64,000 bases of DNA from Klebsormidium nitens. Its lineage: Eukaryota; Plantae; Klebsormidiophyceae. The notes beneath the pieces were generated by a model, which worked only from the letters and a program-made list of their open reading frames with translations, was not told the origin of the DNA and made no database searches. The stretch lies in assembly GCA_000708835.1 (NCBI GenBank), contig DF237147.1:84959-148958 (forward strand), given 5' to 3'. Positions 1 to 64,000 of the stretch are shown here, piece after piece. Numbering within the stretch: position 1 is the first letter of the stretch; the number at the start of each line of letters is the position of its first letter. A program made the translations under genes and the position numbers.

Positions 1-3000
1 CAGGACCTTCAAAACAAGTAAGATGGTTCAAAGAAATCAGCACCCTAAAAGGCGGGGTCGTAAAGGCGTTCTCAGTTCAACCAATGAGCAGTCACTGCAG
101 TACAACCATTAGACCGGGCTACCTTTTGTGAAGATGCTGGCAGTCGCCACAGATTTCCAGACATGGCCTGAGTGCATTCTCTGTGCCGTGAGAAGATCAC
201 TGATGCATCACAACTGCAAAACGCCATAAGGTAGCCACCAATGCGCCGCTTTTCTTTCCGTTTCGCTCACCTCTTCCAGATAGTCGAAGATGCTGCCAGC
301 TAGCCGCTCCTCCGTCTCCTTCCCCCCCGCGTCCTGCACGATCAGGCGCCCGCCGACTGGTCCTGCCTCCGGTCGCTGCTCAGCTGCGTCCTCGAGAAAG
401 TACGTCACCTTCCGCCACAGGTCGCCACCCTTCCCGCCCATGAACGAGAAACGCCCCCGACCCTGCACGCAACGAGCGTCAGACTCATGTGTACAGGAAA
501 GTCTCGTAGAATCGGGGCAGGCACACGAAAGATGTGCCTGCCCACCGCCGGGGCCCGATAGTATTGCTGCCCGCAGTCACAGCAGATGACGTGGGCTGCG
601 TCTTGCTGTCCACGGCCAGTGGCAAATGCATAAGAGGCGTTTTTGCGTGCGGGTCCAAAGCTGGGTAAGTGGCCTTACCGCAGCCGTGCTTGAGCTGTCG
701 AGCCAGAAGGCCTCCTCCCCGCCCGCCCGCCCGTACAGCTGCATAAAGAGCTCTTCCGAATCGCAGCCGTCCGTGAGGACGTCCGCCAGCTTCTGCCACA
801 CAACGCGATGCCGCCCTGGCTGGACCTCAAGTGGTAAGTCAGTCCTCTCAGGAGCAAGGCCCAACTGCGCCGGCACTCCAGAAAATCCCTTGTCCTGACC
901 GCCATTTTCCCCCATGCTTTGCTCCGAATCTCGGGCCTGCCCGTTGACAGAGTTGTCGATCGAACAGAGCCACTCCCCGCCCTGGCACAGGGCCTCGAGC
1001 CGCTTGGAGTGCTGCCCGTTCACAAGCTGAGCGTGCTGTCCGTTGCTGGTTCCGGCAGGGTTCCCGTTCCAGCGCTCCACGGTCATCTCAAAGAAGTTGC
1101 GCAGCAGCCGCTCTCCGTAGGCCGTAGCGATGCTCTCCGGGTGGAACTGCACCCCGTGGTGGGGCAGCCACCGGTGTGACACCCCCATCAGGAGAGACCC
1201 CCGAGGGATCCCCCCAGCAACTAGATCGGGACCCGTTCCTCTGGCCGTGATTTTTGAGGCAAAGCTAGGTGCGCCAGCTGTCGGCAAGCGTGTATCCTCA
1301 AGGGGCAACAACTCAGCCCCACCGTTGCCTGCGGAGTGCAGGCCATTGGAGCTGTGATTGCCTTTCCCATTAATGGGCGCCATCGTTTTTGCGGAAGTGC
1401 TCTCTTTGGCTGGTTCGGCGTTGCTGCTTGGTTGCGCCCCCGGCACGGTCCAGGCAGTGGGCACCAGGTGGGCGGGCAGGGTGCTGGGGTCCACGATGAG
1501 CGAGTGGTAGCGCACCACCTGGTGGGGCCCACAAAGTGCATCAGCCTTTCCTGATGAAGCATACGCTATGAGTGGAGTCGTCTGAGGCAAGGGGAGCAGA
1601 AAGCAGACACCCTGACACTTGCGAATCTCGCTCTTGGGGTGAATTCAAGGCATCAGCTTTGTCGCTTAACTGCTTCCATGGTTGAAAACCCTCAAGTCAC
1701 AACACACTAGCTCCGGCTGCACGAGCAAGGCCCCTGTTTCCGACACAAGTTGCAAACGTGGATCTTAAGTGCATCCGCGCCTCACCTTAAACCCCGCTGT
1801 GGCGCCAGATGGGATGCCCGCAAAGAGGCGGTGCCCAGTGTGCTCCACCTCACTGAGGCGGCCATGCACCGGTTGCGGGGCGTGAGTGACGGTGGCCCCG
1901 TGCACGTGCGCCAGCAGCTGGTGGCCCAGGCACACCCCCAGGACAGGCAAGTCGGGGCACTCAGCAAAGACACGTGCACAGATGCCTGCACGGGCAGAGT
2001 ATTCCCAGGCTCAGCTGATCAGCCTCTACTTGAAGGAACAGAAATAAAGTATCTATTTTGAAATGACCCCTGCCACAGATTCCAAGGGAGCGGTCCACCA
2101 GGAGCAGAGAGCCAGGTTTCACCTGTGTCCTGCGGCTTCTCTGGCGTCCCTGGCCCTGGCGAGATGACCACGTTGTCAAATGCGCGCGATGGCCCAAGGA
2201 GCAGGGGCCGCAGCTCCTCCCAGGACAGCTGGTCGTTGAAGATGGTCACCGGGGGGGCTGCACATAAAATCAGCCAAAAGTTCCTCTTAAGCATGCCAGG
2301 AGCAGCCCATCTTGATATTGAACCTGCTCAGCAGGAATTGGCGATACTAGATTATGACCATCATCAGATCGATAAAGAGTAGACGCACGGGCCTGGCTTG
2401 TGATCGACCTAGAGTCTTGCACGGTACAGACAAAGCTAGATCTTGACACCACCGGCGCGTGGCCTGGATACTGGCGACCCAGAGTTCTGCACGACTACCA
2501 GGTGATGCTGCTTCAGTGGAGACCCACCTCCATTGATGACGGCCAGCATCTGGTACAGGTTGTACGTGTAGCTGTCATAGTTGTCAATCAGAAGAGTCCG
2601 AACAACTTTGCTTGCAGAGGAAAGGGACAGCGAGCTGCTTGATCCTGCAAGGTGATGCGCCTCTGGGGCTGGTGCAAAGCTGGAGCTTGCGTGTGCTTCG
2701 GAATCATCCTTTCCTGGCGTAAACTGGTGAAAAGTTGAGCTCAGGGGTCGCTCCGACGTTGCAGGCTCTTCAACGCGGCCTTGCACTGTAATAGGTGCGC
2801 ACTGTGCAGGCCCGCTCCTGCCCTGCTTTGCCAGCTGGCGGATGGGCGGCCGCTTAGCTGCGGATCTCCTTTTGCTGTGTCCACCGTACTGGCTGCGGCG
2901 CTGCTCTCTGCGTTGCTGGAACAAGGTCAGAGAAGAAACACAACTACCTCCCAGACTGGACACCTGGTGCGGTGAAGCCCTCTCAAGACGGCTTCTCAAA

Positions 3001-3128
3001 CTGTTTTGCGAAAGAACTTTGTGAGGGGATTCTCTACCTGTCAGCTTGCAAGCAGATCTAAGGGTGCCAACCCTGTGTGACCACTGCTTGGCGTACAGGC
3101 TGCTCACCCCCTGTGATCTTGCAGCCAT
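1..3128 (-). CDS. ADCS: Aminodeoxychorismate synthase (PabA-PabB fusion, folate synthesis), plastid-targeted; 3' part lies beyond the left edge
   Basis: Spliced exons 3128-2528, 2257-2123, 1985-1786, 1518-679 and 462-271 (GT-AG) give [44 protein letters not shown] and GVQFHPES (class I GATase), followed by AFWLDSS and [10 protein letters not shown] (start of the PabB domain). The N-terminus is long and S/R-rich. The start codon is less certain than the domain call. Confidence 0.93.
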
Positions 3129-3274
3129 GCCTCACGGGATGCGAAGAGCGCCCCCCAAACATGCGTCCCCGGCCCTAAGGCTACGTACTGACTTTGAGTT
3201 CCAGCTTCAAGCTGTTCACTCAAAACAGCACTGACTCAGGGTGAAAGCACTTTGAACTTGAAGCCCGTCTCCAG

Positions 3275-3292
3275 CTCTGACTCTGACTCTGA
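3275..3292. repeat. (CTCTGA)x3 microsatellite in the ADCS/PWP2 divergent intergenic region
   Basis: ctctga ctctga ctctga read directly from the sequence. Confidence 0.8.
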
Positions 3293-3733
3293 GTCCGAGC
3301 CTGAATCAAGCTGCACAGCATCCTGATTCCTGTTGCATGGGCCTTTGCATGTGGGTAGCATACGTGGTCGGCCCCAAGCAAATTTAACTGCAAGGGCCAA
3401 AACAATCCGAAAAGCATCGACAAGCATGGTTGAGAACGGCATCTTTCCCTGCCGGTTCTGAGTACCCTGTGCACAGAATACTCGAGAAATCAGAATCCAT
3501 CCCAGGCCGCTTTTTTAGCCGTCTAGAGGAACGGCAATTCAAAATTCCATGCAATTTACAATCTCAATATCACATCGCCAATTGATAAGACTATTATATT
3601 GGGCAAAAGCACCCATCGCCTATCGCGCTGGTAACGGCCTGTGTTCCTCCCCCATTATCAAGCGCTCATAGTCAGCATTCCATGGCCGCCCCCTCCTTCC
3701 TCGGCTAGCTCTGCAGCTGCGCCGTTGCCCGCC

Positions 3734-6700
3734 ATGAATTTCAAATTCTCCAACCTGCTGGGCGCCCCATACCGGGGTGGCAACGTGCTGCTGGCTGGGG
3801 ACAAGCAGCTGCTGACGCCCGTCGGCAACCGCGTCAGCCTGGTGGACCTCGCCACCTCGGACACGGTGACGCTGCCCTTTGAGCAGGCCCACAACATCAC
3901 CCGCATCGCGCTGTCCCCTAACGGCGTCCTCCTGCTCAGTGTGGACGAGCAGGGGCGGTGCATCTTAGCCAATCTGCCACGCAGGATAGTGCTGCACCAC
4001 CTCAGCTTCAAGGCCCCCGTGGCCGCCATTAAGTTCAGTCCCGACGGGCAGCTCATTGCAGCGGCGGTGGGCAAGAAGGTGGAGGTGTGGCGCACCCCGG
4101 GGCTGGGCAAGGAGTTCGCGCCCTTCCAGCACGTGCACTCGTTCACGGGCGCGCATGACCAGGTCACCTGCGTCGATTGGAGCCCGGACTCGCGTTCAGT
4201 GCTGGCCGGGTGCAAGGATCTCACGGTGCGGGTATATGGACTCGACAGGGATGCAGTGCATGGGTACAAGCCGTTCACTTTGACGGGCCATCGGGACGTG
4301 CTGGTGGGGGTATTCTGGATCAGGGATGCGGAGGGTGCGGCAACAGGGGCGTACTCTGTCTCGCGCGATGGGGCGCTGTTTGAGTGGCGGCTGGAGCCTG
4401 CGCAGGAAGAGGCTGGGCCGAGCAAGCAGGACGGAGACATGGACGAGGACGAAGCGGAGGCTTCGAACAGGGGTGCGGAGAACGGCCACTCCGCAGAGGA
4501 CGCTCCTTCGACCACCGGGCGAGAAGCGGAACCGTGGCGGTCGCGGCAACGACCGCGGGGCCGGGGCAGCTGGCGGCTGGAGGGCAAGCATTTCTTCCAC
4601 CAGGCGGCCAAGCTGACGTGCGCCGACTACCACCCGGGGTTGAATCTGCTCGTGGCGGGGTTCAGCAGCGGGGTGTTTGGGCTGTACCAGCTCCCCGATT
4701 TTGCGGCGCTGCACCTGCTGAGCGTGAGCAAGGAGGCGCTGACGAGTGTGGCGTTCAGCAGCAATGGGGAGTGGCTGGGGCTGGGGTGCGCCAAGCTCGG
4801 GCAGCTGCTGGTGTGGGAGTGGCGCAGCGAGACATACGTGCTCAAGCAGCAGGGACACTACTACGACGTCAACACGCTGGCGTATGCGGGGGACGGGCAG
4901 CTGATCGCGACGGGCGCGGATGACGCCAAGCTCAAGGTAGGTGTTGCGTTCATGTGCGGGATATTCCGATCTGGCTCCGATCTCGAGAGGAAGATGGCCA
5001 GGGGTCGCAGCCTTGTATAGGTTTGACCGGAGGCTGGTCCTGTTGAAGAGTGCTCTTGGGGCCTATCTGAGGCATCTGACAGATGTCTCGACTGGGTATC
5101 TAGCCTGCATTCTTTAATCCAACAGCGTGAATTTGGACTTACAATCAAAGTGATAACCCAGAAGATCACACGAAGGACGATCTTCTGTTAAGTGTCTTCA
5201 ATTTGCTAGTCTGCTCCCCCTTCTTTCCTGCAAGGCAGGACATCTATACAGTCAAGGACTTTCGGCAATCTCGGCTTGTCTCGAATCTCTTGGAAATGCC
5301 CATGTAGCCCCAAGCGCAGTCGTGCCAGGTTGCTTTTCCTCACTTCCTCACCCCTCTTGCAGATCTGGAATGCGGGTTCGGGCTTCTGCTTCGTGACCTT
5401 CACAGAGCACAAGATGCCCATCACTGCGGTCGCTTTTGCCCCCAGCGGCCATGCCGTCCTGAGCGCCTCGCTGGATGGGACAGTGCGCGCCTTCGACCTG
5501 GTGCGCTACCGCAACTTCCGCACCTTCACCTCCCCCTCCCCCGCGCAATTCGTGAGCCTGGCCGTGGATAACAGCGGGGAAGTCGTCGTGGCAGGCTCCC
5601 TCGATACCTTCCAGGTGAGTTGTTACATCATCATTCCGCTTTTTGTATTCGCTCGTCTTTGGAATAGGGCGCTCATTGGCGCGTATCCTCAAGTCATCTT
5701 GCTCGTACGTTTCTTAAATTGAAGCCTTCTGATTGCGGCAAAGTTTAGGTCATGTATTTCCCGGAGCTAGCTTGCGCTCGAAGATCCGTCTTCAGTTACG
5801 ACACCCTGTCGATTGATGTTGATTGTTGTCCGTGCAGCTCTTCGTGTGGTCCATGAAGACGGGCCGGCTCCTCGACGTCCTGAGTGGCCACGAGGGCCCC
5901 ATCTACGGCCTCTCCTTCAGCCCCACACACGTAAGTTCTGCCTGCCACCCTGCCGCCTTCGTCCTCAGGGCTCGACTCTCAAGCTGATCACATCCTTGCT
6001 GCTCTTCTTCGTAGTCCGCTAAAGGTGTTCGTTCAAGCGTCCTTCTACGAGAGATCGATCGGCTCGCCCAGTGAAATATTTTTGGAGCAAAGGTCAGGGG
6101 CCTTTTACCTTCCTTGTCCTCGTCTCGACCGCGCTTTGTGCCTGCGCAGGAGCTGCTGGCGTCTGCGTCGTGGGACGGCACGGTGCGGTTGTGGAACGTG
6201 TTCTCGGGGAAGGGCGGCACCGAGGTGCTGCAGCACAACCGCGACGTGCTGGCGCTGGCATACCGCCCCGACGGCAAGCAGCTCGCCGCGTGCACGCTCG
6301 ACGCGCAGATCGCATTCTGGGACCCCTTCGAGGGCGTCCAGACGGGCACCATTGAAGGCCGGCGCGACATTGCCGGGGGGCGCCTCGCGACGGACCGTCA
6401 GACCGCAGCCAGCTCCGCGGCGGGCAAGTGCTTCCACACGCTGGCGTACTCGGCGGACGGGGCGTACCTGGTGGCGGGGGGGAACAGCAAGTTTGTGTGC
6501 ATGTACGACGTCGCCGAGAAGGTGAGCCGGGGCAGGAGCCCGGCATCTGTGTGCGGGAGGGATGAGCATTGAGTTTTGAGCCGCTTCGATGGAACGCATG
6601 TGGATTTGCGGTTACTAGTCTCCAGCATGCGATCGACATTCTCGCATGGACGGTCCGCCTGAGTGTCGGATAGCCGCCAGATCGACAAGGTTGTGTCGGA

Positions 6701-7989
6701 TGTCCCCCGTTCTTCTCTCTGACGTGCGGTACCTCGCTCCCAGGTGATGCTGCGGCGGTTCCAGGTGAGCGTGAACGTGTCGCTGGACGGCGTGCTGGAC
6801 TTCCTCAACAGCAAGCGCATGACGGACGCGGGCCCCGTGGACCTCATCGCTGACAGCGACGACGAGCCCGACAGCTTGGCAATCGTGCAAGCCGACCCCG
6901 GGCAGGGCCTCCCGGGGGCCGGGGCGCGCACGCGGCGGCCCGCGATCCGGACCAAGTGCCTCCGCATCTCGCCGACGGGGCAGGCGTGGGCGGCAGCGAC
7001 AACCGAGGGCGTGCTGGTCTACAGCCTGGACCAGGGGGCGGTCTTCGACCCCAGCGACCTCGACATGGACGTCACACCGCAGGTCAGCAGAAGCAACGAG
7101 ACCAGCGGGCTTTTTGTATCAGTTGAATCTCAATGAAGCGGAGCGCTGACTTTCCATAAAGACGCTCTTAACATACGTCCTGCCCCTGGGTTGGGTTTGC
7201 TGTGCTTTGCCCACCTTGTTTGCCTAGCTTCCGAAAGCTTGATTCATCTTTACCGAGAGCTCAGGTGTCTTACGTAAACCCCTCATCCGGATTCGCGTCG
7301 AGCTTGAGTTCCAGAAAGCCGCTGCTCTGAGCGGCGCGCTGCATGTAAGTGTGCAGGCAGTGGAGGCGGCGCTGCATTCACGTGCATGGCTGCGAGCCCT
7401 CCTGCTCGCGCTGCGGCTGAGCGAGGCCGCGCTGGTGCGGCGCTGCGTGGAGGCGGTGCCGCCCGAGCAGGTGGGCCCCATCGTGCGCGGCGTGCCGGCC
7501 CACTATCTGCCCGCACTAGTTGCAGCGCTGGCGGACTACGTCGGGACGTCGCCCCATACCGAGTTCCTGCTCAAGTGGTGTCAGGTGAGCGACGGGAAGG
7601 CAGAAGACGGCTTCGCAACGCAAAACGTACGTGTCAGCAGTTCATACAGATTGTCTAGCGGTTTGTTTCCGCTCTGCTTCCCGCTGCGAAATTCATGCAT
7701 CAACTCGATTCTGTACTTTGTGTGACCTGTCACGGTAGTTCTCACGCCTATATCCATCACTGGTCACTACCTTACCACGTTTTCGGAGTTGCTGCAGGGG
7801 GTGTGCGTGTTCCATGGGCGGGCCTTGCAGGCCCAGTCCCGGTCGTTACTGCCTGCTTTCCGATCCCTTCTGAAAGGCCTCTCCATGCTGCACGAGTACC
7901 TGGGAAAGTCGGCTGCGGACAATGAATACACGCTCTCGTACCTGACATCAGTGAAGAGAGCAAAAACGGAAGTATCGGGGCAAGCGTAG
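3734..7989 (+). CDS. PWP2: Periodic tryptophan protein 2 (UTP1), WD40 component of the SSU processome, about 892 aa
   Basis: Exons 3734-4936, 5363-5614, 5838-5930, 6150-6521, 6744-7082, 7357-7584 and 7798-7989, all GT-AG and frame-consistent (2679 nt). Motifs MNFKFSNLLGAPYRGGN, GQLLVWEWRSETYVLKQQGH, SASLDGTVRAFDLVRYRNFRTF and many WD repeats. Confidence 0.97.
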
Positions 7990-8414
7990 GCCAGCCAGCA
8001 TGCTTGGGTGCACAACCTGAGGGTCACGTGTGGCTCGGCAGTGGACCATTCAATAGAGCGGTGGACTGATGGACACACGTTTATTGACCATATGTGTTCA
8101 TCAATTTCAAACGTACTTGCTCGAGTGTACATGGTGGTCGTCGTATTAGGTTGCATGCCCGCAATGTCAAGCCCAGCGTTGTGCGTGCAAATATAAATGC
8201 ATATGCAAATGAGTGAGGCCGTCGTACTGAACTCAAATCACAGTAGCTGCCTGAGAGCTGGCGCACCATTCAGTGTGTGTCGTGGCCCAGTCAATCTTTC
8301 GGAGCATGCTTCCTTCGGCGAAAGCCTAGGCTTACCATGTCAGTCAGTCTTTCAATCATCTCAAAAACTTGCAGAATGAATGCTCTCGGCCGCGTTTGAC
8401 GTTCTCTTTTGCTG

Positions 8415-8457
8415 GTATGCATCTCAAAACATGGTACGTATGCATCTCAAAGCATGG
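8415..8457. repeat. 20-bp near-perfect tandem duplication in the PWP2/DUF1475 convergent gap
   Basis: gtatgcatctcaaaacatgg (8415-8434) and gtatgcatctcaaagcatgg (8438-8457), one mismatch. Confidence 0.8.
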
Positions 8458-9439
8458 ATAGGACCGTCATGTCGGTGGTGTACTAGATCCAAACATATAC
8501 ATTCGACTGAAAGATAAATATTCGATGATCATGTACAGTGTACAAGGGCCCGGCACCGTGACGACGAGTCCGCTTTAAAACCTAGGGCCGGCCGAGTGGA
8601 TGCATGTGTTGGATACCCGTATGTGCACATCAGAACACAAGAGACGTATGGTTTCTCTTTGCGAGCCTACAAGATAGGTCAAGTTTCAAATAAGCCAAAG
8701 GCCTAGCTCGATCATGGGATACATAACTGAGACGTACGTTTGCCTTGCGGCTACCATACATCTAGGCTGTGCTCAACTCTACCAAGTAATCGTGAATATC
8801 CCAACCGAAGCTGTTGACTTCCATTCCAGTGCATTTCGTAAATGTCATTGCAGTGGCTTCTGCTGGCCCGGGTGCCTATAGCCTCTACCAATTCAGTCAA
8901 AAGTCGAAGGGAGACTGAAGTGACGGACGGACATGTAGAACCTTGTAGGACAGCAACTTCTGGCTAATACAAAGCTCAGCAATGGTCGAACAGATAACGC
9001 GTCGGGCCTTTTTGAAAACCTCTGCCCCACACCTCATAAGTCAGGGGATTTCTCATGTTATGGGGGTCCAGGATCTGGCGCAAAACATGATTACATACCT
9101 AGGTTGAGGCGGTTGCGGTCTGAAGCCATCTTGACCTTCCCCAACCTTTGCTTGAAGCCAGAATAATGTGTTGTCTGCCAAAAAATCCTTGGCGCGGAAC
9201 AACTCCAAAGTTAGATAGTTGGTGGAGGGCCCTTCGAAGTTAGCCGTCTCTCAGATGGCCAGTAATGTCTTTGGAAGGGAGGAGCTCAGCTCCACCAACG
9301 ACACGCGGTTGAATCTGCTTCTTATCCGGCTTATTGACATCAAATGAGACCAGCAGCTTACAATGTCGCTACCGTATCCAATGTATGTACAGAGCTAAAA
9401 TGGGGCTAGAACACGATTATGGACAACAACCGCTGTGCC

Positions 9440-9844
9440 TCATTCCCCAGATCCAATACTGCTCGTCCTCAGAAGCCTGGCATGCCGCTCTTTCAGCAAC
9501 GCGAGGTAGGGCGGGTCTCCTGGAGACAGCCTCAAGAGTTGGATGACAACGTACGCGCACGACATAGGGCTGCCAAGACAGACCAAGAGCAGTAGCCACA
9601 CGACCTTCGACCACACGCCTTCCTCCTTATACAAGACCCACAGATAGATGATGAAGACATTGGCATAGAAGTCGATCAGCGTGGCGGCCATCCACGGCGT
9701 CAGGATGTCCATGTGGAAAGGTGATCCGTCGGTGATCACCGTGTACACCACTGTGGCTGCCACGAACGCACCGACGATGCCCACCACCCATCGCAGCAGC
9801 AATACGGGAGACTCGGAGGGGCTCAACGGCGCCATGTCCGACAT
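9440..9844 (-). CDS. DUF1475-family small multi-pass membrane protein, about 134 aa, intronless CDS
   Basis: Single ORF from ATG at 9844 (MSDMAP) to TGA at 9440. It contains TVITDGSPF, LTPWMAATLIDFYANV, WVLYKE and LVCLGS, which match my recollection of DUF1475, plus three to four hydrophobic helices. Confidence 0.8.
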   Translation of the reverse strand: MSDMAPLSPSESPVLLLRWVVGIVGAFVAATVVYTVITDGSPFHMDILTPWMAATLIDFYANVFIIYLWVLYKEEGVWSKVVWLLLLVCLGSPMSCAYVVIQLLRLSPGDPPYLALLKERHARLLRTSSIGSGE

Positions 9845-10434
9845 GGCAAGAAGAGCCAACAGCTGCACCGCTAGTCTGCTGGCCAGTGAGGACAGGAAGC
9901 AAGATGCTGCAGCTCACTTTCACAAGTTTGTCAACGATCAGACTCGGACTCAAGAGGTGGCTCAAGTCGAAGACTGTCACATTGTTACATGAGGTCGAGG
10001 GAGCCCTCGATCCGTCGAGGTGGCAAGGCCGAACCTGTGCAAAAGGCAAATGCAATGGTCAACACGTGGCATATGCTGCCAAGTCTACCTGCCGATAATA
10101 GCATCGCAACCATTACCAACGTCCAAATGCAGTGTTGGAGTGAGCTCATGCTGAGGAAACGCCATTTTGGCGCCTTGTTAAAGTTTGCAATTTTGCCAGC
10201 TCAGCTGCTCTTTGGCTGCCCAGCAGCGGGCAAATGAGAAGCACATCATCCATTCAGATTCCAGGTGACTGCGGTCCTTCTGCCACTGGGTGTCTCTAAG
10301 GTCGCCAGTTGTGTTGCGAAGTAGCGGCAAGCTGTGGTCCCTCACGCTGTGTTCCAGAGGTCCTTCTGGAATGCTGTGAGATGTGCCTCCCCAATTGCTT
10401 GTGAGCCTTATGAGTAAGCCTACATTGGAAAGGA

Positions 10435-13116
10435 ATGCTTTCAATCGCAGGCTCGTCTTCTCTTCGTAGACTGTGCTCCATGAATGTCCGTACCTTCGAG
10501 TCACATGCCCTGCGACAGTGCCGCTGCCAAGCGGGGCACTCACCAAGCATCTTGCATGCACCGTCTGCTGTGGTACCACGACTGGGCAGGATCAGTGGGA
10601 GCGCACACGAGAACGCGCCAGCATTGCTACATGGGACTCATGGGCGCAGGTCACGGGTGGAAGCCTCTGGTAAACTTGGTCAGCCCCTTTTCACATCTGA
10701 CTATCAAATGTTCTCCCGCTTCCAGAGGTTTGTGAGCCGCATAATACGAGATAGCAAGCCTCAAGCCAAGTCACAAAGGCAGCAGAATGCACAGCGTGAT
10801 CTTAGTTGCCATGCGGTGGCAGTCGAGAGGAGCCTCGATGAGCTGAAGAGCAGGGCGGAGGGTGGAGAGGGCCCAAATGGGATGCCCCTGCCAAATCCCA
10901 TCCATGCGGAGCTTACTCCACAGGAAGTTGCGGGCAGGAGGATCATCTTAGTGGGGGACGTCCATGGTAAGCCAATGGAGCCAAGTGGCTTGTCGGTGGG
11001 ACTCATTGGGGTCTCCAGGTCAGAGTCCCTCTTGTGCTCGTAACCTTCCACCATCGACTAAGATCGTGCCTCTATTAGCCAATGGACCTTTCATATACAG
11101 CCAGAATCCATCTTCATGGGCGTGGTGGTAGCCACTGGGTTGACATTTTACAGACTAACACATTGAATTTCCCCCTCCTGACCCTCACCACTTACCAGCA
11201 TCAGGTTCCTGGTAGTGGTGCATTCAAGAGCTAGTGCTCCCCAATGGAGATTGTCCTTTTTATCTCAGTGCCGCAGGTCTTTTGACAATCACGCAGTGCC
11301 CTATTGCAGGGTGTTATGACGAGCTGGTCCTGTTGTTAGACCAGGAGTGTAGACGGCAGCCCGACGACGTGGTTATCTTCGTGGGTGACCTTGTGAATAA
11401 GGTGTGTCTCAGGCTCTCCCAATCAAACTTCCTTCAGCCCCATCGCCCCAACAATCTTTTGCGGCTGCGCTCTTGTTGCGTATCAGGTTCTGTTCCTCGT
11501 TCATCGGGGCAACAAAGCAACCGCATGCCGGCGGCTGACCCTGTTGCGCATGACCCATGCAGGGTCCTAAGTCTCCTGAAGTAGTGGCGCTCGCGCGGGA
11601 CATTGGAGCATACGCCGTGCGAGGCAATCATGATGACAGCTCACTTGCGTCCTACTACAAGTGGGCCAACTATCGATCAGGAAAAGGTATGGGAATTCTC
11701 CCCCTTCAGCCCTTCCATGGCCCGCCCCTCTGGATTCTGTATTTGTGAACGTTGGTCTGATTGTAAGTGATGGCTATCAATGAGTGCATTTCTATGCTGG
11801 CCTCTACTGTGAGGAGCAGAGTTACTGTTCACCTGATTGACGAATTCTTGTGAATTCTCAGGGGGCAAGCAGAAGCCGGACAAGCGGGAGTGGGTGCAGC
11901 AGCTGACGGAGCAGGATGTTGAGTGGCTTCATGGCCTGCCGTTCTCCCTGCGAATACCCTCGCACAACCTGCTAGTGGTAAACAAATCCTTCTCTCTTCT
12001 TACCAAGCAGTTCTCGTTGACCATGCCAAAGAAACAGGCGTCTTTGCTTGCTGTCGTTTCTTCACTTGAGGCTTCATTGTGGAATTCGTGTAGCTGCTGT
12101 TCAACAGTCAACAGGCTTAGAATAATCTTCAGGCAAATCTGCTTTCACGCACGAAATTTGCTCTGAGCGTGCTTGAGATGCTGCCCTCAGGCTGGTAGGA
12201 ATGATGACCATGTTCTTTCTCATTACCCCTCCTCTTTCTGTGGCAGGTTCATGCGGGCCTAGTCCCAGGGATTCCGTTAGAACAGCAAGACCTGGGCCAG
12301 CTGTACACTATGCGCTTCTTGGAGCAAGCCACCGCCAAGCGCAAGAAGAGCTCGAGCAAGCGGAGCTTGCGGTCGGGCTATGGTTCTGACTCGGACGGTG
12401 CAGACTGGGAGCCGGTGGGGAGTGCAAATGACGAGACGGAACTGTGGGGAAAAGTGTGGGACGGGCCGGAGCACGTTGTGTTTGGGCATGACGCCATGCG
12501 GGGTTTGCAACTGTAAGGGGCTGGCTTGAGAAGCGAAGTCGAACCTTGTACAGAGATGGGCCTGAAGGCCCGAGTTTATGATGCTCGATTGCATGGTGAT
12601 AGACCGGTCAAAACAACGCTCTGGTTTTCAGAAGCCAATAGGACAAAGGAGTCTGACCTGCCGTGATGAACGATACAGGAATCTAGAGCAACCTTGAAAA
12701 AGTTTTTGAGATGTCGACACGCCTCTCTTCATCTGCTAGTCTCCTGTGTTTCTTCAGACTTGTATTTCGAGGGCAGTCTTTTCAGCTTCCCCTTTCGCTA
12801 AGGTTTTGCTTTTGAACACCCCTCGCTCTCTAGCTGGAAGGACCTGTTCAGCGATTCCTCTGGAGACACTGTCAGCCTGACAACTGCACGCCTCGATAAA
12901 GGCATCAAAACAAGGATTGCACGCTCCACGTACAGGCGCCGGAAAGCGACTGGCCTGGACACTGGGTGCGTGTATGGGGGACGGCTGACCGCGATCATAC
13001 TCCCACCCGTGGTAGGCGATGGGGGGAGCAGACCCAGTGCACCTGTAGGCCACGGCATGCTGGTCTCCGTCAAGGCACTGAAAGAGTACGAAAAGGCTAA
13101 AGGGAAAATGAGGTAG
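10435..13116 (+). CDS. ApaH-like phosphatase (ALPH; Ppn2/symmetrical Ap4A hydrolase-like metallophosphoesterase), up to 436 aa
   Basis: Exons 10435-10966, 11310-11401, 11563-11686, 11862-11977, 12247-12512 and 12936-13116, frame-consistent. Motifs GDVHG, GDLVNKG, RGNHD, VHAG, VFGHDA and GLDTGCVYGGRLTA. An alternative in-frame ATG lies at 10708. Confidence 0.9.
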
Positions 13117-14141
13117 GCACGTGCATGGTCAACTTGGCTTGGCCGCAGTGTATCATATCTTCCAGTCAGGGCCCCTCCTACGAGAACGGGGATTCACAAG
13201 AGGTCCTTGTAGCATAATTGCTTGCAAATTTGACTCAGATTAATTTATGATCATTTCGGTTGGTGGATACGATTTCAGTCTCGGATGGAACAAGAGAAAA
13301 CAAGATGCAAGATAAGCGAGACTGGTTCTTTGCAAAAGTTGGTATTTCTGCCCGCCGCCAGTGTCACCTGGCCTTTTAATAAGTCTGATTGCCTTCTTTG
13401 GCTTGCCTATCAAATAGGCACGCCATAGGCTATTACCGCGGGCCGGGATGGCGTTCATTCCGTCGTATGTGGCGTTCCGCGCGGCGCTGGCTTGGGTTGC
13501 GTTGATGCGACGTCAAACTCCGAGTTTTGCATCGCTTACGTGGGGAGACACCTTCACTGCTCATGCTAGTGTTTAACCATGGACCTCGATCACCGTCGAG
13601 CCCCGCTGGCATTGGTCATGAGATTGAATTGTGGCTTCCCAGTCGATCATGGACTGAGCTATCTGGCTGCGAGCATTGCTTACATATCAAGGTGCTCCGA
13701 TCATCGACCCGGAGCATGTTTCATCATGCACAAGCTCCGAAGTGATGCTCATGCTAGGGCCGGGCTCTGCGCTATATCTGGCAGACTGCGATTGATGGTT
13801 CATGACATTACTTCGACCCCGATAATCAAGAGATGTTGATCGCGCTTCCGACACCGTCGTTGTAATGAGGGCCTAATATTCAAGGGTTGTGGGAAAGTGC
13901 GCGCGGCTTCTCTCAAGACCAATGTACCTCGATCACTAATTCGCTAATCAGGCATGACGTTTTTATGAAAGCACAAAGCCTGAATTCTCATGATGCGCAT
14001 GCGCACAAATTCGAGAGCTGCATGTTAAATAGTATCCTAATATTAGCTAGCTTGCTGTACGTAGACGTACATGACTTTCAATGGACTCGAAGGCGGATCG
14101 ATCGCGGCTGCTATATTAATCCGACCGGCCAGATTTCCCAA

Positions 14142-14163
14142 TGCCAAACTTGCCAAACTTGCC
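14142..14163. repeat. (TGCCAAACT)x2.4 tandem repeat
   Basis: tgccaaact tgccaaact tgcc read directly from the sequence. Confidence 0.75.
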
Positions 14164-14646
14164 GCGGCACACAGCTTGACATCCCCGCCAGAGACATATA
14201 AATTCTAGGATCGGCCAGGACATGCGCAATGTCATGACCAACGAAATTTGCAGCTATAGCACAATGATGTGTGCGTGCACGTACTGCATGCAGCTGAGTC
14301 GGAGCAGTCTAGCAGCGGGCCTGACACATGTACGTAGTATATGAATTGCAGGTCACGTTGAGCACACGTACATCGGGTAAATTATCTGTCAGGTCTGTGT
14401 AGTGCGGGCCCAAGCGATTGTTCATGCTGCACGTACATGAGCTGCATGGTTTCAATGTGCACCTATGCAAGTCTCATCCGCTTGCAAAACCAGCCCCGAC
14501 TGGGAATGCCAGCACCGGAGCTTGCTCGCCGAACTTACGACCTCGTCTCGTGCATTGTCGGCGACAAGCCGAGAGAGTCTGTTACATATGGCGTGTTACC
14601 TATACATACTTACAAATGCGTGCCACGCGAGTTACCGAGCCGGATC

Positions 14647-17600
14647 TCATTGTACTTTGATAGCCTCGTATCTGTCCCCCGCTTCCCCTCCTTTCTGTTT
14701 CTGGAAACTTATGTGCTTGAGAGTGCTGGCGTAGAAGGCTTCGGTGGCAGGGTCTTGGACCGCGCTTTCGCTGTTCACCTCGGTGCTTATCAACTCCAAC
14801 AGGCCTTGCAAGACGGTCGTCGTCACCTGCTGGTTGCCCTTGTCGAAGTGGTACAAGTACCTGAGCAGATACACACATCGCGCGGGTCAGAAACAACCAA
14901 GCCTCCACGATCCCCAAGTTACACATCAGGACATTCTGAAGCTTCTCGATTAGTACCTGTAGCGTGCTCCAAGTCGCGAAAGCTTGTTCGCTTACTTGTT
15001 GAGAATCTCGACGAAGAGCGTGACCGGCCCGCCGCTGCCCCGCGTGGCGTTGGCTTGTTGCTGGGCGGCGTTGGCAATCCGCAGGGCACGCTTCAAGCAC
15101 AGCAGCACCCTGCGCACAAATACCCAGTCCCTCAGGAACAGTGGTAAGCTCGAAGCAGTTGACCCAGGCAAGGGCAGAAGAGGCGTTGAAAAGTATTAAA
15201 TCAAGAGAGAGCAGTCTCCGGTGAGCTTCACTACAATACACGAGCAACTGCTGACCAGTCGACCAGAAGACTTCTGGCTACTCTCGGAAAGAATGAAACT
15301 AGATCAAGAGGAGACGCACCTTTCGCCATCCCGAGTCCCTTTTTCTTGATCTTGCCAGAAGAGGTGTGAGCAATTGTACACAGCGCGGCACTGGTCCGGC
15401 TTCTTCAGCAGCTTCGCAGAGTACTGCAAAACACAAGTCCAGAAAAATTCAATCTCAATTTGAAATGTCCATTCAAGAAGAGGGGGCACGATTTCAAACA
15501 GGTACTTTCCTGCTGTGACCGTTTCCTCTCGCCTAAAAATCTCAAGAAAGAAGCAACCCAATCTTTTGGCTTCGACAGGGACCCCTAGGAGGGCTCGTCC
15601 TGCGCGAGTTGAGAGCGTGCTCACCCCGGTGGCCTTGTGCGTCAAGGTGTCCCGGTTCTCAGTGCCAAACACGACCGTCCGCTGCAGCGTGCCGGTCATC
15701 AGCTGCAGGGCCGTCACCTGCGCCTTGGAGTCCTGCACCACGTGGCAGCTCGATCAACACCTTTGTCGTACCAGTGGGACTCACTCATAAACCTCTGGAT
15801 CCTGTAAGGCGGAGGTCTCCAGTGTACCTCCTACTGAGAAGGCCCGACAGCCAACCACTTGCAATGTCTTGAACAAAGTCTGCTTGGCACACGGTGGCTC
15901 TTACCGCGATGTCTTCCTCGTACAGGATGAACGCTTGCGTGAAGAACTCGTAGGCGATGGGTTCCAGGTCGCAGTCGCTGGCAGCCTGCACGCGTCCACG
16001 GCCGACCCACTCAGAAAAGACATCCTTCGATAAATGCAACCAATGAGTGCGGCAAGGGCGCAAGCTTCACCATGACTTTCCTCGACCTCAACAGCTTCGG
16101 ACTTCGCTCCTGCGCAAAAGTGCAGTCCCGCTGTGTTTGATCACAATGCCAAGCAAGATAGCACTGCAAAAGCTCGCGTTGCCGCAGGCGGCTGACCTCG
16201 GCGCAGAGGAGGTAGAGGCGGAAGGCGAGCTCGGGTGCGGGCACATTGGCGAGGGCCTCCACGGTCTGGTGCAGAAACTGGAACACCTTCTTGGGCGTAA
16301 CACCGCCCTCCTCTACCTCGCCACGCGCTTGCAACCGCCGCACCAGCTGTCACGACAAAGTACATAAGATGACGACACTGCGAGATCGCCACGTGTAGCA
16401 TGCAACCCAGCTTCTGGAAAATGGCATGTAATGGAAGCTTCAAGTAATGAAGCTCCAAGTTTTAAGTCAAGCGCTTGGTTCCTCTTGGCTGCAACTCAGC
16501 GAATGATTCAATCACCAACGCTCCACTATTTACTCCCTTTTCCCTCCGATTCTGCAAGCTCGCACTTCAGTTTCACTGCTTAAGTCTGAAAGTAATAGAA
16601 ACGGGGCAGGCGGAATACCTTGAGGCTCTCCACGACCAAGGGAGGCAGGGTGAAGACGAGCCGCCGCGGTCCACCAAGACCAAATTGTTTCCGAGCCGCA
16701 CTCAGAATCTGCAGAGACAAAGCATGAGCGCGTCAAAGTCCTCTCAGTACCCCGTTCGCAGATGACAAGGAGCGAAATCCGTAGTGCTAGCAGAAAATGA
16801 AAGAGAGGCGGCTGCGGGTGGCAAGGCAGCGTCACCTTAATACACAACTTTTCTACGTTCTATCAGGGCTCCGTTTAGATAGGTTACTGCCCGGGAGGAC
16901 GGGTGAGGCTGCTTTTGGGATCTGAGGTGGGTACCGGTGCAAAGGGTGTTCAAACTTGGTCAAGGATTTTTGTTTCTGCGAGCTCGGGGCGCCGATGCAA
17001 TGTCGAGTACAGATCCACGTAGGCCTAACTCAACGCAGAACAGGCACTGTTTTCACCTTGAATTGCTCCTCAGGGTCGTCGTTGACGAGCACATGCAGCA
17101 ATCGCGCCACCAGGTTCTGCTCCTCCGCAAAGTCCTCCTGGTCCAGCTGCAACAGCCAGCACGGACGGCCGTCAAGAGGCGTCCGGAGATATGGATAGGG
17201 ACCGTGGATTCGGCCGAATGTTGGAGTGCTCTGTGATGGACCAGTGCTCTGTAATCGCCCCAAAGCTGCGCTCATCATTGCTCATCGAAACATTGCACGG
17301 ACCAGCTCGAAGTCCTCTCTTTTTTCGTAAAATCAGTGTTTTTACTCCTTGCTCACAGCATCAGCCATGATTGCACTTTTCGTCACTTACTGTAACTCTT
17401 GTCCTCGTATGCATTTCGGTGTGTCGAAAGCCGTAACGTGATACCTACACCACCCTCGACCAAACCCACATATTCACCGCGCGAGCTGAATCGACTGCAT
17501 TCAACAATAGAACTCGCAATCGAAAGCAGAGATCGTCCAAAACTTCAAAGACGACATTTGCCGCAGTGGCGCGGGGTGCGGCTTGAGCGCGCGCACCTGG

Positions 17601-20600
17601 TCGACGGGCGGCGCGTCCTCGCCGTCCCGGATGAGCTCCTGCAGCAGCTGGAAGAGCGCCTCGACGCGCGCGCAGTCGCCGATGCGCGTGCCGTTCTTGA
17701 GGATGCTCTGGATGACCAGGACGGCCATCACCTTGTTGGTCTCGAACTCGAGCGTGGCCATGAGCTGCCCGTAGTGGCCCAGCTGCAGCACCGTCACCAC
17801 GTCGCCGTACTGCGCCAGCGGCTCGCTCAGCAGCGCCACGATCGCCTTCACGCTCTTGGCCTCGCGGATCTTGCCCTGCCCCGCCAGCATCTTCACGCAC
17901 GACCCCTGCGCGGAAAGCGAGTGCGTGTTGAGAAGAAGGGCACGTTTGATTCAGATGATTGCAAAGCTCGCAGACCGGCGAACGGCTGGTCCAGCCAACT
18001 CGGAAAAGAAGCAGTCCACAAGTCGAGAACCGATGAGAAAGGTACGTGGTAGGCACAACAATACCCTAAAAGCTATGTGATGGACACCGAAACACTTTGC
18101 TCGGAGGCAAAGCAAGGGTCGGTGTGCAATTTCTGGAAAAGCAGAGGCCGCGGAGGATTCAACCGTACCAGAGGGCAGCACCAAATTGAGACTCTGCGAG
18201 CAGGTAAGTGTATGCGGGGCACTCACAAGGACAGAGTCGACGTAGTCGAGGCGGTCGGCGTGGCAGCGCAGGACGAAGTTGAGGAGCGCCACATGGAGGC
18301 TGACGGCGGAGACGAGCGGCATGTCCACCTGCGCCTCCACTACGGTGGCTACCGCCGTGCTCAGCTTCTCGAACGCCTCCACCTCAGCAAACACGGACAG
18401 CACCTGCAGCGGGGGGGATGAAAGGCCGTTCCGTAAGCAGACAGAACGGAAGGAGGGAGAACGTGGAAGGCTGCCGAGCAGATGTTAGAGATACCCCCTA
18501 GCCATAAACCTTGAGGGTTACAGGAATAGACTGTCTGGGCATCGTCCGGGTCCACTAAGATGGACCGCCAATCGAGGGGGTTGTAGTGGAGGTGGGTTCC
18601 TAGGAAGTCCGTTAGGAGTACCTGTTCTCCTCCTTTCCGTTCAGACAGCACTGGGCGGAGGCGGGAACAATCGAAGCGATGGGAATCTGTCAGCAGGTCG
18701 AACTTGGAAGGAAGCATCGACTTCCAACAACTTCGCATGGGTGACACTTTATGAACCGCAGGACACACATTTCTGATGTCGCAGCACTGGACCAGGCGAC
18801 TCGACGCCAGTGGAGGGCCATCCAGATGCGAACGGCACGCGCCAAGGAGACAAGAACAATCCAAGGGAACGAAGCACACGACCACGGCCGAAGTACACGC
18901 CGTCGCAGGACGGATTATTGGTAGGGTCAGCGTACGGCACCTGGGAGTTTGCTGCTGCGTAGTTGGCCAGCCGCTCCATGAGGCCCGCCATGGTGCTCTT
19001 GATGTCCACCTTGGGCTGCACGCAAGCAGGAGCAAGAGCGAATCAACACCCGCCGAGAAGCAGGCCACCCTAGTTGGCGGGTGAAACCCCTCGAGACATC
19101 TACTCAGCACGCGTTGGCGCAGTTATAGTAGGCTCCTTGTCGAGACCGTGGCAAGAGAAAGGCGCAGAAACAAACGGGCTTTTGCTGCCAAAAGATCGAT
19201 CGTCAAGTGTGCGGCGCCAGCACGGATGATTGTTGAGACGAGCGCGGAAGCGCACCTGCAGTTGTGGGCAGGCGGCAAGGAGCGTCTCGAGCGTTTGCAG
19301 GTGGTACTCGTCGGGGAACACCTGGATGATGCAGTCCATCAGGTACCCCTGCGCAATCTCGTCCTTGCAGTTTACCACCTGCAAATCGCACGGCACCGTT
19401 TCAAGCCACAACAATTCTTACGGGATCGAAGCCATGGCCACCCCAGCTTGGCTAAAGCTTCCTTGTTGAATTCCTTCTCAAAACTTCGGCTCGTACAGCC
19501 GAACGGTTCCGAAAGGAAGCCGTCAAAAACGGTCGTCTGAAAAGACGTCCGCAGAAGAGGTGGACAGTTTTCGGAATACTCGGCCAAGCCTAAGCCGCCA
19601 TATTCGAGTACAAATCTGAGCTCATCGCAAAGGTTGGCCCGATGCGCCAACTGCAATCCTTCACGACCCCAATGTCATTGACCGTACGTCCCAAGTTCTG
19701 CACAATTGGCAAAGGTCTGCGTTCGGATCGAATCGGATTTGAGTCAGGCGGCCAGGTTCAAGTGGAGCTGCAGAACCATGCGCCCTCTACTTAGCGTTGG
19801 GTTCAATCACCTGCTCGAGGACCCGTGGCAGCACAGTGCTCTTATACAACTCCAGGTCCACCCCTTCCAGCTGGCTCAGCACCAGCAAGTTCTTCCCCAC
19901 CTGCACGTATGAAGCCAATGTGGCAGAGCGTCAGAGACAAGAGGTATTGACGATAGGAACGGACCCTCTCGTACATGAATTTCGAACCATGATGCAACCA
20001 CAGGTGCTTCAATCAACACAAAAGCTTTCAAAGTCCCTTGTCGAAAGACGCTTGTGATCTGTTCGTCTGTGCATATTTTTTGACAATCCTCAAACGACAC
20101 CGGCCCAAGTCTTGCCTACAGTTGCCTTGCAAAGGGAGTGTCAGAGGCACGTAGTTCTTGGAAAACCATGCTGAGGCTGCCTTTTACGTTCTCACCAGGT
20201 CTCGCAGCTCGCTCCGCTCCTTTTCCCGCTTCTCCCTGTCGGCCTTGTCCTTCGCGGACCCTTGATGTTGCATGCGCACCCACAGCTTGTTCATCTCGGT
20301 GAAGTTTTGGAGCACGAACTCCACGGCGTCGTGGATAGTGCCCCCCTCGCTGGCAAGACGGGTAAACATAGCGTCAGACAATAGCCTCAATGTGAATTCG
20401 CCTTTTTATCTGAAGAAACGAAAGCGGAAGGCGGTTTTTGGGTCATATGTACGATAGCCACAACTTCCAACGAAAGCTTTCCTGTAGAGGAGTACAAAGC
20501 GGGGGAGATCCTGACGTGCTCACCCCTCGTAGTCGGAGCCGGTGTCGGGCAGCTTGTCCTTGCTGATCTGCGAGAGATAGCTGCGCAGGAAGAGGCCGCG

Positions 20601-21941
20601 GATAGGGTGCTGCACGCCGCGGCTCATCTCGACCAGATCTTTCAGGATGTCCTTCGCAGGAGCCTCCTTGGAGCGGATGTATACTGACCCCACCGTGATC
20701 AGTAAGTACCTGCGTCACCGGAGCGAACGGTCAGGTGACCGCATGGGTGCAGTGTGCGCTCAGGTAGCCTCTCAGCTGCCTAAACAAGTCCTCACTGATT
20801 TGACGAAGGAAGCTTACAGCATGAACGCGTGTGCCCTTGACGGGTGGACGAAAGCGCGCTGAATCGAATCTAACAATGACAGCTGGAATGACGCTGGAAA
20901 GTATCAATGAATTGTCAGGACCCGACCAGACTCCCTTAGGGCCCGATTTCATCTGAACGAAACGTTTCACAAGGAGCCTAAAACGTTGGACACTGAATTG
21001 AAAGAGGGTGTCCAACGCACAGCCCTTTCACTTTCCGCCTCCCTTTTCGAGGGTCTGACTTTAAGTTCTTCCGGAGGTGACGAAGACACAGGCAGTCAAC
21101 AAGGCATAATCTAGGGCCAGACAAAATCAATCGCAGACTTACAAGCGTGGCAGGATGTTTCCCGCGTGCTGCACCAGCTCATAGAGATCCGCATTGCTCC
21201 GTCCGCGCTTGCTCTCCTCCTGGAAGAAGGCCTCCAGGTGCCGCAGCTCATCGAATGTTTGCATGTCTGAGAGGAGCGCAGGTCAAGGAAGCGCCAGCAC
21301 GGTACATGCTGAAGATACAGCAAGACTGTCGTTGACAAAGCAAGACTATCGATGACAAGGGGGTTCCCTGGCACAGTTGTCTCGATTGCCAACACCTCAA
21401 ATGCTCAAAGTTGCAGGAAATTTTAAACTCCATATGAAAGAGACCTTTTGTTATACACAAATGATAATGTTGTCGAATTTTCACTTTGGGAAAAGCAGCT
21501 ACGAAGAAATGGACAAAACGCGACTCTGCACTAGCTTGGGTGGAGGATACAGAGCTCGTAGTACTTCTGGGGGGACAGCTTGGAGGTGCGCAGCTCCACC
21601 AGCATCTGGGCCGAGTACTTGAGAGCCTCCCGCAGGTTGCTCGAATCCTGCGAACACGAACACCACCCCTGAGAACCGCCGCTCCGAGTATGATGCGCAT
21701 ACATTCAGAATCAGTTTCGGCACCAACAAGTCCCCCAAGTCGCCCCCCATCGTGTTGCCCCTGCTTTGGACAGTGTGAATGTCTGCCCACTCACCAGCGC
21801 CTTCCTCATGTAGAAGCTCTGCTGCTTGACCACGTTCTGCGCGTCCGCCAGCCATTTCTCCTGTTCCTCCGTTGCCGTGATGCTGTGTTCGTTCTGCGGA
21901 GGGTGGTAAGGCCGGGTCTTGTTGCCAGTTGGTTGTACCAT
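14647..21941 (-). CDS. VPS35: Vacuolar protein sorting 35, retromer cargo-recognition subunit, multi-exon
   Basis: ATG at 21941 (MVQPTG...[25 protein letters not shown]). Later exons give [78 protein letters not shown] and [12 protein letters not shown]. Last exon YLYHFDKGN, stop at 14647. Confidence 0.97.
21267..21550 (-). other. U12-type (minor spliceosome) GT-AG intron 2 of VPS35
   Basis: Donor GTATCCTCC begins at 21550. Branch site TTCCTTGAC at 21290-21282, with the branch A 16 nt from the AG at 21267. The intron splits the Tyr codon T|AC in YYELY-MQTF. Confidence 0.88.
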
Positions 21942-23362
21942 CGCCGAAGTGTCAATTGCTCACGCTGGCTGACATCATTGCAGATTCCTTTGCGCATCTT
22001 ACCCCAGCAGGTGTTTTAAGCAGATTGCAGATTCAGTATACAAGGCTGGTGCATCTACGAAGATAACATGTGAAATTTGCCTCGATAGGTGGGTGCTTTG
22101 AAGTCCATCGCTCCTGTCCACAATACCGGGCTCCAGCCAGAAGAGAAGTGCCCTAATGACCCTCTGATCTGGAAAACCGATTGGGCGCCATTGAAAGCAA
22201 ACTTGATCTGGCGGTTTGTTAAGCAGACTGCCCAACTTTGCTGGGCTTGAGAACCCAGAAAAGCGATCAACCATTCAACAAAGTCCTTGTTCCAAAGCCA
22301 CGATCACCACCAGATATCTATGACTCAAGAGGAGAGACACTTCAAAATACGTAGCCTTGGATGCATTTAAAAGAATTAGAACCAGAACTTTTAGCATTCC
22401 AGCTTCTTAAAAGCCCTTCAGCTCTGGGCAGTATAAATTAATGCCTCGATGAGTGGATGCAGCTTACCATTGTGCTTCTTTCTGCCCACAAGACTTGCTG
22501 TGATTCCACACCGTTCCTCGCAGCCCCAATTGTGAATGTGATCAAATTGCACCCTCAGCTTGAGGACTCCGCAGATGCTTGATCGACCACCGGGTTTCAA
22601 ACCTGCACATGCCTTCTAGGCGAGAAGCAATCGCTGTTGCTTCTGAAGTTCTGTTGCTTGTTGACAAAATTAAGGTGTTTTTGAATGGCGCTCGCCAATG
22701 GGATCAGGAATGGAGTCCAACTTGCAAGCCTGAATCGATGAAAGTGAGAAGAACGTTCAAGCTCCAAATTACATTATATTCAGGCATATTACCTGCAATG
22801 GATTGTTAAATGCCCGTGAACGTAAGCAGCGATACGCCCCTCACGAGCGGTCGGACTAGGCTACTTGCAGCCCACGACATGAGGCTATAAGCGGCTCGCC
22901 ATAATGTATAAGCGCCTGCAGCTCTCCTAGCTGAAGAAGTGGAATTGGAAGGAGAAGATCTCCGAGTCTCAGCAGGGTTTGGATTTCAGTCGATTTCAGT
23001 GAGAAAAGCTCGGGAGCTTTCAACTTCAAGGTGGAAGAGAGCGGCTCAAAAGTGTGGTCGCAAGTCATTGACATAAGAGGGACCCTCTTCTCCTGGAGAA
23101 GGATAATCTTACCTGCGGCGGAGATCAGCACACACCCTGCATTCTCTAGAGGCTGACAAATTCATAGTCACTTTCACTTTCAACATAAGTGAGCATCCAG
23201 GACGCGGAGCAAGCACACAAGGACTGAGCTCACCAGCTGCAGGACTCCATTTGTCAATGCATTCTTCATTTCCCAGCTGCTGACATCAGTTGTTTGTGAG
23301 CTCAAGGGCGCGAAGAGAAGATTCAGGTTTTCGAGGTTGCCCTTTGGGAAGAAAACGGCATC

Positions 23363-24638
23363 ATGGCTCTCCTTGATGAAATATGGCACAAATATGGTCC
23401 AGGCTTGGCAGGTAAGCTCAGATGGAGAAATCTGGTGATCCTTGTCTTGCTTTCTGTCTGGCTTCTGCTGAGTTGCTCCACCGCCCAACCTTTTTGAAAA
23501 CTTCCGACAATCAAAGCGCGTCTGATTCTTACGTCAAGCTGCCCCACTTGTCAAAATCTGTTTATGCAGGAGCTATATTTGGAGCTGGTTGGTGGTTTTG
23601 GGTTGACGCTGTGGCCATCAGCAAGACCAAGGTCGAATTTGTCCACTACTTGCCAGGTGCGCCTGTAGATCTTTTTCTGCTTTTTCGTGCTCTCTCTCAC
23701 TGCTTTATGAGCCAGGTTTTAAGCGCACTGTAGGGAAATTGCTTTTTAAGGCGAATATGCGCGCCAATGAGAGTGCCGCTGACTCGGACAGCGAATGCTT
23801 TTATCTTCGGCTCGGAGGAACATGAGTGATGAGTGAAACATTGACCATGTTCCTGGAACAGGAATTTTTGCCACCATCGCTGCCCTCATGTTTAATTGTG
23901 TACGAAGAGAAGACCTCCAGGAGTACGATCCCTACGACGATGGCGCCGGGTGCAGGTCAGGAATTGCATTTCAAGCCCCCTGCTTATGCGGGCAGGGGTT
24001 TTGAAGAAAATGCAAGTGGGGCACAGGGGCATTCTTCTGACTCAGCAGATGGGCCTTGTTCGAATCCACTTCTTCGAGAACGTCGTACAGGGCACCGGTC
24101 GGTTGCAACCGTATTTGTATTTTAATGCACAAAAGCGACTGACTATATTGAATGTGCAGGTCTCGGGTCTGGCTTTTCCTTTCATACGTCTTGTCATTTG
24201 TGTCACTGGCGGGCTCCGTTGGCTTGCTGATCAACGACTACGCGAACCCGGCAATAACATCAACATGGCCTGGTGTGGCTGGCGTCTGTCAATGTACATT
24301 CATCTTGGGCAGGTGCGGTCATCTCAATCCTTGTGCTCACATCTCTCCTCTTGAAGACAATTTCCAGAATGTTAAGTCCCGGCACATTCTCGATCACAAG
24401 TGCGAAGGGGTAGAAATTCACCTTGTTTTTCCTCGTTTGTCTAATTTTGCTTTATCTAAAATCCGGCTTTTGTGAGATTGCACGCTCCGATGCGCACCTT
24501 TCTCGCCAGCACGACTTGGATCAAGTCTTGAAAAGAGTTCAACCTGACAACCTGGTCCACGGAGCTTGGCTTCACCTTTGATGTTCCATTTGCAGCGGCC
24601 TATTGTATTGGATGTCAAGATCGTCTTCAGACTCTTGA
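23363..24638 (+). CDS. Vps68/TMEM50 (UPF0220) family membrane protein, about 141 aa
   Basis: Exons 23363-23411, 23570-23656, 23862-23955, 24160-24312 and 24596-24638 are frame-consistent and give GPGLAGAIFGAGWWFWVDAV, GIFATIAALMFNCVRRED, RVWLFLSYVLSFVSLAGSVGLL and SGLLYW. Confidence 0.9.
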
Positions 24639-25570
24639 CAGGGCAGGTCAAGCGGCACTGCTGATGTAAGCTGCCAGAACTGATGCCACTCCCATAGCAC
24701 CCTCGAATAGGACGATATATAAACACTGGTTCGAGTTTATAAGCAGATCTGATTTGCCTTTATTGAGCCCTCCGAATTGACACACTACTTCAACATATGC
24801 ATTTGAGAAAGGAGAGCTGGACGTGATGCGATCCAAGCTGTAGCAATACGTCACGCTGTATCATATCAAAGTTGATTGTCGAATTGAAATAGAGGACTTG
24901 TTTCGTCTCAAGGCCTCAAATCTATAAGCACTATCCAATTCTATAGTCGAACATCTGACACACTTGGATGTGGAGTGTATAGTCAATCATGTGAGCCGCG
25001 CGCCCGTATGCATGAAGCTTCTGCAAATCCGTGTGTTTACATGTGTTGAAGTCTCTATGAGATCCTCAGGTCACACTGTATAGAATCTTGTCTTTAAAGC
25101 ATCATGGTATTATCCAACTGAGTTGTAGCGGTATATACTAGTAGTCGGGCCACATGCACAGCTAGGAATGGAGTATGCTTGATGGTAACTTACGATATTT
25201 ATTGATCATATGGCAACGGGCCAGCGCGGAAGTGCCAAGGACTGTACTTGCGGGATTTGAAAGGGCTAGCTTTTATACTAGGGTGCTTGAATCCAACTAT
25301 GATTGGTATGGCAACTAAGCTGCAATTTAGCGGGTACTAGGTGGGATTGCAACGCACACAGCGGCATACACATGTCAGGAGAAATATGAGGTTTTGGAAT
25401 CCTCGAGCTACATAATGAGGAAGACCACCTCACGGGTCGAGGGCCACGAGTGCGAGCAAGGAGAATCGAACAAGTAAAGGCAGGACAAATCCATCCGTTT
25501 CTTTGCCACGTATCCTTCTTCGTTTTAGATGCTATCTACTATAGGACTTGGAGCTTCCGACCACTTGGCA

Positions 25571-26918
25571 TCAAGTTGCTGCCTTGATCATACCTGTTTG
25601 GCGGGCATAGTTGAAGAGGCCTCCTGCATCGATCACTGGACCTGCCTCCCCAATTGGCTTCAGGTTGTATTGCTTTCCGGTTCCGTGATGAGTCAGGACG
25701 TCATTCTCCATATCCACCGTCACTTCGTCGCCAGTTTTCAGCTCTTCGCAAAGTCTAGTGTCGATCTCCACAGGGTAAAGTTCTCCTGCGAGGTAAAGTC
25801 GAGGGGGATCAGCACATCATGCAACTGACAGACTAGAGTCTCCAGTCAAACTGTAATCAATTGACAGCAGTCCACTTGTTCATCCGCGTCACTTCCGCAC
25901 AAAGAGGTGGAGAATGGTGAGTGCAGACAATCCACCAAACAACGAGCTGTGCGATTGACTACTCACACAATGTTAGATCCAGGGCCCTGATACCATCATG
26001 TTTACAGCTGGATGAGTTTTTGAGGACTCGCGTTCTTCTCACCTGTTGCGACAGAGTTCCTGAAGAAGATCCGAGCATACGATTCTGCGACCACGGCCTT
26101 GAGTCCCGCAGCTCCAAGTGCCACTGGGGCATGCTCGCGGGAAGATCCGCACCCGTAGTTCTTACCACCAATCATGATCGGATACTTGGTCTTCATTTCA
26201 CCTTCCTCAATGAAGCTGCCCATGACAGAAGAACACCTTGTTAAATGTTGCCAGGATCGGATTTCCACTTATCACCGTATTGGACCACCATTCATGATCA
26301 CTCAAGATAAAAAGGAAAACTTTTCACTCATATATAAGACATGGATGGGGCGGTATGCTGTGTTTCAAAAACTGCAGTGCCCAATTGTTGACTAGAGTGT
26401 TTGTTCTCTGATTGTCACCTTCTCTCAGGGAAAGAGGGAGTACTTGTACAGGGGGAAGTCACTTTGGCTTTAAGCAAAGAAACTTACATTCCGTAGCCCT
26501 TTGGTAGTCCCGCCATCGCATAGCTGCCCAGCTTCTCATATTCCTCCGGCTTTGAGGGGACTAGTGTTAGGTACTCTGCCGGAATTATCTGATCTGTGTC
26601 AATATTGTCATCAACCACAAAGACGGGGCCCCTGATGACCCTCTTGTTCTGCTTCCCTGCCTCTGCCCTGACACTGAATCTGGCCACCGATGCTTGATGA
26701 TTTTTCTCAGCCAAGTTGGAGATTAAAGGAGCGCTGGATCCCAGGAAGGATTTTGCATGCCCTTTTACTGGTACATTGTGGTTTCTCTTCAGAGATGAAT
26801 AGCTGGTAAAGGTCATTGCAGCAGCGCCATTCTGTCGAGAGTTCTCTGCAAATTGGGCTTGGGCACCATACACGAAAGTACCAGCAGCACCTGCTTTTGC
26901 CGCAACGCTTGAAGCCAT
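25571..26918 (-). CDS. leuD: 3-isopropylmalate dehydratase (isomerase) small subunit, plastid, about 272 aa
   Basis: Exons 26918-26488, 26215-26043 and 25785-25571. Motifs [41 protein letters not shown] and [10 protein letters not shown], plus an A/S-rich transit peptide. Confidence 0.96.
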
Positions 26919-27033
26919 TGTGCTTTGCAATGCGGTGCCAAGAGATCAGATTTTGTGTGTTCCGAACTCGAGGTTGAAGAATTGCAGAGCATCAGCCGTC
27001 AATGTCACAAGCATGAGAGCTGGCTTTCTCGGT

Positions 27034-27092
27034 AACCCTAGTGCTACATTGTCATAACCGTGCTCAGGTCCATTCCTGGGCTTTAGCCCAGG
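27034..27092. promoter_or_regulatory. Putative telo-box-like AACCCTA plus palindromic site II (TGGGCY) pair in the leuD/MDN1 bidirectional promoter
   Basis: AACCCTAG at 27034-27041 and the perfect inverted repeat CCTGGGCT-TT-AGCCCAGG at 27075-27092. A further TGGGCT lies near 27146. Function is inferred from land-plant promoters. Confidence 0.45.
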
Positions 27093-27293
27093 TTAACCCG
27101 GCTAGGGCAGCCCTTGACCCTTTCTCACTTGCAACCACGTTGAAGCTGGGCTTGAAAACATCCAGTACAGTGTGCAGTTCACGTTCAGGACGCGTTCTTT
27201 GGTGGCGTCTCTTCCTAGTGATACGCAATCTGGAAGGAATTGGTGGGATCGGGTGCCACACTGAGGCGGAGCCGGATGCGTGCAAAGTAATCA

Positions 27294-30200
27294 ATGGCTT
27301 CCAGTAGATGGCTTGAGGCGTTTCGTGCGCTGGCCTCAAGGAGGCCTGAGGTCCTCCAGCGGGCGGATGTCGACCACCTCTTCAAAGAACACCCAAACAA
27401 GGTAAGAGCACAATGCTGAGGGGCCACTCTTTCAAGCTGCATTTCTTTGCGAATGCTCTCATATCGGCCCAGAAACTTTGATGGTGGTGTGGTTTCGAGT
27501 CCATCTGCTTGTTAACGGTCCAGACAGTTCGCCCTGCTTTGCAGTTCTGATGTCTACATTACAAGCTGCCCTGCAACTAACATTCAGGATTCTGCTGCGG
27601 TTTGTGCACTTAGACAGCATTGCCCTCATTGCTCGCTGACGCTCGATGGTTTTGGTGGTGTGGGGTTTCCCATCACGTGACAGTAACCACACGTGGAATC
27701 CTAACTCTCTCCTTTGCTGTGTGCAGCTTACGGAGGAGCACTGTCGTGCTCTGGCCCAGCGCCTGCTTGTGCAGCCTGGTGTCACCTTGGCTGCAGCCAG
27801 CTGTTTTCGTCCCTTCCTCAGCGACATAGTTCAAGATCTCGTCAGCCAGCTCCAGTCACAAAGTCCCCGAGACAGCGCCACCACCCCTTTTGTCCCCTAC
27901 CACGAGCAAGTCGCTGTCGCTTTCAGCTTCCTGCTCCCTCTGGCGCCTCAGCTGCTGGATCCCATACAGCACTACTTCTCCACCTCGCCGGAGCCTTTTG
28001 CCAGACTGCTGGCCGGCATCGCTGGCGCCGACGGCCCTTCCCAAGAATGGGGCATCACACTGCACGCGGTCGCTCAAGCATCTCACCGACTTCTGTCGAC
28101 GGCTCCCGCGATATTCAGGGAGTTGTGGAACTGGGGTCCGTTCTTTGATCTCCTGGCATATCAGGAGCCAAGTTCTGATAGCAGAGCCAATCAAGATACG
28201 CCACCTCAAGGGGGCGCCTCTGGGGATTCCGATGGCGGTGGTGGTACGGGTCAGGCAGCTGGTAATGGTCAGCCTATTCCTACCACCGCTGCCGAGATCC
28301 GGTGGTCCGCTGTTCAAGTGGCGCGGATAGTGCTACAGCTTAGTGATGCAAGCACGGAGCAGCTGGCGGCAAACACGGCGAGGCTGACGCCGGTGGAGGC
28401 GGCCGCATGCGCTGTGAGGTGAGGGTGGTCTTTGACACAATGCTGACTCTGGGGCCACTGAGATTGGTAGATCTTCGGCTTCGAGATAGTGTTGGAAGAC
28501 TTTTTGGTTGTGTCCAATATGCTGTCTCAGTTGACGGTCAGCCTTTGAAGCTTACACCAACAAAGGAGTTCATAATTGGGTGAATGAATTGCCAGTGTGG
28601 CATTGTTGTTGTGAATTGGGGAAGGTGCTCGATTACTTGGATACAATATTAAAGCATTCCCTGTTGCAGATGGGAGGATGAAGCTGCCACCATCGACTTT
28701 GAGAGAGCCCGCATGTTTATGACCCCTAGTAAAGCAGAAGTGGCCAGAGATCTTCCATCCGCTGAAAGTTCGTATAGTGAAGCAAGTGCGCCAGACCCCT
28801 CCGTTAGTCCCCCTTCGCCCTACAGTGTGTCTGGTCAAGCCCCACTAGGTAGGCTGCAAGTATGCGGCATCGATCTTCCCCTCCGGCAATATGGGGGCCA
28901 AGGCAGCGGCCTGGGCCCTGGGCCCCCTCTTATAGAAGCCCGCTCTGCACTCGTTCTCACCCCGACAACTCGCAGAAATCTAGAAGCAGTTTCTCTAGGC
29001 CTGTGCCAGGGCCGGCCGGTCCTGCTCGAGGGCCCACCTGGCGCTGGCAAGTCGGCGATCATCGATGAGGTGGCCAGGGTAACAGGAAACCACAACGTCA
29101 TCAAGTTCCACTTGGACGACCAGACTGACAGCAAGACCCTGCTCGGGAGTTACGTGTGCACGGAGGTCCCCGGGGAGTTCCGCTGGCAGGCGGGGGCACT
29201 CACGCAGGCGGTGGCCAAGGGCATCTGGGTGGTGTTTGAGGACGTTGACTGCGCGCCCTTCGAGGTGCTGTCGGCCCTGATCCTGCTCCTGGAGGACCGC
29301 CAGCTGTACATCCCAGGGCGGGGAGAGGTCCTGCCCGCTGCTCCCAACTTTCAAGTCTTTGGAACTGTAACGACACGGACCGGGCGGGCCGCTTCTGCCG
29401 GGACGCGGGAGGTGCTGGGGAGCCACTGGGCGCGGGTCAGCATCGCGCCCCCAGAAGAAAGCGAACTGGTCGATATTGCGTCGGCGGCAGTCCCGGAAGT
29501 CGCGCCTCTAGTTCCCAAGATGGCAGCCACTCTGCAGCGGGTGCGTGTGCTGACGGGCCAATCGGCAGGGGGAAATGCAGGGGGTGCAGTGGTTCAGGTT
29601 GGGCGGTTGTACACTGCGAGAGACCTGCTGAAGTGGGCGCGGAGAGTGGCCGCAAGCGTTCGAGGGATGGAGCACCTCCTGGTTTCGGGAGCAGACCGGC
29701 CCCTCCCGCAGAAAGTACGAGAAGTGGTGTATGCGGAGGCGGTGGACTGCTTAGCGGGAGCAATCCCGAAGCCCGACGACCGGCGCCGGGTACTGCAGGC
29801 TCTTGCGAGTGATTGGGGCGTTTTAGACAGTCAGGTGGAGTACTACAGTCAGCTGCATAAGCCGGGGCTGCAGATTGGCGCGGGGGGCGTGCAGGTGGGA
29901 CGGGCCACGCTGCCAGCTGTTGGGAAGGTGGAGCATTCTGAGAGCCGGGGAGTGTATGCACAGACGGGGCACACGATGCGTCTGCTTGAGCGGGTGGGGG
30001 TGTGCGTGCAGCAGAACGAGCCGGCGCTGCTGGTCGGGGAGACTGGGACGGGGAAAACGGCCCTGGTGCAGTTCCTGGCGCGGCAAGTGGGGGCCACCCT
30101 CACGGTGCTCAACATGAGCCAGCAGACAGACAGCGCCGATTTCCTGGGGGGGTTCAAACCAGTCGAGGTGAGGGCCGCGGGAAGCTGAGGCGTGCGATCG

Positions 30201-33200
30201 TCTGGAAGAACTTTTTCCTACGGTATTTGGGAGGGTCGTTGTAGTGCTTCAGTAACAACCAGCGTCGTTGAGGAGGCCTTCTTCCTCTGTCTTGGATGCT
30301 CTTTCGTATACGTCAGATGCAGTCAGTCCTGTCAGAGCAGTGCCTCCCACTGCTTCTCCTCGACTCATTCGTTCAGCCTAATATGCGACTTCTCCGACCC
30401 GGACTTACTATCTTGGCCACCTCGTTGTGCAGGCTCATGCCATCTGCGTCCCCTTGGCCACGTCTTTCTTCTCCCTGTTCCGGCGCACTTTTCCCAGCCA
30501 GCAAAACAACGACTTTGTAGCCCGCGTACGCACCCTGGCCGAGAAGCGCAAGTGGGTGCCCCTCCTCAAGGCCTGTCGCTCTGCCGTCGAGCGTGTGGCC
30601 AAGTTAGCCGACGCCTCCACCGACGGCACACCAGCATTGAGCCCACAAGCAAGCGGGGACGAACCCCAGCCGAAGCAAATAACGAGCAAGAAGAACGGCC
30701 ATCCGTTGAGCAACGGGGGTCCCCAGGGGAGCCCAAAGGGCGCCAAGCGACGCCGGCCAATGGACCCGTCCCTAATGGAGCAGTGGCGCACGTTCGCTGG
30801 GGAGCTGGCACGCGCGGAGCGGCAGGTCGAGGCCGCGCAAACGGCATTCGCATTTGCCTTCATCGAAGGGGCCCTCGTAAAAGCCCTGCGCGAGGGCCAC
30901 TGGCTGCTTTTGGACGAGATCAACCTGGCGCCTGCTGACGCTCTCGAGCGCCTCAGCGGGGTGCTGGACGGCGAGCGGGGATCCCTCTGCCTCACCGAGA
31001 AAGGTGACGTCGAAACCATCCCGCGCCACCCGAGCTTCCGCATCTTTGGCGCAATGAATCCGGCCACTGACGTGGGCAAACGGGACCTGCCGCTGCCCCT
31101 GCGGCAGCGCTTCACTGAGCTGTACGTGGATGAGCTGACGGGACGGGACGATCTGCGCCTGCTGGTGGCGCGCTACTTGGGGGAGGCCGTGCCGGGGGCG
31201 CCGGTTGATGATATTGTCGACTTCTACCTGGCGGCAAGGCAGGAGGCGGAGGCGACGCTCTTGGACGGGGCCAATCAGGTAGGGACTTGCGGTGGGCAGA
31301 GTGTTGCTATAGAATTCGTCGCTCGCAGATGCGCCGCCCGGTTGTCACGGCTGTTGCCAAATCGCCTTGCAAACTGGCGTTACAACTGCTATATTCTTTT
31401 GCAAGCTTGAGTTTGGGAGCCTCTACGAATCTAAACAAGGAGACATTTTTGTTCTTCAAGGCTGAGCGCTTTCTTTCGTAGTGTCCGCCTGACTGTTTGA
31501 AAGACATTGGTGCTGATCCCGCCCGCTTTGCTCGTGCAGCGGCCGGGATACAGCCTGCGCACGCTGTCCCGCGCGCTCGAGTACACGGTGGCGGCGCTGC
31601 CCATCTACGGCTTCCAGCGCGCGCTCTTCGACGGCTTCTGCATGGGCTTCCTCACGCTGCTCGACCGCCCCAGCGCGCCCACCATGGAGCGCCTCCTCGT
31701 GAAGCACCTCCTCAAGGGCAGCGTCGGGGGGCTCAAAGCGCTGCTGCGGCCACCCCCCCAGCCCAGTCCCAACCACGTCCTCTTCGAGCATTTCTGGGTC
31801 GAGGCGGGGACGACGGCGCGCATCCTTTCGGAGGCGGACTTTGCGGAAGGCCCGGGGCGGAGCCGGTATGTGATGACGGAGAGCGTGCGTGAGCATTTGA
31901 AGAACCTCGCGCGCGCGGTGCTGGTGCGGCGGTACCCGATCCTGCTGCAGGGGCCGACGTCGAGCGGGAAGACCAGCCTGGTGGAGCACCTCGCGGCCAG
32001 GACGGGGCACCGCTTCGTGCGCATCAACAACCACGAGCACACCGACCTGCAGGTCAGGCCCATTCCCTTTGGTGGTGACTTGCTTCCGCTTCGAAGAACG
32101 GTTTAGGCTGCAAATACTAAATGTTTATTCATTGAAAGCGAAAGCTGTTTTCAAAATGCTGGTCCTACGGTATAAAGGTTTTTGTTTTTATTTGAATGAA
32201 GTCAGTCTGCCTGAAGGCGATTGTGACAACACCTTCGGCATCTGACCCGCGAAACCGATAGGCACACTGCCCAGGACACTGAGCATGAGTTGCTCGCAAC
32301 TTGCGCTGAAGCTTGTTTCTGTTTGTTCCACCAGGAGTACCTGGGCAGCTATGCCACGGACCCCCAAAGCGGGCGGCTCGTATTCCAGGAAGGCGCCCTG
32401 GTGGAGGCCGTCCGAAAAGGCCACTGGATCGTGCTGGACGAGCTGAACCTGGCGCCGTCGGACGTCCTGGAGGCGCTCAATCGCCTGCTCGACGACAATC
32501 GCGAGCTTTTTGTACCAGAGCTGCAGGTGCGCTGCTTTAGACCACTGGTGGACTTGGCGCCGATGCTTGACATTTCCAGTTACCGGCTTTGTTCTGCTGT
32601 TGTAAGTTTGACCTGATTTACGAGGTTCGTTAAGGTTTCTTGGAAGTACAGCTCCTAAAATGGCCCTTCGACGAGCAGCGTCCTCCTTTGCAGAGAAGCG
32701 GCCGCTACCAGATACTCAAGTCAGGTCTAAGGCCAACCCTGTGCCTCAAGATCGTTACAGTTCTGGGAGAAGAAAAGCAAGTCTGGCGCCTGGGGGCACC
32801 GCCGTTTTGGCGTGCCTTTAAGGCGCCGCTTGCGCATCAGCCGCTCGTTGCCTCAGTGGCCTCTTTTAGTGGCCACCTTCGGTTCATAGTGGCTGAATAT
32901 TTCCTTCAGACGCTCCTCTGCTGTCATGTCTGTTGTCAGTCCGTTTTGTCGGTTTCTCCGACAGCCGCGGTTCTTCGATTTGAGAAATGCTGCCTGCCTG
33001 TTGGAGTCTGTGCTCTGAGCAGACGATGAAAGATTTGCGAAACAACGAATCGTGACTTGTTGCTGGCCTGAACAAACTTGGCAATCAATCGGCGTTTCCC
33101 CTGAAGTGCGTCAGTGTAAACGTCCTCTCTCCTTACTAGTTCTTCGTTGTTCTCCCCTCTCACAGGTGACCATCAAGCCGCACCCCCACTTCATGCTGTT

Positions 33201-36200
33201 TGCCACCCAGAACCCCCCAGGGACCTACGGCGGGCGGAAGGCCCTGTCACGTGCCTTTCGTAGCCGCTTCCTGGAGCTCCACGTGGACGACATCCCTGCG
33301 AGCGAGCTGACCCGCATCCTGGAGCTGCGCTGCGGCATCCCCGCCAGCTACGCTGCCAAGATGGTGGACGTCCTCAAGGACTTGCAGCGGCACCGCCAAG
33401 GCACAGCGGCCTTTGCTGGTGAGGGCTTGGGAGAGGGCTTGACGCTTTTCCTGTTGCTAGGATGAGGAACCGCACAATTTAAGCTGGCATCTGCGTCTCT
33501 TGGTTTTGTTGAAGTCATACGCTCAGCCCTTTCGTTCCTGCGTTGCACCGTGGATTGGCAATGATTGCCGATATTGGGTTTGGCTTGATCGGATGCAACC
33601 CATGGGCGAGACGATCCATGCCCTCGTTCTACTGCAAAGACATACCTGCAAAGACATATCTTGGAGTGATTGAAGTATTGTAGAATCTACGGTTCTGATA
33701 CATACCCTACCTTTTTCTGTCGCAGGCAAGCACGGTTTCGTGACCCCCCGTGACCTGTTCCGGTGGGCGGAGCGGCATGCAACTGGCTACGAGGAGCTGG
33801 CTCGGGACGGTTTCCTGCTGCTGGGGGAGAGACTGCGGGACGAGGCGGAGAAGCAGATTGTGAAAGCCACTCTGGAGAAGCACATGCGGGTCAAGCTGGA
33901 CTTGTCTACGCTGCACGAGGTGTGGGTGCCACTCCACCATGATCTGCTTTCATCTTTTTCCACGTGCCCTTGCAGCCATCTCGAATCTTGTGCATGGGCT
34001 AGCTCTCAATAGGCATTCGTGCTCAGCAGTGACAGTCGCTTCGCCGTTGCTTTCGCACTTGCATCACCAGGTACTAATCTCTTTGGGACCCGCAGACATT
34101 CACGCGTGCTACATCCTGGCAATCTTGTTGATAAAGCGGCACCACCCAGAAACGCCTCTTGAAGCATATGACATCTATTGAGTTCTCCTTTCGACACTCG
34201 CAGGTGTCCAGCTCCGAGGCCTTCCAGGCGCTGGAGCAGCGCATGCGCGCGCCCGACGCGGTGGCCGCAGTGGGCAAGATCGTGTGGACGGGGGCGATGC
34301 GGCGGCTGTTCCACCTGGTGGAGCGGTGCCTGGCGCACAACGAGCCGGCGCTGCTGGTGGGCGAGACGGGCGCGGGCAAGACCAGCGTGTGCCAGATGCT
34401 GGCGCTCCTGCGCGGCCAGCGCCTGCACATCCTCAACTGCCACCAGCACACCGAGACCTCCGACTTCCTGGGGGGTTTCCGCCCGGTCAGGTAAGAACCG
34501 GGAGCTGCGGTGGCGAACTTAGAGTGATTTGCCTACTCCTGGGCCAGGACTCTGTGGTGGAATCAAGCGGACGGTTTGTTTGATCTCCCTTTGTTCTTAG
34601 CACAAATGTACGTTGACTGCTGCGAAAAGCGTTAGAGATTTGCAAGTTTTGAGTCAAGGTTACAAACCATTTTACCCCTGGAAGAAACGGCTTAAATGAG
34701 GGGTGCCGGGGCTCTGATCTTGTTTCTCTGCTTTTCTGCTCCAGGGACCGGGAGCGCACGGCTGCTCGCGCCACTGCGCTCTCTACAGAGGTGGCCCAGC
34801 ATCCGCTGTTCCAAGCCACCGTCTTAGAGCTCGACCCCGCCGCCCAAAGCCCATTCATCAGCACCGACGTACAGGACGCCGCAGTTACCATCTCTTTGAT
34901 CAATCGGGTCGTCCACACTCTTCATGCACGCACACAGTCTCCGTCAGAATCACTAGCGGAGGGAATAGAATGCCTGACATCAGCAGCGGCTGAGCTGCAG
35001 CAGCTGGTGGGGGAATGGCAGGCCCTGTTTGCGTGGCACGACGGTCCTCTGGTGGCGGCGATGCGCAACGGCGACATGCTGCTAGTGGACGAGATCTCGC
35101 TCGCAGAGGACAGCGTGCTCGAGAGGCTCAACAGCGTGCTGGAGCCCAAGAGGCTGCTGGTGAGCCGCTACTGCCGCTCAAAGTCTCTGGCGATTTGCGC
35201 CCTTTCTTCATCACGGTATCTGGTAGCGTCGATCGGATATGAGCGCATTCGAGTGGACTCTGTTCTTCGAGCGCGTCGTTGAAGCCGGAGCGTTGAGCCT
35301 TGTCCATGAATTGTTGGGTTCGTTTCCTTGCTGTAAGCTTCAAGTTTCATCTTTATCTGCCTTCAAAGGCTGTGCCTTGAAAAACTAGCGCTAGGGCTAA
35401 GGTTTTCTCCCTAGCCCTGTTGGCTGAGCACGCTTTAAATCCTGTGGCGGTAGCCTCCTGGCAATGAAGCTGCATAATCAGGCGTGCAACAGAAATTTGC
35501 AGTATTCCGTGTCTCTCCAGCCCGCCCGTGTTGGTCTGACTAGACATTCTGCACATATCTCATTATCACAAATATCGCTCGAAGATATATCCTCATCCAG
35601 TGCGCTCGTGACACTCGTCTGGCGCTTTGGCTGCAAAGCCCACGCGGTTGACACTTCTCTTCGCCTTTCGTTGTGGGCCTTTCGTTGCGGGGCTTGCAAC
35701 TTTTGATTCTCCTCACGATTGGGACCTCAGAAGCGTCCGCCCACATCCCCTTCTCCCCCTCCGTCTCCCCCCACAGGTCCTGGCTGAGAAGGGCGGCACA
35801 ACCGTGGAGGAGCTGGTGGCACACCCCAACTTCCGGCTGCTGGCCACCATGAATCCGGGGGGCGACTTCGGCAAGAAGGAGCTCTCGCCTGCGCTGCGCA
35901 ACCGTTTCACCGAGCTCTGGGTGCCCGCCATCACCAACCTGGACGACCTGCGCAGCATCGTCCAGGACCGCCTCCCCCAGGGGGAACTTCGTCCGCTCGC
36001 CGAGCCGTTGTTACGCTTCTGGCAGGTGGGTTGCCAATTTGCTCTCTGCTCGAGTGTCAACGCTTGCTGTGCTTTCTTCAACATGGTCGTTGAATGTATC
36101 TTCTTTCAGGCCGGTCGTCATCAGCGCGTATAAGCCAAAGGCCCTTGTGTACTTCAAATGCTGGCAGACTGAGCCCCGATTTCGTTGAGTCTCTGTCGTT

Positions 36201-39200
36201 CTTACACACGGCCTCTGATCGGTCGAAGCTCTCGACCAGTCAGAAGGGCACGCTATAGTACCGATTCGTTGTTGAAACTGTTTGTGCGAACCCCTGCTTA
36301 GTGGCGCTTAGAATCCTCGTGGTGCTGCCTACAGTGGTTCCAGCACGAGCAGCAGGGCGGCGGCAAGGTGCTGTCAGTGCGCGACTTGCTTGCCTGGGTG
36401 TCGTACATCGTCACGGCTGCGCCCACCATCGGGCCCTTCCCAGCCTTTATGCACGGAGCCTTTCTGGTGCTCCTGGACGGCATCGGCTTAGGTACGCCTG
36501 CACTGATCCGTTCTTATATCAAGGGGCGTTTGATGCATTTCAATAGATGTTGACTCCGAAAAATCCAAACCTGTTCTGTGCTCGGCAGCAGAAGGCTTGA
36601 TGTAAGGGTTGGAGACAAGTTTTGCGTACCAAAGTCATTGTTTCTGGAGGGTCATAGGAGACTGGTTGAGGGAGAAGATCGTGATGGTCTAGCTTGAGGC
36701 TTACGCTGCAATTGCTGACATTATTGAAGGCTTCTGACTCGGTTCCTGATGCAGGTCTGGGGATCTCAGCAGAAGCCGCAGCTCGCACACGCACTGAGTG
36801 CTACCACTACCTCCTCGACCTGCTGCCGGAGGTAAGGATTGCCTCAAGATCTGCCCTCTGGTATTCCTTATCAGTTCTCGAAGCACTCTACCTGCAGTCC
36901 AGCACGTGTTGTATTGAGCGACTTTGTTCTCCGTTTAAAAAAGTTGCCCGAGTCTTCGCCTTGACAGGCTGTAAACGCTTTCTCCACCGCATCCATCTTG
37001 CCCTTCTTTCTCCAACCCTTATCTTGCCTTATTTTCAGGTCGAGCGGGCCGCTGTCGTGGCTTCTAGCGGCATCCCCGCTCCCGGCATCCCCCTCCCCCC
37101 CTCCCTCTCCGACTTCGGCCGCATTACTGCGGACGAGTCTTCCTTCGGGCTGCACCCCTTCTACATCCCGCGAGGCCCGCACGCCATCGCAGGGGCGCCG
37201 TTCGAGCTGGGCGCCCCCCGCACGTGCCGCAACGCGATGCGCGTCATGCGCGGCCTGCAGCTGCGCAAGCCGGTGCTTCTGGAAGGCAGCCCCGGGGTGG
37301 GCAAGACGAGCCTGGTGGCCGCTTTGGCCGCTGCTTCGGGGCACAAGCTGGTGCGCATCAACCTGTCGGAGCAGACTGACATGATGGACCTCCTTGGAAC
37401 GGACCTCCCGACTGAGGGCGCGGCCGGGGGAACGTTTACGTGGTCGGACGGCGTGTTCCTACAGGCGCTGCGGGGGGGGGATTGGGTATTATTGGACGAG
37501 CTCAACCTGGCGAGCCAGTCGATCTTGGAGGGGCTCAATTCCGTGCTGGACCACCGCGCTGAGGTGTTCATTCCGGAGCTGGGCCGCACCTTCCGGTGCC
37601 CGCCCACCTTCCGGCTGTTCGCCGCGCAGAATCCGCTGCAACAGGGGGGCGGCAGGAAGGGCCTTCCCAAGTCGTTTCTCAACCGCTTTTCGCGGGTGAG
37701 ACTGCCCGTTCTCTTCTCCTTCGTTTTCGACCTGGCGATGGCTCTGTCCTGGTGTATCTTTCCGTCTGGGCCTATTGCCACTTTGCTGGAAGCTACTTTT
37801 GGATTGCCCCCTTTAATACCTGAGGGCTTGTCATGATCCGGATTGAAATCAGAAGGTGTTCGATCTCCAGGCACGATTCGAAGGCTTGCCAGCAGGCAGC
37901 AGTGCGCTCCTGCCAATATGCTGCTGAGTTCAAACTTTCGTGCTACACAAAGGTCCGTGGAAATGGTCACCCTGATGCCGCAGATCACTGAAGCACGCGT
38001 CAGGCCATGCACGAAACAAGCATTCACCGTGTGTCCGTACTTTCTTGAGTCACCGAACCAGCGTTTTCGTCTTCTTCAAGCTGCGACACGACATGTGCGC
38101 TCGGAACCGCCCAATTGATCTTTTACGCTGCAATGCCTGCTGTGGTTTCGAAATTCCGGCTTGAGTCCACCGTTTTGGGTTTCAACGACCCTGCTTTTTA
38201 ATACGTAACGGTGAAGTTCGACGAAATGCTGACACTTGCCCTGCCATCCCCTAGGTTTACGTGGAGGCCCTGGAGGCCGCCGACCTGGAGTTCATCTGCA
38301 CAGCGCTCTTCCTGTCCATCTCTTCGCCTACGCTGCACCACATGGTGTCCTTCAACGAGCGGTTGCACCACGAGACCATGGTGGCGCACTCGTTTGGCCA
38401 CCGCGGCGCCCCCTGGGAGTTCAACCTGCGCGACATCCTGCGCTGGTGCGAGCTCATCCTCAAGTCGCGGGAAGAAGACCCGCTCCTGCACGTCGCGGCA
38501 TCCGACGACGAAGCAGCGGGGCAGCACCTGGGCACGATCTACCTGCAGCGGATGCGGCAGCCGGAGGACCGACGGCGCGTCGTTGCGCTGTATCGGGAAG
38601 TCTTTGGGACGGAGCCGAGTTTGGAACTGCACCCGCGGCTCACGATGACGCCTGAAACCCTCCAGCTTGGCCGGACGACACTTTCGCGAGAACGGGATCC
38701 CGGGCCTGGGCAAGCCGGGGGAACGCGCCAGCTGGCGGTGATGCCAGGACAGCTGTCGGCGCTGGAGACGGTTGCGCGGTGCGTGCAGAGGGGGTGGATG
38801 TCCATCCTCCTGGGGGGCCCGGCCTCGGGAAAGACCAGTCTCGTAAGGACGCTGGCGCAGCTGACGGGGAACGTGCTCCACGAGTACCCCCTCACCAGCG
38901 CCTCAGACACCACAGAGCTGCTGGGCTGTTTCGAACAGGTGAGGGGCAGGGGGGGCATCCATCCGTTGTCGAAGCAAAATTTGACTGACTTTTTATCCAT
39001 TTCTAATCTTGCTTCGTATTTGGGGCCATGATTTATGTGCTCTAGTGTCTCCAGCAAGTGCTGTACAGTTTTCTGTCATTGATTGCTCCGTCCACACCTG
39101 TTTGATCGATTACTCACCCAATTTCGACCTCACTTTTGCAGTTCGATCCCATGCGGCGCATGCGCAGTGCCCACTCCCGAGCCCAGTCTGCCCTCCAGTC

Positions 39201-42200
39201 CGTGTGCGAGCTGCTGCTCTCCCGCAAGCCTGGAAGCCAGCCCGCAGCGCGCCTCATCGAGATGGTTAAGAGCCTCCAGGCCAGCTGGACAGCCTACGCC
39301 AAGCGGGCCAAGGCTGCCTCCCTCGCTGAAGCAGGGGCCGGCCAGATCGACACCTCCGAGGGCGCGCTGGACCTCAAGGCGCTGGAGCTGCTGCAACACC
39401 TCGTTGCACAACTGTCAAGCGCTCTCACCGCCGCAGCCACGGACCAGATCCCGGACGAAGCAAGCGATGACGTCAGCACGCTGCAAACCCGGTTGTCGGT
39501 GCTGACAGTAGATGTCAGTGGTCTTGTTCAAGAGGCGGGTGCAAGCGGTGGGGCGGGGAAAGTGGTGGGCAGGTTCGAGTGGGTGGACGGTGTGTTGGTG
39601 CACGCTCTGGAGCGGGGAGAGTGGGTGCTGCTGGAGAACGCCAATCTGTGCAACCCGACGGTGCTAGACCGGCTGAACCCTCTGCTCGAGCCGGGGGGCA
39701 CCGTCATGGTCAACGAGCGCGGCCTGGTTGAGGGGCAGCCCATGGTAGTTACGGCGCACCCCAAGTTCCGCCTGTTCCTGACGCTGGACCCAGGGTACGG
39801 GGAGCTCTCGCGAGCGATGCGGAACAGGGGGATTGAGGTTTTCATGATGCCGCCAGACTGGGCGTCGGACCAAGGAGAGAACGAGACAGAGCCGGAGCGG
39901 AGCACTCTATGGCAAGACATGCTGCGGACACTGGCCGTGGCTGGCATCCCAGGGAGGGCCTTGTCCGAGGCGATGGCGCGAGCTCATGTCCGGACGGCAG
40001 AGGCGGCCGCAGCGTACTCCAGTGGAAGCGGGGCCCTGCTGACGCTGCGCGACCTTGCCCGCTTTGCTGAGCTCGTGAATGAGCTTTTGGAGAGGGGTGC
40101 CGAAGTAAGAGCAGCGATCCGGGTCAGTTGGGACCACACCCACGTGGCGAAGCTGGATTCGATGGAGGCGAGAGCGGCGGCGGAGGGGGCTTACGAGCAG
40201 TGGCTTGCAAACGTGCACCTTGCAGAGGAAGCTCCGGGGTCGGATCAGGAAGCGGGCTCAAGTGGAGCCGCGCAGGCTATGAAAGCTGTGGAGGAGGAGT
40301 ACTTGAAGGCTGCCCTGGTGCATCCCGCTCGCTGGCCTAACGTGCTTACGTCAGCAAAATGGGCGCAGCAATCGCAGCTCGCGGCGGTGAAGCGGGACGG
40401 CGAGTACCTGCTGTTCCTGGCAGCGCAGAGCGTGGCCGGAGAAGTCGCAACGATTCTGAGCCGATCGAAGGGGACGGCGTTTGGGGAGCATTTGCGGCCC
40501 TGGTTGGAGAAGGAAGCACACGAGAGTGGGGAGCTTTTGGCTGCTCTGGTGGCGGACATCTGGAGGGAAGGAGGCAAAGGAGATGCACGGAGTCGGGCAG
40601 AGCGGATGTTATGGTTCGCATCGGCTTGCCTGGTGCAGCGGGTCTCCCCTCTGGATGCGGATCTGAGGGGGTTTTGGGTGCAAGCCGTCAGGGGCGGCTT
40701 CCTTGGTTTGCGGACGTCTGGAATAACCGGGGACCTGTTAGGCGGCCTTGCTGAGCTGATGGAGCAGCTCGAAGGTCATCCGGTCACCGCGCAACTCGGA
40801 AGAGTCCGGTTGGCCTTGGCTCGTCTGGTGGGCGCTTCAGTAGCGACCCTAGAAAGGCAGCCCTACGATCTGCGAGTTCTCAATCTAGCAGCGCCAGCTG
40901 GCACCCCGACAGAAGCCCACCTGTTGCTCGTTGCGGCCCTGGCTGACAGCTGGGGACTGGCGAGAACTTCCATCCAGCAGCAAGTCGTAATGGACAGGTT
41001 CCTGGAGCAGGGGAGAAGCGAGGGGGCGGCCAGTCTGGTGGGGCAGTCGTTCCGTTACTACAAGGCCCCCTCCCAGAGGGCGCGCACTCAGGTCGCCCAT
41101 AGAGTGGTGCCCTGGTTGTACCCCCTTTTCGAAGCCGTCCAAAACTGGGAGGATGCCTTGCTCCGGTCTCTCGCAGCGGAGGGGTTCGGCGGACTCGCGA
41201 GCAGCGGGGACAACATGGAAGTAGACGAGGGGCCGGCGACTGCTGAGACGGTCGAGCGGATGGTGGCGGAAGTTCGGGAACTGAACGAGGCGCTGCGCGT
41301 GGTCCAGCAGTGGCGCTACTCCCTGTGGACGTGGGTCGCCCAGCGGCAGCAGCTGCACCCCCCCGAGGCGTTCCTGGTGCGTTGGGAGGGGCTGAGCAGG
41401 GCCCTGCTAGGGCTGGGGTTAGCGCGGCTGGCGGCGAGAGCGGGGCAAGAGCAGAGGACGAAAGTAGAAACTGCGGCCAAGCTGTTGGACGAGGCCTTGA
41501 CGGGCGGAGAAGGGTCGCTCGGCAAGCCGCTGCTGTGGAAGTACGGCGGCCGACCGCAGGCGCCCGGGAGCCTAGAGCTGTGCTTGGAGGAGGCGGCGGT
41601 GCTGGGGCTGTGCGATGAGCTCAAGGTTCGGGGGGGTAACGGAAGTGAGGGAGTTGCAGTCGGGGGGGAGGTTCGGCGGCTGGCGGTGCAGGGGCTTTGC
41701 ATGTTACAGTGGGCCAAAGGGTTGGACAGGGGGCCCGGCGCGAAGTTCGAGAGCGCAGGAGTAGAGGGAGTGCACGCGTTTCTGCAGCGACAAGTCCAGG
41801 CCGGCCAAGAGAAGCTAAGCGAGCACACCGACTTCGATCCCATCCCACACACAATGGACGAGGCGGGTGGTTGGGTGGTTAGCCCCAGTCAACTGTGGAA
41901 GTCCAGAAGCGTGCAGGGAGGCGAGTTCCCTCACGAGCTGTTGCGGTGGGAGGGCGCCCGCGCGCTCTCGCAACCACTGCTCGCGCTCTACGAGGTGGCC
42001 AGTCTGAGCAGCCAGGCCGCGCTCATCCCGCCTCTAGTCGAGTGGGCCGTAAGCACGGGAACGGGCAGCCCCGCATGGGGCCCTCCAGAGCACAGCCGGC
42101 TCCAGTCTTTGTTGGACACGTGGCTCGCCGTGGGACCTCGATCACCGGCCGACTTTGCGCCTGCCCAGCAGCTGTTCTGGCTGTTGGACGCTGTCGCAGC

Positions 42201-45200
42201 AGGCGGGGTGCAGGACCTAGGGCTGGCTATCAGGGCCGCAGTACATGAGTTTGTGTACAGGTAGGAGCGGGGTCATGTTCTGGCCGAGTTTCAACTGCTT
42301 CATTATTGATTCTCCTTTCAGGATTTTTTTGGCTTATGCCACGGCCAGTTGTCTGGAGGAGGCAGGATCTTTCTTGAACGGCGAGGAGTTTCTGATCAGA
42401 AAGTTAAACGACGACTCGTTGCCGTGGCGTTCACTTTCTTTGCCGGTCAGACCGAGCCTCGTTCTTGGCGTTGGTTCAATGTCTGTCACCACTGACCTAC
42501 GCAATCCATTTCAAATCTTCCGTTGGTACTCAAACAGTCCTTCTATTCCTGATCCAGGTGGCACGCCGCTCTTTGGGACAACGTATCATCCGCCCTGCCG
42601 GCTGCTTTCCACACCAAGCAAGGCCGCGACACCCCCGCTGTCAACGCCCTCCTCGACGCCGGCAGCAGCCCCTTGCTCCTGGCCAGCACCGGCTCTTCTC
42701 CAAGAGGTCACTCCGAGTTTTGGACCCGGACTGCGGGCCCCGCGCGCCTGTATCAGGCGCCGCAAACAGTCTTGTCGGCGGCGCTTGTGCACCAGAGCAG
42801 CCCGATCGGCGACCACCTGCCCCGCCTGCTGCAGCTCCAGCTGGCCGCCCGCCACCTCTGGGCAGCGGCCGCCCACTCCGAAGCTGCCACGCCAGCAGAC
42901 TCCGGCCGTGCTGACGTCAGGGCCGCCGCGGTTGTCCTCTTCCAGATCGTCCTAGCGCACAGCAAGGCGTTTCCTCCCCAAGCGCTCGAGGCGCTTGTCG
43001 GGGGTCTGGAGACTTTGCGGGGCGCGCTCCATGGCTCGGGCACGACAGACCTGCCGCAGACCGTGGCTGGAGTCGTCTCTGCCTTAGGACAGTCCCAGCA
43101 CCCCCGCTTTGCTGCCACTGTGCCCTCTCTCGTGGAACCAGCTCTGAACACGCTGTCGGAGCTCATCTCGGGGGATGTCCGGAGTCTGGTCCAGCGGGGC
43201 CGGCTGTGGCTCTTCATCGGTGCGCTGCGGTTGCACCTGCTGCTGCCCTCCAACGGCTGCGACCCCGCCGCCAAGTACGCGCACCAGCGGGACCACTTTC
43301 AGGAGGTGCTCGCGGACCGCCGGCTCGAGGTCGAAGTGCGGGAAACGGTCGAGCGGCTGGCCACGGGGGGCCCCGCGAACGATGCGGACGTTGCCCGGCT
43401 ACGTACAGAAGCGTCCGATCTGGTCCGCAAAGTAGAGCAGCTCGCGGCGAAGGTGGTGCACCGCCCAGAGCCGCCCCAGTTCGGGGCCTTGTTCGAGGAG
43501 GTGACGCGCTTCGTGGGGAGTTCTGCCAGGGTGGAGAGGGTGGTCGGTCTCGCGAACGGGGCCCGGGCGGGGCAGGCCGGAGCAGGAGAGCTGGAAGTTT
43601 GGCAGGGCAACCTGGGCCATCTGGTTCAAAGGCTAACCAAGGAGTACCCGGCTTATCGTGACGTGGCTCAGCCAGTTCAATTGGCGGCTTACGAGCTGCG
43701 CTACGGGGCTGCGCTGATGGCGGCTGCGGGGGTCGAGCAGGCACGCTTTGGGGGGATCCCTGGGGCCTTGATGCCGGTAGGAAGAAGCGCCGAGCTAGAG
43801 GAGCTCCTCGGCTGGTTGATGGGCTTCCCCGTGAGGCGCTCCGGGGGGCTTACGGAAGGTGGTGACGGTTCGGAAAGTGGTGTTTGGCAAAAGTGGGTTG
43901 ATGAGAGAGCGCTGCAGCTGCTGTCGAGCACTGTGGTCCGGAACAGCGGGGACGCCCCCGCCATTGAGCTGCAGATGAAAGTGCTCCAGCTGGTGGCCGC
44001 TAGAGCCGCCCAGGCCGCCACTGCAGCCGGAGGCGCGAGCCGGGAATCTCTAGAGGTGCTCGGCCGCGCGTTCGGGGCGCTGGTGCGGCTGTGGAGCGGG
44101 GTGAAGGAGCGGCGCGCGGAGAAGGAGCGGGAGGACGCGGAGCTGTACAAGTACAAGGTGCGCAGCCACGTGATGCGGACGGAGGAGGAGGAGAACGAGG
44201 CGGACTACAAGGAGATGTTCCCGGACTACTTCGAGCAGTATGCGGACATCGAGGGCGAGCCCGAGATGGCGTCCGCAGAGGACGACGACCGGAGAGCGGC
44301 GGCGGCAGAGGCGGCGGCCGCACAGGGAGTGGAGTCGGATGCGTCGCAGAAGGCTTCCTGGAACCTGCTCCAGGAAATGGTCGGCCCCGTGGTCCGGCTG
44401 CACGGCCAAGTCTTCGGACCGGTTGTTGAAATTCGGACGCCAGAAGTTCCGGCAAAGTCCAAAACGGGCAAGAAAGGCAAGGCGAAGCAGACGGAAGCAG
44501 CGCTGCCGGAGAGCGACAGGGACACGTCTCTCCTGAACGCCTTCGTGGCGTCTTATGACACGGGCGTCCAGCTGCTGCACCACGGGCTTGGGCTGGTCGC
44601 CGGCCCGGAAGTCGAACAACGGACGCTCTCGGGACACGTGCTGCGGGTCAGCTTGGAGCACCGCCGGCTCAGCCGCCGGCCCAATGCTGACGCTGCGGCC
44701 ATCAACATCAACGTGGAGAACCCCCCCGAACTCGCCCTAGCATTGCACCCCCTGGCGCGCGTTTTACAGCGTCTGGGCGATCTGTTGCGGGAGTGGCCGG
44801 ACCACCCCGTGCTGCAACAGCTGCAGAAAATTTGCGAGCGAGTCGTGGCGCTTCCGGCGGACGCCCCCCTCGTGAAGGCGCTGGTCGGCCTGGAGCTGCT
44901 GCTGACCAAGGCGCAGATCTGGCAGGAGGGCGCGGCGCGCCACGTGTCACTGGCGGCGGAGCTGGACGAGGTGGCGCGCCTGGTTGCTAGGTGGCGCAAG
45001 GCGGAGCTGGCCAGCTGGCCGAGTCTCATGGAACAGGTGGGCAAAGGGGTGGAGTTAACGATCTGCAGAAAAGGCGTTGGGATTTGCTGTATGCAGACTC
45101 TGCTTAGACCGCTTCTCTGTTGTGTCGTGATCTTTCCGTTTCCTCCCAGAAAGATTTCTGAAGCGTTTCGCTTAGAGCTTTGGTTCGACGCGCTCTGCTT

Positions 45201-48200
45201 CCTTCTTTCCCCAAAGTGCTTTCTAGAGCTGCAGAGACAATTTAACACACTTCAGCCGTCTCCGTGGGTCAGTGCATGAATCGTATACCTGCTAACAAGG
45301 AAGAGCGGCTGCTTGGAACACTTGCTCTTTCCCCTGCGACTGCTGTCCTTACCTCGAAAGTTCTAATCCACTCCTGTTGGGTTGCAGGTGCGGCGCAAGC
45401 ACGAGAAGGCTGCCGAGGCCCTGTGGTTTGCTCTGTACGGCCTGGTCCACCGCCCCGGTGCGGCCAGCACGGCGCCTGACGCTACCACCCCAGCCCCCAA
45501 CCCCACCGATCGCGACGCCAAGCCGGCCCCCAGCGCTCTGTCCACGACTATCGCCGGTGTCGAGGAGTTCATCCAGACGTCAACCCTAGGAGAGTATCAC
45601 CGCCGCCTCCAGATGGTCGCCGCTTTCGGGGGCGAGATGAGCGTCCGGGCGCGTGGTGCCGACAACGCAGAGATGGCGGCACTCTCGTCGGCCCTGAAAA
45701 CAGTCCACAGCTACTACTGCCAGTTTGTGCCGACGGTGGCGGATGCGCTGCGCGCGGGGGGCGACCTGGTGGAGAAGGAGCTGCGCGAGTTCGTGCGGCT
45801 GCAGAAGTGGGAGGACCGCAACGTGTACGCCATGCAGGCGTCCGCGGAGAGGAGCCACCGCAAGCTGCACAAGCTGGCCAGCAAGCTCGACGTGAGGGCG
45901 CCGCTCATTGCTGCGTATCTGAGAGGGAGATTCTCTAATGGGCAGGACGATGAAACCGGGAGTCCTCGTTTAAGGGGAGAACCATGCCGGATCGAAGCCA
46001 AATCCGAAGGAGCTGTGTGGACGAGGGTTGCGGTCATGTATGCTTCAAGTCGCGGGCAATCTTTTCTTCTGGCTTTCCCCCGCCATACGAGTACGCTTAA
46101 CGGTCGACTTCGATTGTTGGGAATGTTTGTGTATTGCAGAGACTGCGTTGGCATCTCAAATCTCCTGATTCTCAACACCGAGATTTACAGGTTCTGCTTC
46201 ATAATCAAAGCGGTCACGTGCTTCTGCAGGAGGTGCTGAAGCAGCCCGTCGCTCAGCTGCTGGCCCGCCAGTCGGACAAGGTCGGCTTCTCCGAGCTGGC
46301 CAAACTGGGCGGCTCTGCTCCTGAATCGCTACCCGCAGGCAAGGAACCGGTGGACGCAGCGTCCAAGGCTGGGGAAGCGGCTGCCGGCGTGTCTGCGACC
46401 GACGAGGAGGATGCGATCGAGGCCGGAGCAGAGGGCCCAGGAGTGCAACAGCAGTGGTCGGAGTTCTGCTCTGCTCGCCTAGCAGCGCTGACTGAGGGCC
46501 ACGAGGGAGAGGTGGTCGAGAAAGGTGGGAAACGCTCATGGGCGAGGGTCAATCGAGTTTGTGTACCTCTCATCATCCTGCTTATATGTGGTAAAACTTC
46601 GAATGCGGTGGGTTTTTGGGTGTTGTCTTATCTTGTAACGCTGATTCTGGCTGTGTCTTGGTTGTTCTGTCGATGATACGAGCTCAGTATCTTGATCCGA
46701 GCTTACTCTTGCCTTTCAATGAGGATCCTGCCTCCGTTATTGAAGAAGGCCGGGCAAGAATCCACATCATCGGGGGTTTTGCGTCCCTTGAAAGTTCGGT
46801 CGGCTCGTCGCTTGAAGGTTTTGCTATATTACTCTGCTCAAAGGCTGCTGTGATCGTGCACGAAGCCCCGTGATGAAACCAATCTACCCTCCAGATTGGG
46901 GCGGCTCTCTTTCTGAGAGCTTGTCCCTTTCCATGATGGCGGTAAATGTCATAGTTACTCTGAGGGCTTTCTTGCACGACAAGAACAGCATGTTTTAAGG
47001 TCCTTGCCGATCTGGGAACCAGCATTTGTTGTCTGCTTTTGGACTTCAATCCCTACTTCCTTTTGGTGGGTGAGAGGATATTGACATCCGCTTGTCATTT
47101 TCTGGGTACAAACTTCGCTTCGACGCTCAATACCACTGCGTGTGACAGGGACTAGTCTACGTTGCCTTCTTCGCCTTTGGCTGCCTTTCAATCCTTTTGG
47201 TAACCACCCCGACTAATGGAGAATCTACCCACATCTGCCGGTCGCTTTGCTTTTGATTTCAAGCCATTGTTCACCTGCCCCTTTCTCTGCGCGTACCCCC
47301 TCAGGGCCCCGCCCGCTGTACCAACACCGCCTGCCGTCCCTGGCGGCTCGCCTGAGCCAGCTCCTCGGGTCCACGGTCCTGTCGGAGCAAGGCGCGCGGC
47401 GCCGCAAGGGTGGAGCGGATGCGGTGGAGCGGCTGAGCGGCGTGATAGTACGGCGCGCGCAGGCGCTGAAGGCCAGCGAGGCCAAGCGCAGCGTCAAGAA
47501 GAAGGCGCTCGTGGACCTGCTCAAGGGGCTGCGCGGCCTCGGGCTGTCGCACCACAAGTGAGGCGGCTAAGCAAGGGCAGCACTTGGCCACTGCTTTCGA
47601 ATGAAGAGGCGTCGGATGTTCTGATGATTCTCTTACATCAGAGTACGTCTGTATAGATCAAGAGGTCAGAACGTCATCTTGGGCTGACGTGAATGGGAAG
47701 GTGCGATGCTCCTGTCCGATTCTTGTCATTCATTGGAAGTTTGCCATTCACGTTAAGTACACGTGCCCTCCGAAGCTGTTCTGGTTGGGATCACGCACAA
47801 TCTAGCACCTCGAAGGCATGGCGACTGTCCAACCGGATCTTTAAAGGTTGCGAACCCTCTCCCTCCCTTTCCTCAGGTCTGCTGTTCCTGTTGAAGAGCG
47901 GGACCCCAAGAACTGGTTCCTGCTGGCCCGCCCCGACCACGCGGAACGACTCTACACGGTTGCGAACCTGGATGCGGAGACGGAGGACTTCGTAGTGGCG
48001 TCGTCCGTGGCGGGCGCTGCCAGCTGGGGCCGAGCGGAGGGGTACTACCATCGCAACATGGCGCAGCTCCAGCAGCTGTGGCAGGCGCGCCAGGACTTCA
48101 GCAAGGACCTCAGCCTTAGAGAGGTGCGGCGCACAACCAAAGAGCAAGGGAGCTTGATATCCGATTGATCCTCCTGTGGCTTTGTCGAGCCAGACATGTT

Positions 48201-51200
48201 CTACGAATTTTACGTGTTCATTGAAGTAGTAAAGCTACCAGATGGTTTGTTCCGCTTTCTCTTCGAGTCGCGCTTATCGTCCGCATAACAAGTTTCCCCT
48301 TCTGGAATCGAATTGGTATCAGCACTTTCCGGTTTGAACCTGGAGAAGTGAGTGGGCATGGATATCATTGCCTTTCCGTACGACTGTCTGTTTACTCATA
48401 CCCGTAATGTTCTCCTCTATGCCAGGTGGACATTGCGTGCCGCTTCGTGGAGCACCTCCTCCACGTGCAGCGCACCAACCGCAGCACCGCCGACCGCGCC
48501 GCTGCCCTCCTCTCCCAGCTGGGCGCACTTTCCACTCTTCTCGCGTCCCTGCACTCCAGAACAACTCAAGGCGACGGGGCACCGCTGCCCCCGCAGGCCA
48601 GCACACGCCGCCAGCTGTCACAGCAGAAAGCGCTGCTGGAGGCTCTGCTTTCGTCTCTGACCGAAGTGGAGAGTTTGATCGCAACTGGTCTCGAAGCGGG
48701 AGCTGCGCCAGCGGCAGATGAGGTTGAGACGGGGCCCGCAGCAAACGCCCCGACCGCCCACGATGCGCAGACCGCTCTTGAAACGATACGAGATGCCAAG
48801 GCGGTGCTGCAGCGGAGCAGGGTTGAGCTTCACGCTTTCCTGACCCCCAAGGGTGTTTTGGAAGAAACGAGCGGTGACTGGCCGCTTCTTGTGACGCCAG
48901 CGATGCAAGCCGGCCTCACAAGTAGCGCACATGCGGTTAGAGACATCGTTGGGAAGATCACGGCAGTCATGGGCCCACGTGGGGAAAAAGAAGCTGGGCC
49001 GGTCGGGCGGCCTCCGCTGCCCGGCTGGCAGGCGCTCTCGCCTCTTCTGAGGCAGGGTCTCGAGCTGGCTGACGCTGTCGCAAGCACGGCGGCGGGTTCG
49101 GCCCCCGACAGCGGAGGAGGAGATCAGAAGCGGGGCGGCGAGAGGATGGCCGCTTTCTCGGAGCTCTTTGAGAAAGTGGTGGCGGACGCCTTGGTGGCAG
49201 CCCAAAACGTGAGCCAGGCAGCCAAAGCGGAAAGCGAGCCGGAAGAACAGCTTGGCACAGAAGAAGGAGACGCTGTCGAAGAAGACGAGGAGGCTGCGGA
49301 AGAGGAGTGGGCCTCGGAGGAGACCCTGCAGACGTGGGAGGAGCGCTTCGCCAGTCAGCTTGACAGCTCGAGGCTCGAGAGGCTCGCCGCTTCGACTCGC
49401 GAGCTGGTTTCGCTGGCGAGTGACGTGGCGGAGGCGCCGGCGGGTCGAGACGACTTCGTTCGGGTGCAAGCCATGCTGGCGCGACTGCAGCCTCTGCTGG
49501 AAATGCTTCGCGCGGCGGGGCTGCGGGTTTTAGCGGACCAGGCCGCGTTCAGCAAATCGGTGGCGAAGTTGGGGTATGTTCTGGCGAATCTGTTTGCGGG
49601 GCTGTTCCGGGAAGGGTTCTGCGGGGCGAAAGAAGAGAGCGGAGCCGAGGGCGCGACCAATTTCGAAGACGCAGAAGGGATGGGGATGGGTGCTGGGGAA
49701 GGGCAGAAGGATGTGAGTGATCAGATTGAGAATGAGGATCAGCTGCTGGGGAATAAGGGGGACGAGGAGGAGGGGGAGAAGACGGGCGAGAAGAAGAAGG
49801 GGGACGAAAAAGTGAAGGGCGTGGAGATGGAAGAAGATTTCGAGGGGGAGATGCTGGACCTGTCGGAGGACGAGGAGCAAGAGGGAGACGAGGAAGAGGA
49901 GGGGGACGAGAAAGAAGAGCGGCTGGACGAGAAGATGGGCGAAGCAGGTAGGTGCCGGAAGTCTTTCCGGCTTTTCTGAGTAGGGCGCTTGGAACCTCGT
50001 CTTGAACTCTGAAAGTGACGCTAAAGTTTTGCGAGCAAGCAAGCCTTGTGCTCACATTCTGAGGCTATTGTCGTCCAGAGACGGTTGAGAAGGATCGAAT
50101 GTTCATCGGAAGACTTTCAATGTCGGCCAAAGACGGTATGATTGTTTGCTCCTTCGGCTCGGCCACCCTTATTTTTTGAACGATCGCAGTATGATTTGAA
50201 AAGGTTCTCACTCTGACATGTGCTGTTGTGTGCAGGGGAGGATGACGACATCGTGGATGAGAAGCTGTGGGGCGACGACGACAAGGAGGACGAGCAGGGC
50301 AAGCAGGAGCAGGAGAAGTACGAGAAGGACGCGCCCATGAGCGGAGCGGAACAGGAGGACCTCGAATACCGGGGCAAGGAAGAAGAAGGGGAGGAAGGGA
50401 AAGACGAAGAGCAGAACCGCGGGAAAAAGGAGCAGAAAAAGGAAGAGAAAGAGGCGGAGAAAGAAGGCGGGGAAGAAGGGGGAGAAGAGGAGCGAGGGGA
50501 AGACGAAGGGGAAATCAATGTGGATAGTGAGGACAAGTACGAGGAGTCGCACGGGCTGAAGGCCGAGAAGGAGGAAGAGTTGGAGTTGCCGGAGGATATG
50601 AACCTGGACGGGGGGGAGGAAAAGGAGGAGGAAGAAGGGGGGGGAGACGGGGAGGAGACAGCACCGGAAGTAGAGGGGACGGAGCAGGACGGAGGAAAGG
50701 AGAAGAAAGAGGGGGATGCGGAAGAAGAGGCCGGTGGGGATGGAGAAGAGGCACCGGGCGTGGAAGAGCCTGCTTCAGATGAGGGCGAAGGGGAGGAAAA
50801 CGAGGAGGGGGAAAAGAAAGCCGAGGAAGAAGGGCAGGAGGCGCGTGCCGAGGAAGATGGGGGAGAAGGAGAAGGGGCCAAGGAAGAGGAAGAGTTGCGC
50901 ATGCAGCAACTGCAGCATGAGGAGGAACTAGAGACGGGCCCGGTAGCGATGCAGGAGCAAGTGGAGAGTGCCTGGCAGGGCGCCCCCCAGGAGCGGAAAG
51001 CGGAGCAGTCCGTCGGCGTGAAGGGGGGCACAGACGGGCAGGAAATGACGGGGGGGGACGAGGAGGCGGAGGAAAATGCAGGAGGAGGGGCGTCCGAGCA
51101 GCGCCAGACGGGGGGGGCGCAGCAGATGGACAAGGGGGAACGGAACGTGAGGCAGGAAGAAAGTGGGGGAGGTGAAAAGAAGAAAAGGCAGGAGCGGCTG

Positions 51201-53944
51201 GAAGCGAACCCGTACCGATCTGCCGGAGATGCGCTGCGGCAGTGGAAGGAGCGGGTGCGGATGGTCGGGGATCAGACGAAAGAGGGGGGGGAGGAGCAGC
51301 CCGAGGGGCAAGGAGAAGAGGAGGGGGGGGACCAAGAAGAGGGGGCCGGCAAGGAGGAAGGGGACATGGATGCGGAGTACGAGTATGTGGCCAACAAAGA
51401 GGAGGCCACCGCACAGGTGAGGAGGTTCGATTTATGTACGTTCTGGACAGCGGTCACGTGCCTGCCTCTACAGTACCAGAGCATGTGCGGGCTGCTGAAC
51501 TGAAAGCGTGTTCCTGCGCATGTGAGGTCGTATTTTACATCCTCTAAGTGACGAGAAGAAAGCCTGTCCTGTCGCGATAGCGTGCTTCGTGGGAGTACTG
51601 CGTCGAGCAGCTTACGATGTTTTGCAATATATCCGCAGGCCCTCGGCGCAGCCACCGACGATCAGGCGGCCGCCGAGAAGCGCGACGCGGACCAGAACGG
51701 CGACGACATGGACGAAGACGCCGAGGAAGCGCGCGCGCCGGAACTGGACGAACCCGAGCCGGAGCCGGAAGCAACGGAACCCCCGGCGGCGTCCGCTGCC
51801 AAAAGTCGCAAAGCCGACCGGAAGAAGGCGCTCGATTCCCGGCCCCTAGACGAGAACGCTGAGCTGGCAGAAGGGAGCGAAGACGAAGAGGGGATCGACT
51901 GGCTGCCCGAGGACCAGTCGGAGGAGGCGTTCGACGAGAGCAGAATGGCGCGCGCGTTTGAGCAGCAGGCGACGCTGAAGAGCCTGGTTGGGGAGGAAGA
52001 GGACGCGGAGCGGAGTTTGGAAATGCAGCCGCTGACGGAAGAGGAGCTGCGGCAGATGCGGGACGACCTGGAGCGGAAGCTGCGCGAGGCGCAGGAGATG
52101 GGCGGGCCGGAGGGGGCCGCCAAAGCCGCGGCGCTCTGGAGACGGTAAGGACAGCATCCGCTGTTCTGCGTGATATGTCTACCTGGTTCATCCAAGTCAG
52201 TTGGAACGGAGTATAGACGTGAGACAGACCGAGAGTGTGCGTCTTTTTTCAAGCCACTATCACGGCCCTTCGCGAGTGGTCCTTGGACACTTGCCGCATT
52301 TCTTGTACTTCACCCTAGCTGCGAAAGCCCGGGCCGCAGTTGGTGGATACGACGACCTGTGGCTACTCAGCAGGTTGTGGCCACAGCGATAATAAAAACC
52401 AGAGTTGAGCCTTCACCTCGCACGTGTGCGCTGCGCAGGTACGAGGTGCTGACGTCACGGCTGAGCCAGGAGCTGACGGAGCAGCTGCGGCTGATTCTGG
52501 AGCCGACGCTGGCGAGCAAGCTGCAGGGCGACTACCGGTCGGGCAAGCGCATCAACATGAAGAAGGTCATCCCCTACATCGCCAGCCAGTTCCGCAAGGA
52601 CAAGATCTGGCTGCGCAGGACCAAGCCCAACAAGCGCCAGTACCAGGTGAGAGTCGCTGGGGAGAGCCGGCCGCCGAATGTTCAGAATGTGGATCGGGAC
52701 GGCTTGCTTTGCCATTTGAATCTGCATGAATCTTGTGGACGTGAGGCTGAACATTGCTCGGCTCCCAAGATCTGTTTCGATCAACAGGACGACCTGTTAA
52801 CACGGGCACCGAGGCTCCCGCAGTTTTGCCGTTCTTGTCGAAGATGTCTTTGTCTCAGATGTCAGGTGCTCGTTCGACGTGCTTGTAGTCCGGCGTTGCC
52901 TCTCGCCCCCTTCCTGACAGCCCCTTTCTGTCGACAGGTAGTGATTGCCATCGACGACTCGCGCAGCATGGGCGAGAGCCGGTGCGGCCACCTGGCGCTC
53001 GAGGCCTCCGTTGCGCTGTGCCGCGCCATGACCCAGCTCGAGGTGGGCGAGATGGCCGTCGTCAGCTTCGGGGCACGTGGCAACACGCGGTTGGTCCACC
53101 CGTTTGAGCGCCCGTTCACGGACGAGGCGGGCGCTGCGGTTCTGTCGCAGTTCTCGTTCCGGCAGGACAACACCATTGCCGACGAGCCCGTCGTGGATCT
53201 GCTGCGCTTCCTGGGGGGAGTGCTCGAGAGCGCGCGCGCGCGTGTGGCACGGAGCGCGGCCGGGGGCGCCAACCAGCTGCAGCAGCTCGTGCTCATCATC
53301 GCGGACGGCAGGTTCCACGAAAAGGTGCGCGTGCCAACTTCGATCCGCGCTGTTGGCTGGTCTGGTGACCTTTTCAACCACAAGGCCGATGATATCATCT
53401 CACTGCGCCGACAGCCCTTCGTAAGCATCTCGAAGAAGGGTGGCGCCTAATTCAGGCCGAGGGCGCTTTACGCACCTTGGCGATTGCAGACAAAGTTGCT
53501 ATGGGAACTTTTCAAAATGGTTGTCCAGAGCTTCTAGAATGTTTCCCGTCGCCAGAAGTCCTTCTTTGCGTCCTTGTCCTTTTTCTGGTTTCGATTCGCG
53601 GGCGCTTCTGGTGGTTGAGACGGGCTGCCATCCTTCGACGTGGCTGACCTGGTGCCGCCTTCTAACCGCAGGAGAGTTTGAAGCGGTGCATCCGCGAGGC
53701 GCAGCGGGCGCACCAGCTGCTGGCGTTCCTGATCCTGGACAACCCGCAGCCGGGGCGGCAGGAGTCCATCCTGGACATGCAGACGGTGTCGTTCGCGGGC
53801 GGCGCGCCCAGCTTCTCCAAGTACCTCGACACCTTCCCCTTCCCGTACTACATCCTGCTGCGGGACGCAGCGGCGCTGCCGCGAACGCTGGGCGACCTCC
53901 TGCGGCAGTGGTACGAGATGAGCCAGCGCCTGGAGGCGAACTGA
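27294..53944 (+). CDS. MDN1: Midasin (Rea1) AAA+ ATPase for 60S biogenesis, 27 exons, about 5931 aa
   Basis: Exons 27294-27401, 27727-28418, 28670-30167, 30433-31278, 31540-32052, 32335-32526, 33166-33418, 33726-33919, 34204-34490, 34745-35159, 35777-36025, 36335-36491, 36755-36831, 37039-37695, 38255-38938, 39142-42260, 42558-45036, 45388-45891, 46230-46524, 47305-47557, 47877-48123, 48426-49947, 50236-51416, 51639-52144, 52439-52646, 52938-53324 and 53672-53944, all phase-compatible (17796 nt). Six Walker A motifs (GPPGAGKS, GETGTGKT, GPTSSGKT, GETGAGKT, GSPGVGKT, GGPASGKT), a long linker, a D/E-rich tract and a C-terminal MIDAS domain (DDSRSM...IIADGRFHE). Confidence 0.98.
46863..46969 (+). 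ncRNA. Intronic box C/D snoRNA, snR63/SNORD46(U40/U46)-like, predicted to guide 2'-O-methylation of the LSU rRNA A equivalent to yeast A2256
   Basis: C box GTGATGA 46870-46876 and D box CTGA 46960-46963, closed by the terminal stem AAGCCC/GGGCTT (extended by TCGTGCA/TGCACGA). The guide GTCATAGTTACT(C) at 46948-46960 is the reverse complement of the conserved LSU sequence GAGUAACUAUGAC. It sits in MDN1 intron 19, in the sense orientation. Confidence 0.9.
47607..47764 (+). ncRNA. Possible H/ACA-like structured RNA in MDN1 intron 20 (tentative)
   Basis: Hairpin TCTGATG/CATCAGA with lower stem AGGCGT/ACGTCT, an ANANNA motif AGATCA at 47655-47660, a second stem ACGTGAATGG/CCATTCACGT and ACA at 47759-47761. 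Spacing is not canonical and no target was recognised. Confidence 0.25.
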
Positions 53945-54925
53945 GCGGGGGGACAGCCGAAAGTGTAGGGTCGTTTCGGGACCCTTTGACAGCAGATGAC
54001 TGATACGAGATGTAGAGAAGCCGCATGGAAAGTCTGTCGGTTTTCCAGATGTGAAAGAGTCGCAAGAGCGGGGTGAATTTGGGGTGGGCTAGGAGTAGGT
54101 CGTAGAAACTGTACATGCGTTAGGCAGATCAAGCTCGCGAATGGATCGGTCGCAAGGTGTCCAGTGTGATTAGCGAAGGTAGATGGTCGTCCTGGGCAGA
54201 GTAAACCGCCTGTGCTGCTCCTGGCAGCTTCCCGCAGCAAGTCAAATAGAAGCACGTCCCTTTGGTCCTTCAGCTTTGCTCCTGCGAGCAGCTATACTCT
54301 CAGAGCCTTCTCGATCGGCCGGCAGCTAGGGATGCTTCGAGTTACGAACAGCTAGTGTGCTTATGCCAGCTGCAACGTTGGTAGGAAAAAGGTTCCCTGT
54401 TCCAGCTTCACAAAGATCGTATCTCCTAACGCAAATTTCAATCAAGGCCGTAAAGGGCATCAGCAATATTGCCCCCACCTCCATTCTGATCTTCTTTACG
54501 GATAAACATGTATGATTCAGCCCTGACAATCATGATGCGCTGGGGCCAACATTCTGATTTCGCACATGAGCAGCCGCCTCACACGCCATGCTGAGCAAGT
54601 AGGCTGGACCCCAGGGGGCCAGTGCTTGGTAACGGTTGCTCTAACCACAAATTCTGAATTTCAGTGTTACTCGCTTCTGGGTAGTTGGGTGCCAGAACTT
54701 AAGAACTTCCTCGTAACCATTATCGAGCATCAGTGCGGCCGCCAAGGTGGAGAATAGCCGTCTTCTGCGGTTCGCTCTAGTTATTAGCTCCTTCCGCAAT
54801 GCTGTCAATCTCAAAGCGTTGAGGGTGGGCCCTTCAAATGGTGTGCAAAGAAAGGCGCCTCTTGTCCCGGAGCAACATGCAGCTCGAGTCCTCCAGAGTG
54901 CCTGCTTTCTGATGTCAATTCTCTG

Positions 54926-57467
54926 ATGGCCTTCCGGGTGGCAGCTTCTGTTGGCACCAGAGCTTGTGGTTGCAAAATCCGAGTGACGACCTGCGCCCTG
55001 GATGTAGGCCAGAGAGTTTTATCCCCAGCAGGGTTGCCGCCTTCAAGGCATCTCAATCGCTCCAGCAAGATCTACAGGACTGGGCAGCCAGGGCAGCATT
55101 CTCCAAAAGTCGAGCCATCCCTACAGGCGAGACTTGAGGAAGGCGGGAAAAGTCTTCTCTTTAGTGGCAGTCATCACAAGACAGCAGAACTGGGGTGCAA
55201 AGTTGGGAGCAGAACCTGGCACTCGCGCAGTGGAGCTGACCAAATGGTGGTGAACACCGCTGAGCAGGAATCTACCAAGAGGAAGCTGCCTGTCCTCCTG
55301 TTCGACGTGATGGTGGGTTCTTCCATTCAAGAGCATTCCAGAATAGTCATATGCACTTCACTCGTCCAGTTAGAGAACAATGCCTCTGCAACTGAATGGA
55401 TCTGCCCCATCATCATCCTTCAATGGAACCGGAGCAGAGCTGAATACACCAAATTTTGAGCTTGCAACGAGACAACATAAGCTTGTCTAAGTAAGCTAGT
55501 GTTGTGCTGCCTCCTGTCACTGTGTGAAAGCCTGAATGTGCTTACTTTCGAATGATGCACTGATGACTTGCTCAATCTGCCATGGCAGGATACCTTGATA
55601 CGGGACCCTTTCTATGAGGATATGCCCAAGTTCTTCAAGTGAGTTCTCCATCTCTTCTTGGCTTTAACGCCGTAGTAAAAGCCTCCAGAACTGTGTAAAA
55701 CAGTGCGTTGTTCCTTCGAACAGCGGCCTCGACTGAAGCAGCTTTTTGAGATATAGTGATGGTGGAAGTGGAGTGTCGGGGGTCCTTTCGAAGATTGACT
55801 CGTTTGTGTGAAGTAATCCAAGCCCAGGCAAAGGGGTTTCTGTTGATTGCAGCTTCAACTGCCACTACGTATACCAAGACTTTTGCTTTGATCACGCTTT
55901 GAGGGCCTTCAATCAAAGTGTCCTGTGCTTGAAAGGGCTCGTTATTCTGTCCAGCAGCACGGAGTTGCCATCATCCTCCGACTATTGAACGGAGCGCTTC
56001 AACTGACTTTCATCCTCTTCTCGAACTCGTTGCCCAATGCTGAGTCATTCTCCACACATGTAGGTTGACTTTGAAAGAGTTGTTTGCGGTCAAGCATCCG
56101 ACCGCATGGATTGAGTTTGAGACGGGGTTGATCTCAGAGGTAAGTTGAGGCCAAGCGCGAGCTCGCCGCATCAAGCGCGGTATGTTCTACGATTTTCTAC
56201 GCAGCGGGGACGTGGTTGGAAGTTGAGTGGAAGTACTGGCGGCTTGTAAGCGGCTGTTATGTAAGCGTTGGTTTCTGTGAGGTCAGGTATCCACTCGTTT
56301 GTCACCACAAGGCCTGACCTTGATGACGATTTTTATCACAGGGAGAGCTCCTCAGCAAGTTCTTTAAGGACGGCAGGGACTTCGATTTGACGGGTAAGTC
56401 AAGTCATTTCTAAGATTTGCTGCGTTGGAGGTTTGTCCTTTTTGCTGCGCAAGCCTTTATAGAAGGAGTTTGAAGCAGACTCTGGCGGACAAAGTGAAGC
56501 AGATTCTGGCTGAAAACGCGAAGTGGATTCTATATTCTTGACGTTCCCCTTAAGAACCCCTTGACTCTAACACGCCAGGATAGACAATCGAAGTTGCAAG
56601 CTTGACCCAAGTCGGGAGTACTTTGATTGGAATCCGGTCTTGTCCTCATAGGTAGGCAAGGCAGGTTCCTGGTCAAAGTCGAAGGCAGACTTCAAAAAAC
56701 GTTGACATCTTGTCCACTATTCGTGTTACTCAGGCTTGAAGGACTGCGCCTATGAAGGCTACCGGTGGATCGAAGGGTGCGAAGATCTGTTGCGAAGGGT
56801 TCAGGAAGCTGGGTACGAAGCTCATGCGTTCACAAACTATCCACACTGGTGAGCAAAGGAGGCCCCTTTTACTTTTCTTTCGTGAAGCTTCTCATATATC
56901 TTTCTAGCCGGTGAAGACAGAGGACTGTAGTTCTCCTGGACATCCTTCTCCTGATACAGTTTGTTGGTGGCCTGATGCTGACTCCAAATATTTTTGATCA
57001 TGATAGGTACAAAATGATCGAAGAGAAGCTGTCACTCTCGAGATACCTGGACTGGACGTTCGTCTCTTGCCACACAGGTTCGTGTCCCCGGATCAGTATC
57101 TGACGTGTGCACACCCTTCGCCGATTGAGGATTCGTAGTGATGTACGTCGATCTTAGTTTTTGCAGTTGTCCGTGCTCGTTGTGTCCTCACTCTCTTGGC
57201 CCTTTTAGATTCACATGCGCTGGCTTTTCTGCAAATGCAGGGCGAAGGAAACCTGACTTGGAGGCCTTCATGGAAGCAGCCACGACACTTGGATTGGAAC
57301 CACAGGATTGTGTCTTCATCGACGATCGGTTGAAGAACGTAGAAGCCGCACAGGCAGTAGGTATGGCAGGTATCCTCTTTGAAAGTGCTTCGTCGTTAGA
57401 AGTAGAGCTAGAGAAACTGGGGATAAGTCTAGAGTCGCAACCGCTTCAACCTTCGTTACCCTTATGA
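54926..57467 (+). CDS. HAD-superfamily hydrolase, chloroplast FMN hydrolase (FHY1-like)
   Basis: Seven exons starting 54926-55312, 55589-55638, 56064-56139 and 56342-56393, ending at TGA 57467. Motifs RKLPVLLFDVMDTLIRDPFY, KHPTAWIEFETG, HAFTNYPHW, RRKPD and CVFIDDRLKNVEAA, plus an N-terminal transit-like extension. Confidence 0.88.
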
Positions 57468-58721
57468 TACTACCGAGTCAGTCAATTCTTAGAAACTTAT
57501 AATGCTTGTGGGCCCTGCAGTAGTAGCTGCAGCGCTCAGCACCTTCTTCGAAGGGGCCTTATCGGAAATGCAACGCAAGTAAGCTACTGCCATGCAACCG
57601 TCGTGGCGGCATGAATATATAGCATCTTTAAATGGATCGACCTGGTTCTCGTTTGATTTAGCATATGCATGTATGAAACTGTGGAATGATCATAGAGTTC
57701 AAACTGGTTTAGTAAATGCAGCCGTGCAGAATTTTGGAGGTCATTTGGGTCGGGGATCTTCGATCTCAAGTTGAGCATGAATGCTATAGGCCGGGGGGCA
57801 GCCGATTAGAGCACACGTATCAATGATGCTCCCACGCGCGTTTTTAACTGCATGGTAGATATGAATGATGCTCACACTGGTGGCACACGTGCATGTGCAT
57901 CATGACATGATGCACTGAGCACATGTGAGCAATTGGCTTAAGCATTATTATCGACATTTAATGATTTGTGCAAATCTAGTACGGTAACACTACCGTACAT
58001 TCCAGGAGTTGAGCTATGGGTCCGACAGTTCGAATTTCTGTGATGAATTGATCCGCGTGTTCCGGCAGCCTACCGCGGCTGCATATTTAACTTAGAGCAT
58101 GCACCTATCACATAGTCCACATCCGTGTGGACCCTGCAGCAGAAAGGCTGCGCAAACTATCAAAGTGAGCCGTACTCAGTCTAGTTTGACTTATAGCCGG
58201 GTACAGTGAACCAGTCTGATCGAATGTCAGTCATTATGACGATATAAACGGCAGTGCCCCAGTCAAGCCAACCTGTGACTGTGGACTCGTAGTTAACGAG
58301 GAATACACCTTTGGATCCTATTCTCGTCTGTGGACACGTGTCCAATCCGGTTCAATGTTTGCTGCCCACCATGATGGACGGAAACTACTACACTAATTCC
58401 CAAACGCGGCTCAGCTCATCTCAGTAATGCTCGACGCCATGTGCTTGTAAAAGGGGCTTCAGGAAAACGCCCTTGAAGACCATCGTTATAACCTTAAGGT
58501 GAAAGTTTTTTCGATCTAGAAGATGCAATTCAACCAGAAATCAAGACGTCGACATTGTTTGAGATGCATCACCTTCGTCGAGAAAAGAGGGCGCAAATTG
58601 TCTTTGAGTTTCTAACCCCATCAGTTCAAGTTCTCGAACCTGACCTGTGTTCTAATCAGATGTAGCTGCCTCGCTGTGCTACAAGCTCTCTCTATGATGT
58701 CAAAGACTGGTGACTTTCGAC

Positions 58722-61700
58722 CTAGTTGAGCTTTCCGAGTTCCATCTTCTTTTTTATGACTTTATGGCCATGATAGACGAAGGCATCAATTATACCCGAT
58801 ACCGTGAAGACACCTGGAAAGCAGAGACAGCAAACGCATGAGTTACGGCTGCAGAAGCTTCCGTCCCTTAATAAACAGAATTGCCAGCATTTGCAAAGGA
58901 CGATCCCGTCAATTCAGGTGCCCTCTTCGCGATGATTGACTCTTTGACTTTCTTCGTGGACTGACAGCGCCCTCGTAAGAACGACTGGTGATTGAAAAGA
59001 GAAAAAGATTGAAAAGAGCGGCGACAGAGTCAAAGCTCTGACTGGCCCCTTACCTCCGACGATTGCACACACGTTGGTCACAAAGTGCAGGAAAGACTGC
59101 CTCTGCTCCGTGAACTTCACCTGCAGAGGTAACAAGGAATTTGTTACAACCAGGTCACAAACGCATTTCCCAAGGACACAGGCAGCGCAAGATTCATTCT
59201 TTCCGCAAGACTCACATTAAACCACCAGACAAGCTGGAAGCAACCACGGAAACAAGCAGGCACAGCTTTGTACCATAATATCCTCTATTTTCGTAAGACG
59301 GCCTTGTCTTGAGCGGCCGACACGACAGCTGGGCCCCCGCCGATCGTCTCACCTTGATGGGTGACAGGTCGTAGAAGAAGAAGACCCCCGGCAGGCTCCT
59401 GCCGGAAGCCACCTCCTGTTCTCTGAAGTGCTCCGTGACCGAAAACTGCACGGCATCAATTGAAGCTTCTCATTGCGAGTCCAGTTTTGGCTCTGTTTAG
59501 AAACCGCGTGGATCGTTTGGGACAACGATTGGTAGGAGACGAAACGGTCAACCTCGAACCGTCCGCTTGAAAGGAACTGGTTCTTGCGAGGGTATCGAGG
59601 CTGACCTGGTTGGTCGAGATGACGTGGCCGCTGAGGTCAGTGTAGATGGTCGGGACGACCTTGATGAAGTACTGGTACATCCCGCCGTCAGCCTCCTGGA
59701 TGCGACGGACACTGCAACAACCAGACGTCCCAACCCTGTCACCAGTAGCATGCGACTTGCTAACGAAGTCGTAGAATCGCGTCGGAATCTAGTGCGAAAG
59801 ACTGTGGCGGCGTCTCAGTCCTTCGAGATGCTGAAATCTTCATTATGTCTGTTCTTGCAGCGGGTGCTTCCAAACGACTAAGGAATTGTTTGCACAACAA
59901 CGGCACCATGACCCTACTTTCTGCCATTAACCATACATCAAACTGCTTGAGGAGCGTCATTCATAAGGCGTTCTTACGAATACCTGTTTGGAACATTATG
60001 AAGGACATTCAGGGGGAAACGTCTCGAAAGCTCGTATATACATTCCTAAAGTCACTCACTTATCCAGGGGATGTACAACGCCTGGGTAATCGGCTCCGAA
60101 ACTGAGCTTGTTGATGATGTGACTGACCTGCATTCCAAAGAAAGGCAAACGGCTTGATTTTGACCTTAGAAGCCTCTTCACAAATTGGTATGATGGAAAT
60201 TCACAGGCAATTGGTAACAGGAAATACGAAGCCCCTGAGGGCATAACAAATTCATCGAATCGAGCAATACCACTTACTGCACCCTAATTCAGAAAAGAAA
60301 GCGGACACCAAGCGAACGGATCTGGATCATGTATGCAAAGCAGGCTTAGGCAGCTTGGAAACTCAAGCCTGGTGTCTTCTGTCAACAGAGGTGTGGCACT
60401 CACGTTGAACTTCTGCGAGGCAAACGGCATGAGGTCGTGGACGTGCATGTGCGCCTGCTGGAAGCTCTTGCCGGGCGCAAAATGGAAGTTGCCAGCCACC
60501 TTGTTCACCTGCGACAGGATGCTGGTTTAATTAGCTGACCGCGAGGCAATCAATCCTTCTGTCCCAGCTTGTTCCAGGATGCGATAGGACTTCCCCAGCT
60601 ATCAACGAGAAACACGTCCGGTTTGAACTCCGGTTTCCACCTTCTTCATCCACCTTCTTACAAACCCTGTAAGATAGTGGCTGAGCGCTTCGGAGCAGAT
60701 AATCTTGATGTCTACCTGGTTTCCAAAGATGAGGCGTTGGGCTTCCCAACAGAGGTCCTCACCTCGAGATAGCCGTACACATTGCAGCCTTCCCCTTCCT
60801 GCTCCTTCAGCTTCTCGACGAAGCCCTCCCTAGAGCACTGCAATAACGTCAAAAGGTTCAGCACCACAGAGAAGCAATATTACTGATTACGATTCGATCC
60901 ACCAGAAAACTGACCAGCATACCTTATTGTTGAAGTAATTGTGTACCGGTGTGTCGCATCCAGTGAGCAGTTTGCTGCAGCTGCTGAAAGTAGCACACGG
61001 ACGTACCTGCTCAATGAGCTCTGCATTCGAGAACGCCCAGCCCTTCCGTCGGTAGGCCTCCCTGACCTCCTCACAGGTGTTGCAGCAGTCTTCGGCGTTC
61101 TGCACAAGAAGCACGCAAGCCCTAAGACAGATGCGTCTGAGCAATCCGTTGACATTCAGCAGCTCACGGCGCCTGGGACGTTCAGGCGCAGTTGCCACCA
61201 CCCAATAGGGCAAGTGATGCCCGAGAAGAAAGGGGCGAATGACATGTCACAGGATGATGCGAGGTACGTCCAACCGAAAGCACTGACAGCAGTGAGTGCA
61301 AAATGTGTCTGGAAGCAGTCTTGTTTGAGTCAGACGTTGCCAGGAACAGGAGCGAAAGCTGCTGTTTTCAAGCTTACCTCTTCGGCACCCCAACAGCTGC
61401 CACAGTATGCAGGGCCCCCCTCGCTCTCCTTCACTTTTACCTCCCCAGTCTGGACCTGGAAAATGCACAAGATAGATACATAGATAGAGACTCTCAAAGG
61501 AAACACACACATGGCCCGCAAACGCGTGTTGATCCGCATATCTGAAGCCCCAAAGTCAGGGATGGATAGCATCAGAGGGCAATGGCGCCTTTTTCTATTC
61601 ATTTACAACCACAACCCTCTGATAAGTGATTAGGCTAAGCGCTGCGATTGGCCAAGAACCACTTATGAAGTCCTCTTCTGTCTTACCTTAGGCCCACCAA

Positions 61701-63001
61701 TTTCATCCTTGGTGCCCACATCAATGGGCTTCCCTTCTGGGCTCAGCCTCCTCTTGAAGATGTTATGCACCTGTGTGGATAAGCGACATGTATCACAAAC
61801 TGCTCTCAACACCCGTTGCAGAAGACAGCGCGGCAAACGTAAGGCTTTCTTGCTGCTTGTTTGTGTTTGATGCTGCCAAAGTGAAGCGCCACCAACACCT
61901 AGCCAGTTAAGCAACCAACAGAAGTGCAGCTTGTGAGGCAAACGGGGAAACTTGGGCGCTTTGCCAAGTGAGGTGATGAGTGAACTCACCACATCCAGGT
62001 GCTGCTCCCCACTCACATCCATGGCATCTAGACTCAAGATTGAGCACGCAAGGTGCGGGTACGTGACGTCAAACTACAGGAGCGCCGACCGGGATGGTAA
62101 GAGGTGGGTCAAAAGAAAAGAGTGGCAGCAGGGTGAGCAGAAGTAAGAGGAGCAAACTGGAACGTCTCCGACGCCCTGCCCGAAATCTTTGAGGCAGAGT
62201 CCTGAAAGAGCAGCTCAGATAAGGGGGGGCACCACTTGCGGAACCAAAGCAAGTGAATGGAGCCCTAGGATCGGCTTCAGGATGGGGATCATCGCTGGTT
62301 CACCTACTGGTTCTTGTACGAAGCCCTCTTACATATCACCACCACGTGTGTGTTTAAAGTTCCGTTAGATGGGCCAAAACGATATTCCAATGGGGCTGCC
62401 CATACTTTTAGTGCAACGCCAGCTCTTCACAATGCATATATCAATTACCAATCAACAGCATACACTAGGCTGAAGCTCGCAACCAAGAGCTTGAAGGAGC
62501 CCTTGACTCACATTGATCTGAAGTTGCTCGCCCCTCGATGTGTCCACTGAGAGCTCATTGACGGTCTTGGTTGTCAAGAACAAGCCTGTCAAGCAACGTG
62601 GATGGTTCAATATCACCTGCCAAAAAGCTGATGTGCAGGCGGCTGATGAAGACTGTAACCAGCGGCCTCAATCAAAACCTCTTGGGGTGAGATGCAGTTT
62701 ACTAAACCCAGGACATATAGAAACATCCATTTGAATTCCACATAGGCTGAAGTACATCGAGGACAAGGGAAACCCAGAAAGCAGTGACGGCTGACACATT
62801 TAAGCATCTGCAGCAGAATAATCTTGGGACCTTCTAAAATTGGAGAGCTCAGCACTCACCAAGCTCTGTGAAGAACAACAGGACTATGAAGATGGATGAC
62901 ACAAGCGTGATAAGCCCTCCAGAGAGGGTCCGGCTGTAGAAATCCTCGTTGATCTTCGGATAAGCATCAAGCTTCTTCAAGTAGTTAAGAACGTCCCCCA
63001 T
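58722..63001 (-). CDS. ERGIC3: ER-Golgi intermediate compartment protein 3 (Erv46 family), multi-exon
   Basis: ATG at 63001 (MGDVLNYLKKLDAYPKINEDFYSRTLSGG). Exons give SLDAMDVSGEQHLDV, YCGSCWGAE, CCNTCEEVREAYRRKGW, NKVAGNFHFAPGKSF, MYQYFIKVVPT and LPGVFFFYDLSPIK. C-terminus is KKKMELGKLN, TAG at 58722. Confidence 0.96.
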
Positions 63002-63201
63002 GTTTATCTCCTTGCCAACTCCCGTGTCTTCTTCACATCATCGCCCACCCGCCGCTGCAGAGCAATTGATTAGTGCACAACTGCACAAGACCGCCAATTG
63101 CGCTTCCTCCCTCAATACGCAAAAGGCCCAGCTATGGGCACCAGATCCCTGAATGCTCCGTTCTTCCTCGCTTTAGGACCTACCTGGAGCGCTTTACACT
63201 A

Positions 63202-63891
63202 CCGTACTGCCAAGGTATGATTCCGAATGCTTGAAAAATGCAATTATTTAGACGTAGGTACGTAAGTTTGCTAGTCTTACGATATGCGTCACTGATGATG
63301 TCACACAGGGTTAACCTCCTAACGCACACTAAAACCCTAAGGGTAATATTGAGCAGTAACCCGGTTTTTAACAAACCCTAAGGCGTTCCGCCAGAGCGCA
63401 CCCGTACCCACCCTAACCCCCCAGCTAACCCCACCAAGATCACAGGTTTGCCCTCATTGTAACCGGAATCTGCCCCGAGCACTTCACCGCACCCGGTGAA
63501 ACCGGGCGGTACCAACCATAACAACAGGTACCGTACCCCACCACTGCTATCGCTGATGTCACCGATGACGTAGTTTTGAAGACTAACAAAGTTATGTAGT
63601 CTGCTGATTATTTAACAGAATGCGAGCCCAAATGTTGTATTATTTTCCGAAATCCGACCCTGAATCCGAATGAGACAAAAGGTACCCAGGTACCCTTATA
63701 AAGTGGGTCTTAAAGGGTACCGGTACGTACCTTAAGCTCATACGGGCTTCAAAATCACTTTCCGAACGAGATTTAACAATTAATTTCCGTTTCCGAAAAA
63801 GCAGATTCCGAATGCTTATTTGGAGTTTCCAACTTTCCGAATGCAAATAATTATTTATTTAGGTATTCGGAATCATACCTTGGTAGTACGG
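63202..63891. mobile_element. Non-autonomous TIR DNA transposon (MITE), probably Tc1/mariner-pogo type, 690 bp
   Basis: Left TIR CCGTACTGCCAAGGTATGATTCCGAAT (63202-63228) and right TIR ATTCGGAATCATACCTTGGTAGTACGG (63865-63891) form an inverted match at 26 of 27 positions. TA flanks both ends (63200-63201, 63892-63893). The interior is AT-rich, with no transposase ORF. Confidence 0.88.
63332..63380. promoter_or_regulatory. Two telo-box (AAACCCTA) motifs inside the MITE, upstream of ERGIC3
   Basis: AAACCCTAAGG occurs at 63332 and at 63373. Confidence 0.5.
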
Positions 63892-64000
63892 TAGTCCGAT
63901 TCTGAAGATGCCCACAACTTCAAGGGAACTCATGTACAGCTGCAGCCTCAGAGTCAGGGGACAGCTGCGGCATCCTGGCACTGCGTTTGCAGAACTTTTT

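Follow-up and report, generated by a model that had tools for sequence, protein, structure and literature searches.

One adenosine in the large-subunit rRNA carries a near-universal ribose methylation, found in Arabidopsis, tomato, tobacco, human and yeast and predicted in Ostreococcus tauri (PMC11542601, Table 2; PMC8583080; PMC5344495). Am2257 of Arabidopsis is the same site as Am2259 of tomato and tobacco, Am3760 of human, Am2256 of yeast and the predicted Am2099 of O. tauri (PMC11542601, Table 2). In yeast, snR63 is the guide of this methylation, which is located in the helix-69 loop, close to the A-site tRNA (PMC5344495, PMC2794176). The neighboring pseudouridine, yeast Psi2258, is guided by snR191 (PMC2794176). 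RiboMethSeq work lists AtU40 as the guide of Am2257 in Arabidopsis 25S rRNA (PMC8583080). An intron of RPS8 is the home of human SNORD46 (PMC5025248), and the O. tauri homologue of SNORD46 and snR63, Ot-CDsno82, is a 98-nt RNA encoded in an intron of Cpn60 (PMC7671301, Tables S3 and S5 and sequence file).

A third of the intronic snoRNAs of O. tauri sit in genes for ribosome biogenesis, and the first three introns of a midasin-related gene, ostta01g04120, host Ot-HAsno4, Ot-HAsno5 and Ot-CDsno6 (PMC7671301). Our literature search found no snoRNA catalogue for Klebsormidium, and no paper joining midasin with a methylation guide for helix 69. Here we analyze a 64,000-nt stretch of the Klebsormidium nitens genome (the window), in which a midasin intron very probably encodes a functional box C/D snoRNA, the algal counterpart of plant U40, human SNORD46 and yeast snR63 (Table 1).

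Table 1. Coordinates of the predicted snoRNA, its host gene and two further intronic candidates in the window.
Feature	Position	Strand	Basis
Predicted box C/D snoRNA, entire unit with its extended closing stem	46854-46979	+	Sequence, fold, Rfam match
Closing stem, 5' arm (15 nt); partner is 46964-46979	46854-46868	+	Pair count
C box GTGATGA (ATGATGA in four relatives)	46870-46876	+	Sequence and alignment
Invariant 13-mer CTACCCTCCAGAT	46884-46896	+	Identical in 6 of 6 sequences
Internal hairpin between D'-like and C'-like boxes; contains CTGA at 46913-46916	46898-46927	+	11 pairs
C'-like box ATGATGG	46933-46939	+	Unchanged in all relatives
Antisense guide GTCATAGTTACT (12 nt), complementary to 25S AGUAACUAUGAC	46948-46959	+	Exact in relatives
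D box CTGA	46960-46963	+	Sequence; kept in all relatives
Closing stem, 3' arm (16 nt)	46964-46979	+	Pair count
Host midasin gene (approximate span)	27646-54003	+	AAA_5, AAA_lid_7 and AAA_lid_5 (midasin lid) domains; ends approximate
Upstream midasin exon	46230-46524	+	Frame, spliced joint, relatives
Host intron (780 nt, GT..AG, phase 1)	46525-47304	+	Spliced joint; frame continuous across the joint
Downstream midasin exon	47305-47558	+	Frame, spliced joint
U19/SNORA74-like H/ACA RNA candidate in another midasin intron	32707-32901	+	Rfam, fold, conservation, pocket match
Third conserved low-G+C intronic island with H/ACA-like layout	35427-35559	+	Conservation, hinge pattern

A predicted snoRNA gene and its host intron

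Several features of the box C/D class are present: a RUGAUGA C box near the 5' end, a CUGA D box near the 3' end, a terminal stem that joins the two boxes and an antisense element of at least 10 nt immediately upstream of D. The original prediction had named the two boxes and a stem of 6 bp extending to about 14 bp, and each is found in place, the stem counting 15 pairs with one bulged T and one C.T mismatch. A 71-nt interior separates the C box from the guide. Folding of a 136-nt stretch gives -51.4 kcal/mol (z = -4.3), a value equalled by none of 200 shuffles. We infer a mature RNA of about 100 nt, spanning approximately 46865-46968.

Within the interior, the C'-like box, put forward earlier as a possibility, is identical in all relatives. 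The D' box has two options, the CTGA at 46913, which lies within the hairpin and is GTGA in one relative (L005), or a CAGA at 46892-46895; neither has an rRNA guide upstream. A second guide was sought in the invariant 13-mer, in the sequence following the C box and in the sequence upstream of the internal CTGA, and no rRNA complement beating shuffled controls was found in any of these. The 13-mer may be a degenerate D' region (it includes the CAGA); alternatively, it may have a structural role or direct the RNA to a target other than rRNA. The first half of the RNA, on the D' side, is probably structural with a degenerate D' motif, since the same layout (C box, short spacer, degenerate D', long hairpin, C', guide, D) is common to more than 100 metagenome snoRNAs that carry the same guide.

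Rfam at curated gathering thresholds gave no match within the window. A permissive search of 801 nt around the element aligned SNORD46 (RF00218) at full model length, with 23.3 bits and an E value of 0.016. This was the covariance check proposed earlier, and its score falls short of the gathering score of 40. SNORD46 is the sole snoRNA family to match the whole unit in this search; snoR442 and GlsR7 match through the shared guide only.

The host was predicted to be midasin, and the snoRNA unit does lie in a spliced intron on the same strand as the midasin open reading frames. Several AAA_5 domains and two midasin-specific lid domains are encoded by + strand open reading frames at approximately 27.6-42.3 kb, and two related contigs carry the JGI product name 'midasin'. 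A Pfam search of the two exons flanking the 46525-47304 intron returned no domain, and a domain search of the open reading frames of the window detected no C-terminal MIDAS domain. The identity of the host is drawn from the AAA exons further upstream. The exons have about 65-70% G+C and the introns about 48%. Contigs from four runs of four studies contain the 46524-47305 joint and skip precisely the 780 intervening bases, from which we conclude that the intron is real and that these runs are RNA. The snoRNA unit has the sense orientation and sits near the middle of this intron, with 330 nt separating it from the 5' splice site and 325 nt from the 3' splice site. The next midasin intron contains a short hairpin (CTGATG ... 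CATCAG at 47615-47645, + strand) that has neither a D box nor a guide. Downstream of midasin is an open reading frame with a HAD-like hydrolase domain (57138-57467, + strand), presumably the next gene.

The RNA evidence from the locus consists of assembled contigs from what seem to be mRNA libraries, so that neither ends nor levels can be read from it. One run yielded a separate, low-depth contig of 236 nt (46851-47086) that starts at the base of the closing stem and runs about 100 nt beyond the predicted 3' end, and a different run yielded a 652-nt contig spanning most of the intron. These intronic contigs are compatible with processing intermediates or with unspliced RNA. An extra share of matching words in runs X8-X10 was considered as a signal of the snoRNA and rejected, as its source is an unrelated piece of the intron (46571-46750).

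Conservation and the predicted site in helix 69

A word search with the 817-residue exon just upstream identified four relatives with 73-89% protein identity. Six contigs (L001-L006) represent these algae, of which five reach the element and one ends short of it; in those five, the protein identity of the adjoining exon is 74-89%. All five contain an exact copy of the 16-nt guide plus D box, always on the midasin strand and always between the orthologues of the two flanking exons, and thus in the orthologous intron. The inspection of relatives that had been suggested for this locus therefore finds the boxes, the guide and the stem conserved in every contig that extends to the place.

In the alignment, identity is near-complete across the whole unit, both arms of the closing stem included, and collapses in the diverged intron sequence on either side. 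When the window was mapped by blastn to L002 and L004, the conserved blocks were nearly all high-G+C exons, with two low-G+C exceptions; the block of the element spans 46854-46985 in the first comparison and 46857-46976 in the second. Across five distinct sequences, 94.5% of cells are paired in the closing stem and the internal hairpin at 46898-46927. Two pairs of the closing stem have changed on both sides with pairing kept (A-U to G-C and C-G to U-A), three relatives have a C-G pair in place of the C.T mismatch of the window, and the internal hairpin shows one C-G to U-G change. The C box varies only at its R position, between G and A. Of the two internal hairpins originally described, both can be formed by the window sequence; the second is the one conserved together with the closing stem, but CCAATCT/AGATTGG was rejected as a conserved structure, with 63% of cells paired and zero compensation. 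Covariation can be regarded as supportive, and not as statistically strong, because the five sequences derive from perhaps three or four lineages. The sharp footprint is the stronger argument.

The target was sought in a complete plant-type 18S-5.8S-25S unit (L144). The rDNA came from eukaryotic contigs that contaminate bacterial assemblies; L120 and L144 were used, and contigs from human-associated samples were left out, as their rDNA might be human. L120 and L144 are both filed under leaf-nodule Burkholderia of plants, and we infer that they are of plant origin. On L144, Rfam identifies the 18S, 5.8S and 25S genes at full length, the last at 3236-6623. Contaminating contigs with eukaryotic LSU rDNA occur in at least 76 assemblies that are labelled bacterial or archaeal (L119-L194), and several Streptomyces-type records among these have rDNA contigs of identical size (7682 nt). 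A search for rDNA in viral contigs gave no match.

The guide has one perfect match on L144, with 12 of 12 Watson-Crick pairs at 5488-5499; the runner-up site has two mismatches, and the duplex energies are -16.9 and -12.3 kcal/mol, respectively. The complementarity to a universal LSU segment that had been described is thus perfect and unique in a complete rDNA unit. By the D+5 rule, the fifth guide base from box D pairs with position 5492 of L144, which is 25S position 2257. This is the second A of GUAAC, as anticipated, and PMC11542601 (Table 2) equates it with yeast Am2256. The links drawn earlier to yeast Am2256 and snR63, to human SNORD46 in RPS8 and to plant U40 are borne out by PMC5344495, PMC5025248, PMC8583080 and PMC11542601. 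As the hit on A2257 matches the published equivalences of the site, we consider the earlier target assignment and comparisons correct.

In the mechanism that we propose, the C and D boxes, joined by the closing stem, would form a kink-turn recruiting Snu13, Nop56, Nop58 and fibrillarin. After debranching, exonucleases would trim the intron down to the protected particle, leaving an RNA of approximately 100 nt. The guide adjoining box D would then pair with AGUAACUAUGAC of the 25S rRNA, which lies in the loop and 3' strand of helix 69, and fibrillarin would methylate the 2'-OH of the A opposite the fifth guide base, the equivalent of A2257 in plants, A2256 in yeast and A1913 in E. coli.

Alternative explanations and the wider context

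A pattern scan of metagenome contigs identified 112 contigs (L007-L118), of diverse eukaryotic origin, in which the identical guide stands between a C box and a D box. Several bear two or three tandem copies with the same guide (e.g., L081, L118, L104), and a long hairpin separates D' from C' in most of these snoRNAs. None of the 112 has similarity to the + strand open reading frames of the midasin region of the window, which is weak negative evidence given such short contigs and a poorly conserved linker. The guide is also absent from two other midasin genes examined, one of them intronless and from a metagenome, the other from GCA_003614705.1. The pairing of midasin with a helix-69 guide appears to be confined to this algal clade, and to be unreported. 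The original prediction called it a probably unannotated pairing of host and guide, and in the literature found the pairing is indeed unreported. The novelty was overstated, however, as three intronic snoRNAs have already been described in the midasin gene of O. tauri (PMC7671301). Only the combination of host and guide looks new, given that the SNORD46-type RNA of O. tauri sits in an intron of Cpn60.

Several other readings of the element have to be weighed against a methylation guide. It could act in cis on the midasin pre-mRNA, as a conserved element with the shape of a snoRNA that binds kink-turn proteins and tunes splicing or transcript level. The unusual length of the closing stem (15 pairs), the invariant 13-mer with its lack of an rRNA target and the lack of a free small RNA among the RNA contigs of the locus would fit such a role. 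The strictest conservation, however, falls on the 12-nt rRNA antisense element, which is in register with box D and recurs unchanged as the guide in over 100 snoRNAs of unrelated eukaryotes. The identity of an rRNA antisense element is not needed for a function in cis; thus, a purely cis-acting role is disfavored, and we consider it very unlikely.

An even slimmer chance is given to a redundant or decaying extra copy that drifts while the working guide is located elsewhere in the genome. Such copies are conceivable because snoRNAs are mobile and often multi-copy, but here the boxes, guide and stem are intact in at least four diverged lineages, with compensatory changes in the stem, and the neighboring intron sequence has diverged. 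Chance resemblance within intron sequence has nothing to recommend it except that the motifs are short. With up to two mismatches allowed, the window still contains a single match to the 16-nt guide plus D box, against an expectation from shuffles of 0.05 such matches per window. Exact conservation in five related loci refutes chance resemblance, the probability of which we regard as negligible. A functional, intron-encoded methylation guide is therefore the reading that we retain.

The midasin gene contains two further conserved intronic islands, both with an H/ACA-like layout. A permissive Rfam scan of the whole window returned a single match, to SNORA74 (RF00090), at 32707-32901 on the + strand and at full model length; the 37.6 bits (E value of 5e-6) are below the gathering score of 71. 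The matched sequence is in a low-G+C intron zone, folds into three hairpins (z = -5.1) and shows sharply bounded conservation in L001 and L197; its 3' box, AUA in the window, is ACA in L197. The best match of its first pocket (AGUCA plus GUUAC, 14 nt from the H box) in the rDNA unit is 25S U2259, with 5 + 5 perfect pairs. This predicted target, the equivalent of yeast Psi2258, is two bases 3' of A2257. For the third hairpin, the predicted target is 18S U1420 (in the numbering of the plant contig). The island at 35427-35559 is conserved in L001, L002 and L197 (89% identity to L002 and L197), and the hinge sequences found there (ACAGAA, ACAAAA or ACAACA) are those expected of an H box in which only the free positions vary. 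Its fold is non-significant (z = 0.36), and prediction of rRNA targets gave nothing convincing for it.

It is mildly unusual that the same gene carries an H/ACA candidate aimed two bases from the predicted methylated A. In this algal lineage, midasin could be a dedicated host of helix-69 guides, with one pre-mRNA yielding a C/D guide for Am2257 together with an H/ACA guide for the neighboring pseudouridine, in fixed proportion and in step with the 60S remodeling ATPase. We consider this proposal doubtful. If it were true, modification of an intersubunit-bridge hairpin would be supplied in fixed proportion and timed with that ATPase. The locus offers a concrete case for asking whether co-hosting of guides for adjacent nucleotides of helix 69 matters functionally.

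The analysis adds one well-supported snoRNA gene to an alga for which no snoRNA catalogue was found in the literature, or three genes if the two neighboring candidates are counted. It also shows that a guide whose rRNA methylation ranks among the most conserved changed hosts in the green lineage, being placed in a Cpn60 intron in Ostreococcus, at separate loci in Arabidopsis and in midasin in this alga. The accepted view of snoRNA action is unchanged by the finding, which is an ordinary new member of a known family with a host association that has a green-algal precedent.

Comparison with known systems

The element resembles human SNORD46 (U46, RF00218) in the core of its D-box guide (GUCAUAGUUAC), in its predicted helix 69 target (28S Am3760), in its length of about 100 nt and in being encoded in an intron. 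The interior sequences are unrelated, the base adjoining box D is A in SNORD46 and U in the algal element, and the hosts are RPS8 and midasin, respectively. Arabidopsis AtU40, a guide of 25S Am2257, shares the position predicted for the algal element, and the two are likened by target position only. AtU40 is encoded away from Arabidopsis MDN1, which is on chromosome 1; its two or three loci map to chromosomes 3/4 and 5. Yeast snR63 guides methylation of the homologous A of the helix-69 loop (25S Am2256), but it is independently transcribed and is a much longer RNA. Ot-CDsno82 is green-algal and intronic and has the guide core in common with the K. nitens element, although its host is the chaperonin gene Cpn60 and not midasin.

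As a host, the K. nitens gene resembles ostta01g04120, a green-algal midasin with two H/ACA snoRNAs and one C/D snoRNA in separate introns, to be compared with the two H/ACA-like islands and the one C/D island of the window. The two sets are likened by layout only. Both H/ACA RNAs of O. tauri have predicted 18S targets, and none of its three RNAs carries the helix-69 guide. The candidate at 32707-32901 shares the three-hairpin H/ACA form of U19/SNORA74 and of snR191, which we take to be the yeast U19 homologue, and its pocket strands bracket the helix-69 U that corresponds to yeast Psi2258. It differs from them in its sub-threshold score, in having AUA for the ACA box in the window, and in the prediction of a single helix-69 site, with the third hairpin pointing to 18S rRNA.
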